From an uncultured Gammaproteobacteria bacterium (GTDB lineage Bacteria; Pseudomonadota; Gammaproteobacteria; Xanthomonadales; Xanthomonadaceae): a stretch of DNA of 64,000 nucleotides. Position 1 is the first letter of the stretch. Each line of letters starts with the position of its first letter. A program made the translations under genes and the position numbers. Under the pieces are notes generated by a model. That model was not told where the DNA came from and searched no databases. It saw only the letters and a list, made by a program, of their open reading frames with translations. Below, piece by piece: positions 1-64,000 of the stretch. Location of the stretch: assembly GCA_963816945.1 (NCBI GenBank), contig CAWFMH010000002.1, forward strand, positions 18,500 to 82,499. The letters are read 5' to 3'.

Positions 1-259
1 TGGTGCGGGCGGCAACGGGATACGACCTGCTGTCCTACGACCTCTAGCCGCATCGCCGCGCGGTTCGATCTTGCGAGAACTGGGTCTCTGACGCCGTTCT
101 TGATGCAGACGTGGCACGCCGCCAGCTCGACGAGCAGGCAGTCGGTCCGACACGCCGTCCGCCCAAGACCGCGGGAGTTGATGGATGCGCGCCGAGTCGG
201 ACTTGGCGGCGGAAAGGGACGGTGCACACGATGTGCGCGCCGTTCCCCTGGAGACCGCG

Positions 260-1543
260 CTAGCGCAACGACTTGAACGCCGCGCGCATCTCCGATGCGA
301 AGAGCAGCGGCTCTTCCCACGCCGCGAAATGCCCGCCCTTGTCCACCTCGTTGAAATAGGTGAGGTTCGGGTAGCCGCCCTCCGCCCAGCGTCGAGAGGG
401 CTGGTAGATCTCGCCCGGGAAGACGGTAAACGCCGCCGGGATGGAGAATTTCTTGGGGCCGAAGTACGGGGGCTTGTTGTCCCAGTAGCTACGGGCTGCG
501 GAGATTCCGGTGTTTGTCAGCCAGTACAGGGTGATGTTGTCGAGCACGTCGTCCCGCGTCAGCCGCTCCGGGGGCTGACCTTCGGTCGGCGTGCGCATCG
601 CCGCGAGGACCGTCGCCGCCGGCTGATCGTCGCCGTCCCCGTGGTCGATAAGCCAGGCCGCGAGGGCGACAGGAGAATCGGCGAGTCCATAGAGCGTTTG
701 CGGACGCGTCGCCATTTCGATCGCGTAGGCCGCGTTCTTCACGAAGAAGCCCTGCAGCTTGTTGAGCGCGCGCCGCTCCTGCTCGCTGATATCGGGCGGC
801 GCAGGGGCTCCGAGCTGGACCGCGTTCGACACGTCGTCCGGGAGCGCGAATAGGAAGTTGGTGTGGATGGCCGCGAGCTCCGCGGGCGCCTCAACCGCCA
901 TGGCATCCGTGATCTGTCCCCCCACGTCGCCCCCTTGCGCGACGTATCGCATGTATCCAAGGCGCCCCATCAATACGATCCAGGCGCGCGCCATGCGGGC
1001 ATGATCCCAGCCGGTCGCCGTCGGCTTGCCAGAGAACCCGTAACCGGGGATCGAGGGGATCACGACGTCGAAGGCGTCATCCGCGCGGCCACCGAAGGCC
1101 GTGGGGTCGGTGAGCGGGCCGACGAGCTTGATCTGCTCGAGGATCGAGCCGGGCCATCCGTGCGAGATGATGACGGGCAGCGCGCCCTCGTGCTGCGAAC
1201 GCACGTGGATGAAGTGGATGTCGAGCCCGTCGATCTCGGTGATGAACTGAGGCAGGGCGTTGAGCTTCGTCTCGCACTTGCGCCAGTCGTAGTCCGTCGC
1301 CCAGTAGCGCGCGAGGTCCTGGAGTGGCGCGAGCGGCACGCCCTGCGACGTGTCCGAGACGGTCTCCTTCTCCGGCCACCGCGTGGCCTCGATGCGCCGA
1401 CGCAGGTCGACAAGTTCCGTTTCCGAAACATTGACTTGAAACGGACGAACGACGGCATCGTCGCTGGCATTCTGTTGTAGGACGGCATTCACGGCTGACT
1501 CCTTTCCGAATGGAAGACCAGGAAACGCTTGCGCGCGCAGCAT
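260..1543 (-). CDS. epoxide hydrolase-family alpha/beta hydrolase
   Basis: 427-aa ORF. N-terminal epoxide-hydrolase-type segment ('RPFQVNVSETELVDLRRRIEATRWPEKE'), then 'HGWPGS' and an alpha/beta-hydrolase core. The true start may be somewhat downstream of 1543. Confidence 0.8.
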   Translation of the reverse strand: MLRAQAFPGLPFGKESAVNAVLQQNASDDAVVRPFQVNVSETELVDLRRRIEATRWPEKETVSDTSQGVPLAPLQDLARYWATDYDWRKCETKLNALPQFITEIDGLDIHFIHVRSQHEGALPVIISHGWPGSILEQIKLVGPLTDPTAFGGRADDAFDVVIPSIPGYGFSGKPTATGWDHARMARAWIVLMGRLGYMRYVAQGGDVGGQITDAMAVEAPAELAAIHTNFLFALPDDVSNAVQLGAPAPPDISEQERRALNKLQGFFVKNAAYAIEMATRPQTLYGLADSPVALAAWLIDHGDGDDQPAATVLAAMRTPTEGQPPERLTRDDVLDNITLYWLTNTGISAARSYWDNKPPYFGPKKFSIPAAFTVFPGEIYQPSRRWAEGGYPNLTYFNEVDKGGHFAAWEEPLLFASEMRAAFKSLR

Positions 1544-1965
1544 CGCTTGCCGCTGCAGAGCCGCAGAATCGTCGTCTTGGCGTGATGAGGCGTTTGGTAC
1601 GTCCTCCTTTTTGCACGCAGCTACCCTTCACGTGAAGCGGACTCCACATGAAAACCATCTGTTTCGAAACTGATCGCTTCGAACGCGGCTGTGGCCAATC
1701 AGCAACGAACAAGCGTCGCAGGCGGCCGTTCACCGACACAAATGGTTGTGTCTATCGAGGTGCGCGTACTCCGTACGCAACGCACTTGGCGTAATAGCCC
1801 GAGAAGAACCGCGTGGCTCACCCGGTTGCCTGCAACCATTGCGGTTGCCGGGCGGTCATTCCCTACGCGTCTGCGAGCGAGTCTTTTATACGCCGCAGCC
1901 CGATGGGATAACGGCCGTTCGTCGGTTCGCTTGTAACGAGAACGCGGTTAGAGAACGGAGTCGGA

Positions 1966-2005
1966 GACCGTTCTCTTGAAAACGGCCTCTGACCCCGTTC
2001 TTTTT
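1966..2005. repeat. ~40-bp direct repeat, copy 1 (ends 4 nt from the GNAT stop)
   Basis: 'gaccgttctcttgaaaacggcctctgaccccgttcttttt' is about 36/40 identical to 2722-2758. It is preceded by further GAGAACGG/CCGTTCTC half-sites at 1940-1975. Confidence 0.75.
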
Positions 2006-2009
2006 CTTT

Positions 2010-2603
2010 CTAACGGCGAGGCCTACGAAGCATGGGTGTGACGAGCGGCGCCGCACCGACTTGGATTTCGCCTGTCACCTCGAAACCATGGCGCCGGTAG
2101 AACGGGATGTTCTCCGGTTTCGACGCCTCGAGGTACGCCAACGCTTGTTCCTGGTCGCAGCGGGCGAGCGCATGGCGCATCAACGCCGCTCCGATGCCTT
2201 TGCCTTGCGCATTCGGGTCGACGCCAATCTGCGGCAAATACCAATGCACCTCGCGGGGATGCGACTGTCCCATCTTCTCGAACGTCGCAAGCAGGTCGTC
2301 AAGGTGTTCGCGCTTTGCTGTGTCGCGGAACATCTTTTCGAGGGCCTCGCCGTTGGGCTCCACTCCGGGAGGCAACCAGAGTGCGGCGCCGCAGAAGTCT
2401 GCGGACACATAAGCCGTGCCGTGCTCGAAACAGCTGCCCGCGAACTCGCCGATGGCCAAGGGCATGGTCAGGAGGTAGTCGTGCGGAGAAGGCCAGGCGA
2501 ATCGCGCGGGCGGGTCTGCGATGAATGCAGCTACGATCGCTGCGACGGCGCGCGGCATCTCATCGGATGTGGCGCTACGTATCTGGATTGATGGTTGGGT
2601 CAT
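2010..2603 (-). CDS. GNAT-family N-acetyltransferase
   Basis: 197-aa ORF with an acetyl-CoA binding motif ('QGKGIGAALMRHAL') and a C-terminal 'FYRRHGFE' typical of GNAT folds. Confidence 0.85.
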   Translation of the reverse strand: MTQPSIQIRSATSDEMPRAVAAIVAAFIADPPARFAWPSPHDYLLTMPLAIGEFAGSCFEHGTAYVSADFCGAALWLPPGVEPNGEALEKMFRDTAKREHLDDLLATFEKMGQSHPREVHWYLPQIGVDPNAQGKGIGAALMRHALARCDQEQALAYLEASKPENIPFYRRHGFEVTGEIQVGAAPLVTPMLRRPRR

Positions 2604-2721
2604 TTCGTCCTCCGCTCATGGCCGCCCAACTACTGCATAGACGCCCATCGGTCCGGTGATTACATCCCGCGCTGCGGCGCGTTGCAGGCCGCGCAACTCC
2701 CTGATCATGAGTACGGTCAGC

Positions 2722-2758
2722 GACCGTTCTCTTGAAAATGGTCTCTGAACCCGTTTTT
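2722..2758. repeat. ~40-bp direct repeat, copy 2 (43 nt 3' of the effector gene stop)
   Basis: 'gaccgttctcttgaaaatggtctctgaacccgttttt' matches 1966-2005. Confidence 0.75.
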
Positions 2759-2800
2759 CGTGGATGGCAAGGTAGCCGGCAAAAGCATAGCGACTGCGGA

Positions 2801-4219
2801 TTAGATGCGCATCACCGGCGACGCTTGGGTTTCTTGGGCTCGCTGTTGCGCCAGTTGCGTTTGCTCTTGTGCAAGTCGCAGGTTCACCGCTTCAAGCATC
2901 GTATCCGACTCCGCGACAGGCGTTTGCGCAGCGGTCTCGGTTTTTATCACCGTGCGCAGGTGCGCCGGATCGCTGAGGCTGCCCTGGACGATGAACAGAT
3001 GCGCGCCGGGCGGCACGCTCTCGCTGGGCAGGACATGGTCGACTCGCTTGAAGCGCTCGCCCTTCGCCAGCGTCAGCAGGCTGTGGCTGATCCGCTCGCT
3101 CGTTTCGTCGAACTCGCGTCCATGGCGTCGATCGAGCTCGCGGATGTGGCCGCGGATCTGTTCGAGCATGGCGTGGTCGGGATGCTCGGGATCGGCGGGC
3201 GTACGCGAACCATCACTCGGCGCAACGGGCGCGTGCGTGTGGCTCTGATGCGTGTGATCGAAGGTACGACGTGCGTGCGGCGTTTGGCTACTGTCGAGGT
3301 AGGGCTTGGGTGTCGGATTGCCTCTGCCGATGAACAAGCCGTTCTCCTCCAGCAGCTTTTCGCTAAGCCCGAGCCGGTTCATGTCGACGATCATTCGCGG
3401 CTCTACGCCCTTGTGCGGTTTCGCATACGTGCTATCCACTTGTGCGGCATAACTGATCGCGGCTGCAGCGTAGTAATTGACGTAGTCGGAAGTACCGCGA
3501 TACCCGATTCTGGCCTTCCCTGGCGCCTTGTTAAAATAGTTCTGACCCATTGCTTCAATGTTCGCCGGCGTGTCGCTCAAGCTCATGTCTGCGTTCAAGG
3601 TCAGATTTGGCTTCAAGGTGTGAGTTGACGGAGAACCGCTGCTCTCGTCGATAAAATCCGACATCCTTGGCATATTCTTTTTGTAGACATCACCTATTGT
3701 CGCGTTTGGGCTCGCTGCTCGGACCTGGCCGACAAGCGCATTCCATCCTGCAATCTCTGCCTGGGCTTCATCGCGCCGGCTTGCTGCAAGTCTGGCGTCG
3801 ATGTCTGGCGTGTAGTCGTTGACAGGAGACTGGTCCTTTGCCTTGGCGAGAACGTGGTTCCGGAACGCTTTGTCTGCCTTCGCCACGTCTAGGCGGTTGA
3901 AGGCGTGCTGTAGTTCGTGGCCCAGAACAAAGGCGGGCTCCGCCATGTTGAACGGATGCCCCTGCTGAGTGGTGAGCATTGCGGGCGGCAACCTGATCGT
4001 TTGTCTGGCCGGATCAAATTCTCCTCCGGCATTCGTTCCACTTTGTAGCAACTCAAATCCTTTCAGATGACCACCCTGCACCGCGGCGTTGAGTTGTTCC
4101 ACCAAAGGTGGCGAGCTGTCAATGGTGGCTTGCAGGTTTGCCACCTGTTCCGGTGTAACACCTGGCTGCCGAGCGAATCGATTCATTACGGCTTGAACTT
4201 GCGGACTGATGTTTGACAT
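2801..4219 (-). CDS. putative X-T4SS (bacteria-killing type IV secretion) effector: HExxH N-terminal domain plus XVIPCD-like C-terminal domain
   Basis: 472-aa ORF with lower GC than the flanks and an AAGGA Shine-Dalgarno 5' of the ATG. 'GHELQHAF' zincin-type HExxH at residues 100-107. The last ~125 aa ('HPDHAMLEQIRGHIRELDRRHGREFDE...VDHVLPS...HLFIVQGSLSDPAHLR...') end in a Gln-rich tail ('LAQEQTQLAQQRAQETQ'), as in XVIPCD domains. The CDS is secure; the function is inferred. Confidence 0.6.
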   Translation of the reverse strand: MSNISPQVQAVMNRFARQPGVTPEQVANLQATIDSSPPLVEQLNAAVQGGHLKGFELLQSGTNAGGEFDPARQTIRLPPAMLTTQQGHPFNMAEPAFVLGHELQHAFNRLDVAKADKAFRNHVLAKAKDQSPVNDYTPDIDARLAASRRDEAQAEIAGWNALVGQVRAASPNATIGDVYKKNMPRMSDFIDESSGSPSTHTLKPNLTLNADMSLSDTPANIEAMGQNYFNKAPGKARIGYRGTSDYVNYYAAAAISYAAQVDSTYAKPHKGVEPRMIVDMNRLGLSEKLLEENGLFIGRGNPTPKPYLDSSQTPHARRTFDHTHQSHTHAPVAPSDGSRTPADPEHPDHAMLEQIRGHIRELDRRHGREFDETSERISHSLLTLAKGERFKRVDHVLPSESVPPGAHLFIVQGSLSDPAHLRTVIKTETAAQTPVAESDTMLEAVNLRLAQEQTQLAQQRAQETQASPVMRI

Positions 4220-4234
4220 GCCTCATTCCTTGAG

Positions 4235-4858
4235 TCATTTGATGACCACTATTGTCACGCACGCATGAGTAATTTTCTCTACAGGATCACTAGCCTCTCC
4301 CTGCGTAATGACTTCGATATAAAAGCCAGGCCGATAGAACCGATGTTCGATGAGTCGGCCGTGCTCGCCATAGATTGCTTCTTGACTGAAGTCCATCCGC
4401 TCCAGTTCGCGTGCGAAACTGTTGAAGTCGAGCTGGCAGATGGCCGTAGCAGGTGGATCCTTGCGACTTCCTCTCGGTTTAAAGCTGAAGATGAACACTG
4501 GACCGTCCATGCCGGTGCGATCGACATAGAAGCCATAGCTCCAGTCTTGCGTCAGGGTCTCAGCCGCGCCGAATCGATCCGGCCCATCGAAGTTCATCTG
4601 CAGACCCATGACGTTGGAAAGCTTTTCTGGCGTGAAGTCATCGATGGACTTGCTGCCACGTATCAATTCGAGCAGCTTCAGCATCGCGGCTTCGGCGCCG
4701 AACTTCGACTGCGGCAGCACTTCACTGCGCTCCTCCGTTGACATATCTGATTCCTCCTTGGTCAGTGCGGCTGGACTGGACGGGATTTGAGCGCACGCGG
4801 TGAGCGAAATCCCGAAAAGTGCTGCCATGCCGTACTTGTGTAAGCCATCCGTTGCCAT
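4235..4858 (-). CDS. lipoprotein, candidate cognate immunity protein (X-Tfi-like)
   Basis: 207-aa ORF with strong SD (AAGGAG) 7 nt 5' of the ATG at 4858. Signal peptide with lipobox 'SLTAC'. It ends 15 nt upstream of the effector ATG, the same immunity-then-effector order as known X-Tfi/X-Tfe pairs. Confidence 0.5.
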   Translation of the reverse strand: MATDGLHKYGMAALFGISLTACAQIPSSPAALTKEESDMSTEERSEVLPQSKFGAEAAMLKLLELIRGSKSIDDFTPEKLSNVMGLQMNFDGPDRFGAAETLTQDWSYGFYVDRTGMDGPVFIFSFKPRGSRKDPPATAICQLDFNSFARELERMDFSQEAIYGEHGRLIEHRFYRPGFYIEVITQGEASDPVEKITHACVTIVVIK

Positions 4859-4946
4859 CGCTTATCTCCTTATTTGTAGCGGTGCGAACACTTTGCGCAT
4901 GAGTCCTTCAATGACTAAACAGATCACTATCTGATGAGCGCAGGCG

Positions 4947-5414
4947 CTACGAGCTTTTGCAGCGAACATAGACCGACGCAGACTCACCATCACTGATCGT
5001 CAGATCGTCGCCACCCAGAACATAGATGACAGCGTCTTCCTGAATTTCTGGCGGGGCGATGTTGGAGATTGAAACGATCCGCCATGCGGAAGGCGCTTCC
5101 GATACTTTCATGGCCGACTTGAGCGATTCAGTGTGCTCGTATCCATGGAGCTCTCTGCCATCGATCTCGATCCTTGAGTCGCTTTCGTGTATGTCGATCG
5201 CGCGACACTTGCTGTCTGACAGGTCCCACGCCCCGCGTAATTCCGGAGGAAATACCGACTGCTGCGTGGCGATGGTTTCCGGAAACGAGGCGTCCTGTGC
5301 TCGGCTCGGACTCGCGTGGCTGGCCTGGCAGCTTTCGGCTGCCGACGCACGCGAGATCAGGAGCGAGGCGACGAGCGGGACGATGCAGATCCTTTGCATG
5401 AGCATGACTTCCAT
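4947..5414 (-). CDS. secreted hypothetical protein (Sec signal peptide)
   Basis: 155-aa ORF. 'MLMQRICIVPLVASLLISRASAAE' is a signal peptide; the ATG at 5405 has a better SD than 5414. No recognisable domain. Co-directional with the lipoprotein/effector genes and similarly low in GC. Confidence 0.5.
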   Translation of the reverse strand: MEVMLMQRICIVPLVASLLISRASAAESCQASHASPSRAQDASFPETIATQQSVFPPELRGAWDLSDSKCRAIDIHESDSRIEIDGRELHGYEHTESLKSAMKVSEAPSAWRIVSISNIAPPEIQEDAVIYVLGGDDLTISDGESASVYVRCKSS

Positions 5415-5518
5415 CCTGGAGTCCGTAGTTGCCCGCTCGTTTTACCTGTAGGCGCGCAAGCGATCAACCTTCGTGATCGACGCAGCCGAGGTTGCCGGCG
5501 ACGCACAAAGTGTCAGCG

Positions 5519-5815
5519 CCCGCCCGAAAAGAGCCGACGCCGACTCGTTCGGGCCGGACGGCCGAGCAAAATGCTCCGACGTCGGCACGCTCGTGCCTTG
5601 GCGCCAAGCCAAAAAGTCCCGAGGGCCACTCTGTTTGTCTCGGCGTCCGAGCAAAAAGAGGTCGCGCCCGACCGATCGAGCCTCGACGACGGAGCAAAAA
5701 GACCCGACGCCGAGGCGCTCGAGCTTGCGTGCCGAAGCAAAAAGACCCGAGGTCCGCCCTTCGAGGGCCGACGCCCACGCAAAAGGGGTCGTGGCCGGCA
5801 CTCCGCGGCTTGCGG
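5519..5815. repeat. degenerate ~42-bp tandem repeat with phased A-tracts (7 units)
   Basis: A4-A5 tracts start at 5527, 5568, 5611, 5653, 5696, 5739 and 5781 (spacing 41-43 bp). Each lies in a '(C)CGAGCAAAAAG' context followed by a short GC-rich dyad. All six frames are open here and none looks protein-like. Confidence 0.7.
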
Positions 5816-6058
5816 CCAAGGCTCATGGCGCCGCCGGCAACCCTCCGAGCCCGCCCAGGCGCGATCGAACGCAGCGACTCCGGTACGGAATCCACCAGCG
5901 AGGGGAAGGGATGACCGACGCCCGCGGCGCCCTGCCCGAGCGTCGACTGCCTGGTGCGAAAGGCCCTGCCGGGAATTCCAGAATTGCCGACCGCATTCGC
6001 ACTTGGGCCCGTCGTTGGGAGTAAGGTCGGCGCTCGCTTCGGGACTGGGGGGTGTCCG

Positions 6059-6460
6059 ATGCCGACTTTGCTTCGCAACGTCACGCTCGCCGTGCTGGCC
6101 CTGGCCAGCGGCGCGGTGGCTGCCCATGGCGGTGGATTGAACGCCGAGGGGTGTCACAACGACAGGAAGCACGGGGGCTATCACTGCCACCGCGGCGCCG
6201 CGTCGCGACCACCGCCCGCGCAGAACTTCGCGCCTGCTTCCGGTTTCGGCAATTCACGCGACGATGCTTCGGGCGGCTCGGCCTACCGCAACTGCACCGC
6301 CGCGCGCGCAGCGGGTGCGGCGCCGGTGCGGCGTGGGGATCCAGGGTATGGCACGCATTTGGATCGGGATGGGGATGGGCGGGCTGTGAGTAGCAGGAAC
6401 GCATCCTCTCTTGTCTCAGATTCTGGCCCGAGAGCAAGCCTCAGCGTCCTGTCCACTTAG
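6059..6460 (+). CDS. secreted YHYH-motif / Excalibur-domain protein (3' end apparently frameshifted)
   Basis: ATG at 6059. Signal peptide 'MPTLLRNVTLAVLALASGAVAAHG', a 'GLNAEGCHNDRKHGGYHCH' YHYH-type motif, then the Excalibur Ca-binding motif 'YRNCTAARAAGAAPVRRGDPGYGTHLDRDGDG'. The canonical terminal 'ACE-stop' is present but one frame off (see findings). Confidence 0.7.
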   Translation: MPTLLRNVTLAVLALASGAVAAHGGGLNAEGCHNDRKHGGYHCHRGAASRPPPAQNFAPASGFGNSRDDASGGSAYRNCTAARAAGAAPVRRGDPGYGTHLDRDGDGRAVSSRNASSLVSDSGPRASLSVLST

Positions 6461-6535
6461 CCATACGATTACAAGCGATCAGCTACTCGATGCGTTATCC
6501 GTAAGCACATAACTGTAATCAAAGAGAATGGAACA

Positions 6536-9500
6536 ATGGGAACTCCGGTAAATACTCCATCGCCCCCGCTGGCTCACCCTTTTACGCTATCAAGACACTT
6601 TCCAGAACTTCCGGATCGCGCGATCGACCGCGATCACATCCTAGAGACAGTGGCTCAAGTAGCGACACCAGATTCGCCCGTAGTTTTTATCGAAGGCGCA
6701 GAAGGGATCGGAGCAAGTACTTTCTTGGCTCAATTCGCCATGAAGTACCCAGACCAGACCTTTTGTCTCTTCGTAAGGCCCGCGAGCCGCTTCTCATACA
6801 GTCCTGATTACCTACGCCTGGTGCTTGCAGAACAATACTTTTGGTACGTCCACGGGCGTCGGCTCGACAAGGAGTTCGTAGATATAAGCGAGTTCACGAG
6901 TTTGCAATTGCAAGTGAGAAAACGTAATCGCTCCGGCACTATTTACATAGTTGTCGATGGATTGCACCAAATACCGAAAGAGGATGTAAGAGCGGTCGAC
7001 TTGGTTTTCAAAGAGGTGCTTCCTGTCGGCGTAGATGGATTCAGATTTATCGTAACCGGCGCCCAGGACGCGTCTTCCAAGCATCTCGGCTCGGTCAGAT
7101 CTAAGCCATACCAACTTCATCGACTCTCCGATACTGAGAGTGAGAGTTTGTTGGACGACTTACGTATCGCAAGTGAAGAAACTTCTCAACTAGTCAAACT
7201 TTGTCAGGGTGTCCCGGGCAGACTTAGCTCCGTTCGCCGACTCATCAAGAGCGGCGTGAGCGCAGCTTCGATCCTTCAGTCAGATCCGGACAAGTACCTA
7301 AAGTTCATAGGGCTCGAATTCTCGCCGATTGCAACGATGAGTGATCCCCAGCGGGTACTTCTTGCGCTGCTGGCCTTCAGCCGCCACACAATGAATATGG
7401 ACGAACTGGTTCAAATACACCCAAATGCGACGCTGACCGACCTCAGCTCGGTTTGCACTGAATGCGTCTTTCTGAATGCCGATTTCAAGTCCAGAACAAT
7501 TGAGTTCCTGTCAGAAGCGCATCGCCGTTACGCAGAACATGCCCTAGACCTTTACAAACAGCGAGCGCTCACACTTCAAATCGAGCATCTCATTACCGAT
7601 CCAACGAGTGCAGCGGCGGTGCGCCTACTGCCGACATACTATCAATCTCTAAATCAACAACAGGCTATTGTTGATCTACTTTCAAAGGAACATTATTCAC
7701 AACTGCTTGGGGTTACCCAATCGATATCTGCACTGCGGGCTCGCGCATCACTGGGTGCCAGAAGCGCGATGGAGTTAAAGCAAGCAAAGGCTATTCTTCA
7801 ATTTGCCTTGCACAAGAGCATCTTCTCCGCAGTTGGAAAATCAGAAGAGCTGCAGTCCGAAGTCGGCGCTCTTGTTGCACTAGGCCATCCTCAACGCGCC
7901 TTGGATATTGCCTCGAAAACGGTGGCAAGGGAGAAGCGCATATTCCTCTTGGCCGAGTTTGCACGCCGAACAAGTGAACAGGGCTCGACGGTTGACCCGC
8001 AAATTCTGTCATACATCAGGGAAACGGCAGCGGAAATAGACTTTTCAGAGCTTGGGGAATCTGCCGTTGATCTTGCGGAGAACTTGCTATTTGTGGATCC
8101 AGACCTCGCATTGAAGATTGTAGATATCGCAATCAAAGCTGAGGCTGGCCCTAAGGCTAAAGATGAAGCTTTCGCAAAGCTTTCAGTCGCAGCAACTCTC
8201 AGCAGCAACACTGACAGAGATGATCTAAACGCAAAGTCACAATCAAAAATCTCCAGCGAGTCTCTGCAGAAGCTTTTGGCTTCTCTCAGCCTGATCTTCG
8301 CTGACTTTTCGTTCGACGAGATTGTGCGGACATCAAATACGATGGCCATTGGCAGGCGCATCTATTTCCTGCGGAGTCTGGTTGCCGTAAGCGGAAAACG
8401 CGAAAACATACTCGACGTCATTGACCATACTCTGGACCAGTTGATCGGTGATACTTCATACACACCCAAGGCGAGAGACCTTGCAGACTTAGCCATTCCA
8501 ATTTCGGCGCCAACTCACGACCCACAGCGAATTCAGAACTTAGTTCGGCGACTAGAGGGCCAAATTGGATTGATCGAGAAGGGCGCACCTTCTCGCGACC
8601 TGATATTGCTGCAGATGCGCTTGGCGCACGCTGAGATGTCCATTGACATGGCGCAAGCTCAGAGCCGGATTGAGGAGACTTACTACAGCGTCGCGTCCAT
8701 GGATAACAACGAGATTAGATCTCTTTGTTTTTCAACAATGTCGCGAGGTCTGACGGAAATCGACGTCAATGACGAATTGGAGTCTGCTGCAGGTTTCAGA
8801 GAGATTATTTTGGGAGATCTTAAGGCAACAGTCGAAGGCTTGCTTTCACAAACGGGCAATCACTTTCAGATAGCACGTCCAGCCCTGCGAGCTCTTGCCG
8901 CATCTAACCCGGCGGACGCCGTTGCATTTGTCAGCAAATTGAATACGGAAGATCGAAGGGATCGCGCGTACGCGGAGGTAGCTAAGGCAATAGTCAAGGG
9001 TCGGCACAGTGTCGCCGGCGCATCGTCGATGCATACAGCCCTGTCCATGATTGAAGACACGGACACTTTCAATAGCGCGATTTTAAGACTTGTCGGCGCG
9101 CTTTCATTGTCTGCCCATGCCAGCGAATGGCTGTCTGATGTAAAGCGCGCCGTGTCGCGAGCCAAAGATCCTAGAGTCGTCTGTTCTTCTGAGATAGAGC
9201 TGGTAAAGCTTCTTGGGAAGCTTGGACTTGTCGATGACATCGAAGATCGCGTTGTCATCTTCGAAAGCTGTATCGACCAAGTCGACTCAGCTTATGACCG
9301 CGTCGACATGTGTTTCGAGCTGGCCGCAGCATTGGCGCCTGCGGCGATAGGTCGAGCGTCAGATATCTATGACCGAGGCCTCAAACTGAGACACGCTACT
9401 TCCGTGCCAGGGCAGTCTTCTGCAGTTGTTCTGCGAACTTGTCTGGCATTGCTGTCGCGCGTTTTTAGGCCGCTCATCAAGGTTGATGCATTGCCACAAG

Positions 9501-11458
9501 AGAATCTAGATCGGTTCTTTCAGATTGGGGATCAGATCCCGTGCACTGTCACAAAGGCATCCATGTATTCAGATCTTGCCTGTAAGGCTTGGTGTGAAGG
9601 GAAGGGCGATCTCTGTCAGAAGATCATGAACCAGCGGTGCCTTCCACTCCTTCAATCTTCGGAGCAGGACAACCCAACGCTGTATGCAGACCTGAGCGAA
9701 GCCATATTTCCCGGTCTGTATTGCGCGCATCGAACCACAGCGTTCAACCTATTAGACAAAATGGGCCGTAGTTCGCGCGATCATGCAATTCGAATAACAG
9801 CGTTGATGGTGCTCAGAAAATCGGCACCATCTGAGCCCCGCAGTACCGTGGAGGACGACAGGGTAAAGATCACTGGCCAAGATTTAGTAGATCTAAGTGA
9901 ACTCTTAGGTAAGGTTTCGACCGATGCAGTGTTCTATAACATTCTCCGCGAAGTCGTTACTGTAACCGTGCACAAGATCAATCGGACCCGAATAAGCGGA
10001 CAACAACGGGCTGATTTTACGAAAAAAACAGAGGCAATGATCGCTCAAAAGTTGCCAGATAGCCGCAACATTCGACATTCTGGATACGTAATTATTTGTA
10101 GCGCTCAAACGTTGCGGCTAGTCGATGCAAAGTTTGAACAGTGGCAGGCCATCATTGCGGATGCCGAGACCGTTACGAACGTATCAGATAGATGCTTCGT
10201 CTTCGTTGAGATTGCGGGTTGCCTGCCCCCTAGGCTGCTTGCCGAGCAGAAGAAACTTCTGCAACGGGCCCGCCAAGATATTTCGACCATCCCTTCAGCT
10301 TCCGATCGATATGACTGCCTTGAAGAGTACATTCGCATGGCTCGAAAGGTCGCGCCAGCCGAGGCGAAATCTGCACTCAAAGACGCGCTGATTTTGACTT
10401 TCGACGCATCTCGACCGGAGAAGGCAGCCCGTTATAGGCGAAATCTGGTTGATATTGCCGAGGCGATGGACCCTAGCGTTCTCGACGAACTTGCTGAAAC
10501 GATTGACGACGACCCCGCTAGGGCTGAAGCGAAGGCCGAATTGAAGCGCTCGGTCGAAGTGCACAAACTGAAACGGAAGATTTCTTCTGCAGGTGACAAG
10601 GTCGACCCTTCTCAACTGACGAACAAGTCGCTGCCATCGGCAGCATGGAAGAACGTTGGGGCATTGGTGTCTGACAGACTGGAGCCTAGATCGCCTGACC
10701 TGCTTTCCGTCTATGTTGATGCCGCTGGCTCTTTCTCAATGAGCGACGCATATCCTGTGCTCTGTTGGTACATTGAGAACTCGGCGAGGCGGTATACATC
10801 TCATCATGATGTGAGCACGTTGATTCTTCCGCTAAGCGAAGTGCTGCTTCTCTCGACGGAGATTGCAGCTGCAGTAATAGCTCAAGCACCGGTGCTGGAC
10901 TTTGAGCGAACGGACGATGAACCTCCGAGCATCTCGAGCAATCCAGCTCTTGTTATAAGGCCCGGCGAGAGGGACGTGGCCATCGAATTCATACGCAGAT
11001 GGCTTCGGCATAGCGCGAGCGACCCAGTAGTCTTTTGCGACCCTTATTTTAACCAGGGGGATATGGAGCTTGTTAGGTTGGTTCTAGCCGAATGTTCGGA
11101 TTCTTCACTACGGATTCTTACAAGCAGAAAGGCTGTTTCCGGAGGAAAGGACTTTAGTGCTGAGGCGTTCATGTCTGAGTGGAACGAAATCATCGAACAA
11201 GACCCTCCTCAAACCGAAATTCTCGCCATAACCAGTTTCGGCGGAGAGGAAGTGATCGTTCACGATCGCTGGCTGCTCGGAAGTGAATGTGGCCTACGCA
11301 TTGGCACTTCATTCAATTCGCTTGGAAGCAAACTTTCAGAGATCTCCCATATGCCCAAGGACGAGGCCATACGAGTCCGCAAGGAAATTGATCTTTATTT
11401 TTGTCGTCAAAGAGTTGTTAACGGAGTTCGCGTAAACTACCAGTCGATAAGCTTATAG
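6536..11458 (+). CDS. 1,640-aa STAND/NACHT-like NTPase, helical repeat body and C-terminal PLD-like (H-D-R) domain protein; function unknown
   Basis: Uninterrupted 4.9-kb ORF in a ~50% GC segment, with an AT-rich upstream region and a strong terminator downstream. Motifs: 'GAEGIGAST' (Walker A position, Lys->Ala), 'IYIVVDGLHQ' (Walker B), 'FRFIVTGAQD', 'HDRWLLGSECGLRIGTSFNSLG' (HKD-like). The CDS call is secure; the domain calls are by eye. Confidence 0.9.
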   Translation: MGTPVNTPSPPLAHPFTLSRHFPELPDRAIDRDHILETVAQVATPDSPVVFIEGAEGIGASTFLAQFAMKYPDQTFCLFVRPASRFSYSPDYLRLVLAEQYFWYVHGRRLDKEFVDISEFTSLQLQVRKRNRSGTIYIVVDGLHQIPKEDVRAVDLVFKEVLPVGVDGFRFIVTGAQDASSKHLGSVRSKPYQLHRLSDTESESLLDDLRIASEETSQLVKLCQGVPGRLSSVRRLIKSGVSAASILQSDPDKYLKFIGLEFSPIATMSDPQRVLLALLAFSRHTMNMDELVQIHPNATLTDLSSVCTECVFLNADFKSRTIEFLSEAHRRYAEHALDLYKQRALTLQIEHLITDPTSAAAVRLLPTYYQSLNQQQAIVDLLSKEHYSQLLGVTQSISALRARASLGARSAMELKQAKAILQFALHKSIFSAVGKSEELQSEVGALVALGHPQRALDIASKTVAREKRIFLLAEFARRTSEQGSTVDPQILSYIRETAAEIDFSELGESAVDLAENLLFVDPDLALKIVDIAIKAEAGPKAKDEAFAKLSVAATLSSNTDRDDLNAKSQSKISSESLQKLLASLSLIFADFSFDEIVRTSNTMAIGRRIYFLRSLVAVSGKRENILDVIDHTLDQLIGDTSYTPKARDLADLAIPISAPTHDPQRIQNLVRRLEGQIGLIEKGAPSRDLILLQMRLAHAEMSIDMAQAQSRIEETYYSVASMDNNEIRSLCFSTMSRGLTEIDVNDELESAAGFREIILGDLKATVEGLLSQTGNHFQIARPALRALAASNPADAVAFVSKLNTEDRRDRAYAEVAKAIVKGRHSVAGASSMHTALSMIEDTDTFNSAILRLVGALSLSAHASEWLSDVKRAVSRAKDPRVVCSSEIELVKLLGKLGLVDDIEDRVVIFESCIDQVDSAYDRVDMCFELAAALAPAAIGRASDIYDRGLKLRHATSVPGQSSAVVLRTCLALLSRVFRPLIKVDALPQENLDRFFQIGDQIPCTVTKASMYSDLACKAWCEGKGDLCQKIMNQRCLPLLQSSEQDNPTLYADLSEAIFPGLYCAHRTTAFNLLDKMGRSSRDHAIRITALMVLRKSAPSEPRSTVEDDRVKITGQDLVDLSELLGKVSTDAVFYNILREVVTVTVHKINRTRISGQQRADFTKKTEAMIAQKLPDSRNIRHSGYVIICSAQTLRLVDAKFEQWQAIIADAETVTNVSDRCFVFVEIAGCLPPRLLAEQKKLLQRARQDISTIPSASDRYDCLEEYIRMARKVAPAEAKSALKDALILTFDASRPEKAARYRRNLVDIAEAMDPSVLDELAETIDDDPARAEAKAELKRSVEVHKLKRKISSAGDKVDPSQLTNKSLPSAAWKNVGALVSDRLEPRSPDLLSVYVDAAGSFSMSDAYPVLCWYIENSARRYTSHHDVSTLILPLSEVLLLSTEIAAAVIAQAPVLDFERTDDEPPSISSNPALVIRPGERDVAIEFIRRWLRHSASDPVVFCDPYFNQGDMELVRLVLAECSDSSLRILTSRKAVSGGKDFSAEAFMSEWNEIIEQDPPQTEILAITSFGGEEVIVHDRWLLGSECGLRIGTSFNSLGSKLSEISHMPKDEAIRVRKEIDLYFCRQRVVNGVRVNYQSISL

Positions 11459-11573
11459 GTGCGGAAAGCGCGGGGACTGATCGAAACCTGCAATCTACGG
11501 CTTCAGACTGTCACCGGGTTTGTTTCTCCACGTAAGATCTGTATGGGGTCAGATTGCCTTGATCTCGGCTTCT

Positions 11574-11605
11574 AAAAAAAAAGCGGCCAATGGCCGCTCT
11601 TTTTT
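11574..11605. terminator. bidirectional rho-independent terminator
   Basis: A9 run (11574-11582), GC hairpin 'gcggcc-aat-ggccgc' (11583-11597), then T6 (11600-11605). It lies between the convergent 1,640-aa gene (+) and aceE (-). Confidence 0.8.
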
Positions 11606-11619
11606 GCCTGCACTCTCGA

Positions 11620-14409
11620 TCAAACCCCAACCGGATTCGGCTTCTCCACATCGATCTTGTACTGCTTGATCGCCCGCGCCACATCCTTCCCCGTCATCTT
11701 CCCTTCCGCCGCCAGCGCCGCGATCGCGGCGTGTGCGATGTAGTAGCGATCGACTTCGAAATGCCGCCGCAAATTGGCGCGCGTGTCGCTGCGGCCGAAG
11801 CCGTCGGTGCCGAGGACGGTGTAGGGCATCGGCATGAAGGCGCGGATCTGGTCGGCGTAGGCGCGGACGTAATCGGTTGCGGCGATGGCCGGGCCCTGGC
11901 GGGATTCGAGCAGTTGCGTGACGTAGGCCTTGCGTGGGGTGGCTTCGGGGTTCATGCGGTTGTGGCGTTCGACGTCGAAGCCGTCGCGGCGCAGTTCGGT
12001 GAAGCTGGGGCAGCTCCAGACGTCGGCGGTGACGCCGAAGTCCTTGTCGAGCAAGTCGGCCGCGGCGATGACTTCGCGGAGGATGGTGCCGGAGCCCAGG
12101 AGTTGGACGTGGGGGGTGCGGGATTTCTTGTTGTTGGGAGCCGGGCCCCCACCCTCGCCGGCTTTGCCGGCTTGACCTCCCCCGCGCGCGGGGGAGGTTT
12201 TGCTGCTCGCGGCTTCGCCGCTTGCATTTCCGGCAGCGGTTGAAGACAGCAGGTACATGCCCTTGATGACGCCCTCGGCTGCGCCTTCGGGCAGGTCGGG
12301 GTGGGTGTAGTTTTCGTTCATCAGGGTGAGGTAGTAGTACTCATCCTGTTGCTCGTCGAGCATGCGGTGCATGCCGTGTTGCAGGATCACGGCGACTTCG
12401 CCGGCGAAGGTCGGGTCGTAGGCGCGGCAGTTGGGGATGGCGCCGGCGAGCAGGTGGCTGTGGCCGTCTTCGTGCTGCAGGCCTTCGCCGTTGAGCGTGG
12501 TGCGGCCCGCCGTTGCGCCGAGCAGGAAGCCGCGCGCGCGCATGTCGGCGGCTTGCCAGGCGCTGTCGCCGATGCGCTGGAAGCCGAACATCGAATAGAA
12601 GATGTAGAACGGCAGCATCGGCAGATCATTGGTGCTGTAGCTGGTGGCCGCGGCCATCCACGACGAGAACGCGCCGGCTTCGGTGATGCCTTCCTCGAGC
12701 ACCTGGCCCGCGGCGTCTTCGCGGTAGTACATGAGCTGGTCGCGGTCGACCGGCTTGTACTTCTGGCCGTGCGGGGCGTAGATGCCGAGCTGGCGGAACA
12801 TGCCTTCCATGCCGAAGGTGCGAGCTTCATCGGCAACGATGGGCACGCAGCGCGGGCCGACTTCCTTGTCGCGCAGGACGATGCTCAGGGACTGCACGAA
12901 GGCCATCGTGGTGCTGATCTCGCGATCGCCGCTGGACTTGAGCAGGCGGTCGAAGACTTCGAGCTTGGGCGCGGTGAAGGTCTGCGTGCTCTTGCGGCGG
13001 CGCTGCGGCAGGAAGCCGCCGAGCGCGTTGCGGCGCTCGAGCAGGTATTCGACTTCCTCGGACTTCGGGCCGGGGTTGTAGAACGGCACGGCGCCGTCCT
13101 TGAGCTGGTCGTCGCCGATCGGGATCTTGAAGCGGTCGCGGAACGCGAGCACGGCTTCGTCGTCGAGCTTCTTGGTCTGGTGGGTCGGGTTGAGCGCTTC
13201 GCCGGCGCTGCCCATGCCGTAGCCCTTGACCGTCTTGGCGAGGATCACGGTCGGCAGGCCCTTGGTGTCGACGGCGTTCTGGTAGGCGGCGAAGACCTTG
13301 TGCGGATCGTGGCCGCCGCGGTTGAGGCGCCAGATGTCGTCGTCGCTCATGTTGGCGACCATCGCCAGCGTCTCCGGATACTTGCCGAAGAAGTTGTCGC
13401 GCGTGTACTTGCCGCCGAAGGCCTTGCAGTTCTGGTATTCGCCGTCGACGGTTTCCATCATCAGCTGGCGCAGCTTGCCGGTGCTGTCCTTGGCCAGCAG
13501 CGGATCCCAGTAGCTGCCCCAGATGGTCTTGACGACGTTCCAGCCGGCGCCGCGGAAGGCGCCTTCGAGTTCCTGGATGATCTTGCCGTTGCCGCGGACC
13601 GGGCCGTCGAGGCGCTGCAGGTTGCAGTTGACGACGAACACCAGGTTGTCGAGGCCTTCGCGGCCGGCGACCGAGATCGCGCCGAGCGATTCGGGCTCGT
13701 CGGTCTCGCCGTCGCCGAGGAAGGCCCAGACCTTGCGGTCGGTCTTCGGCATCAGGCCGCGGCCTTCGAGGTATTTCCAGTTGCGCGCCTGGTAGATGGC
13801 GGCGATGGGGCCGAGGCCCATCGACACGGTCGGCGTCTGCCAGTAGTCGGGCATCAGCCACGGATGCGGATAGGAGCTGACGCCGCGGCCGTCGACTTCC
13901 ATGCGGAAGTGGTCGAGCTGCGATTCGCTGATGCGGCCTTCGAGGAAGGAACGCGCGTAGATGCCGGGCGAGCTGTGGCCCTGCACGTAGAGCAGGTCAC
14001 CCGGGTGCGCCTCGCTCGGCGCGCGCCAGAAGTGGTTGAAGCCGACGTCGTAGAGGGTGGCGGACGATGCAAAGCTGGCGATGTGGCCGCCGAGGTCGCC
14101 GGGCTTGCGGTTGGCGCGCACGACCATCGCCATCGCGTTCCAGCGGATGATCGAGCGGATGCGCCATTCCATCTTGGCGTCGCCGGGCATCTTCGGCTCG
14201 AGGTGCGCGGGGATGGTGTTGATGTATTCGGTGGTCGGCGCGAACGGCAGGTGCGCGCCGGCGCGGCGGGTCAGTTCGACCATGCCCGAGAGCAGCTGGT
14301 GGGCGCGCTCGGGACCGTCGTGGTCGATGACGGCCTTGATCGACTCGATCCATTCCTGCGATTCGGTCGGGTCGGGGTCGTTCTGCAGCAGTTCGTTGAG
14401 CCAGTTCAT
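11620..14409 (-). CDS. aceE: pyruvate dehydrogenase E1 component (homodimeric type)
   Basis: 929-aa ORF collinear with AceE from 'MNWLNELLQNDPDPTESQEWIESI' to '...VQLLGSGTILREV...'. It carries a ~34-aa low-complexity insertion relative to E. coli AceE (see findings). Confidence 0.95.
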   Translation of the reverse strand: MNWLNELLQNDPDPTESQEWIESIKAVIDHDGPERAHQLLSGMVELTRRAGAHLPFAPTTEYINTIPAHLEPKMPGDAKMEWRIRSIIRWNAMAMVVRANRKPGDLGGHIASFASSATLYDVGFNHFWRAPSEAHPGDLLYVQGHSSPGIYARSFLEGRISESQLDHFRMEVDGRGVSSYPHPWLMPDYWQTPTVSMGLGPIAAIYQARNWKYLEGRGLMPKTDRKVWAFLGDGETDEPESLGAISVAGREGLDNLVFVVNCNLQRLDGPVRGNGKIIQELEGAFRGAGWNVVKTIWGSYWDPLLAKDSTGKLRQLMMETVDGEYQNCKAFGGKYTRDNFFGKYPETLAMVANMSDDDIWRLNRGGHDPHKVFAAYQNAVDTKGLPTVILAKTVKGYGMGSAGEALNPTHQTKKLDDEAVLAFRDRFKIPIGDDQLKDGAVPFYNPGPKSEEVEYLLERRNALGGFLPQRRRKSTQTFTAPKLEVFDRLLKSSGDREISTTMAFVQSLSIVLRDKEVGPRCVPIVADEARTFGMEGMFRQLGIYAPHGQKYKPVDRDQLMYYREDAAGQVLEEGITEAGAFSSWMAAATSYSTNDLPMLPFYIFYSMFGFQRIGDSAWQAADMRARGFLLGATAGRTTLNGEGLQHEDGHSHLLAGAIPNCRAYDPTFAGEVAVILQHGMHRMLDEQQDEYYYLTLMNENYTHPDLPEGAAEGVIKGMYLLSSTAAGNASGEAASSKTSPARGGGQAGKAGEGGGPAPNNKKSRTPHVQLLGSGTILREVIAAADLLDKDFGVTADVWSCPSFTELRRDGFDVERHNRMNPEATPRKAYVTQLLESRQGPAIAATDYVRAYADQIRAFMPMPYTVLGTDGFGRSDTRANLRRHFEVDRYYIAHAAIAALAAEGKMTGKDVARAIKQYKIDVEKPNPVGV

Positions 14410-14724
14410 GCGTCTCGCGGCCCCGTGGCCGCGCCTCTTTGAATGGGGACAGGGAAGGGTTTCGATTCTAGCAGGGGGTCGGAGTCGGGCCGGCGCCGTG
14501 CGGTGGCCTGGAATGGTGCGTCGCAGGAACTGCGACTGGGTGCGTGCAGGGTGGCGCGTGCGCGCTGGAACATGCTCGTTGTAATGGGGGCGAAAGGCCC
14601 CAGTTCACGAGTTCAAAACAAATCGCCGAGACGGCCGCGCGCGCTACGCCGGCGGATCGCCACGGGCCCTCGTTCGGCCCGCCCTGTTCATCCTTCGACC
14701 CGCTCCCGCGGGAATACTGAGCCC

Positions 14725-19521
<4,797 letters not shown>

Positions 19522-19533
19522 ACCGGTGCCCGA

Positions 19534-20226
19534 GAAGAAGGATCAATGCCGCCACGCCCTTCGCTCGTCGTTCCAGCGCAAGCTGGAATCCATTTTGACG
19601 TTGCGATGCAAAGCCAAGATCAAAATGGGCCCCAGCTTTCGCTGGGGTGACGATTCATCGCGTTGGGCCGATGCCAGGGAAAAAAGGATCAGTGCACGGG
19701 CGCCTTTCGCCCGTCGTTCCAGCGCAAGCTGGAATCCATTTTGACGTTGCGATGCAAAGCCAAGATCAAAATGGGCCCCCGGCTTTCGCTGGGGTGACGA
19801 TTCATTGGTAGGCCGATACGCAGGAAGAAGGATCAGTGCCGCGCCCTTCGCTCGTCGTTCCAGCGCAAGCTGGAATCCATTTTGACGTTGCGATGCAAAG
19901 CCAAGATCAAAATGGGCCCCAGCTTTCGCTGGGGTGACGATTCATCGCGTTGGGCCGATGCCAGGGAAAAAAGGATCAGTGCACGGGCGCCTTTCGCCCG
20001 TCGTTCCAGCGCAAGCTGGAATCCATTTTGACGTTGCGATGCAAAGCCAAGATCAAAATGGGCCCCCGGCTTTCGCTGGGGTGACGATTCATTGGTAGGC
20101 CGATACGCAGGAAGAAGGATCAGTGCCGCGCCCTTCGCTCGTCGTTCCAGCGCAAGCTGGAATCCATTTTGACGTTGCGATGCAAAGCCAAGATCAAAAT
20201 GGGCCCCAGCTTTCGCTGGGGTGACG
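19534..20226. repeat. tandem array of five ~87-bp palindromic elements with 287-bp higher-order period
   Basis: Element starts ('cgtcgttccagcgcaagctgg...') at 19566, 19712, 19853, 19999 and 20140 (spacing 146/141/146/141). Two alternating spacer types. It fills the gap between convergent lhr and maeB. Confidence 0.9.
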
Positions 20227-20242
20227 TTTCACTTTTTCGGCG

Positions 20243-22600
<2,358 letters not shown>

Positions 22601-22659
22601 CGGATCGGCGCCGCGGACGGGCTGTCGATTCTAGCTGCTTTCGATGAATTGGCTGCTTT

Positions 22660-22803
22660 GCCCCTCCCCCTGCGAATGCAGGGGGAGGTTGGGAGGGGGT
22701 GCTCTTGCAGTACGGGATACCGGGAACCCCTCCCCGGCCCTCCCCTGCAGATGCAGGGGAGGGAGACAAGCGTTGGCATGCCCTGCATTCGCAGGGGAGG
22801 GGG
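22660..22803. repeat. cluster of GC-rich hairpins (CCCCTCCCC..GGGGAGGGG type)
   Basis: 'cctccccctgcgaatgcagggggagg', 'cctcccctgcagatgcaggggagg' and an inverted copy 'ccctgcattcgcaggggaggggg', between the maeB start and the DUF1704 gene stop. Confidence 0.7.
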
Positions 22804-22804
22804 T

Positions 22805-24067
22805 TCAGACGTCGAACACCGGCTGCTGCGTATCGATCTGGTCGAGGCGGATGCGGTTGGCGAACAGCGAGAACGCGAGCATCCCGGCGAGGCCGTTCGC
22901 GCGCGACAGCCAGTGCGGCAGCCAGCGCGGCGGTGCGATCACGCCGGCCTCGAACAGCGGCTCGAAGCGCTGCACGTCGTCGAGCGTCATCTTGCCGGCG
23001 AACAACAGTCGGCACAGGCGCAGCTTGCGTTGCCGCAGCGCCCAGCGGAAGAAGGTATGCACGCCGATCAGGCCGCGCAGGTAGACCGTGTCCTTGGTGA
23101 ACGCCGCGCCGCCGTCGAGCGGCACGCCGCGGAACACGCGCTGGGCGGAGACGAAGCTCTCGACCTCGTTCTGGCCGGCGTCGAGGAAATAGCGGAACAC
23201 CTGCACGAAATCGGCGCCGTCCAGCGCCATCGCCACCGCCTCGATGCGCAGGCTGACGCGCTTCATGCGCTCGATGTCGATGCTGCCGGTGATCTGCTCG
23301 GCGAACGTCGCCAGGCCTTCCTGCGCCGCGGTGGTGCGCGGCGAGGCCAGCGCCAGGCTCGCGAACAGCGGCTGCTCGCGGCCGTTCAACGCGGTCAGCG
23401 AATGCACGAAGGCTTCGTGCTGCAGCAGCTGGTGGCGGTCGTAATCGGAGAACGCGGCGCCGGCGCGCAGGCGGATGCGGTTGGCGCCGGCCGCGGCCTT
23501 GGCGATCAGCTGCGGATCGAGGACGACGTCGATCACGCGCTTGTCGAAGAAGCTGTCGAGGTCGGACTGCAATTGCAGCTGCAGGGCCGTCGCCGAGATC
23601 GTGACCTGCTCGGCCGGCGCCAGCAGCTCGCGATCGAGTTCGTTGGCGATATCGATGAAGTGGCGCGCGGCCTCGCGCGTGGTCGGGCCGTTGCCGGGCA
23701 GCGGTTCGTCGGGACGCCCGAACAGGCGGATCGAATGCGTGGCGACTTCCTTGGTGCCGAGCGCTTCGAGCAGCTCGGCCGCGATCGACCAGCTGCGCAC
23801 GGAATCGATGAGGTAATGGCCGAGCGGATGCGCCGGGTCGGCCTCGGCCGCGATCGCATCGAGTTCGCGCCGCGCGACGCTGAAGTCGTGTTGCGGATAG
23901 TTGACCTGCGGCACCGCGATGCGGCCTTGCGCGTATTCGGCGAGGAAGTGCTGCTGGACTTCGGCCGGCCAGCTGACCAGCGTCAGCAGTCGGATGCCGC
24001 GCACCGCGCGCACCAGGCGCGCATCGAGTGCGGCGTGGTGGGCGATGTCGGGCGGGTGGTCGGTCAT
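22805..24067 (-). CDS. DUF1704 'QEGLA-motif' protein (flavohemoglobin expression-modulating / MATCAP-like putative metallocarboxypeptidase)
   Basis: 420-aa ORF containing the family-defining 'TTAAQEGLATFAEQ' motif. Confidence 0.8.
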   Translation of the reverse strand: MTDHPPDIAHHAALDARLVRAVRGIRLLTLVSWPAEVQQHFLAEYAQGRIAVPQVNYPQHDFSVARRELDAIAAEADPAHPLGHYLIDSVRSWSIAAELLEALGTKEVATHSIRLFGRPDEPLPGNGPTTREAARHFIDIANELDRELLAPAEQVTISATALQLQLQSDLDSFFDKRVIDVVLDPQLIAKAAAGANRIRLRAGAAFSDYDRHQLLQHEAFVHSLTALNGREQPLFASLALASPRTTAAQEGLATFAEQITGSIDIERMKRVSLRIEAVAMALDGADFVQVFRYFLDAGQNEVESFVSAQRVFRGVPLDGGAAFTKDTVYLRGLIGVHTFFRWALRQRKLRLCRLLFAGKMTLDDVQRFEPLFEAGVIAPPRWLPHWLSRANGLAGMLAFSLFANRIRLDQIDTQQPVFDV

Positions 24068-24075
24068 CTTTCTAT

Positions 24076-24173
24076 CGTCATTCCCGCGAAGGCGGGAATC
24101 CAGTGACTTCGCTCTGAGCTTCGCTCGCCGTGGCCGGAAAAGTCGCTGGATTCCCGCCTTCGCGGGAATGACG
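24076..24173. repeat. 98-bp nested palindromic element (GTCATTCCCGCGAAGGCGGGAATCC type)
   Basis: Arms 'cgtcattcccgcgaaggcgggaatccagtgact' and 'agtcgctggattcccgccttcgcgggaatgacg', between rsgA and the DUF1704 gene. Confidence 0.85.
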
Positions 24174-24183
24174 AGTTAAGCAC

Positions 24184-25326
24184 TCAATGCTTCCCATACT
24201 TCTCATCGAGCCGCTTGTTCAGCGCCTTGCCCATCACCTTCGCTTCGGCGCCCTTGGCCAGCCGCGTCGCCAGCTTGTCGGCGGCGCCGGCGACCTCGTC
24301 GCGCAGCTTGGCGTAGTTGGCGTAGCGCTCGGGGTCGAGCGCGCCGGATTCGATCGCGGCGCGGATCGCGCAGCCGGGTTCGCGCTCGTGCTTGCAGTCG
24401 CGGAACTTGCATTGCTCGGCAAGCAGTTCGACATCGGCGAAGCCGCCTTCGGCCAGGTCTTCCTCGCCGGTCGGCTTGAGTTCGCGCATGCCGGGCGTGT
24501 CGATCAGGCAGGCGCCGGACGGCAGCGGGATCAGCGCGCGATGCGTGGTGGTGTGGCGGCCGCGCGCGTCGCTCTCGCGGACCTCGCCGGTCTTCATCTT
24601 CTCGATGCCGAGCAGCGTGTTGGTCAGCGTCGATTTGCCGGCGCCGGACGAGCCGACCAGCACCGCGGTCTGCCCCGGCCCGAGCCAGCGGTGCAGGCCG
24701 GCGACGCTGTCGCGATCCTTGGCGTTGACCACGAGCACGGCGATGTCCTGCGCGGCGAGTTCGGCCAGCGTCGCGCGCGCTTCGCCGACGCCGGGACCGT
24801 CGAGGCCGCCGGCGAGGTCGACCTTGGTCAGCACCACCACCGGCTCGGCGCCGCCACGCACCAGCAGCAGGTAGCGCTCGATGCGGCGCGGATTGAAATC
24901 GGCATCGAGCCCGCAGACGATGAACACGGTATCGATATTGGCGGCGATGACCTGCTGCTTGTAGTGCTCGCCGGCGGCGCCGCGCTTGATCGCGGTGCGT
25001 CGCGGCAGCAGCGCGACGACCTTGGGCTCGTCGGCGGGCTGGCCTTCGATCAGCACCCAGTCGCCGACCGCCGGGCGCTCTTCGCTCGGCGTCATGCCTT
25101 TCTTGTAGCCGGGCGTGCGCGTCCATTCCGGCAGCGATTCCACGGTGAACCCGGGGTCGAGGCCCTCGGCGACGATGTAGCCGGAGCGATGCTGCTCGAT
25201 GATGCGCGCCGGGCGGGCCTGCGGATGCGCGGCGATCGCCTCGGTCCATGCGCCCTGCGGCGGCAGGCCCGGCCACGGCCAGCCGATCGCACGCAGCGCG
25301 GCGAAATCGGGAGTCAAACGCGGCAA
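24184..25326 (-). CDS. rsgA: ribosome small-subunit-dependent GTPase A
   Basis: Circularly permuted GTPase motifs ('TKVDL', 'VLVGSSGAGKSTL') and a C-terminal zinc finger 'CKFRDCKHEREPGC'. There is no in-frame ATG near the conserved 'LTPDFAALRAIGW' N-terminus. Probable TTG start at 25326 or 25317; the start is uncertain. Confidence 0.85.
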   Translation of the reverse strand: MPRLTPDFAALRAIGWPWPGLPPQGAWTEAIAAHPQARPARIIEQHRSGYIVAEGLDPGFTVESLPEWTRTPGYKKGMTPSEERPAVGDWVLIEGQPADEPKVVALLPRRTAIKRGAAGEHYKQQVIAANIDTVFIVCGLDADFNPRRIERYLLLVRGGAEPVVVLTKVDLAGGLDGPGVGEARATLAELAAQDIAVLVVNAKDRDSVAGLHRWLGPGQTAVLVGSSGAGKSTLTNTLLGIEKMKTGEVRESDARGRHTTTHRALIPLPSGACLIDTPGMRELKPTGEEDLAEGGFADVELLAEQCKFRDCKHEREPGCAIRAAIESGALDPERYANYAKLRDEVAGAADKLATRLAKGAEAKVMGKALNKRLDEKYGKH

Positions 25327-25433
25327 GGATGGGCAGGCATGCGGGGATTCTAGCCCCGAAGCCGCGCATGGCCGGCATCGCGCAGGCTTTTCCGCTAGGC
25401 TTTCCAGCCAATTCACTGCTTTTGTCCGTGCCG

Positions 25434-26708
25434 ATGTCGATCCCCACCCTGAAAGTCCGCGACCGCCTGTCCGAAGTGCGTTACGAAATCCGCGGCGAGC
25501 TGGCCCGACGCGCACGCGAACTGGAAGGCCAGGGCCGGACCCTGATCAAGCTCAATATCGGCAACCCCGGCGCCTTCGGTTTCCGCGCGCCGGAGCATCT
25601 GCAGCGCGCGATCGCCGACCACATCCACGACACCGATCCCTACACCCACCAGCAGGGCCTGCCGGCCGCGCGCGAGGTGATCGCCGCCTTCCACAAGACG
25701 CGCGGCACGCCGAACGCGACGCCCGAGCGCGTGTTCATCGGCAACGGCGTCAGCGAGCTGATCGACCTGTCGCTGCGCGCGCTGCTCAATCCCGGCGACG
25801 AGGTGCTGCTGCCCTCGCCCGACTACCCGCTGTGGTCGGCGGCGACCATCCTCAACGATGGCCGTCCGGTCTATTACCGCTGCCATGCCGGCAACGGCTT
25901 CCTGCCCGATGCCGACGAACTCGAGGCGCTGGTGTCCTCGCGCACGCGCGCCATCGTGCTGATCAACCCGAACAATCCGACCGGCGCGGCCTATCCGCGC
26001 GAACTGCTCGAACGCATCGTCGCGATCGCCGCGCGCCACAACCTGCTGCTGATGACCGACGAGATCTACGACTCGATCCTGTACGACGGCGCGCAGTTCC
26101 AGCCGCTGGCGCCGCTGGCCGGCGACGTGCCGTGCCTGTCGCTCGGCGGCCTGTCGAAGGTGCATCGCGCCTGCGGCTGGCGCGTGGGCTGGGCGATGCT
26201 GTCGGGCGATCCGCTCGCGATCGGTGATTTCCATCACGCCATGGACCTGCTCGGCGCGCTGCGCCTGTGCGCCAACGTGCCGGGGCAGTTCGCGATCGAG
26301 GCCGCCCTGCATGGCACCGACACGATCACGCCGCTGTGCGCACCCGGCGGCCGGCTGTACGAAGCGCGCCGCGCGGTGGTCGATGCCTGCGCGGCCAGCG
26401 AGCACCTCGAACTGGTGACGCCGGCCGGCGCGCTGTACGCGTTCCCGGGCGTGGTCGGCGCGGCCGCGCGCGGCTTCGACGATCATGCCTTCGCGCTGGA
26501 GATGCTCGAAACCGAGGACGTGCTGATCGTGCCCGGTTCCAGCTTCAACGTGCCGTACCGCAACCATTTCCGCGTCACGCTGCTGCCGCAGCCGGACGAA
26601 CTACGCGAAGTGTTCGCGCGCATCGACCGCGTACTGGCGCGGCGTGCGGAGGCGGCGACGCCCGCCAGCGACCGGCGCGCCGTGGATGCGCGTGCGGCCG
26701 TGGCGTAG
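25434..26708 (+). CDS. alaA: PLP-dependent aminotransferase, AlaA/AlaC-like
   Basis: ATG verified at 25434. Near-collinear with E. coli AlaA as I recall it: 'LNIGNPGAFGF', 'IGNGVSELI', 'INPNNPTGAAY', 'GGLSKVHRACGWRVGW', 'LRLCANVPGQFAI'. Confidence 0.85.
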   Translation: MSIPTLKVRDRLSEVRYEIRGELARRARELEGQGRTLIKLNIGNPGAFGFRAPEHLQRAIADHIHDTDPYTHQQGLPAAREVIAAFHKTRGTPNATPERVFIGNGVSELIDLSLRALLNPGDEVLLPSPDYPLWSAATILNDGRPVYYRCHAGNGFLPDADELEALVSSRTRAIVLINPNNPTGAAYPRELLERIVAIAARHNLLLMTDEIYDSILYDGAQFQPLAPLAGDVPCLSLGGLSKVHRACGWRVGWAMLSGDPLAIGDFHHAMDLLGALRLCANVPGQFAIEAALHGTDTITPLCAPGGRLYEARRAVVDACAASEHLELVTPAGALYAFPGVVGAAARGFDDHAFALEMLETEDVLIVPGSSFNVPYRNHFRVTLLPQPDELREVFARIDRVLARRAEAATPASDRRAVDARAAVA

Positions 26709-27396
26709 GACGCTGCGCGGTGCGCTGTCCGCGCTGCTCGCGTTCGGTTCGATCGCACAGGCCGGCGAATCGTCGGCGCCTGACACCGTGAAGTTTCTCG
26801 CGCTCGGCGACAGCTACACCATCGGCGAGAGCGTTGCCGAGTCAGGACGCTGGCCGGTGCAGCTGGCGCGTGCACTGCGCGACGAAGGCATCGCACTCGC
26901 CGAGCCGCGCATCATCGCCACCACCGGTTGGACCACCGACGAACTTTCCGCCGCGATCGACGCCGCGGAACCGCTCGGCACGTTCGCTTTCGTCAGCCTG
27001 GCGATCGGCGTCAACAACCAGTATCGCGGGCGTAGCGCAGACGAGTATCGCGGCGAGTTCGCGCTGCTGCTCGATCGTGCGATCGGCTTCGCCGACGGCC
27101 GCGCCGATCGCGTGCTGGTGCTGTCGATTCCGGACTGGGGCGCGACGCGCTTCGGCGCCGAGTCGGGTCGCGATCTCGCCCGGGTCGCGCGCGAACTCGA
27201 CGCGTACAACGCGATCGCGCGCGAGGTGTGCGCGGCGCGCGGCGTCGCCTTCGTCGACATCGCGCCGGTCAGCCGCGCGCGCGGCGGCGAGGCCGCGATG
27301 CTGGCCGACGATGGCCTGCATCCGTCGGCCGCGATGTATGCCGAGTGGACGCGACTGGCGCTGCCGGCCGCACGCAAAGCACTGGCGGCGCCATGA
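26686..27396 (+). CDS. SGNH/GDSL hydrolase, secreted
   Basis: Signal peptide 'MRVRPWRRTLRGALSALLAFGSIAQA' followed by block I 'FLALGDSYTIGE'. C-terminal 'DGLHPS' block. Confidence 0.8.
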   Translation: MRVRPWRRTLRGALSALLAFGSIAQAGESSAPDTVKFLALGDSYTIGESVAESGRWPVQLARALRDEGIALAEPRIIATTGWTTDELSAAIDAAEPLGTFAFVSLAIGVNNQYRGRSADEYRGEFALLLDRAIGFADGRADRVLVLSIPDWGATRFGAESGRDLARVARELDAYNAIAREVCAARGVAFVDIAPVSRARGGEAAMLADDGLHPSAAMYAEWTRLALPAARKALAAP

Positions 27397-28124
27397 CGGC
27401 CATCGATAACGGCGATGTCGTGGCAGGGACTGCCGCGACGCGCCCGCTCGGTCGCGACATCGGCCTGCGCATCGCGCGCGCCTACCTGCCGCGCAACCCG
27501 CTCGGCAACCGCTGGGACTATTACTACGCGCGCGCCAAGCTCGGCAGCGATCCGCTTTATAGCGGCGTGCTGGACGCGCTGCGCGGCAGCGATGCGCCGC
27601 TGCTCGACCTCGGCTGCGGGCTGGGCCTGCTCGCGCATGCGCTGCACCACGACGGACAGCCGCTCGCCTATCACGGCGTCGACAACGACGCGGCGAAGAT
27701 CGCGCGTGCGCGCCGCGCCGCAACCAAGGTCGGCTTGCCGCAGGCGCGTTTCGAAGTCACCGATCTGGCGCTGATGCTGCCGGAGCACCGCGGCAGCGTC
27801 GCGATCCTCGACGTGCTGCAGTATCTGTCCGCCGATGCGCAACGCGGCCTGCTCGAGCACATCGTCGCGACGCTGACGCCTGGCGCACGACTGGTGATCC
27901 GCACCGGCCTGGTCGACGGCACGCGCCGCGGCCACACCACGCGCGTCACCGACCGGCTCGCCAACCTGATCGGCTGGATGCAGTCGGTTCCCAAGACTTA
28001 TCCGGATGCCGCAGGCCTGCGCGGGCTACTGGAAGGCGCGGGTCTGGTGACCACGTTCGCGCCGTTGTATGGCAGCACGCCGTTCAACAACTGGCTGGTG
28101 GTGGCGGAGCGGGCCAGGACCTAG
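27393..28124 (+). CDS. class I SAM-dependent methyltransferase
   Basis: ATG at 27393 overlaps the upstream stop (ATGA). Motif I 'LLDLGCGLG'. Confidence 0.75.
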   Translation: MTAIDNGDVVAGTAATRPLGRDIGLRIARAYLPRNPLGNRWDYYYARAKLGSDPLYSGVLDALRGSDAPLLDLGCGLGLLAHALHHDGQPLAYHGVDNDAAKIARARRAATKVGLPQARFEVTDLALMLPEHRGSVAILDVLQYLSADAQRGLLEHIVATLTPGARLVIRTGLVDGTRRGHTTRVTDRLANLIGWMQSVPKTYPDAAGLRGLLEGAGLVTTFAPLYGSTPFNNWLVVAERART

Positions 28125-28172
28125 CCACCGACGCGGCGAGTCCGCGTCATTGCCGCGCGTGCTGATGCAGTC

Positions 28173-28376
28173 GCCCCCTTTGCAAAAGGGGGCAGACGCG
28201 CAAAGCGCGGCGGGGGATTTGCTCTTGGTGCGAAACTCCCGGCGCCGACGCTAGGCCATCGGTTGATATGGCGGTCGTACGGGCGTTGTGTCCAAACCAT
28301 TGGCCAGCTATCGCGCCAAAAGCAAATCCCCCCGTCGCCTGCTGCGCAGGCGCCTGCCCCCTTTTTCAAAGGGGGC
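28173..28376. repeat. ~200-bp MITE-like element with ~60-bp imperfect terminal inverted repeats
   Basis: Left arm 'gccccctttgcaaaagggggcag...gcgggggatttgctcttggtgcg' versus the reverse complement of the right arm 'gccccctttgaaaaagggggcag...ggggggatttgcttttggcgcg'. It lies between the convergent methyltransferase and deacetylase genes. Confidence 0.7.
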
Positions 28377-29220
28377 TATCGACTGCCGACATCTCTGGCG
28401 CCTTCGAAACTGGCATCCGGGCACCCGTAGTTGCTTCCAACGCCTCCGGCAACACCGTGCCATACCCCAATACCTGCATGCGTTGCAGCAACAACCCAAT
28501 CGTCTCGACATTCCGCCCATGCCGCGCGCCCTCGTGCAACAGCACGATCGCGCCCGGCGCCAAGCCGCGCTCGATGCGCGAAACCACGCGTTCGGCATTC
28601 GCCTCCACCGCGTCGAACCCGCGCGCGTTCCAGGCCACGCGCGCCAGGCCGTGCGTCCGCAACGGTGCGGACACGAACGGATTGGCCATCCCGACCACCG
28701 CGCGGAACCAGCGTGGTGCCTGTCCGCTGATCGCCTGCAGCGTCGCCTGCGCATCGGCGATCTCGCGCGCCATGCGCCGCGGCGGCAGCAGCCAGAACCA
28801 GGCCGAGGGATGCGTCGCGCTGTGGTTGCCGAGCGTGTGGCCGCGGCGTGCGATCTCGCGCACGAGCTCCGGCCGCGCGGCGGCGCGCTTGCCGACGACG
28901 AAGAACGTCGCCTTTGCGCCATGCGCATCGAGTGCATCGAGGATCGCGAGCGTGTCGTCGGACGGGCCGTCGTCGATCGTCAGCCAAACACGTTTGTCGG
29001 CGATCGGCAGGCGCGTCAGCACCGGACTGTAGAAGCGCGATTGCGGCCACAACACGCCCCACCAGAACACCAGGTGCGTGACCATCATCAGCGGCAGGCC
29101 GATGCGCCAGCCCCACTGCCACCATGCGAGTGCGACCAACACCTGCGACAACGACAGCGCCCACAGCCACGCGTGCGGATGGCGCGGCACGCGATGCAGT
29201 GTTTCGGCCGGCGTTGTCAT
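28366..29220 (-). CDS. polysaccharide deacetylase (NodB/CE4) family membrane protein
   Basis: ATG verified at 29220 ('MTTPAETLH'). Two N-terminal TM segments, then 'VWLTIDDGPSDDT' and 'GHTLGNHSATH' NodB motifs. Confidence 0.85.
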   Translation of the reverse strand: MTTPAETLHRVPRHPHAWLWALSLSQVLVALAWWQWGWRIGLPLMMVTHLVFWWGVLWPQSRFYSPVLTRLPIADKRVWLTIDDGPSDDTLAILDALDAHGAKATFFVVGKRAAARPELVREIARRGHTLGNHSATHPSAWFWLLPPRRMAREIADAQATLQAISGQAPRWFRAVVGMANPFVSAPLRTHGLARVAWNARGFDAVEANAERVVSRIERGLAPGAIVLLHEGARHGRNVETIGLLLQRMQVLGYGTVLPEALEATTGARMPVSKAPEMSAVDSPL

Positions 29221-29281
29221 GCCGGCATGATGCCACGCGTTGCTAGAATGACCGCATGAACACGCCGATGAACATCGGCCG

Positions 29282-29626
29282 ATGAACATCCAGCCGCTGA
29301 ACGCGCCGCCCATGCGCTTGCTCACGCCTGCCGATGCCGACGCGCGCGTGCGCGCCGGCACGGTGACGGTCGTGGACGTGCGTCCGCCGCAGGAACGGGC
29401 ACTGGCCGCGATCACGGTGCCGCATGACGGCCTCGAGGACGGCGGCTTGGAGCGCCTGCTGGCTTTGCCGAAGGACGTCCCGCTCGCTTTCCTGTGCCAC
29501 CACGGCGGGCGCAGCGCGCAGGCGGCGGAATACTTCCGCGCGCAAGGGTTCGGCGAGGTCTACAACATCGTCGGCGGCATCGAGGCTTGGGCGCTCGATG
29601 TGGATTCGTCCATTCCGAGGTATTGA
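29282..29626 (+). CDS. rhodanese-domain sulfurtransferase
   Basis: 114-aa ORF with active-site loop 'CHHGGRS' and 'VGGIEAW'. Confidence 0.85.
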   Translation: MNIQPLNAPPMRLLTPADADARVRAGTVTVVDVRPPQERALAAITVPHDGLEDGGLERLLALPKDVPLAFLCHHGGRSAQAAEYFRAQGFGEVYNIVGGIEAWALDVDSSIPRY

Positions 29627-29658
29627 GAGCGGGAGCGGCGGGCCTGGGCCCGCCCTAC

Positions 29659-30213
29659 TCAGCCGAAACCGCCGCCGGCATCGAGCCAGGCTTGTTCTTC
29701 CGGCGTGTTGTCGCGCCCGAGCGCGCGGTTGCGATGCGGGAAGCGTCCGAAGCGGGCGATGACGTCGCGGTGCGCGACGGCGTACTTCATGTAGTTCTGG
29801 TCGAGCGCAGCCGCAAGCTCGATCGAATGTGCCTGGTCGGCGGCCTCCTCGGAATGCTCGAGCGGCATGTAGAAGAACACGCGAAGCAGCGGATCGATCT
29901 GCGCATCGAAGCCCGCTGCGATGGCGCGCCTTGCGTAATGCCTGGCCAGGGAATCGGTCGCGTAGGCATGCGCGCTGTTGCGGAACACGTTGCGCGGGAA
30001 CTGGTCGAGCAGGACCATCAGCGCCATCGCACCCTCGGCGCTTTCCATCCAGGCTTCGAACTCGCGCCGCGCGGCGGCGAAGTGAGCATCGAGGAAGCGC
30101 GCGCGGAACTCGCCATCGAAGACATCGTCGCGCGCGAACCATTTGTCGTAGCCGGCCTGGAGCCAGAAGGCGACGATATCGTTGGCGCTGGCGGTGTTGG
30201 CGGACGAAGGCAT
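29659..30213 (-). CDS. DUF924 family protein
   Basis: 184-aa ORF with the 'LLDQFPRNVFR' motif typical of DUF924. Confidence 0.75.
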   Translation of the reverse strand: MPSSANTASANDIVAFWLQAGYDKWFARDDVFDGEFRARFLDAHFAAARREFEAWMESAEGAMALMVLLDQFPRNVFRNSAHAYATDSLARHYARRAIAAGFDAQIDPLLRVFFYMPLEHSEEAADQAHSIELAAALDQNYMKYAVAHRDVIARFGRFPHRNRALGRDNTPEEQAWLDAGGGFG

Positions 30214-30404
30214 GGTTCTTCCTGCGCGGGCGGGTCGTCAGGATACGCCCGCGATCGATCGCCGAAACGATCGCGATGCGCGGCAAGGAGTACACGCCGG
30301 CGGCGTCGAGCAGGTTGGCAAAGGGCGTCGGCCGAGGAGATGGCGATTGACAGGACGTCCCGCAACGCAACTGCGCGGCTGCAGCACAACGTCAGCACAT
30401 GCCA

Positions 30405-31126
30405 TCAATAGATGATCGAACTGCTAGCCAGTGAAAACCATGCTTCCACGTCGCTGAGGCAGCCCGACTGGCCTTCCCAGCGAGGCCTTGACTCGTCCCA
30501 TGCGCACTCGAATGAGCGGGCTTCCGGGACCTTCTTCATGGGAAAGAACCGAAAGGTCTGCGAAACCTCGACCTCGCCCGGCTGCCCTGCAATCCTTTGT
30601 GGCTCGAACTTCCACCGCTTCGTCGATTCGATTGCGGCTTTCTCGAAGGCCCGATCGCTGGAAGACACCGTACGCAGGTAGACAGGCTTGCCATCGACGC
30701 CGATCCGCAAACGCAGTTCCACGTCTCCACTCCGATTGCTTCGAACCATCTCGGCCGGATACGACGGCGGCGATACGAACAGGCCAGTCGGCGCCAGGTT
30801 GATGTTGTCGAGGCTGATCGAGTAATCGTCCGGTCCTGCAGGCGTCAGCACCAGCATTGCGGTCACGTGCGTGCTGCTGGCGACTGGGGAGCCGTTGAGG
30901 CGCGCAGGCAGGTACCGGGCCTTCGCCAGTGCCTCGCTAGCCAGCCCCAACAGCGCACCTTTTACGCCTTTCACTTCGCCGATATCGGCTTTTCCGTCTG
31001 CGCCGATCGCGATCGGCGCATCGATCCAGACCTTCTTCGTCTCGTCCTCTGCAGCCGCAGACCCAGGCAACGCCGCGTAAAGGCCAGGCCGAGCAACGTC
31101 ATTGACGCGCGTGATAGTGCAGGCAT
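30405..31126 (-). pseudogene. TonB C-terminal-domain (TonB_C-like) secreted protein with apparent 1-nt frameshift near the 5' end
   Basis: Strong SD (TAGGAG) 6 nt 5' of the ATG at 31126, opening 'MPALSRASMTLLGLAF' (signal-peptide-like). The frame then switches at A3 31079-31081 into the long ORF frame '..YAALPGSAAAEDETKK...PPSYPAEMVRSNRSGDVELRLRIGVDGKPVYLRTV...' (TonB_C-like). This could be a sequencing error. Confidence 0.55.
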
Positions 31127-31135
31127 CTGCAACTC

Positions 31136-31913
31136 CTATTCGTCGAACCGCAAATGCCGCACCGACTTGCCATGCCTGCGGATCAACTTCAAGGCCTCGA
31201 TCCCGATCTGGATATGCCGCTCGACGAACTCGGCGCTGACCTTGGCATCGCTCGCCTCGGTCTTGACGCCTTCCGGAATCATCGGCTGGTCCGACACCAG
31301 CAGCAGCGCGCCGCACGGGATGCGGTTGGCGAAGCCGGCGGCGAAGATCGTGGCGGTTTCCATGTCGATCGCCATGCAGCGCAGCTTGCGCAGGTAGTCC
31401 TTGAACGGTTCGTCGTGTTCCCAGACGCGGCGGTTGGTGGTGAAGACGGTGCCGGTCCAGTAGTCGTGGCCGAGGTCGCGGATCATCGTCGACACCGCGC
31501 GCTGCAATGCGAATGCCGGCAGCGCCGGCACTTCCGGCGGCAGGTAGTCGTTGCTCGTGCCCTCGCCGCGGATCGCGGCGATCGGCAGCACCAGGTCGCC
31601 GAGCTGCGTTCTTGCGCTTGAGCCCGCCGCATTTGCCGAGGAACAGCACCGCCTTGGGCATGATCGCCGACAGCAGGTCCATCATCGTCGCGGCGTTGGG
31701 GCTGCCCATGCCGAAGTTGATCAGGGTGATGCCGTCGGCGGTGCAGCTGGGCATGGGCCGGTCGATGCCGAGCACCGGCGCGCCGGTGAGCTTGCTGAAG
31801 TGGCCGAGGTAGCCGCCGAAGTTGGTCAGCAGGATGTGCTCGCCGAAGTCCTCGAGCGGTACGCCGGTGTAGCGCGGCAGCCAGTTGTTGACGATCTGGT
31901 CTTTTTCTTTCAT
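31136..31913 (-). pseudogene. amn: AMP nucleosidase (short form) with apparent frameshift
   Basis: The N-terminal half ('MKEKDQIVNNWLPRYTG...INFGMGSPNAATMMDLL...LFLGKCGGLKRKN') is in the frame of track ORF 30405..32051. The C-terminal half ('LGDLVLPIAAIRGEGTSNDY...AIDMETATIFAAGF...RHLRFDE') is in the frame of ORF 31136..31591. The junction is at ~31601-31607. Confidence 0.8.
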
Positions 31914-32110
31914 GGGTTGTTCCTGAAACGTCACGCCGGCTCGGTCGAAGCACGTGACCCTGTTCGCGGGGTCCGGCCCTTGCTCGGCACGAGCGGAAGC
32001 CGTGGGCTGCATTCTGTCATGCCGACCCATGACCAAGGTCATGCTTGGCACGGCCCGATCCGGCGGCTACGGTGCACGGGTTGTCCGTCGTGCCACTCCG
32101 GGGATACCGC

Positions 32111-33577
32111 ATGCTTCGACCACTTGCCGTCGCGCTCGCCGCGACGTTCACGACCGCGCTCATCATCGGCACGCCGAACTACGCGCAGGCCGCACCCGAC
32201 ACGAAGCCTGCGCGCTTCACGCAGGACCCCTATCCGAGCACCTACCAAGTGATCGCGTCGGCACCGGTGTTGATCACCGGCGCCACCGTGCTGACCGGCA
32301 CCGGTACGCGCCTGGACGATGCCGACGTGCTGATGCGCGACGGCAGGATCGTCGCGATCGGCACGGATCTCGACGCGCCGGTCGATGCGACGCGCGTCGA
32401 CGGCAGCGGCAAGTGGGTGACGCCGGGACTGATCGACGTGCATTCGCATCTCGGCGTGTATCCGAGTCCGGGCGCGAAAGCACACGGCGATGGCAACGAA
32501 TCCACCGCGCCGGTGACGGCGAACGTGTGGGCCGAGCATTCGGTGTGGCCGCAGGATCCGGGGTTTCTCAAGGCGATGGCGGGCGGCATCACCTCGCTGC
32601 AGGTCCTGCCCGGTTCGGCCAACCTGATCGGCGGCCGCGGCGTGACGTTGAAGAACGTGCCGGCGACGACCTACCAGGGCATGAAATTCCCGGGCGCGCC
32701 CTGGGGCCTGAAGATGGCCTGTGGCGAGAACCCGAAGCGCGTCTATGGCGAGAAGGGCGGACCCTCGACGCGCATGGGCAATGTCGCCGGCTATCGCGCG
32801 GCGTTCATCGATGCCACCGAATACCTCAACAAGAACGGCAAGGAATCCACGCCGAAGAAGAAGCGCTGGTGGCAGAGCGAGGAAGAAAAGGCCGACAGCG
32901 ACGCCGACAGCGGCGGCAAGCGCGACCTCAAGCTCGACACGCTGGCCGGCGCAATCCATGGCGACATCAAGGTGCACATCCACTGCTATCGCGCCGACGA
33001 GATGGCGACGATGCTCGACCTGGCCAAGGAGTTCGGTTTCAAGGTCGCTGCGTTCCATCACGGCGTCGAGGCCTACAAGCTCGCCGACCGGCTCGCTGCC
33101 GAGGGCGTGTGCGGTGCATTGTGGGCCGACTGGTGGGGCTTCAAGATGGAAGCCTTCGACGGCATCCAGGAGAACATCGCGCTGGTCGATCGACCGCAAA
33201 ACGGCTGCGCGATCGTGCACTCGGATTCCGACGAGGGCATCCAGCGCCTCAACCAGGAGGCGGCGAAGGTGATGGCGCACGCGCAGCTGGCCGGCATCGA
33301 GATACCACCGGAGCGCGCGATCCGCTGGATCACGCAGAATCCGGCCAAGTCGATGGGCATCCTCGAGAAGACCGGCACGCTCGAGGCCGGCAAGATGGCC
33401 GACGTGGTGCTGTGGAGCGGCAATCCCTTCAGCGTCTATGCGCATGCCGAGCAGGTGTACGTGGATGGCGCGCGCGTGTTCGATCGCGGTGACCGTTCAC
33501 GGCAGCCGCAATCGGATTTCATGCTGGGACAGGGCGTGCCGCCGGACAGCATGGGCGTGACGGAGGGTGTGCGATGA
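32111..33577 (+). CDS. periplasmic metal-dependent amidohydrolase
   Basis: ATG verified at 32111. Signal peptide 'MLRPLAVALAATFTTALIIGTPNYAQA'. 'GLIDVHSHLG' metal-binding motif. Confidence 0.85.
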   Translation: MLRPLAVALAATFTTALIIGTPNYAQAAPDTKPARFTQDPYPSTYQVIASAPVLITGATVLTGTGTRLDDADVLMRDGRIVAIGTDLDAPVDATRVDGSGKWVTPGLIDVHSHLGVYPSPGAKAHGDGNESTAPVTANVWAEHSVWPQDPGFLKAMAGGITSLQVLPGSANLIGGRGVTLKNVPATTYQGMKFPGAPWGLKMACGENPKRVYGEKGGPSTRMGNVAGYRAAFIDATEYLNKNGKESTPKKKRWWQSEEEKADSDADSGGKRDLKLDTLAGAIHGDIKVHIHCYRADEMATMLDLAKEFGFKVAAFHHGVEAYKLADRLAAEGVCGALWADWWGFKMEAFDGIQENIALVDRPQNGCAIVHSDSDEGIQRLNQEAAKVMAHAQLAGIEIPPERAIRWITQNPAKSMGILEKTGTLEAGKMADVVLWSGNPFSVYAHAEQVYVDGARVFDRGDRSRQPQSDFMLGQGVPPDSMGVTEGVR

Positions 33578-33603
33578 ACAGGTTCCGGTCGCCCGTTCCG
33601 CAG

Positions 33604-33704
33604 TCGTCCCAGCGAACGCTGGGACCCATCTTGATTTCGCCGCTGTGCCTGCGTGAAGTTCGCAGGGCAACGTCAAAATGGATCCCAGCGTGCGCTGGGA
33701 CGAC
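33604..33704. repeat. 101-bp nested palindromic element (GTCxTCCCAGCGxxxGCTGGGA type)
   Basis: Arms 'gtcgtcccagcgaacgctgggacccatcttga' and 'tcaaaatggatcccagcgtgcgctgggacgac', between the two amidohydrolase paralogues. Same family as the 19.5-20.2 kb array and 60427-60505. Confidence 0.85.
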
Positions 33705-33705
33705 G

Positions 33706-35001
33706 ATGTCGTGGCCGATGGCTTCGCTGCTTGCAGCCGTCCTGTTGATATCGGGCAATGCAGTCGCACAGGACGTGCTAATCCGCAACGCCACCGTCCA
33801 CACCGCCACCGCGCGCGGCACGTTGCAGAACGCCGACGTGCTGGTGCGCGACGGCCGCATCGCCGCGGTCGGCAGCGGACTGGCCGCGGGCAATGCGCAG
33901 GTGATCGACGCACAAGGCAAGCCGCTGACGCCGGCGTTGTTCGGCGGCATCAGCGAGATCGGGCTGGAGGAAGTCTCGGGCGAGGATGCGACCACCGACG
34001 GCGCATTGGCGCTGGGTCTGACCGACAAGGACATGGTGGTGCGCCCGGAATTCGACGTGACCCTGGCCTACAACCCCGAGTCGGTGCTGTTGCCCGTGGC
34101 GCGCGTGGAAGGCATCGGCTTCACGCTGCTCGGCGCACTGCCGACCGCCGGCGGTTCGATCGTCGGTGGCCAGGGCGCGGTGATGCGCCTGGACGGCAGC
34201 CTCGATCCGTTCGGGCCGAAGGTGTTGTTCGTCGGGCTCGGCGGCGACTCGGCGGCGAACCTGACCGGAACTTCGCGCGCGGCGCAATGGATGCTGCTGG
34301 ACCAGCTGATCGACGAGCTCCGCGGCCGCATTCCGCCCGCCTCCGACCTTGCCTTGCTGACGCCATCCGGCCGCAGCACGCTGGCCCGTTACATTGGCGG
34401 TGGCGGCCGCGTCGTGTTCGAAGTCCATCGCGCCGCCGACATCCGTCAGCTGCTGCGCTGGTCGAAGCGCCACGACGTCCGCATCGCGGTGTCGGGCGGC
34501 ACCGAGGCCTGGAAAGTCGGTGCCGAACTCGCTGCCGCCAAGGTGCCGGTGTTCGTCAATCCGCTCGCCAACCTGCCGGCGGATTTCGACCAGCTCGGTG
34601 CGACGATGGAGAACGCCGCGCGCCTGCGCGCGGCGGGCGTCGAGGTCGGCTTCACACTCGGCGATTCGCACAACGCGCGCAAGATGCGGCAGCTCGCCGG
34701 CAATGCGGTGGCCAACGGCCTGCCGTGGGAAGACGGCCTCGCCGGACTCACGCGTGTGCCGGCGGAAGCGTTCGGCGTCGGCGACCGCCTCGGCGGCATC
34801 ACGCCGGGCAAGCTCGCCGACCTTGTGCTGTGGAGCGGCGATCCGCTCGAGGTCAACACCGTCGCCCGGCAGGTCTGGCTCGGCGGCAAGGCGATGCCGA
34901 TGCGCAGCCGCCAGATCGAATTGCGCGATCGCTATCTGCGCAGCGATACCCCGCGCGAAGGCGGCGGCCTGCCGCGTGCGTATCCGGCGGTCGTTCGCTG
35001 A
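33706..35001 (+). CDS. periplasmic amidohydrolase (paralogue of the upstream gene)
   Basis: ATG at 33706 or 33718 gives the signal peptide 'M(SWPM)ASLLAAVLLISGNAVAQ'. Amidohydrolase-fold C-terminal motif 'GKLADLVLWSGDPLE'. Confidence 0.85.
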   Translation: MSWPMASLLAAVLLISGNAVAQDVLIRNATVHTATARGTLQNADVLVRDGRIAAVGSGLAAGNAQVIDAQGKPLTPALFGGISEIGLEEVSGEDATTDGALALGLTDKDMVVRPEFDVTLAYNPESVLLPVARVEGIGFTLLGALPTAGGSIVGGQGAVMRLDGSLDPFGPKVLFVGLGGDSAANLTGTSRAAQWMLLDQLIDELRGRIPPASDLALLTPSGRSTLARYIGGGGRVVFEVHRAADIRQLLRWSKRHDVRIAVSGGTEAWKVGAELAAAKVPVFVNPLANLPADFDQLGATMENAARLRAAGVEVGFTLGDSHNARKMRQLAGNAVANGLPWEDGLAGLTRVPAEAFGVGDRLGGITPGKLADLVLWSGDPLEVNTVARQVWLGGKAMPMRSRQIELRDRYLRSDTPREGGGLPRAYPAVVR

Positions 35002-35023
35002 CGACGAGCGGAAGCCGCCCAGC

Positions 35024-35092
35024 GTTGTCATCGCGAGCGTAGCGAGGGATCTGCTGTCTAAAACAGATCCCTCGCGACGCTCGGGATGACAC
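35024..35092. repeat. 69-bp palindromic element (GTCATCGCGAGCG..GAGGGATC type)
   Basis: Arms 'gttgtcatcgcgagcgtagcgagggatc' and 'gatccctcgcgacgctcgggatgacac', between the convergent amidohydrolase and GGDEF genes. Same family as the element inside lhr at 17692. Confidence 0.85.
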
Positions 35093-35118
35093 GTTCTTGC
35101 TGTGCCAGGACGATTCGT

Positions 35119-36795
35119 TCAGACGTCTTCGACCAAACCAACACCTGCCAGCACGCTGCCCGCAGGCTCGCCGATCGCGATGCGATTGCGGCCTGCGCGC
35201 TTGGCGGCATACATCGCCTGGTCGGCGCGCGTCACCAGCGACGTCGTGGTATCGCTGCGGATGCATTCGGCCAGGCCGATGCTGACGGTCAGCGGTTCGG
35301 GCATGCCGGCGAGTTTCGCGCAGCGCTGCTCGACGGCCAGACGGATGCGCTCGGCGGTGTCGCGGGCATGGCGGCGGCTGGAATCGGGCAGGATCATCAG
35401 GAATTCTTCGCCGCCGTAACGGCCGAGCAGGTCGCCGTACTGCAGTTCCTCGCCGATCACGCGTACCAGGGCGTTGAGGCAGGCATCGCCTGCGGCGTGT
35501 CCATGCGTGTCGTTGATCTGCTTGAAGTGGTCGAGATCCAGGAACAGCACCGACAGGTCGGTGGCCTCCTTGCGCGCGCGTGCAATCGCCCAGTCGATCC
35601 GGCGTTCCGTGCCGGCGCGATTGAACACGCCGGTCATGGCATCGCGCTCGGCATGGTGCTGGAAGGTGTCGCGTTCGCGCCGGAACGCGAGCATGCGGTC
35701 GGCGAGGCCCAGGCCGAGCACGACGGCGGAGAAGGCGCATACCGCGGGCAAGCCGTATTCGAGCCACGGCGTCATCGCCGAACCCGCACTGAGCTGCATG
35801 GCGCGCGCAGTCGACACCACCACCAAAGGGACCCAGCCGATCAGCACGAAGCCAGCGTGGCGCCCACCGCGCCACCAGGCGACGAACAGCGTGACCAGCG
35901 CCAGGGCATTGGCGCCGAGCAGCAGCAGGTTGCCGGTCATCGGGAACCAGCCCTTGTCCGCCGGCCACGGCGACACCAGCAGCACCAGCAACACCATCGG
36001 CAGGTAGGCGCCGATCCACGTCAGGGCACGGCACAGCCTCGGCGCGCGTTCGCGCAATTCGGCGAAGTCGAGCAGGAAGTAGACGCTGAGCACCGTCGAC
36101 AACGTCGCCACGAACCACACGCCGGCCGCGCCGAACTGGCCGAGTTCGCGCAATCCCGGCAACGCGTAGGCCTCGCCATAGGCGCACAGCAGGTACAGCA
36201 CCTGCATCAGCATGCTCGCCGCATACAGCAGGTACACGCGTTCGCGCAGCATCAACCAGAACAGCGAGGTCAGCAGCGACACGCCGACCAGGATGCCGAT
36301 CATCGTCGCCAGTACGCGGGTATGGTTGAGGTCGTTGACCGCATGGACGCCGGCGTCCTCGATCGCGATGCGCAAGGGATAGCGCGCGCCTTCCACGCTG
36401 ATGTAAACGGCGTCGCTACCGATCGGGAATACCAGCGCGCGCCGCGAATAGCGCGCGTCGTGCGGGCGATCGAAGACGGTCTGCGTGATCGCGCGGCTGT
36501 GCGGCGAAGCGAGCACGCTCACCCGCGCGCTGTAGGGGTGGTAGACCAGCAGCAGACGGTCGCCCTTGGCGGTAGCCGGCTGCAGCCGCCACCAACCGCG
36601 GCCGCCCCGGCCGGCGAGGCGGTGCACGTCGGCGAGCGGCTCGAAGGCGCTTTCGGGCAGGCGCTCCACCGCTTCCTGCGTAAAGGGTGCGGCTGGCATG
36701 TCGCGGACGCGTTCGAGCCGGGCGATGTCGGCGCCCCAGGCCGGCATGTAAGCCCCAGCCAGCCACAACATGGCTCCCAGCACCAGCAACCGCAT
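35119..36795 (-). CDS. diguanylate cyclase with 7TMR-DISM-type sensor (periplasmic domain, 7 TM helices, GGDEF)
   Basis: ATG verified at 36795 ('MRLLVLGAMLWLAG' signal). Multiple TM helices follow, then a GGDEF domain with 'RYGGEEFLMIL'. Confidence 0.85.
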   Translation of the reverse strand: MRLLVLGAMLWLAGAYMPAWGADIARLERVRDMPAAPFTQEAVERLPESAFEPLADVHRLAGRGGRGWWRLQPATAKGDRLLLVYHPYSARVSVLASPHSRAITQTVFDRPHDARYSRRALVFPIGSDAVYISVEGARYPLRIAIEDAGVHAVNDLNHTRVLATMIGILVGVSLLTSLFWLMLRERVYLLYAASMLMQVLYLLCAYGEAYALPGLRELGQFGAAGVWFVATLSTVLSVYFLLDFAELRERAPRLCRALTWIGAYLPMVLLVLLVSPWPADKGWFPMTGNLLLLGANALALVTLFVAWWRGGRHAGFVLIGWVPLVVVSTARAMQLSAGSAMTPWLEYGLPAVCAFSAVVLGLGLADRMLAFRRERDTFQHHAERDAMTGVFNRAGTERRIDWAIARARKEATDLSVLFLDLDHFKQINDTHGHAAGDACLNALVRVIGEELQYGDLLGRYGGEEFLMILPDSSRRHARDTAERIRLAVEQRCAKLAGMPEPLTVSIGLAECIRSDTTTSLVTRADQAMYAAKRAGRNRIAIGEPAGSVLAGVGLVEDV

Positions 36796-36932
36796 CACCG
36801 CTCTCCGTGGGCGCCCCCGAGCATGCGCCCGGCCAGTCTCTGCCTCGACCGGTGACACCGCAAGCGCACCCGCCCTGCCCCGCCGCTGGCGGGCGTATCC
36901 TCGCCAGCTGTTGCAGCAAAGGGGAGCACGTC

Positions 36933-37328
36933 ATGGAGCACGTCAATTGGCTGGCCGTGGTCGCCGCGGCGGTTTCGGCGTTTCTGCTCGGCGGGGTGTG
37001 GTACGGGCCGCTGTTCAAGCAGGCCTGGTGTCGCGAGGCCGGCGTCGATCCGGATTGCGCGCCGAAGCAGCATCCCGCGCGCATCTTCGCGATCGCGTTC
37101 GTGTGCAGCCTGGCGGCGGCGTTCGCGTTCGCCTGGTTCCTCGGACCGCAACCCGCGCTCGGCAAGGCGCTGCACGCCGGCTTCATGATCGGCCTGGCCT
37201 GGGTGGCAACGAGCTTCGGCATCAACTACGCGTTCGCCCAGCGCAGCTTCAAGCTGTGGCTGATCGATGCCGGCTACCACGTGCTGCAATTCACGGTATA
37301 CGGACTCATCCTGGGCCTGTGGCACTGA
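36933..37328 (+). CDS. DUF1761 family membrane protein
   Basis: ATG at 36933 with a GGGGAG SD. 131 aa, four hydrophobic segments, 'GGVWYGPLFKQAW' N-terminal motif. Confidence 0.7.
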   Translation: MEHVNWLAVVAAAVSAFLLGGVWYGPLFKQAWCREAGVDPDCAPKQHPARIFAIAFVCSLAAAFAFAWFLGPQPALGKALHAGFMIGLAWVATSFGINYAFAQRSFKLWLIDAGYHVLQFTVYGLILGLWH

Positions 37329-37332
37329 CGCG

Positions 37333-37965
37333 ATGACGATGCAGGCGCCGCTGCGCTGGTACTTCGACTTCATCTCGCCGTTCTCGTACCTGCAATGGCC
37401 ACGCGTGCGCGGCCTGCTCGCCGAACGGCCGATCGTGCTGGTGCCGATCCTGTTCGGCGCCGTGCTCGATGCGCGCGGACAGAAGGGCCCGGCGGAAATC
37501 GTCGGCAAGCGCGAGTTCACCTATCGCCACGTGTTGTGGCAGGCGCGGCAGCAGGGCGTGGCGCTGCGCTTTCCGCCGCGGCATCCGTTCAATCCCCTGC
37601 ATGCCTTGCGCCTGTGCATCGCCGCCGGTGCAACGGCGCACGCGGTGACCGCGATCTTCGACTGGATCTGGGCCGACGGCCGCGCCGCCGACAGCGTCGA
37701 GGCGCTGGCGCCGCTGATCGCCCAACTCGGATTGTCGCCCGATGCGCTCGGCGACGGCGCGGTCAAGTCCGCATTGCGCGACAACACGCAGGCCGCGCTC
37801 GACGCCGGCGTGTTCGGCGTGCCGACGTTCGCGATCGGCGATGCGCTGTTCTGGGGCAACGATGCGCACGATTTCGCCGCAGCCGTGCTCGACGATCCCT
37901 CCTTGCTCGACGATGACGAGATGCGGCGCGTTGTGACCTTGCCGATCGGGATACGACGCATCTAG
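37333..37965 (+). CDS. 2-hydroxychromene-2-carboxylate isomerase / DsbA-like thioredoxin-fold protein
   Basis: ATG verified at 37333. 'LRWYFDFISPFSYL' N-terminus and 'GVFGVPTFAIGDALFWGNDA' are typical of the HCCA isomerase family. Confidence 0.8.
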   Translation: MTMQAPLRWYFDFISPFSYLQWPRVRGLLAERPIVLVPILFGAVLDARGQKGPAEIVGKREFTYRHVLWQARQQGVALRFPPRHPFNPLHALRLCIAAGATAHAVTAIFDWIWADGRAADSVEALAPLIAQLGLSPDALGDGAVKSALRDNTQAALDAGVFGVPTFAIGDALFWGNDAHDFAAAVLDDPSLLDDDEMRRVVTLPIGIRRI

Positions 37966-38043
37966 CCAGGCGCGCGCGGACGCGATCCGGTGCACAATCG
38001 GCAGCGACCGATGCCGCCCGCATCGCCAACCAGAGCCCATTCC

Positions 38044-38985
38044 ATGCGCATCGGACTCGTCGTCGATTCGGCTTGCGACCTGCCAACCAGCTTCCTCAAG
38101 CAGCACGACATCACGATCCTGCCGATCTCGGTCAGGATCGACGACGCGCTGCAGGTCGACTATCGCGACGAGGCGGCGACGCTGGCATTCCTGCATGCGC
38201 ATATCGCCGAGCGCGGCGCCAACGCCGAGACCACGCCGTTCACGGTCGAGCAGATCCGCGATCTGTTCCTGCAACGCCTGGTGATCGACTACGACTACGT
38301 GTTCTGCATGACGATCACCAAGACGCGCAGCCCGATCTTCGACAACGCGCAGCAGGCAAGTTTCGCGATCCTCAACGAATACCGCCCGGTGCGCGCGGCG
38401 GCCGGCAACCACACGCCGTTCGCGCTGCGCGTGATCGACACGCAGACGCTGTTCTGCGCGCAGGGGATCATCGCGGTGGAAGCCGTGCGCTTGCGCGACG
38501 CCGGCGAAGGCGCGGCCAAGATTCGTGCGCGACTGGAATACCTCGCATTGCACACGCACGGCTACCTGATTCCGCGCGACCTCTATTACATCCGAACCCG
38601 CGCGCGCATGAAGGGCGACCGCAGCGTCAGCCTGTTCAGCGCCGCACTCGGCACCGCGCTGGATATCAAGCCCGTGCTGCACGGCGCGCGCGGCGAGACC
38701 GCGCCGGTGGCGAAGATCAAGGGCTTCGAACCGGCGGTGCAGAAGATGCTCGACTTCGCCGCGCGCCGCGTCGAGGCCGGACTGCTGACGCCGACGCTGA
38801 CGCTGTGCTACGGCGGCGAACTCGACGAATTGCGTGCCCTGCCCGGTTACGCGGCGTTGCGCGAGACGTGCGCGGCGCACAACATCGAGGTCTTCGAGAG
38901 CGTGATGAGCCTGACCGGCATGGTCAATGTCGGCAAGGGCGCGGTGGTGGTGGGTTTTGCCGCAGAGCCGCATCGGTTCGAGTGA
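38044..38985 (+). CDS. DegV family (fatty-acid-binding) protein
   Basis: ATG verified at 38044. 'MRIGLVVDSACDLP' N-terminus and overall DegV-like length (313 aa). Confidence 0.8.
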   Translation: MRIGLVVDSACDLPTSFLKQHDITILPISVRIDDALQVDYRDEAATLAFLHAHIAERGANAETTPFTVEQIRDLFLQRLVIDYDYVFCMTITKTRSPIFDNAQQASFAILNEYRPVRAAAGNHTPFALRVIDTQTLFCAQGIIAVEAVRLRDAGEGAAKIRARLEYLALHTHGYLIPRDLYYIRTRARMKGDRSVSLFSAALGTALDIKPVLHGARGETAPVAKIKGFEPAVQKMLDFAARRVEAGLLTPTLTLCYGGELDELRALPGYAALRETCAAHNIEVFESVMSLTGMVNVGKGAVVVGFAAEPHRFE

Positions 38986-39173
38986 CGTGTCGCCCGGTCG
39001 CTGTTCCGCCCGCATTTGTCGCTTACTTCTCCCGCTTGCGGCAGAAGTCAGCCGAAGGCCGAACGAGGGCACTCTTGATCTTCGCTGCGACGATCGTAAC
39101 CAGCCCATGCTGATGACACGACCCTAACGACCCACGCGGCAAGCTCGTCGACAATCTTCCAATCGAGCCATCC

Positions 39174-39515
39174 ATGGCCACCCGCTACTACATCAGCCTG
39201 CCCGACCCTCCGCGCGCGCGCGGCGGCACCGAGTTCTCGTTCAAGTCGCAAGGTGCCGAAGGGTTTGCGCAGGAACTGCAGGATGCGTTGCGCAGCGCGA
39301 CGCTGTTCGAACGCTGGCGCGCGATGCAGGACGATCCGGAGGGGGTCGATCCCGCGCTCGGCGCGACCGACGCCACTGCCAGCGTCAAGGGCGAACAGCA
39401 CGACCTGCATGTCGACCTGATCGCGACCACGTCGATCCCCGGCAGCGTCTTCAAGCATCGCCTGCGACTGCTCGCCGGCAGCGCGTGGGAATTGCGGGAT
39501 GTTTCGGCCGCGTAA
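39174..39515 (+). CDS. hypothetical protein
   Basis: 113-aa ORF with protein-like composition and no recognisable motif. Confidence 0.45.
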   Translation: MATRYYISLPDPPRARGGTEFSFKSQGAEGFAQELQDALRSATLFERWRAMQDDPEGVDPALGATDATASVKGEQHDLHVDLIATTSIPGSVFKHRLRLLAGSAWELRDVSAA

Positions 39516-39535
39516 GCCCGGTCCGGCGACATCGA

Positions 39536-40228
39536 ATGACGACGAAGACGCCCGTACTGCTGTCGTGGAGCGGCGGCAAGGATGCGGCCTGGGCCTTGTA
39601 CGTCCTGCGCCAGGACCCCGCGATCGACGTGGTCGGCTTGGTCACCACGATCACCGATGGCTACGAGCGCGTGGCGATGCAAGGCATCCGCCGCGACGTG
39701 CTGCAGGCGCAGGCCGAGGCTGCCGGCTTGGCGGTGATCGAGGCACGCATGCCGCAGCGCGCGAGCAACGAGGTCTATGAACAGGTGTTCGCCGACTCGC
39801 TCGCAGCGGCGCGCGAGCTTTGGCCAGGGCTCCGACATGTGGCCTTCGGCGACCTGTTCCTGGAAGACATCAGGACGTATCGCATCGCGTTGTGCGCGCG
39901 CGTCGGTTGGACGCCGCTATTCCCGCTATTCGGCGCCGACACCGCCGTACTCGCGCGTAAAATGCTCGACGGTGGCCTGCGTGCGAGCCTGTGTTGCGTC
40001 GATACGACCCAGCTCGATGCGGTGTATGCGGGCCGCGTTTTTGATCGCGCCCTGCTCGACGATCTGCCCGCTGGCGTCGATCCGTGCGGTGAGAACGGCG
40101 AGTTCCATACCTGTGTGCAGGCCGGCCCGATGTTTTCGCACGCCGTCGCGATCGAGCGCGGCGTAACGGTGCTGCGCGACGGACGCTTCGCTTATACGGA
40201 TTTCGTGCTTCGGTCGCGGAAGGAATAG
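39536..40228 (+). CDS. PP-loop ATP pyrophosphatase, Dph6/MJ0570-related
   Basis: ATG verified at 39536. 'LLSWSGGKDAAWAL' PP-loop (SGGKD). Confidence 0.75.
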   Translation: MTTKTPVLLSWSGGKDAAWALYVLRQDPAIDVVGLVTTITDGYERVAMQGIRRDVLQAQAEAAGLAVIEARMPQRASNEVYEQVFADSLAAARELWPGLRHVAFGDLFLEDIRTYRIALCARVGWTPLFPLFGADTAVLARKMLDGGLRASLCCVDTTQLDAVYAGRVFDRALLDDLPAGVDPCGENGEFHTCVQAGPMFSHAVAIERGVTVLRDGRFAYTDFVLRSRKE

Positions 40229-40247
40229 CGTGCATCAGCAAATCTTC

Positions 40248-40740
40248 TCCCTCGCCCCGCGCAGCGGGGAGAGGGTGGCGCGCATGCGCCGGGTGAGGGG
40301 TGCGTGTCCACAGCGTGGATTTGCCGCAACAGCGTCACGCTCACCTCTTCGCTCGCCCCTCATCCGCCTTCGGCACCTTCTCCCCGCGTTGCGGGGAGAA
40401 GGAAAACGAATCCCTCGCCCCGCGCAGCGGGGAGAGGGTGGCGCGCATGCGCCGGGTGAGGGGTGCGTGTCCACAGCGTGGATTTGCCGCAACAGCGTCA
40501 CGCTCACCTCTTCGCTCGCCCCTCATCCGCCTTCGGCACTTCTCCCCGCGTTGCGGGGAGAAGGAAAACGAATCCCTCGCCCCCGCGCAGCGGGGAGAGG
40601 GTGGCGCGCATGCGCCGGGTGAGGGGTGCGTGTCGACAGCGTGGAATTGCCGCAACAGCGTCACACTGACCCCTTCGCTCGCCCCTCATCCGCCTTCGGC
40701 ACCTTCTCCCCGCCGCGCGGGGAGAAGGAAAGCGGTTCCT
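40248..40740. repeat. 163-bp tandem repeat, 3 copies
   Basis: Unit starts ('tccctcgccccgcgcagcgggg...') at 40248, 40411 and 40573. Each unit carries hairpins 'ccccgcgcagcgggg' and 'ttctccccgcgttgcggggagaa' and the palindrome 'ggcgcgcatgcgcc'. It lies between convergent genes. Confidence 0.9.
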
Positions 40741-40761
40741 CGCCACTGCAGCGGATCCGAA

Positions 40762-41598
40762 TCAGGCCTTCAACGCTCTAGCATGGTGCGCCACATGCTC
40801 GCCGATGAAACTGGCGATGAAGTAGTAGCTGTGGTCGTAACCCGGCTGCATCCGCAGTTCGATGGGATGACCGGCGGCAGCGCACGCGGCCTGCAGCAGA
40901 TGCGGTTTGAGCTGGCTGTCGAGGAATTCATCGGCATCGCCCTGATCGACCAGTAGTGGCAAGCGCTCGCGCGCACCGGCGATCAGCTCGGTCGCGTCCC
41001 AGGCCTTCCACGCGGTTCGTTCGCTGCCGAGATACGCGGTCAAGGCCTTCTCGCCCCATGGCACCTGCGACGGCGCCACGATCGGCGAGAACGCCGAGAC
41101 GCTGTGGTATCGCCCCGGACTCCGGAGCGCGATGACCAGCGCGCCGTGGCCGCCCATCGAATGACCACTGATTCCGCGCACGTCCGTCGCGGGAAATCGT
41201 GCCTCCACCAGCGCCGGCAACTCGTCGACGACATAGTCGTGCATGCGGTAATGCCGCGCCCAGGGCTCTTGTGTTGCGTTCACGTAGAAGCCCGCTCCCT
41301 GGCCCAGGTCGTAGCCGTCGTCGTCGGCGACGTCATCGCCGCGCGGACTGGTATCCGGCGCAACCAGGATCACGCCTTGCTCGGCGGCATACCGCTGCGC
41401 GCCGGCCTTGGTGATGAAGTTCTGCTCGCTGCAGGTCAGGCCCGACAGCCAGTACAGCACCGGTAAGCTGCGCGTCCGCGCCTGCGGCGGCAGGTAGATG
41501 CCGAACCGCATCGTGCAGTCGAGCACGTCCGACCGATGCGACCAGACTTCCTGCAAGCCGCCGAAACAGGCGTGTCGTTCGAGGCGTTCGAGACTCAT
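40762..41598 (-). CDS. fghA: S-formylglutathione hydrolase (esterase D)
   Basis: 278-aa ORF. '[10 protein letters not shown]' nucleophile elbow and the '[10 protein letters not shown]' N-terminal motif of FrmB/FghA. Confidence 0.9.
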
Positions 41599-41740
41599 GA
41601 GATTCCTGTCGTCAGGCGATTACGCGAAGGGTTGGCAGGTAGGATTGCCGGCTCGTGTCAGTTGCTGATGATGTTTCGTCATCCACAGATAAGCACTTCC
41701 CACCCCGGAGCAGGAAGTGGATCCACGCATGCCGCATCCC

Positions 41741-42316
41741 TCAGGATTTCAACACGCCCTTCGCCTTGGCGACGTGCGTCGAGATCGCATCCATCAATGC
41801 CGGCGACAGGCAATCGTAGGGCTCGAGTCCGAGTTCGCGCAGGCGCGCGCGCACTGCGGCCATCTGCGACGGCGGCGTGCCCGTTTCGAGGATCGAAGAC
41901 ACGAACGCGGCGAACGTCGGCGCCGACCAGCCGCTTTCCGAAGACAGCTCGGTATGGACGAAGTCGAGGCCGTAGAACGGGTGATCCTTGTTCTCGATGC
42001 GACCGAACATGTGCACGCCGCAGCCCTTGCAGGCATGGCGCTGGATCGTGGCCTTGTCGTCGAGGACCGACAGCTTGTCGCCGTTGGCCGTGACACCAAC
42101 CTTGTCGCGCGACACCACGGCGATGACCGCGAACGTCGCGCCTTCGGGCTTCCAGCACTTGCTGCAGCCGCAGGCGTGGTTGTGCGCGGTCTGCGCGTCC
42201 ACTTTCACCGTGACCTTGTCTTGCGCGCAGTGGCAGGACAGCGTGCCGCCGCTGAAACGCTCGTTGCCCGCTGCGATGCCGTTGTCCACGGACGGATGAA
42301 TCGACACAGTGCTCAT
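41741..42316 (-). CDS. gfa: S-(hydroxymethyl)glutathione synthase (glutathione-dependent formaldehyde-activating enzyme)
   Basis: 191-aa ORF. 'IHPSVDNGI...GGTLSCHC...[20 protein letters not shown]' matches the Gfa Zn-Cys signature. Confidence 0.9.
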
Positions 42317-42396
42317 CGTGGCTCTCCCATTCGAACAAGCTCAAGCAAGTTCGACTGTCGCGCAGATCGGCCGCGCGCCGCCCCCGTCGAACGCAG

Positions 42397-43599
<1,203 letters not shown>

Positions 43600-46359
43600 T
43601 CAACCGGTGTTCTGGATGCCCGCCGCAATACCGTTCACGGTCGCCAGCAACGCACGCAGCGTGTCGTCTTCCGGGCGGTCGGCCGCTCGCCAGCGCCGCA
43701 ACAGTTCCACCTGCAGCAGGCTGATCGGATCGACGTAGGGATTGCGCAGGCGGATCGACAGCGCCAGGCGCGGGTCGTTGCGTAGCAGTTCGTCCTCGCC
43801 GCGGATCGCGAGCACGGCGTCGCGGGTGCGCGCGAATTCCGCCGCGATACCGGGGAACAAGCTCTCGTGCGCGTCGCCGGCCAAGCGCGAATAGCGCTCG
43901 AAGATGCCGAGGTCGGACTTGGCCAGCGCCATCTCGACATCGTCGAGCATGGCCGCGAAGAACGGCCAGTCGCGCGCGACCTCGGCCATCGCATCCGCAC
44001 CATGCTGTTCGACGCCATACGCCAGCGCGCTGCCGACGCCGTACCACGCGGTCAGTCCCGATCGATTCTGCGACCAGGCGAACACCCACGGGATCGCGCG
44101 CAGGTTGGAAATGCCGCCATCGCGTCGACGCGACGGCCGCGAGCCGATATGCAGGCGCTCGATCACGTCGATCGGCGTCGCGGCGCGGAAATAATCGTTG
44201 AATGCGGGATCGTCGTAGACCAGCGCGCGATAGCGGTCGCGCGCGATCGCGGCGAACGACGTCGCCATCTCGCGCCATTGCGCTTCGCGTCGATCGGGCG
44301 CGCGCGGGCGCAGGCTCGCGCGCAACACCGCGCCGGTGGTCTGTTCGAGATTGCGCAAGGCGAGCGCGCGGATGCCGTACTTGCGGTGGATCACCTCGCC
44401 CTGTTCGGTCACGCGCAGGGCGCCGTCGACCGATCCACGCGGCGCGGCGATGATCGCGCGCTCGGTCTTGCCGCCGCCGCGGCTGACCGATCCGCCGCGA
44501 CCGTGGAAGAACGCGATGCGCACGCCGGAAGCCTGCGCCAGCGTCGCCAGTTCCACCTGCGTGCGCTGCAGCGCCCAGCGCGAGGCGAGCAGGCCGCCGT
44601 CCTTGGCGCTGTCGGAATAGCCGAGCATCACCGTCTGCCGGTCGCCGCGCGCGGCCAGGTGCGCGCGATAGACCGGATCGTCGAACAGCGCGCGCATCAC
44701 TTCGGGCGCGGCCTGCAGGTCGGCCACGGTTTCGAACAGCGGCGCGACATCGAGCGGCACCCGCCCTGCACCGGCACTGCCGTCCTCGATGCATCCGGCG
44801 ATGCGCGCCAGCGCCAGCACCGCCAGCGCATCGGCCGCGCTGCGGCTCATGCTGATGATGTACAGGCCGATCGCGTGGCTGCCGTGGCGACGGCGCGCGT
44901 CTAGCACGGTACGGAACACGTCGAGGGTCGAGGCCGCGGCGTCTGCGCCCGGACGCGCAGGCGCCTCGCCGGCGATCAGCGCATGCAGGCGCGCGACGCG
45001 TTGCTCTACGGGGTGCGTTGCCCAGCCGCTATCGTCGAGTAGCGCAGCCAGAGCCTCGTCGTGCAGCGCCGAATCCTGGCGCAGGTCGAGCGCGGCGAGA
45101 TGGAACCCGAACGTGCGGGCACGGTGCATGACGCGGCGCAACGCGAAACGTCCCGCATGCTCGCCGCGGTTGCGAACGAGGCTTGCGTCGATGACGGAGA
45201 GGTCATCGAGGAAGGCCTCGACATCGGCATAGCCGGGGTCATCATGCCCCTCGGAAACCGCCGCGTCGCGCGTGGTGGCACGCAGGCGCAACTCGATCAG
45301 TTCCAGCAACTGCCGGTAGGGCATGTCGGCCTGTCGCGGATTCGCCGGTTCGGCCTCCGGCAGGCGAGCGAGGATCTGTGCGATGCGTGCGTCGACCGCT
45401 TCGTCGATACCGATGCGGTCGCGTGTCTGCGTCAGGATCGAAGCGAGACCACGCACGTCTTGTCGGTAGTTGGCGAGGATCTGCGCGCGTTGCGCGTCGA
45501 GCGCTGCAGCTATCGTGTCGGCGCCGACGTTGGGATTGCCGTCCATGTCGCCGCCGACCCAGGTACCGAAGCGCAGCATGGTCGGCAGGTCGCGCTGTTG
45601 CCCGTACACCGCTTCGATGGCGTCGGCGAACACTTCGTAGAACACCGGCACCACGCGGTACAGCACGTCGGCGAGATAGAAGCCGACGTGCTCGCGTTCG
45701 TCGGCGACGGTCGGTTTCGTCGGTGGCGTTTCCGAGGTCTGCCATGCGGACGTCAGGGCGAGGCGGATGCGTTCGAGGTCCGCGCGCCGCTCCGACGGCG
45801 TGCGCTCGCGATCGATGTCGGCGACCAGGCGCTCGACGATTTCGCGCTCCTTCTCGAGCAAGGCGCGCCGTACCGCCTCGGTGGGGTGCGCCGTGAACAC
45901 CGGTTCGATCTGCAGGCGCGGCAGCAGCGCGGCGAGATCCTCGTAGCGCACGCCGGCAGCGCGCAGTTCGCCGAGCACCGCCTCGAGCCCGCCCGGCTGC
46001 GGCGCGCTGCCCGCACGCTGGTAGTCGCGGCGGCGACGGATGCGGTGCACGCGCTCGGCGATGTTGGTGGCGCCGAAGTACGCCGCGAATGCGCGCACCA
46101 GTGCATCGGCGCCCTGCGGCGGGACTTCGCTGAGCCGTTGCGCGAGCGCATCGACGGGCGCATCGGCTTCGCGCCGCGCGATCGCCATGCGCCGCACCGA
46201 TTCCACTTGTTCGAGCAAGGCCGGCGACGCCTGTTCGGCCAGCATCTGGCCGACCATCGCGCCGAGCCGGCGCACGTCGTCGCGCAGCAGCGCGTCGGTT
46301 TCGAGGAAATCGATCTCGCGCAGCGATTCGCCTTCGCCGGGGACGGGAATGCCGTTCAT
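43600..46359 (-). CDS. ppc: phosphoenolpyruvate carboxylase
   Basis: ATG verified at 46359 (919 aa). 'VFTAHPTEAVRR' motif and canonical C-terminal '...GIQNTG'. The 200-codon 5' extension in the track ORF is spurious. Confidence 0.95.
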   Translation of the reverse strand: MNGIPVPGEGESLREIDFLETDALLRDDVRRLGAMVGQMLAEQASPALLEQVESVRRMAIARREADAPVDALAQRLSEVPPQGADALVRAFAAYFGATNIAERVHRIRRRRDYQRAGSAPQPGGLEAVLGELRAAGVRYEDLAALLPRLQIEPVFTAHPTEAVRRALLEKEREIVERLVADIDRERTPSERRADLERIRLALTSAWQTSETPPTKPTVADEREHVGFYLADVLYRVVPVFYEVFADAIEAVYGQQRDLPTMLRFGTWVGGDMDGNPNVGADTIAAALDAQRAQILANYRQDVRGLASILTQTRDRIGIDEAVDARIAQILARLPEAEPANPRQADMPYRQLLELIELRLRATTRDAAVSEGHDDPGYADVEAFLDDLSVIDASLVRNRGEHAGRFALRRVMHRARTFGFHLAALDLRQDSALHDEALAALLDDSGWATHPVEQRVARLHALIAGEAPARPGADAAASTLDVFRTVLDARRRHGSHAIGLYIISMSRSAADALAVLALARIAGCIEDGSAGAGRVPLDVAPLFETVADLQAAPEVMRALFDDPVYRAHLAARGDRQTVMLGYSDSAKDGGLLASRWALQRTQVELATLAQASGVRIAFFHGRGGSVSRGGGKTERAIIAAPRGSVDGALRVTEQGEVIHRKYGIRALALRNLEQTTGAVLRASLRPRAPDRREAQWREMATSFAAIARDRYRALVYDDPAFNDYFRAATPIDVIERLHIGSRPSRRRDGGISNLRAIPWVFAWSQNRSGLTAWYGVGSALAYGVEQHGADAMAEVARDWPFFAAMLDDVEMALAKSDLGIFERYSRLAGDAHESLFPGIAAEFARTRDAVLAIRGEDELLRNDPRLALSIRLRNPYVDPISLLQVELLRRWRAADRPEDDTLRALLATVNGIAAGIQNTG

Positions 46360-47702
46360 TTCACTCGCTTGCCATGCTTGACGACGACATCGACGCGCTG
46401 CAGCAACGCCACCTGTTTCAGTACATCGCCCTTCACCGCGATGATGTCGGCGTACTTGCCCTCGCTGATGGTGCCGTAGTCGCGGTCGGCCTTCATCGCC
46501 ACCGCCGGCCAATAGGTTGCCGCGCGGATCGCGTCGATCGCCGGCACGCCGAGCTGGTTGACCCAGACGTCCAGTTCGTTCCAGGTGCTGCCGCTGTGGA
46601 ACTTCATCGGGATGCCGGAATCGGTGCCGATCAGCATCAGCACGCCGGCCTCGCGCAATTGCTGGAACTTGCGCTTGAGCGTCGGCCAGCGCTGCGGCGT
46701 CTGCTGGAAGTAGGAAATGCGCTCGGGATGTGCGAGCGATTGTTTGATGTCGGTGATGATCGCCGGCGTCAGGCCTTCGTGCCAGGCGTCGCCGTCGATG
46801 AACTCGTGGTGTTTCACCGTGTAGGGGAAGTTGAACAATCCCTCGATCGTCGGCGTCCAGAACAACGGTCCGGCCGCCATGTTGCCGGTGCGCTCGCGCA
46901 ACGCGGCGATCACGTCGGCCGGATACTCCGGCGACGCGCCCAGGCCGGTGTGCTCGAAGCAATCGACGCCGAACTTCAGGCCGCGGCGGATTTCCTCGGG
47001 ACGATGCGCGTGCGCTACCACCGGCAGCTCGTGCGCATGCGCCTCGTCGACGACAGCCTGTACTTCGGCATCGCTCATCTGATCCTGGTCGATGAGCTTG
47101 ATCACGTCGACGCCGGCGGCGGCCAGCTTGCGCACCTTGGCGCGCGCGTCGCCCGGCGAGTCCACGCCCCAGCGGAACGCCTCGGTACCCGGGTAGGGTT
47201 TTTTCTGGATGAAGGGACCGGACACGAACAGGGTCGGCCCCGGAATCTTCCCGGACGCGATCGCATCACGCACGGCGATGCTGTCCTCGAGCGGCGCGCC
47301 GAGATCGCGCGCGCCGGTCACGCCGGCCAGCAGCAACTGCTTGGCCGACGCCGGCATGATCACGTCGCGAAACTGCGCCGGATAGGTCTTGTCCCAGTGT
47401 TCGTAGTCGGCATGGCCATTGATCATCAGGTGCACGTGCATGTCCCACAGGCCGGGCAGCACGGTCATGCCTTCGGTGGAGATGACCTCGGCATCAGCAG
47501 GAACCGGCAGGCTGCCGACGGTGCCGACGGCGACGATGCGTTCGCCCTCGATCAGCACGACGCTGTTGGCGATCGGCTCGGCGAGCGTGCCGTCGACCAG
47601 GGTACCGCCGACCAGCGCGACGCGCTGCGCGGACGCACCGCCAGCGACCAGCAGCAGGCTCGACAGGAGAACACAGCACCAAGCGCTGCCGGGTTTGCGC
47701 AT
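46356..47702 (-). CDS. periplasmic amidohydrolase
   Basis: ATG verified at 47702. Signal peptide 'MRKPGSAWCCVLLSSLLLVAGGASAQ' and 'GLWDMHVHL' metal motif. The stop overlaps the ppc ATG (ATGA). Confidence 0.85.
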   Translation of the reverse strand: MRKPGSAWCCVLLSSLLLVAGGASAQRVALVGGTLVDGTLAEPIANSVVLIEGERIVAVGTVGSLPVPADAEVISTEGMTVLPGLWDMHVHLMINGHADYEHWDKTYPAQFRDVIMPASAKQLLLAGVTGARDLGAPLEDSIAVRDAIASGKIPGPTLFVSGPFIQKKPYPGTEAFRWGVDSPGDARAKVRKLAAAGVDVIKLIDQDQMSDAEVQAVVDEAHAHELPVVAHAHRPEEIRRGLKFGVDCFEHTGLGASPEYPADVIAALRERTGNMAAGPLFWTPTIEGLFNFPYTVKHHEFIDGDAWHEGLTPAIITDIKQSLAHPERISYFQQTPQRWPTLKRKFQQLREAGVLMLIGTDSGIPMKFHSGSTWNELDVWVNQLGVPAIDAIRAATYWPAVAMKADRDYGTISEGKYADIIAVKGDVLKQVALLQRVDVVVKHGKRVK

Positions 47703-47746
47703 CGTTCCGCTCCGATCGGGGGAACGGCAAGCGTACCGCAGCCGGC

Positions 47747-49111
47747 TCAGTAGGCGAACTCGCGGAAGACGCGGTCGATATCGCCGTTCCATTCGCCGTG
47801 GAACAGCGCGAGCTTGCGCTCGGCCGGCGTTTCGTTGGCCTCGACCACCTCGATCAACGGCGCGAGGAAGATGCTTTCGTCGGCGCCGTGCGCATTGCGC
47901 GCGTTGCGGCGCTGCAGGCCGGCCACGGAGATCTGCAATGCCTGCTGCGCGATATCGCGCAGCGTGCCGTTGCGGAACGGCAGCTTCAGCGCCTGCCTGG
48001 CGACGCCGTCGCGCAGCGCGTTGCGTTCCTCGAGCGTGAAATCCTTGACCAGGTCCCAGGCTGCATCGAGCGCGACATCGTCGTACAGCAGGCCGACCCA
48101 GAACGCCGGCAACGCGCAGATGCGGCTCCACGGCCCGCTGTCGGCGCCGCGCATCTCCAGGAATTTCTTCATGCGCACTTCGGGGAAGGCGGTGGTCATG
48201 TGGTCGGACCAGTCGACCATCGTCGGCTTGGTGTCCGGCAACGCTTCGAGCTTGCCGTCCATGAATTTGCGGAACGATTGCCCAGACAGATCGATGTATT
48301 CGCCGTTGCGATACGAGAAATACATCGGTACGTCGAGCAGATAGTCGACGTAGCGCTCGTAGCCGAAGCCGTCCTCGAAGACGAAGTCGAGCATGCCGGT
48401 GCGGTCCGGATCGGTGTCGGTCCAGATGTGCGAGCGATAGCTGAGGTAGCCGTTGGGCTTGCCCTCGCGGAACGGCGAATCGGCGAACAGCGCCGTCGCC
48501 ACCGGCTGCAGTGCCAACGAGACGCGGAACTTCCTGACCATGTCCGCCTCGTCGGCATAGTCGAGGTTGACCTGCACCGTGCACGTGCGCTTCATCATGT
48601 CCAGGCCGAGGCCGCCGACCTTGGGCATGTAGTTGCGCATGATCTGATAGCGGCCCTTCGGCATCCACGGCATGTCGTCGCGCGACCATTTCGGCTGGAA
48701 GCCCATGCCGAGGAAGCCCAGGCCGAGTTCGTCGGCGACGGCCTTGACCTCGCGCAGGTGGCCGTCGACTTCGCTGCAGGTCTGGTGGATGGTTTCGAGC
48801 GGCGCGCCGGAGAGTTCGAACTGGCCGGCGGGTTCCAGGGTGACCGAGGCGTTGTCGCGCGTGAGCGCGATGGTGCGGCCGTGTTCGTCGACCGGTTGCC
48901 AGCCGAAACGCGTCAGACCGCGCAACAGCGCTTCGATGCCGCGCTCGCCCTCGAACGTCGGCGGACGCAGGTCATCGAGGCGGAAGCCGAACTTTTCGTG
49001 CTCGGTGCCGATGCGCCAGTCGGATTTCGGCTTGCCGCCGGACGCGATGTAGTCGACGAGATCGCCACGGCCGGTGATCGGGGTATCGCTGACGTGGCTC
49101 GGGCTGGACAT
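47747..49111 (-). CDS. gshA: glutamate--cysteine ligase, plant/proteobacterial GCS2 type
   Basis: 454-aa ORF. '[11 protein letters not shown]' and overall GCS2-family collinearity. Confidence 0.9.
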
Positions 49112-49275
49112 GCGGGACCGCTCGCGGGAGTGATAGGCGATATGCGGGCCCGGCCCACTGATCGCAAGGCGGCACTATAGCTGCGTCGTGTGCGGCGCGG
49201 CGTTGCTGGTTTGGGATGCCGGTGTTCCGTCGACATCGACCGATTCCATGCCGGGCACGAACCGGTCTGGCGTAC

Positions 49276-50019
49276 TCAAACCGAACTGTTGGATTTTGCG
49301 TCTTCCAGGCTGCGAATGTAGTCCAGTTCGTTTCTTGCGCGTTGATCTTCCTGGTCCAGTTCCAAGCATTCTTCGAGCTTCTTCCTTGCTTCTTCGAATT
49401 TTCCCTGCTCGACCAGAACGAAGGCGAGCCCTCGCTTGGCCCGGCCCCGGTCCCTAACCTCGTCCTGCGGCGGTGAGAAAGCGGCTAGGTCTTCGGCGGA
49501 CAGGTACAGCTCGTACGCCTTTTCCCAATTTCTTTCCCACTGGTAGAGGTTGCCGAGCTCGGCGAGAAATCTGGCGTTGTACGGAGAAAGATGGATCGCG
49601 CGTTCGAGCGATGGCTTGGCAGCCGCCATTCGACCGAGTTCTACCAATGCGTATCCCTTCATGTAGTGCGCCTCCGCCCAAAGCACGTACAGGCTCACCG
49701 CTTCGTCTCCGGTCCCGGTGCCGCGGTCGTACGCTGCCGCCGCTTCCGCCAGGTACGCGAGTGTCTCTTCAGGCGTGCGCGCCACGTACCAGCGCGTGTT
49801 GCCTTCGGGAAATTTCCCGGCGTAGTAATCGAGCATCCGGTCAAGCGTCGGGATGGCCTCCGCCGCCTTGCTGGCGTCGATGAGGTCACGCACATGCTGC
49901 ATGGCCTGCTGCTGCGCGACCTCGCCTTCATCGTCAGGTTTTTTGGAATCGTCCTGTGCCAGCGCAACGAACGACACGGCATACAGCAGCAGGGTCAGCA
50001 GCGCATTGTAGACAGTCAT
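49276..50019 (-). CDS. secreted TPR-repeat protein
   Basis: 247-aa ORF. Signal peptide 'MTVYNALLTLLLYAVSFVALAQ'. TPR-like helical pairs ('AEAHYMKGYALVELGRMAAAKPSLERAIHLSPYNA'). A spot-counted line gives ~57% GC, lower than the flanks. Confidence 0.7.
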   Translation of the reverse strand: MTVYNALLTLLLYAVSFVALAQDDSKKPDDEGEVAQQQAMQHVRDLIDASKAAEAIPTLDRMLDYYAGKFPEGNTRWYVARTPEETLAYLAEAAAAYDRGTGTGDEAVSLYVLWAEAHYMKGYALVELGRMAAAKPSLERAIHLSPYNARFLAELGNLYQWERNWEKAYELYLSAEDLAAFSPPQDEVRDRGRAKRGLAFVLVEQGKFEEARKKLEECLELDQEDQRARNELDYIRSLEDAKSNSSV

Positions 50020-50145
50020 GAACGCTCCGAGCCGTGCAGTAGGTGGAGATTCGTTGGTCTTCGCGACACTATCGCAAACCGCACGCAGCGAGGCCGGCCG
50101 GAAGCATCGAGAGCACGGTGACCGGACTTGCGCGAGACCGGGTGG

Positions 50146-50763
50146 TCAGAAGGCCAGCCAGCGCCCGATGACCTCGCGCGCCTCGTCGACGCCCTGTTTC
50201 GATTCGCCCGAGAACGTCTGCACGCTGACCGTATCGCCGAACACCGAAGACAATTCCTTGCGCACCGCCAGCAGCGCATTGCCCTGCGCGCCGCGGCTGA
50301 GCTTGTCGGCCTTGGTCAGCAGCGCATGTGCCGGCAGGCCGCGCCCGACCGCGTAACCGAGCATCTGCCGGTCGTACTCCTTGAGCGGGTGGCGGATGTC
50401 CATCACCACCACCAGGCCTCTCAATGCCATGCGGCTGCCGAAATAGCCGTCGAGGAAGGCCTGCCAGTGGGCCTGCAGGTCCTGCGGCACTTTGGCGTAG
50501 CCATAGCCGGGCAGATCGACGAGATAGCGGGCGGTCGTAGCGTCCTTGGCCGGCGTGACGTCGAAGAACACCAGTTGCTGGGTGCGGCCCGGGGTCTTGG
50601 AGACGCGGGCCAGCGCGTTCTGCTGGCAGATGGCATTCAGGGCGCTGGACTTGCCGGCGTTGGAACGGCCGGCGAACGCGACTTCGAGGCCGTCGTCCGG
50701 CGGCAGCTGCCGCGGGGTGTGGGCGGCGAGCAGATAACGGGCTTGTGCGAGCGGATTGGCCAT
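50146..50763 (-). CDS. engB: ribosome biogenesis GTP-binding protein YihA/EngB
   Basis: ATG verified at 50763. 'FAGRSNAGKSSALN' G1 motif, 'DLPGYGYA', 'TKADK'. Confidence 0.9.
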   Translation of the reverse strand: MANPLAQARYLLAAHTPRQLPPDDGLEVAFAGRSNAGKSSALNAICQQNALARVSKTPGRTQQLVFFDVTPAKDATTARYLVDLPGYGYAKVPQDLQAHWQAFLDGYFGSRMALRGLVVVMDIRHPLKEYDRQMLGYAVGRGLPAHALLTKADKLSRGAQGNALLAVRKELSSVFGDTVSVQTFSGESKQGVDEAREVIGRWLAF

Positions 50764-51044
50764 GCGGACTAGGATCGCATGGGATCTCCGGTGTCCTGCA
50801 CGATGGAATAGCCGGATACGAGAGCACCCCTCCCCAGCCACCGGCCCTACGGCTTCGCCTTCGGGCGTTCGTCAGCACGCGCGCCATGGCGCAAGCGTGA
50901 CCCCCTGCAGTCGCAGGGAGGGAGCGAAACAGCACGCGGTTTGACCGTCCTGCGGCCCGCAACGATAATTCGTGGCCTTGCGCGGACGCCGTCCGCAGCG
51001 CCACGCCGGCCCGGCCGCGTGTCCCTCGATCCACGGAGTTCCGC

Positions 51045-51947
51045 ATGCGCCACGCCCGCGTCTATGGTCTCGCCAGCCTCGCCATCGTGGCGGTGGCGGC
51101 GGTCGCTTTCGCCCAGACCACGGTGACGCCGCTGCCGGAAACCGCGCCGGTCCAGGCCATGCCGCTCGATGCCTCGGCCGTCGCCGAGCTGGCCAAGGCC
51201 AAGTGGGGCGATGCCAAGGCCGGCGCGACCAAGGCAGCGGCTTGCGCCGCCTGTCACGGCCTGGATGGCAATTCGACGGTCGATCCCAAGATTTACCCGC
51301 GCATCGCCGGCCACAGCGAGCGCTATCTGTCGCGGCAGTTGGCGCTGTTCAAGAGCGGCGAGCGCAGCAGCGGCAACGCCGCGCTGATGCGGCCGTATGC
51401 CGCAGTGCTGAGCGCGCAGGACATGCGCGATCTGGGCGCCTATTACGCCACGCAGAAGTCCGGTGCCGGCATCGCCGACGACAGCGCCATCGCCAGCGGT
51501 CCGAATGCCGGCATGAAGTTCTATGAGGTCGGCGAAAAGCTGTTTCGCAGCGGCGACACCGCGCGCGGCATTCCGGCCTGCATGGCCTGCCACGGTCCGG
51601 CCGGTGCGGGTAATCCGGGGCCGGCGTATCCGCGTATCGGTGGACAGCAGTCCTGGTACGTCGCCCGGCGCTTGCAGGAATACCGGGCCGGCACCACCAC
51701 CGAACGCGACCCGCACCTGTTCAGCATCATGGCGACCGTCGCCAAGCCGCTGACCGATGAGGAAATCCAGTCGCTCGGCAGCTATCTGCAGGGCCTGCAC
51801 GATCGTGCCGACGAGGCGTCCGAGGACGCGGTCGCCGCGCTGAAGGCCGCGCCGCCCGTGGCGAAGCCGGCCCCGGCGCCCGCCGCCGCGCCGCCTGCCG
51901 CCGAAGCGCCGCCCGCGCCCGCGCCGACGACCGCGCAATCGTCGTGA
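51045..51947 (+). CDS. dihaem cytochrome c4 with Ala/Pro-rich C-terminal tail
   Basis: Signal peptide, two CxxCH sites ('CAACHG', 'CMACHG'), and a ~50-aa 'PAPAPAAAPPAAEAPPAPAP' tail. Confidence 0.85.
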   Translation: MRHARVYGLASLAIVAVAAVAFAQTTVTPLPETAPVQAMPLDASAVAELAKAKWGDAKAGATKAAACAACHGLDGNSTVDPKIYPRIAGHSERYLSRQLALFKSGERSSGNAALMRPYAAVLSAQDMRDLGAYYATQKSGAGIADDSAIASGPNAGMKFYEVGEKLFRSGDTARGIPACMACHGPAGAGNPGPAYPRIGGQQSWYVARRLQEYRAGTTTERDPHLFSIMATVAKPLTDEEIQSLGSYLQGLHDRADEASEDAVAALKAAPPVAKPAPAPAAAPPAAEAPPAPAPTTAQSS

Positions 51948-51994
51948 ACTCGGCGCAGTCATTGCGGTCACAGCTTCACAGTCCTTGAATCAGC

Positions 51995-52029
51995 ACGCCG
52001 GCCAGACTCCTTGCGCCGGCGTTTTTTTT
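51995..52029 (+). terminator. rho-independent terminator after cytochrome c4
   Basis: Stem 'acgccggc' (51995-52002) pairs with 'gccggcgt' (52015-52022), followed by a T8 run to 52029. Confidence 0.75.
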
Positions 52030-52058
52030 AGCCGCCACCGCCTTGCCCGGAACGCAGC

Positions 52059-52700
52059 ATGATCAACCGCCTCGCCCTCCTCCTCCTCGCGCTGCTGCTG
52101 CCCGCGCTGCTGCCTGCGGTGGCGTACGCCCAACAGGCAGCGCCGGTGGCCGGAAACGACTACGTCGTCATCGAAGACGGCCAGCCGTACCGGCCGTTGA
52201 AGGGCAAGATCGAGGTCGTCGAAGTGTTCAGCTACTGGTGCATCCACTGCGCGCATTTCCAGCCCGCGGTCGATGCCTGGAAGCGCAAGCTGCCGTCCGA
52301 CGTGCGCTTCACCTACGTGCCGGCGGTGTTCCAGGACAATGATCCGTTCGCGCGCGCGTACTTCGCCGCCGAGCGCACCGGCGCGCTCGCCAGGACCCAT
52401 GACGCGCTGTTCGATGCCGTGCACGTGCAGCAGACGCTGGCCAAGAACGCCTCCGTCGACGAACTCGCCGGGTTCTACGCCACGCAGGGTTTCAACGCCG
52501 CCAGAATGAAGGCTGCGATGGAAGCGCCGGGCGTCGATGCGCAATTGGCGCAGGCAAAGGCGTTCGCACTACGCAGCGGCATTCCCGGCACGCCCGCGCT
52601 GGTCGTCAACGGCAAATATCGCGTCGAGGGCCAAACCGCCGAGGAACGCCTGCGCATCGCCAGCGCCCTGATCGCGATGGAGCGCAAGGCGCGGCGTTGA
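52059..52700 (+). CDS. dsbA: thiol:disulfide interchange protein DsbA
   Basis: 213-aa ORF. Signal peptide and 'FSYWCIHCAHF' CxxC active site. Confidence 0.9.
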   Translation: MINRLALLLLALLLPALLPAVAYAQQAAPVAGNDYVVIEDGQPYRPLKGKIEVVEVFSYWCIHCAHFQPAVDAWKRKLPSDVRFTYVPAVFQDNDPFARAYFAAERTGALARTHDALFDAVHVQQTLAKNASVDELAGFYATQGFNAARMKAAMEAPGVDAQLAQAKAFALRSGIPGTPALVVNGKYRVEGQTAEERLRIASALIAMERKARR

Positions 52701-52764
52701 TTTCCCATCTCGCGGAGTGCTGCCGCGACCTGTTTTCTTTCGATCCATTGCGAGAATCTCCTCC

Positions 52765-53637
52765 ATGAACAAGTGCCTGACCTTCCTGCTGATCGCGATG
52801 CTGGCCGCGACCACCGCCTGCAATCGCCAGGACACCGCGGCCGCGGCCGACGCCACCACGCCGAGCGCAACGGCCCCGGCGGCGGATGCCGCGCCGGCCG
52901 CTCCGTCGCAGACGCCTGCCGCCGCAGCCCCCACCACCGCTCCTGATCCCGCCGCGATCGCGGCTGCCGACGCCGCGGCCGCCGCCGCGCTGCAGGCTGC
53001 CGCGCAAGGCCCGGCTCCGGTCGCCGGCGAGGACTACATCGAAGTGCAGGGCGGGCAACCGTTCGATCCGCTGGCCGGCAAGGTCGAAGTGGTCGAGGTC
53101 TTCGGCTACGTCTGCCCCGCCTGCGCGAGCTTCCAGCCGCTGGTCAGCGCGTGGAAGCGCAAGCTGCCGTCCGACGTGCGCTTCACCTACGTGCCGGCGT
53201 TGTTCGGCGGCATCTGGGATCGCTATGCGCGCGCCTACTACGCGTCGGAATCGATGGGCCTCGTCGACAAGACCCACGACGACTTGTACAACGCGATCCA
53301 CATCCAGCAGACGCTCAAGGGCGAGCGCGGCCAGGACAGCGACCAGGACATCGCCGCGTTCTATGGCAAACATGGCGCCGACCCGCAGCAGTTCGTCAGC
53401 ACGATGGCCAGCTTCAGCGTCGACGCCAAGCTCAACAAGGCCAAGCAGTTCGCCATGCGCAGCGGCATCGACTCGACGCCCAGCGTGGTGATCAACGGCA
53501 AGTACCGCGTCAAGGGCAAGAGCTTCGAGGACATGCTGCGCATCGCCAACCAGCTGATCGCGCGCGAGCGCGCGGCGCAGGGCGGCGCACCGCAGGCCGA
53601 TGCCGCACAACAGGGCGGCACCGCCGCCGGCCACTGA
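52765..53637 (+). CDS. DsbA-like thiol:disulfide oxidoreductase, lipoprotein with Ala/Pro-rich linker
   Basis: ATG verified at 52765. Lipobox 'LAATTAC', a ~70-aa Ala/Pro-rich linker, then 'FGYVCPACASF' CxxC. Confidence 0.85.
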   Translation: MNKCLTFLLIAMLAATTACNRQDTAAAADATTPSATAPAADAAPAAPSQTPAAAAPTTAPDPAAIAAADAAAAAALQAAAQGPAPVAGEDYIEVQGGQPFDPLAGKVEVVEVFGYVCPACASFQPLVSAWKRKLPSDVRFTYVPALFGGIWDRYARAYYASESMGLVDKTHDDLYNAIHIQQTLKGERGQDSDQDIAAFYGKHGADPQQFVSTMASFSVDAKLNKAKQFAMRSGIDSTPSVVINGKYRVKGKSFEDMLRIANQLIARERAAQGGAPQADAAQQGGTAAGH

Positions 53638-53651
53638 GCCGCGCGGGAGAG

Positions 53652-54413
53652 ATGACGACGCGTTCGCTCAAGCTGCTCAGCGCCAATATTCAGGCCGGTT
53701 CCAGCACGCGCCGTTACAGCGACTACGCGACCCGTAGTTGGTCGCACGTGCTGCCGGCCGGCAACAAGCGCGGCGCGCTCGACACGATCGCGAAACTGGC
53801 CGGCGACCACGACATCGTCGGCCTGCAGGAAAGCGATCCGGGCAGCTGGCGTTCGGGCCTCACCAACCAGACGCATTACCTCGCCGAAGCCGGCGGCTTC
53901 GACTACTGGAGCCACCAGCCCAATCGCCGCGTCGGCAACTTCGCCTCCAGCGCCAACGGCCTGCTCAGCAAGCTCGAGCCGGTCGAGGTTACCGATCATC
54001 CCCTGCCTGGACGTATTTCCGGACGCGGCGTGCTGATGGCGCAGTTCGGCGAAGGGGATGAGGGCTTCACCATCGCCATCGCGCACCTGTCGCTCGGCAC
54101 GCAGTCGCGGCGCTCGCAGCTGGCCTTCATCGCCGAGTTGCTGCACGACCATCCGCATGCGGTGCTGATGGGCGACTTCAACTGCCTGCCCGACCGGCCG
54201 GAAATGGAAACCCTCTACAAACGCACGCATCTGCAACCGCCGGCGTGCGTCGTGCCGACGTTTCCGAGCTGGCGCCCGCAGAAGGCGATCGACCATATCC
54301 TGGTCACGCAGGCGCTGGCCTGCCGCGACCTGCGCGCGTTTCCGGCGGCATTGTCCGATCACCTGGCGCTGTCGATCGTGCTGGACGTGCCGGAGATCGC
54401 GCTGCAGCGCTGA
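53652..54413 (+). CDS. endonuclease/exonuclease/phosphatase (EEP) family protein
   Basis: ATG at 53652 with a GGGAGAG SD. 'IVGLQE', 'GDFNC' and 'SDHLAL' EEP motifs. Confidence 0.8.
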   Translation: MTTRSLKLLSANIQAGSSTRRYSDYATRSWSHVLPAGNKRGALDTIAKLAGDHDIVGLQESDPGSWRSGLTNQTHYLAEAGGFDYWSHQPNRRVGNFASSANGLLSKLEPVEVTDHPLPGRISGRGVLMAQFGEGDEGFTIAIAHLSLGTQSRRSQLAFIAELLHDHPHAVLMGDFNCLPDRPEMETLYKRTHLQPPACVVPTFPSWRPQKAIDHILVTQALACRDLRAFPAALSDHLALSIVLDVPEIALQR

Positions 54414-54421
54414 GCATCCCG

Positions 54422-54458
54422 AAAAAAAAAGCGGGCGGCGATTCGCATCGCCGCCCGC
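54422..54458 (-). terminator. rho-independent terminator of the TonB-dependent receptor gene
   Basis: 12-bp GC stem 'gcgggcggcgat/atcgccgcccgc' (54431-54458), followed on the minus strand by a U9 run (A9 at 54422-54430). Confidence 0.8.
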
Positions 54459-54480
54459 CATCATTGCCGCTGAAGATGGA

Positions 54481-57381
54481 TCAGAAACGATAGTCGGCGC
54501 TGACGTACCAGAACGCGCCCGGCAGGTCATAGGTACCGGCGTCGTAGCCATTCAGCGAGCAGCTCAGGCACACCGGCGGTTCCTTGCCGAAGATGTTGTT
54601 GGCGCCGGCTGACAGCTTCAGGCCTTCGAGCGCAAACGCGTCTTTCCAGCTCGCCTGCAGGTCGTGGTAGGTGGTCGAGCCGAGCGTGTTGAACGCGACG
54701 CCGCCCTGGCAACCGGGCGCCTCGTCGACCGGCACGTTGCTGCAGGGCTCGTCGACCGCGGAGATGTAACGCGACGTCCAGTTGACGTTCCAGTCGCCCA
54801 GCGTCCAACCGAACTGCACGTTGGTCTGCCAATCCGGAATCGCGCTGTTGTCCACTTCGATACCGACTTCGCGCTGCGACCTGTTGCCGTCGATGTCGAT
54901 CGCCTCGTAACCCATGACGTGCGTCGACTGCAGCGACGCTGTCAGGCGGCCCCAGCTCCACTCCGGTCCGGTCCAGTTGGCCTTGATGTCGAGGCCATCC
55001 GTCTTGATCGTGCCGAGGTTGTCGAGGAAGTTGTTCGGTGGATTGAGGTTGCCGCCGATCGGATTGCGCGAGAACGGTGTGCAGTTGATCGTGCCGACGC
55101 CGCCTTCGCGCAGACACTGCCGCAGCAACGATTGCAGGTCGCGCGGCTGGATGGCGCCGTCGATCTCGTGGTTGTAGTAGCTCAGCTCGACATCGAAGCG
55201 ATCCGACCAGGCAGTGTCTTCAGCCCAGCCCGGGCTGTAGACCACGCCGAAGGTGTAGCTGTCGGACTCTTCGGGTTCGAGGTTCGGGTTGCCACCGGTG
55301 AAGGTGGTGATCTGGGTGTTGGCCTGCTCGAAGTTGGGCGGCGCGCCCTGCGCCAGGCAGCCCGCAGCGAATTCCGGCGAAGCCGGGCCGGGACTACCGG
55401 TCGAACCGCAGGGATCGACCAGCGTCGCGCCGAATTGCGTGAGGCCGAACAATTCACCCAGGTTCGGAGCGCGGAAACCTTCCGAATACGTGCCGCGGAT
55501 CACCAAGTCCTCGATCGGCTGCCAGCGGAAACCTGCCTTGCCGGTCGTTGCATTGCCGAAGGTCGAGTAGTCGGAGTAGCGGATTGCCGCAGTCAGATCG
55601 AGCGAGGCGAGCACTGGGAAACTGAATTCCGAGTAGATCTCGCTCACGTCGTATTCCGCCTTGACTGGCGAAGCGAACGAGTCCTGCGACTCACCGGTCT
55701 GGCGCAACGGATCAGGATTGAACTCGCCGCGGTACTTGCGGTGCTCGACGCCGGCTGCGAAAGCAGCAGAGCGGTCGCCAATGTCGAACAGGTCACCCGT
55801 CACGTTGGCCGAAGCCAGATCCAGCGTCTGCTTGCTGGAATCGATCTGCGTGGTGCGGATGTAGTTGATCATCTCCTGGGTCATCGGACGGCCCTGGCCA
55901 CCGAACAGGTCCAACGGCACGCAACCGGCGACCGCCGCGCACAAGGCCGGATCGCCGAGCGCGAGCTTGATCTTGGCGACGTTGTAGCCGTTGAAGAATG
56001 TCTGCTCGGCCTTGTTCTCCGAATGCACGTAGTTGGCGTCCCAGCTGAAGCCGCGATCGCCGATGTTGAACAGGCCGTCGAGTCCGACGTTGAAGTAGAT
56101 GGTGTCGACGTCCTGCTCGAAGATGCGCGGACCGACCTCGATGGGACGCTTGGTCAGCACCAGGAAATTGGAGGCCGCGTCGAGGGTATAGCCGAACGGG
56201 TTGTACGGGTTGTCCGCGTGGATGCTGATGGTGTCGGCGATGCCGCCCGTGCCGGCGCCCGGTCCGACGAAGATCGGTTCCGGCGCGGCCTGGTTGGTCG
56301 AGGTGCGATTGTTGTACAGCCCCTTGACGTGCAGGCGCGTGTTCTCGGTAAGGTCGTAGTTGAGGCTGGTGTAAATCGCCTTGCGCTTGCTCGGCGTCAA
56401 TAGCAGGTTGAACGGCGCGAAGTTGAAGCGGTCCGCGCCACTGAAGCTGTGGTACGTGCCGCCGTTCGGATCATTCGGGTCGAACACCGGCGTGGTCGTG
56501 CCGCCGTCCAAGGTGATGTCGTACCAGTTCTCGGTATCGGCATCGCAGCCGCCGACGCCGGTCGTGGGACGGTTCGGGTCGCAGAAGAAGAAACGGCCCT
56601 GCGGGATGCCCGAACTGCCGCCGCGCACGCCGGTGCCGGGCGTGGGGAACGCAGACTGGTCCCAGCTTCCGGAACTGATGGACTTCTGCTCGTAGTAGCT
56701 CGCCCCGAACACCGCCGACCAGCGCTCGCCGCTGCCGCCGAGGGTCAGGCTGGCTTCGGTCGTGCCGCCGCCGTCGTCGTACTCGCCGTAATACGTGTGG
56801 ACTTCGGCGCCGTCGAACTTCCTGCGCGTGATGATGTTGACGACGCCGGCGATGGCGTCGGAGCCGTAGATCGCCGAGGCGCCGTCCTCGAGCACTTCGA
56901 CGCGCTCGACGATCGCCAGCGGGATGGTGTTGACGTCGGCGCTGCCGCTGACGCCCGATGCCGAGGATTCGTTGACCCAGCGGATGCCGTCGACTAATAC
57001 CAGCACGCGCTGCGAGCCGAGATTGCGCAGGTCGACCTGCGCCGAACCCGCGCCGATGCCGCCGCCGTCGGACGGGTAACCGAAGTTGCCCGAAGAATTG
57101 AACTTGGCGTTGAGCGCCTTGCCGCTGGCGGTGAGCTGCTGCAGCACTTCGCCGACGGTCTGTACGCCGGTCTTGTCGAGTGCCGCGCGATCGAGGACGA
57201 AGACCGGCTGCGCAGTGACCGCATTGGTCTGCTTGATGCGCGTGCCGGTCACGCTGACGGTGTCGAGCGTAGTGGCTTGTTCGCTGCTGGCGGGTTCCTG
57301 CGCGAACGCCAGGCCCGGCGCGGCCAGCAAGAGGGAAACATGGATGGCCAGGGCCAAACGTTGGTAGGGCAGCGATTTCAT
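54481..57381 (-). CDS. TonB-dependent outer-membrane receptor
   Basis: ATG verified at 57381 with a GAGGAGAG SD. Signal peptide, plug domain ('[12 protein letters not shown]'), long beta-barrel, terminal '...YVSADYRF'. Confidence 0.9.
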
Positions 57382-57497
57382 CGGGACTCTCTCCTCAAAG
57401 TAGAACAATGGTCCGCGCATGCCCCTGTTCACACGCCGGTAACGCCTTGTAAACAATTCGTAAAGGCTCCACAAGGCCTAAGCGGTCATGTAACCGG

Positions 57498-58292
57498 TTA
57501 CTGCCAAATTAGGGATAGTCCGACGACCCACAAAAAGGCCGCGAATACGCGCTTCAGGGCCGGTCCGCTGATGGCATGGGCCAGGCGGGTGCCGAACGGC
57601 GCGGCCAGGACCGAGGCCAGGGCGACCCCGATCGCGGCGGGCAGGTAGACATAGCCGATGGCATGCGCGGGCAAGGCCCCTGCCGGGGCATTGAGGGCAT
57701 AACCGACTGCGCTGCCGATCCCGATCGCCACCCCGCAGGCCGAGGACGTGCCGACCGCGCGCACGGGCGTGACGCCGCGCCAGGTCAGCACCGGCACCGT
57801 CATGCTGCCGCCGCCAATGCCGACGACCGCCGACACCGCGCCGATGCCGATGCCGGCGATGCTCATCACCGGTCCGCGGGGCACCACGTCCGCGCTGCCG
57901 CCCTTGCGGGTTCCGCCGAAGGCCATCTGTGCACCGGCGATGAAGCAGTAGGCCGCGACGAACAGGCGCAGGACATCGCCATCGATGGCGACCGCAAACA
58001 GGCTGCCGAGCCAGCCGCCGAGCAGCAGGCCCGGCACCATCCATCCGACCGTCGGCCACAGCACGCCGCCGCGGCGGTGATGCGCGTAGGCCGACGACGC
58101 GGCGGTCATGATGATGCTCGCCATCGAACTCGCCAACGCCGCATGCATCGCGGCGTCCTTCGGTACGCCCTGCGCCGGCAGCAGCCATACCAGGGCCGCC
58201 ACCAGGATCAATCCGCCGCCGATGCCGAGCAGTCCTGCCAGCACGCCGGCGACGATGCCCAACAGCGGAAACAACCACAGTCCTTCCAGCAT
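57498..58292 (-). CDS. TauE/SafE (DUF81) family anion exporter
   Basis: 264-aa polytopic membrane ORF with 'GLLGIGGGLILV' and a repeated 'GIGGGS' motif. Confidence 0.85.
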   Translation of the reverse strand: MLEGLWLFPLLGIVAGVLAGLLGIGGGLILVAALVWLLPAQGVPKDAAMHAALASSMASIIMTAASSAYAHHRRGGVLWPTVGWMVPGLLLGGWLGSLFAVAIDGDVLRLFVAAYCFIAGAQMAFGGTRKGGSADVVPRGPVMSIAGIGIGAVSAVVGIGGGSMTVPVLTWRGVTPVRAVGTSSACGVAIGIGSAVGYALNAPAGALPAHAIGYVYLPAAIGVALASVLAAPFGTRLAHAISGPALKRVFAAFLWVVGLSLIWQ

Positions 58293-58379
58293 CGACTCGC
58301 TCCCGTCTCCGACACCACGCCACGCACACGCAATAGGCCGCGAAAAGGCAATTCAGAAACCTTCGGCTATAGTCGGGCG

Positions 58380-60407
58380 ATGCCAACAAACGACCTCGTC
58401 CACGATGCGATCCGCGTGCGTTGCAACGCACGCATCGTACTCGCCATCGCAATGATCGCCTGCGCATGCTCCGCGCAGGCGCAGTCGTCCGACGCCGCCG
58501 TGCGTGCGGCCATCGAAGCTGCCGAACGCGGCGAAGCGAATACGACAATCCCGGCCCAGCATCCTTTGTCCGGTTGGATCGAGTACGCGCGGCTGCGCCG
58601 CGACATCGACACGCTGCCGACCGCGCAGGCGCAGTCGTTCCTGTCGCGCCAGCAGGGACAACCCGTCGCCGAGGCGTTCCGCGAGTTGTGGCTGGCGGCG
58701 CTGTCGCGCCGGCAGGACTGGCCGGCGTTTCGCGCCGCATGGAAGCCGTCGCCGTCGAACAACCTAGGCAAGAACGACACCCTGCGCTGCGCCGACCTCA
58801 ATGCGCGCCAGGCCACCGGCGCCACGGATGCAGCCTGGACGCGCGATGCGCAGGCGCTGTGGCGCAGCACCGGCAAGCCCTTGCCTGCGGTTTGCGATGC
58901 GCCGTTTGCGATCCTCGCCAGCCAGGGCGGCCTGCCGCCGGCGCTGCGTTGGGAACGCATCGAGAAGGCCGCCGCGGAATGGCAGCCGGCGGTGATGCGC
59001 GACGCGGCGCGCGGGCTGCCCGCCGACGAGTTCGCGCTCGCCAACGATTACGCCGCCTTCTTCGACGCGGTGCACGAACGCGCATTGACCTGGCCGAAGA
59101 CGCCGCGCAGCCGCCTGATCGCCTCGCAAGGCCTGGCCCGCCTGGCCAAGTCGCTGCCGATGAGCGTCGACACGCAGTTGCCGAAATTCGCCAGCGCACT
59201 CGGCTTCACCGAGGCCGATCGTGCTCGCCCGCTGTACCAGGCCGCGTTGTGGGCGGTCGCGTCGTATGAACCCGATTCGGCGCGGCGGCTGAACGCCGTC
59301 CCCGAATCCGCTTACGACGAGCGCCTGCACGAATGGCGCGTGCGCGAAGCGATGTCGCGTTCGGACTGGCGCGCCGCGCTGGTGGCGATCCGCAAGATGG
59401 GCGCTACGCAGCGCAACGATTCGCGCTGGAAATATTTCGAGGCGCGGCTGGAAGAGATCGCCGGCAACAAGACGGGCGCGCAGGCCTTGTACCGCGAGGC
59501 TGCGCGCAAGCCCGAGTTCCATGGCTTCCTCGCCGCCGATCGTCTCCAGCAGGGATACGCACTGTGCCCATGGGATCCGAACGACTCTGCCGCAGCGAAG
59601 GCGACGATCGCGCGCGACCCCGGCATCGTGCGGGCGATGGCGCTGTCGCGCATCGACCGCGCGGCCTGGGCGCAGCGCGAGTGGGACGCGGTATTGGCGC
59701 GGTTCGACGATACCCAGCGACGCATGGCGGTCGAGGTCGCGCAGGACAATGGCTGGTTCGACCGCGGCGTGTTCGGCCTGGTCAGCGTCGGCGGCAAACG
59801 TTATCCAGAGGAATCGCGCCTGTACAAGCTGCGCTTCCCGCTGCACCACGATGCGACGATCCGGCGCGAGGCGGTCAAATACGGCATCGATCCAGCCTGG
59901 GTCGCGGCCGAGATCCGCGCCGAGAGCATCTTCAATCCGCGCGCGCGCTCCGGCGCCAACGCGATGGGCCTGATGCAGGTGCTGCCGGGCACCGGCGCCG
60001 CCGTCGCCAACCGCATCGGCCTGCCCTGGGGCGGTGCCGACAGCCTCTACGACGCCGACACCAATATCGCCATCGGCACGGCCTATCTGCGCCAGATGGA
60101 GGACAAATACGGGCAACCCTACGTCGCTATCGCCGCATACAACGCCGGACCCGCGCCCGTCGCGCGCTGGCAGACGCAGCGCCCGGCGATGGATGCCGAT
60201 TTCTGGATCGAGACCATCAGCTACAAGGAAACGCGCGAGTACGTCGCGCGCGTGCTCGCCTTCAGTGTGATTTACGACTGGCGCCTCAATGGCAGCGCGG
60301 TACCGGTATCCGAGCGCATGCGCGGGCGCGAAGGCACGGCGCGCAAGGCGTTCTCGTGTCCGGCTGCGGAAGTGCAGTCGGCGAAGCCGGTAGCCGGTAG
60401 CGGGTAG
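58380..60407 (+). CDS. slt: soluble lytic murein transglycosylase (Slt70-like)
   Basis: ATG at 58380 (675 aa). Signal peptide, a long superhelical U-domain, and a C-terminal SLT domain 'AEIRAESIFNPRARSGANAMGLMQVLPGTG...AYNAGP'. Confidence 0.9.
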   Translation: MPTNDLVHDAIRVRCNARIVLAIAMIACACSAQAQSSDAAVRAAIEAAERGEANTTIPAQHPLSGWIEYARLRRDIDTLPTAQAQSFLSRQQGQPVAEAFRELWLAALSRRQDWPAFRAAWKPSPSNNLGKNDTLRCADLNARQATGATDAAWTRDAQALWRSTGKPLPAVCDAPFAILASQGGLPPALRWERIEKAAAEWQPAVMRDAARGLPADEFALANDYAAFFDAVHERALTWPKTPRSRLIASQGLARLAKSLPMSVDTQLPKFASALGFTEADRARPLYQAALWAVASYEPDSARRLNAVPESAYDERLHEWRVREAMSRSDWRAALVAIRKMGATQRNDSRWKYFEARLEEIAGNKTGAQALYREAARKPEFHGFLAADRLQQGYALCPWDPNDSAAAKATIARDPGIVRAMALSRIDRAAWAQREWDAVLARFDDTQRRMAVEVAQDNGWFDRGVFGLVSVGGKRYPEESRLYKLRFPLHHDATIRREAVKYGIDPAWVAAEIRAESIFNPRARSGANAMGLMQVLPGTGAAVANRIGLPWGGADSLYDADTNIAIGTAYLRQMEDKYGQPYVAIAAYNAGPAPVARWQTQRPAMDADFWIETISYKETREYVARVLAFSVIYDWRLNGSAVPVSERMRGREGTARKAFSCPAAEVQSAKPVAGSG

Positions 60408-60426
60408 CCGGCGCATCGCCCATCTT

Positions 60427-60505
60427 CGTCATCCCAGCGAAAGCTGGGAACCATCTTGATTTTACTCAACGTCAAAAATGGGTCCCAGCTTTCGCTGGGA
60501 TGACG
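60427..60505. repeat. 79-bp nested palindromic element (GTCATCCCAGCGAAAGCTGGGA type)
   Basis: Arms 'cgtcatcccagcgaaagctgggaaccatcttgat' and '...aaaaatgggtcccagctttcgctgggatgacg', immediately 3' of slt. Confidence 0.85.
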
Positions 60506-60561
60506 AGTAAAAGCGGTACGCTTCGACCAGTGCCTCCGTCGCCTCACTCAGGGAGATTCCC

Positions 60562-60939
60562 ATGGGCCTGATCGACAGCCTGCTCGGCAACGCCGGCGAG
60601 AAACCGATCGAGACGATCGCCGAAGACTTCGCGCCGCTGCTCGCCGCAGGTGAAACGCTGCAACGCGCGTTCGGTCTGATCCGCGACCTGATGGTCTTCA
60701 CCGACCGCCGCCTGATCCTGGTCAACAAGCAGGGCGTGACCGGCAAACGCGTCGAATATCTCAGCATCCCTTACCGCAGCATCGTGATGTTCTCGCTCGA
60801 GACCGAAGGCCATTTCGACCTCGAGGCCGAACTCAAGATCTGGCTGTCGGGCCAGGCGAACCCGATCGGCCGCACCATCGGTCGCGGCGAAGGCGCGAGC
60901 GACATCATCGCGCTGCTGGCGCAGAACGCGCCGCGCTGA
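60562..60939 (+). CDS. bacterial PH-domain protein (YokE/DUF1696-like)
   Basis: 125-aa ORF. The 'LMVFTDRRLILVNKQGVTGKRVEYLSIPYRSI' pattern is typical of bPH domains. Confidence 0.6.
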   Translation: MGLIDSLLGNAGEKPIETIAEDFAPLLAAGETLQRAFGLIRDLMVFTDRRLILVNKQGVTGKRVEYLSIPYRSIVMFSLETEGHFDLEAELKIWLSGQANPIGRTIGRGEGASDIIALLAQNAPR

Positions 60940-60945
60940 CGTCGC

Positions 60946-62214
60946 ATGCGCGTCTACCTCGTCGGCGGTGCGATTCGCGACCGTCTGCTCGGGCTGCCGC
61001 CTGCCGGAAAGGCGGCTACCGGTCGGGCGGCTACGGACAGGGCGGCTACCGACAGGGATTTCGTCGTCGTCGGCGAAACCCAGGACGCGATGCAGGCACG
61101 CGGCTTCAAGCCGGTCGGGCGCGATTTCCCGGTGTTCCTGCATCCGCAGACCGGCGAGGAATACGCGCTGGCGCGCACCGAACGCAAATCCGGGCGCGGC
61201 TATCGCGGCTTCGTCGTCGATGCCGATCCTTCGGTGACGCTGGAAGAGGATCTGGCGCGGCGCGATTTCACCGTCAACGCGATCGCCGAAGATGCGGACG
61301 GCACGCTGATCGATCCGTTCGGCGGTGGGCGCGACATCGAAGCGCGCGTGCTGCGTCACGTCGGCGCGGCCTTCGTCGAGGATCCGCTGCGCATCCTCCG
61401 CGCGGCGCGCTTCATGGCGCGTTTCGCGCCGCTTGGCTTCACGATCGCGCCGGAGACGATGGCGCTGATGCGCACGATGGTCGAATCCGGCGAAGCCGAT
61501 GCGCTGGTGCCGGAACGCGTCTGGCAGGAACTGTCGCGCGCACTGGCGGCGCGGCAGCCATCGGCCTTCCTGCGCACGCTACGCGACTGCGGCGCGCTGC
61601 GCGTGGTGCTGCCGGAAGTCGATGCGCTGTACGGCGTGCCGCAACGCGCCGAATACCATCCCGAGATCGACACCGGTGTGCATATCGAACTGGTCTGCGA
61701 CATGGCCGCGCGGCTGGCGCCGGGCGACGACCTCATCGGCTTCGCCGCACTCGCCCATGACCTCGGCAAGGCGCTCACCCCGGTCGAGGAGTTGCCCAGA
61801 CACATCCAGCACGAACAGCGCGGCATCGCGCCGTTGCGCACATTGTGCGAGCGCCTGAAAGTCCCGGCCGCGCATCGCGAACTCGCGATCATGGCCTGCC
61901 GCGAACATCTCAACGTGCATCGCCTGCCGGAACTGCGCGACGAGACCGTGCACGATCTGCTCGCGCGCTGCGACGGCTTCCGCAAGCCAGAACGCATCGC
62001 GCAGTTGGCGCTGGTGTGCGAGGCCGACAAACGCGGCCGCGCCGGACTTGCGGACCATCCCTACCCGCAAGCCCCGGAATTGCTGCGCCTGCATGCTGCC
62101 GCGTGCGCGGTGCGCGGGGCAGACATCGCGCGTGAGGGCCTGGAAGGTCCGGCGCTCGGCGAGGCGTTGCGCAAGGCGCGCATCGCCGCGATCCGCGGAG
62201 CGCGGAGCGTGTAG
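60946..62214 (+). CDS. cca: multifunctional CCA-adding tRNA nucleotidyltransferase (class II, with HD domain)
   Basis: 422-aa ORF collinear with E. coli Cca ('YLVGGAIRD', 'DRDFVVVG', '[29 protein letters not shown]', 'HPEIDTGVH', 'HDLGK'), except for a 15-aa insert (see findings). Confidence 0.92.
61011..61055 (+). repeat. 15-bp x3 in-frame tandem repeat inside cca
   Basis: 'ggcggctaccggtcg / ggcggctacggacag / ggcggctaccgacag' encodes '[15 protein letters not shown]'. Confidence 0.9.
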
Positions 62215-62259
62215 GAGCTGGTTCGCTCGTGACTCACTGGAGGTGCAGACCTCCCTGGC

Positions 62260-62342
62260 CGTCATTCCCGCGAAGGCGGGAACCCAGTGTCTTGGCTTCC
62301 AAACATTCAAAGTCGCTGGGTCCCGCCTTCGCGGGGATGACG
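62260..62342. repeat. 83-bp nested palindromic element (GTCATTCCCGCGAAGGCGGGAA type)
   Basis: Arms 'cgtcattcccgcgaaggcgggaacccagtgtct' and 'agtcgctgggtcccgccttcgcggggatgacg', 3' of cca. Confidence 0.85.
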
Positions 62343-62382
62343 AGCAAAGGCAGCAGCCTGTCAATTTTCAAATGGACCCTCG

Positions 62383-63489
62383 TCAGATCCTGACGCGCCA
62401 ACCACGCCGATCCATCCACCACACGACCAGCCACCAGAACAACACGAATGCCACGGCGAACAGCAACGAAGGCAGGTACGGACCAAAGCGCGGCGTCATC
62501 CAGCTGGCGAAGCCGACACGATAGATCGGCTGCCACCAGCCCAACGCAGCGAATACGTACGTCATCAGCGCCGAACCTGCGTAGGCCGCGATGGCGTTGA
62601 CGCCGAAGCGACGTCCCAACGCCGGCCAGCCGCGCAAGTCGATGGCGATATGGCATGCCACGAGCGCCAGCAGTGCCCAGCCGCCGCTCCAAAGCACGTA
62701 CGACGACGTCCACAGGTTCTTGTTGATCGGCAGCACCTGCGCCCACACCGCAGCGAGCACCAGCGCAGCGAGGCCTGCAGCGCAGAGCCGGCGAAGTTGG
62801 CCGTGGCGCAGCCAATCGCCAGCGCGCAAGCCGAGCAACGTGGTAGCGATCGCACCCAGCGTGCTCACCAAGCCTTCCGGATCGTGACCCAGGCCGGTGG
62901 CGGCGTCGAACTGATAGGCCAACGGACCAAGCATCGCGGTGTCTACGCGACTGGCGAAGTTCGTCCATGGCGCATAGGTGCCAAGCGTCGCAAGCAAGGC
63001 CCAATAGCCGAGCAGCAATGCGGCGAGGCAGAGCCACTGCGTCCGCGCCCGCGTGTGCAGAGCGAGCAGGCCGACCACGCCGAAGCACAAGCCGATCCGT
63101 TGCAGCACGCCCCAGGGCCGGAAATAGGGATGCTGGAGCGCAAGCCATGCGACCAGATGCAAGCCCAATCCTAACAACACGATGCGCGACGCGCGCAGCA
63201 GGACATCGCGCTGCAAGGTCGTGCGCGCGACGCCGGCTTCCATCCGCGGCAGCAAGCCGAGCGCGATCGAGACGCCGACGACGAACAGGAAAAACGGGAA
63301 GACGAGGTCGGTCGGCGTGCAGCCGTGCCACTCCGAATGCAGCAACGGCGCGTAGACGTGGCCCCAGTCACCGGGCGTGTTCACCAGCAGCATCGCCGCG
63401 ACGGTAATGCCGCGCAGCGCATCGACGGATACGAACCGTGGCGGTCTTGTCGCTGCCTGCACGCTTATTCCGCCGTGCCGCCGATCCAC
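62383..63489 (-). CDS. DUF1624/DUF5009 membrane acyltransferase-like protein (NagX-like)
   Basis: 368-aa polytopic ORF. 'SVDALRGITVAAMLLVNTPG...FPFFLFVVGVS' is typical of the HGSNAT-like family. It lies directly downstream of nagA. The start may be a little downstream of 63489. Confidence 0.7.
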   Translation of the reverse strand: MDRRHGGISVQAATRPPRFVSVDALRGITVAAMLLVNTPGDWGHVYAPLLHSEWHGCTPTDLVFPFFLFVVGVSIALGLLPRMEAGVARTTLQRDVLLRASRIVLLGLGLHLVAWLALQHPYFRPWGVLQRIGLCFGVVGLLALHTRARTQWLCLAALLLGYWALLATLGTYAPWTNFASRVDTAMLGPLAYQFDAATGLGHDPEGLVSTLGAIATTLLGLRAGDWLRHGQLRRLCAAGLAALVLAAVWAQVLPINKNLWTSSYVLWSGGWALLALVACHIAIDLRGWPALGRRFGVNAIAAYAGSALMTYVFAALGWWQPIYRVGFASWMTPRFGPYLPSLLFAVAFVLFWWLVVWWMDRRGWRVRI

Positions 63490-64000
63490 GTCGCCGCCAC
63501 CTGCAGTGCGTCGTCCAGCAACACGAGGTCGGCACGATACCCGGGCGCAATGCGGCCATGCGTTTTTTCGAGCTTCAGGAACGCGGCCGGATACGTCGAG
63601 GCCATGCGCGCCGCTTCATCGAGTGGTACGCCGAGCATGGTCACCGCGTTGCGCACCGCGGTCGCCATGTCGAGCGCGGAACCGGCGAGCGCGCCGGCCG
63701 CGTTGCGCACGACGCCGTCGCGCACGGTGATCGTTTCGCCGTACAACTCGTAGTCCGGACTGTCGGCGCCGACCGGCGGCATCGCGTCGGTGACGAGGAA
63801 GAGCTTGCCGCGCGGCTTCGCGGCCAGCGCCACGCGCAGGCTGGCCGGATGCACGTGCACGCCATCGACGATCAGCCCGCACCAGCTGTCGCGATCCTCG
63901 AGCGCGGCGCCGACGGCACCGGGATCGCGACCCTGCAGCGGCGACATCGCGTTGTAGAGATGGGTGAAGCCGCGCACGCCGGCGTCCAGGCCGGCTCGGA
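63465..64000 (-). CDS. nagA: N-acetylglucosamine-6-phosphate deacetylase (C-terminal part; 5' end outside the window)
   Basis: The frame is open to the window edge. '...AGLDAGVRGFTHLYNAMSPL...GLIVDGVHVHP...LVTDAM...' are NagA motifs. Confidence 0.85.
   Translation of the reverse strand, partial: RAGLDAGVRGFTHLYNAMSPLQGRDPGAVGAALEDRDSWCGLIVDGVHVHPASLRVALAAKPRGKLFLVTDAMPPVGADSPDYELYGETITVRDGVVRNAAGALAGSALDMATAVRNAVTMLGVPLDEAARMASTYPAAFLKLEKTHGRIAPGYRADLVLLDDALQVAATWIGGTAE

Follow-up and report, generated by a model that had tools for sequence, protein, structure and literature searches.

What does a single gene of 1,640 codons and aberrant base composition do beside aceE in a bacterium of the Xanthomonadaceae, and could its product be a defence system encoded in one polypeptide? 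The question was raised by an initial annotation of the window (the whole stretch of 64,000 nucleotides analysed here), which took the protein for a candidate conflict or defence system with an NTPase at one end and a phospholipase D (PLD)-like domain at the other. Here we examine the gene and its setting, its relatives and the modelled folds of its product, and we weigh what these suggest about function.

Gene, setting and family

The coding sequence is complete, running from an ATG start to a stop codon (Table 1), and the suspicion that it is compositionally foreign is borne out. Its mean G+C content is 0.509 against 0.665 for the remaining window; taken in 500-nt intervals, the gene ranges over 0.48-0.54 whereas aceE and Lhr range over 0.66-0.69, and GC3 is 0.52 compared with 0.90 in aceE. 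The gene is horizontally acquired. It forms a single-gene unit, as its description as monocistronic implied, and no neighbouring gene is conserved across 18 homologous loci. It is not the largest gene of the window, as had been stated, the Lhr open reading frame being longer.

The AT-rich upstream region that the gene was thought to own corresponds to a leader of lower G+C, but a scan upstream of the gene found no sigma-70 consensus promoter, so that a promoter within this leader can only be presumed. The strong bidirectional terminator is likewise present (stem at 11582-11598, a T tract after it and an A run before it); because it lies 14 nt beyond the aceE stop codon and 116 nt beyond that of the 1,640-aa gene, however, it is at least equally the terminator of aceE. 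The interbacterial-toxin neighbour in an accessory patch was confirmed as an X-Tfe gene with an XVIPCD domain. We found no direct or inverted repeats flanking the gene that would hint at a transposon or an integration scar, and no tRNA or Rfam element in the window. A search for insertion boundaries by synteny yielded a Lysobacter relative that has only a GNAT gene in common with the window (87% nucleotide identity), its flanks being non-syntenic.

Table 1. Features of the 1,640-aa gene, its product and its neighbours, in window coordinates
Feature	Residues	Position	Strand	Description
X-Tfe toxin gene		2801-4219	-	XVIPCD domain; confirmed neighbour, 2.3 kb from the 1,640-aa gene, accessory patch
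Leader, lower G+C		6461..6535	+	75 nt between Excalibur-domain ORF and start codon; presumed promoter and RBS region
CDS	1-1640	6536..11458	+	ORF call; start common to full-length homologues of about 1,620-1,670 aa (M1 invariant)
STAND nucleotide-binding oligomerisation module	~28-340	6617..7555	+	P-loop domain, helical domain, winged helix; AF2 and Foldseek
Degenerate Walker A, GAEGIGAST	54-62	6695..6721	+	Ala60 where the canonical lysine is expected
Walker B-like strand, YIVVDGLHQI	137-146	6944..6973	+	D141 and G142 invariant; His-Gln where an acidic pair is expected
CxGxPG	223-228	7202..7219	+	Putative GxP motif, STAND helical domain
Helical repeat array	341-1465	7556..10930	+	Presumed ligand sensor and scaffold
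Segment of highest variability within the family	~801-1150	8936..9985	+	Candidate specificity-determining region
PLD-superfamily domain	1466-1640	10931..11455	+	Presumed effector; AF2 and Foldseek
Asp1502 in CDPYF motif	1502	11039..11041	+	Directly after strand 2 (E33-36 of model) of the PLD-like domain
HKD-variant motif H1576-D-R1578-W...G1590-T-S1592-F-N1594	1576-1594	11261..11317	+	Conservation and hmmsearch; peptide confirmed
Intrinsic bidirectional terminator		11574..11606	.	A run, stem-loop AGCGGCC-AAT-GGCCGCT, T run; common to the gene and convergent aceE
aceE		11620-14409	-	Confirmed neighbour, convergent to the 1,640-aa gene
Lhr ORF		14443-19521		1,692 aa

Nor is the gene an orphan, as it had first seemed. 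Its homologues fall into 93 clusters at 90% identity, and 144 full-length relatives were analysed; no other sequence at least 90% identical to the query was found. The predicted patchy phyletic distribution was recovered: a search with a 7-sequence alignment as query located 15 loci among 185,579 species genomes, in Proteobacteria, Verrucomicrobia, Desulfobacterota and Chloroflexi, and 5 of 72,556 plasmids carry a relative, Bacillota plasmids among them. At 16 of 17 loci, the G+C content of the gene falls 5-22 points short of that of the flanking DNA. Neither GenBank phages nor IMG/VR viral contigs contained a relative, and these collections therefore give no hint at a trigger. Consistent with the statement that the gene belongs to no named defence family, no PADLOC model, those for Avs included, matched the query at E<=1.

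The surroundings of the homologues are varied, with mobile or defence genes frequently close by. One locus combines a Tn7-like tnsB/tnsC/tniQ set with the PtuA-like candidate system PDC-M01, another has a type III Mod and Res pair adjoining the homologue, and single loci carry a TIR-domain gene or an integrase with ParDE and TacAT modules nearby. IS elements and integrases also occur near homologues, and a set of 83 flanking proteins includes matches to AriA/AbiLi-like, NERD-UvrD and type IIG restriction-modification proteins. Other loci, among them this window and those of Solimonas and P. viridiflava, lie amid ordinary metabolic genes with no recognisable defence island.

Architecture of the protein

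The N-terminal part of the protein is predicted to adopt a STAND fold. An AF2 model of residues 18-480 (pLDDT 86.8) is built of three parts, a P-loop domain, a helical domain and a winged helix, and its best Foldseek match is Avs3 (E 7.5e-10); the STAND proteins matched, which range over E 1e-10 to 1e-5, also include 6mfv (a STAND-TPR protein), Apaf-1, MalT, CED-4, NRC1 and NLRPs. At the level of sequence the relationship is fainter. Across 24 members of the family, Pfam returned AAA_16 for 20, nSTAND5 for 12, NACHT for 10 and NB-ARC for 4, all weak or sub-threshold (best E-values 2e-07 to 1e-04). The query itself scores 18-22 bits against AAA_16, below the 32.6-bit cut-off, and passes none of the curated STAND models; a Pfam search with the query alone gave no significant match, and searches of PDB sequences with the full protein and with family profiles gave either no match or only weak helical-repeat or P-loop ones.

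The fold of the proposed STAND/NACHT-like module thus stands, but Walker A is degenerate and Walker B is retained in part. The GxxxxGK[ST] pattern by which Walker A of STAND NTPases is recognised is absent from the query, which has Ala60 and no lysine, and the second acidic residue of Walker B is missing. D141 is invariant in 34 homologues, whereas positions 144-145 are His-Gln in the query's clade and D/E in its sister clade. In a neighbour-joining tree, the 92 of 144 full-length relatives with A, T, V or S at the position of the Walker A lysine form one monophyletic clade that includes the query. This Lys-less clade (A 82%, T 8%, V 5%) has a Walker A of the form GxGA[ST]T and a Walker B that is mostly DGLHQ; in the sister clade, which retains GKT and DGxD[DE], the lysine is present in 100%. 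The lysine is kept by 46 of the 144 relatives, most of them with D/E at positions 144-145; a B. cereus plasmid copy (WP_000105744.1) is of this lysine type. Further along, C223, G225, P227 and G228 are conserved at 97-99%, and the position of this CxGxPG sequence in the model suggests that it is the GxP motif of STAND proteins.

Because Walker A lacks its lysine and Walker B its second acidic residue, the module of the query's clade is probably inactive as an NTPase. Loss of the Walker A lysine would normally disable a STAND switch. Here both motifs have been lost together while the module remains highly conserved: within the Lys-less clade, conservation peaks at residues 51-100 of the P-loop domain (entropy 1.15 versus 1.84 in the Lys clade). 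We propose that switching in this clade is probably independent of NTP hydrolysis, and perhaps even of NTP binding.

The middle of the protein, some 1,100 residues, is a helical array with an internal duplication, as judged from profile comparisons. It is rich in Leu (11.6%) and Ala (12.2%) and contains little Pro (3.6%) or Gly (3.6%). An hhalign self-comparison aligned residues ~517-948 to ~787-1284 (probability 95.8%, E 7.6e-9), and the region gave weak profile matches to TON_1535 and to designed helical repeat proteins, in agreement with the alpha-helical repeat first suggested by eye. Column entropy is 2.2-3.0 bits in residues ~801-1150, compared with 1.2-2.0 in the termini, and this segment may determine specificity.

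The C-terminal domain is the most conserved (lowest-entropy) segment of the protein as a whole, and its model is of high quality (pLDDT 94.2, pTM 0.90). Foldseek returned 29 PDB matches at E<=1e-3, nearly all of them members of the PLD superfamily with its alpha/beta fold, including NucT, FAM83A, Streptomyces PLD, SauUSI, PLD3/4, PssA, MITD1 and Tdp1; Pfam PLDc_2 was matched weakly, by 14 of 62 C-terminal domains (best E 0.0013). The order of NTPase first and putative effector last is thereby upheld by the models of both ends. All of the peptides quoted in the initial annotation are present at the residues given for them, and the motif itself, HDRWLLGSECGLRIGTSFN, occupies residues 1576-1594. 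H1576 is invariant in 34 homologues; across both clades, H, D and R are conserved at 99-100%, W at 98-99%, G1590 and S1592 at 99-100% and the motif Asn at 72-78%. In the hmmsearch alignment, HxR...GTSxN lies over HxK...GASxN of E. coli PssA with identical spacing (H0, x, K/R2, then G14, [AT], S16, x, N18). The HKD-like designation therefore holds for fold and spacing, but not for two positions of the canonical HxK(x)4D(x)6G[SGA]xN: the Lys is an Arg (99-100%), and the position of the +7 Asp is variable (1582-1585).

HKD enzymes of the PLD superfamily cleave phosphodiesters by way of a covalent phospho-histidine intermediate, for which two motifs must pair in one active site; enzymes with a single motif, Nuc for example, work as dimers. 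Since each chain of the query family carries one motif, dimerisation would be needed to form an active site. The best structural matches are indeed single-HKD nucleases that likewise have one motif per chain, namely Nuc/NucT (NucT, E 2.5e-5, TM 0.55-0.66), the nuclease domain of SauUSI and Zucchini; they differ from the query in having Lys where it has Arg, in possessing the +7 Asp and in sequence, identity being only 8-13%.

Relation to known systems

In overall plan, the protein most resembles the Avs (AVAST) proteins Avs1-5, of which Avs3 is represented by PDB 8dgc: both are large single polypeptides in which a STAND module is fused to an effector and to an extended sensor of helical repeats, and both families are accessory and horizontally mobile. 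Protection by Avs proteins is triggered by a conserved phage protein. The two differ in order, Avs running effector-NTPase-sensor whereas the query begins its NTPase module at about residue 28 and places its sole enzyme-like domain at the extreme C-terminus. A further difference lies in the nucleotide-binding motifs of the query's clade, where Walker A has no lysine and Walker B has lost its acidic residues, and sequence identity is ~15%. A PLD-type HxR effector is not known among the effectors of Avs. The effectors of described antiviral STANDs are N-terminal, and the C-terminal domain of the query could therefore be part of the sensor instead. Apaf-1, CED-4, MalT and the NLRs resemble the query in joining a P-loop domain to a GxP helical domain and a winged helix. 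Unlike the query's clade, they have intact Walker A lysines and act as nucleotide exchange switches, and their output domains are of other kinds.

A second link comes from the C-terminal domain. Positions 321-473 of the NCBIfam model VPA1262_N_dom (NF040700) were matched by 30 of 30 C-terminal domains (best E 1e-15), at 37-43 bits (43 for the query domain) against an 80-bit cut-off and over one third of the model; the whole-family model NF040699 was matched by 8 of 30 (best E 6.5e-06), at 12-17 bits against a cut-off of 325. Based on these profile matches, the query's C-terminal domain is homologous to part of VPA1262, or Juno, a newly reported and experimentally validated single-gene anti-phage protein (bioRxiv 10.64898/2026.08.01.741415). 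Scores below the cut-offs of both models indicate that the domain is common to Juno and the query and that the families are distinct. Juno, represented by WP_397323501.1 and WP_231113970.1, is likewise a single gene in mobile or variable regions, but it is ~1,026 aa long with the domain in its N-terminal half, as opposed to a C-terminal domain in a protein of 1,640 aa. A tblastn search of plasmids with the C-terminal domain recovered no VPA1262 protein, and a profile search with that domain, aimed at architectures like that of Juno, brought up members of the family and short metagenomic fragments but nothing else. The link indicates use of the domain in defence and not how it acts.

The domain also fits a described subtype of PLD-like folds. 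The HDR-type signature, in which an Asp or Glu follows strand 2 and HDR precedes strand 5, is found in MIT_C and PB-PLD1, and such domains are predicted to be enzymes and to serve as effectors in Menshen NsnC and BrxL (PMC12065111). In the query domain, Asp1502 (invariant in 34 sequences, 96-99% conserved in 144) takes the first position and H1576-D-R, which precedes strand E114-116 of the AF2 model, the second. Fold and signature are thus as in MIT_C of MITD1 (2YMB), PB-PLD1 of Menshen NsnC and the BrxL C-termini; the query family differs in additionally keeping the GTSxN half of the HKD motif.

Proposed function and alternatives

We favour, with moderate confidence, the view that this is a self-contained NLR-like (STAND) conflict protein whose single chain most likely unites sensor and effector against phages or plasmids. 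In its favour we count the modelled folds of both ends, the internal repeats, the conserved HDRW motif with its PssA-like spacing, the domain matches to VPA1262 and the HDR-type effectors, the rare, compositionally foreign and mobile character of the family, and the neighbours seen at individual loci. This reading, drawn from sequence comparison and structural models, agrees with that of the initial annotation, which is supported in each form of computational evidence that it had named in its favour. In the mechanism that we envisage, the helical array would recognise a protein or nucleic acid of the invader, and recognition would free the STAND module to oligomerise. Oligomerisation would unite two or more C-terminal half-sites, and the paired half-sites would turn on a phosphodiesterase that cuts nucleic acid or, less likely, phospholipid. 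The invader would be destroyed or the infected cell would die. In the Lys-less clade, the switching step would probably proceed without NTP hydrolysis and perhaps without NTP binding. A more specific formulation, possible but distinctly tentative, is that of an undescribed single-gene NLR-like family whose output is an HxR PLD phosphodiesterase as in Juno, and whose largest clade is P-loop-dead and oligomerises independently of NTP on sensing an invader. We counted several observations against the defence reading: the catalytic HKD Lys is an Arg and the +7 Asp is unconserved, PADLOC gave no match, several loci lie among ordinary metabolic genes, the Walker A lysine is lost, the domain proposed as effector is C-terminal where described antiviral STANDs have theirs at the N-terminus, phage collections contained no relative, and the nearest motif relatives (MIT_C of MITD1) are known for membrane binding and not for catalysis (PMC11962514).

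It is also conceivable, though we consider it rather unlikely, that the same conflict protein has a non-enzymatic PLD-like domain. Such a domain would dimerise and attach to membranes or to a phosphorylated ligand; it would either provide an output that targets or disrupts membranes or belong to the sensor. The replacement of HxK by HxR, the loss of the +7 Asp and the C-terminal location, which is the usual position of a STAND sensor, are all in keeping with such a role. So is the resemblance to MITD1, whose PLD-like domain (MIT_C) is known for membrane association and not for catalysis (PMC11962514): the query's signature, an Asp behind strand 2 and HDR in front of strand 5, is that of MIT_C and PB-PLD1 (PMC12065111), and MITD1 is among the highest-identity structural matches (13-16%, E 1e-3). 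At the sequence level, however, none of 62 C-terminal domains matched Pfam MIT_C at E<=10, a PDB profile search did not find MITD1, and an hhalign comparison with a MITD1 sequence was not significant (E 0.029, probability 1.7%). Active sites typically show the kind of conservation found here, with His, Asp and Arg invariant along with GTS across ~140 divergent proteins, Arg is able to fill the phosphate-binding role of Lys, and the top structural matches (NucT, PLD, SauUSI, PLD3/4) are true nucleases and phosphodiesterases. The prediction that HDR-type domains are enzymes (PMC12065111) points the same way.

Three further readings depart from the conflict protein altogether. A cellular signalling STAND, a regulator of MalT or AfsR type or a scaffold that would serve housekeeping or regulation and have no part in defence against genetic invaders, is suggested by the presence of MalT and Apaf-1 among the best structural matches and by the loci amid metabolic genes. 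We regard it as improbable, since the family is extremely rare and patchy, is foreign in composition in 16 of 17 hosts and is carried on plasmids and a Tn7-like element, with no conserved neighbourhood pointing to a regulated pathway and no DNA-binding or other regulatory output domain detected; a transcription factor was rejected on that last ground. Secreted antibacterial toxins exist among PLD-family enzymes, and an X-Tfe effector gene with an XVIPCD domain lies close by in the accessory patch, so that an interbacterial toxin or addiction module was also considered; the protein might, for instance, be a substrate of the type IV secretion system of Xanthomonadales encoded near that gene. This is very improbable: XVIPCD, PAAR, Rhs and signal-sequence features are absent, no conserved immunity gene is adjacent, an N-terminal STAND module is atypical of secreted effectors, and the family extends to Bacillota, Verrucomicrobia and Chloroflexi, groups without that secretion system. 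The secreted-toxin reading was rejected for want of XVIPCD or any other secretion marker. Finally, the Lys-less clade could descend from an active STAND gene that has since lost its function and is now decaying, as the loss of both catalytic NTPase motifs and the in-frame stops that appear at three homologue loci on straight translation might suggest. We find this hardly credible, because intact 4.9-kb frames of near-constant length persist in more than 90 divergent lineages (29-59% identity to the query), because HDRW is at least 99% conserved in the clade, and because its P-loop segment is, by the entropies given above, better conserved than in the Lys clade.

What is new here is the monophyletic Lys-less clade, the HxR...GTSxN variant of the HKD motif and the domain homology to VPA1262/Juno. 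If the conflict protein that we favour is confirmed as a defence gene, it would represent a new bacterial NLR/STAND architecture, with the NTPase module first and the effector last. The common HxR PLD-like domain would offer a mechanistic handle on Juno, with D1502, H1576 and R1578 as targets for mutation, and the finding backs the proposal that HDR-type PLD folds (MIT_C, the BrxL C-termini and Menshen PB-PLD1) are functional effector modules. The two sister clades, one retaining and the other lacking the lysine of Walker A and the acidic residues of Walker B, would then provide a natural paired experiment on whether a STAND immune receptor can work without binding or hydrolysing NTP, a question under debate also for those NLRs of plants and animals whose P-loops are degenerate.

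The gene under study and its surroundings

The gene under study lies exactly where the initial annotation placed it, running from an ATG start through 1,640 codons, and every peptide quoted from its product was found at the residue numbers given. The foreign composition claimed for it is likewise borne out, with a G+C of 0.48–0.54 per 500-nt window inside the gene versus 0.66–0.69 in aceE and the Lhr-type helicase ORF, a mean of 0.509 versus 0.665 in the remainder of the window, and a third-codon-position G+C of 0.52 versus 0.90 in aceE. Its neighbors, the XVIPCD-bearing X-Tfe gene and aceE among them, also match their earlier description. Contrary to what had been stated, the window contains a longer ORF than this gene, the Lhr-type one (1,692 versus 1,640 aa). 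A terminator is indeed present, our scan recovering a stem with a T tract and an upstream A run, but it is not specifically this gene's, because the aceE stop is 14 nt away and that of the 1,640-aa gene 116 nt. Neither tRNA or tmRNA genes nor Rfam families above the gathering score were found in window positions 1–64000.

The two small unannotated ORFs that follow the X-Tfe gene are located in a second low-G+C patch (0.51–0.56), and together the three probably represent a toxin and immunity module whose acquisition was separate from that of the 1,640-aa gene. The GNAT acetyltransferase gene shares 87% nucleotide identity with a copy in an unclassified Lysobacter genome (GCA_018612745.1, locus L028); no synteny with that genome was found around it, and the left part of the window therefore appears variable even among close relatives. 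Because the 90%-identity cluster of this GNAT gene includes 'unclassified Lysobacter' proteins, which fits the Xanthomonadales-specific XVIPCD domain, these sequences identify the host as a Lysobacter-like bacterium.

Features of the window and of homologue loci (stops, in-frame stops on straight translation)
Feature	Sequence	Coordinates	Strand	Remarks
GNAT acetyltransferase gene	window	2010-2603	-	
X-Tfe type IV secretion effector	window	2801-4219	-	XVIPCD-bearing
Small unannotated ORF	window	4235-4858	-	
Small unannotated ORF	window	4947-5414	-	
Putative toxin and immunity patch	window	2801-5414	-	
Excalibur-domain ORF	window	5954-6460	+	
Gene under study	window	6536-11458	+	1,640 aa
His329 codon	window	7520-7522	+	
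Internal duplication	window	8084-10387	+	residues ~517-1284
Terminator stem	window	11582-11598		
aceE	window	11620-14409	-	convergent with gene under study
Lhr-type large helicase ORF	window	14443-19521	+	beyond aceE; DEAD, Helicase_C, WH_Lhr, DEAD_assoc domains
P0093 with Mod/Res pair	L002	396-10657		
Homologue	L015	5702-10580		76 stops
Homologue with flanking elements	L015	2209-16430		
Homologue	L019	434-5310		26 stops
Homologue	L020	10001-16280		70 stops; match of 6.3 kb vs usual 4.9 kb

Domain architecture

The proposed three-part layout, an NTPase-like N-terminus, a helical middle and a PLD-like end, is upheld at the termini by structural models and in the middle by sequence. An AlphaFold2 model of residues 18–480, built from 24 homologues (mean pLDDT 86.8), finds its best PDB match in the complex of Avs3 with phage terminase (E 7.5e-10), with further matches to an archaeal STAND-TPR protein, Apaf-1, MalT (TM 0.57), CED-4, the NRC1 NB-ARC and several NLRPs. 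Weak Pfam matches in the 24 N-termini point in the same direction (AAA_16 in 20, nSTAND_NTPase5 in 12, AAA_22 in 11, NACHT in 10 and NB-ARC in 4), and the N-terminus is thus a STAND module. Residues 341–1465 are rich in Leu (11.6%) and Ala (12.2%), and poor in Pro and Gly (3.6% each); profile self-comparison with hhalign aligns residues ~517–948 with ~787–1284, an offset of ~270 residues (probability 95.8%, E 7.6e-9), and PDB profile matches are to helical repeat proteins only. These three features are the basis for reading the region as a putative helical solenoid. It contained no recognizable catalytic domain, and residues ~800–1150 are the most variable of the family.

The C-terminal domain has the lowest entropy in the whole protein. 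Its AlphaFold2 model (residues 1466–1640; pLDDT 94.2, pTM 0.90) matches, at E<=1e-3, almost exclusively PLD-superfamily proteins, including NucT, FAM83A, Streptomyces PLD, the SauUSI nuclease domain, PLD3/PLD4, phosphatidylserine synthase, PPK1, TrmBL2 and MITD1; Zucchini and Tdp1 narrowly miss that threshold. H1576, D1577 and R1578 are conserved at 99–100% and W1579 at 98–99% in both the lysine-type and lysine-less clades, that is, family members with and without the Walker A lysine; G1586, G1590, S1592 and G1597 are conserved at 98–100%, T1591 at 91–96%, N1594 at 72–78%, and D1502, in a CDPYF motif, at 96–99%. In profile alignment the motif falls on the HKD of E. coli phosphatidylserine synthase with identical spacing, pairing H with H, R with K and GTSFN with GASLN. 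On this alignment the HKD-like signature noted earlier is a variant: the spacing, the His and the GTSFN half stand, but Lys is replaced by Arg and the conserved +7 Asp is absent. In the model, strand 2 is immediately followed by D1502, and HDR stands immediately before strand 5. This arrangement matches the signature given for 'HDR-type' PLD domains, a group comprising the MIT_C domain of MITD1, the PB-PLD1 domain of Menshen NsnC and many C-termini of BrxL; the authors who described it predict such domains to be enzymes (PMC12065111). Because no significant sequence link to MIT_C was found, either with Pfam or with hhalign against a MITD1 sequence, we regard this likeness as resemblance rather than membership.

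Family distribution and genomic context

The protein had been called an orphan, but a search of 5.8 billion proteins returned 93 clusters of homologues, nearly all unnamed. Most have at least 95% query coverage, a length of 1,611–1,678 residues and 24–59% identity, nine being shorter and partial, and the query's own 90% cluster has one member. With a C-terminal-domain profile run against 1.84 billion representatives, 1,642 proteins passed E<=1e-3 and 566 passed E<=1e-30; full-length family members or C-terminal fragments made up the top 150. Across 185,579 species, each represented by one genome, we found 15 loci, distributed among Dokdonella, Solimonas, Cupriavidus, Ralstonia, Paraburkholderia, Comamonadaceae and Oxalobacteraceae in the Proteobacteria, and Verrucomicrobia, Desulforhabdus and Chloroflexia elsewhere. 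Full-length relatives also turned up on 5 of 72,556 plasmids, those of Aromatoleum EbN1, Bacillus cereus, Exiguobacterium, Carnobacterium and Cytobacillus. Searches of phage genomes and viral contigs yielded no relatives. The family is therefore rare, phyletically patchy and, in its architecture, ancient. Three homologues (L015, L019 and L020) contain in-frame stops, possibly reflecting pseudogenes, an inserted element or MAG assembly errors.

Gene G+C is 5–22 points below that of the flanks in 16 of 17 loci. When flanking ORFs from 18 loci were compared all-against-all, no neighbor was common to more than three, and none was both shared between loci and adjacent to the gene; the functional unit is therefore predicted to be the single gene. 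Copies stand alone amid metabolic genes in Solimonas, P. viridiflava and the studied window. Elsewhere, the Caballeronia copy adjoins a phage-type integrase with ParDE and TacAT modules, a conjugative-plasmid copy adjoins IS elements and integrases, and the B. cereus plasmid copy adjoins an ATPase and a TIR-domain gene. The lysine-type homologue P0093 (loci L002–L005) lies 43 nt 3' of a type III Mod/Res pair on the same strand, consisting of an N6/N4 methyltransferase (840 aa) and a ResIII helicase-nuclease (930 aa). This arrangement is identical on the three spanning contigs, L002–L004, while on the shorter L005 ResIII alone is intact upstream; the three genes may form a unit rather than a chance adjacency. 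The L015 homologue, between PDC-M01A/B (a PtuA-like candidate pair) and Tn7-like tnsB/tnsC/tniQ, seems to be carried as cargo by a Tn7-like transposon. In a PADLOC scan of 83 flanking proteins from 12 genomes, the hits included AriA/AbiLi-type ATPases, a NERD-UvrD protein and a type IIG restriction-modification enzyme. The association with defense islands, drawn from individual loci with mixed contexts, is suggestive.

Proposed mechanism and a probably altered switch

We propose that the protein would work in the manner of the antiviral STANDs Avs and bNACHT, with its domain order inverted relative to theirs, the NTPase coming first and the effector last. It takes two HKD motifs to make up a PLD-superfamily active site; proteins with a single motif, Nuc for example, act as dimers. 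A ligand, for which the obvious candidate sensor is the repeat array that contains the hypervariable stretch, would on binding cause STAND oligomerization, bringing C-terminal half-sites together and activating the pairs by proximity, a principle shared with Avs nucleases and TIR/SIR2 effectors. The structural matches to NucT and SauUSI make nucleic acid the likely substrate; it is also conceivable that the output is instead directed at a phospholipid, or is pure membrane binding as in MITD1.

The initial annotation recognized no named defense family here, in agreement with PADLOC, which gave no match for the protein, and it falls outside every named family. The type of effector is one that it has in common with Juno rather than Avs. 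All 30 of 30 C-terminal domains match positions 321–473 of the NCBIfam model of the VPA1262 N-terminal domain (best E 1e-15), far under the family cut-off, and the homology to this part of the model is solid at the domain level. The VPA1262 family, a single-gene anti-phage system, was given the name Juno in August 2026 (bioRxiv 10.64898/2026.08.01.741415).

The P-loop motifs had been described as standing in canonical order. The Walker A and B sites are correctly located, but both are degenerate, which had gone unseen: Walker A (GAEGIGAST) has alanine in place of the invariant lysine, and the strand of Walker B has DGLHQ at its end instead of DGxD[DE]. The lysine is kept in 46 of 144 full-length relatives, most of them acidic at position 144, 145 or both, and replaced by A, T, V or S in 92, most with His-Gln after DG. 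By neighbor joining, the lysine-less sequences group in a single 97-member clade (recall 1.0, precision 0.95), which also takes in one sequence with K, two with R and two that are truncated; lysine-less members belong to Beta- and Gammaproteobacteria, and lysine-type members to Bacillota, Verrucomicrobia, Desulfobacterota and Chloroflexi.

A further difference from known systems is that the query's clade, a large one, has dead P-loop motifs. Its N-terminal module shows no decay: residues 51–100 are the best-conserved stretch of the lysine-less clade (entropy 1.15 bits versus 1.84 for lysine-type members), neither D141 nor G142 varies, a GxP-like CxGxPG motif is conserved at 97–99%, and His329, in an SExHRR motif at the winged-helix end, is present in 96% of the lysine-less clade, with Phe/Tyr in the lysine clade. 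The His329 change, coincident with loss of the Walker motifs, might be compensatory. We read the Walker loss as probably a coordinated alteration of the switch mechanism rather than a loss of function. An NTP-independent, NLR-like receptor is a tentative and rather doubtful extension of this reading. Loss of the lysine would mean that, in the query's clade, the usual ADP/ATP exchange switch has been altered or dispensed with.
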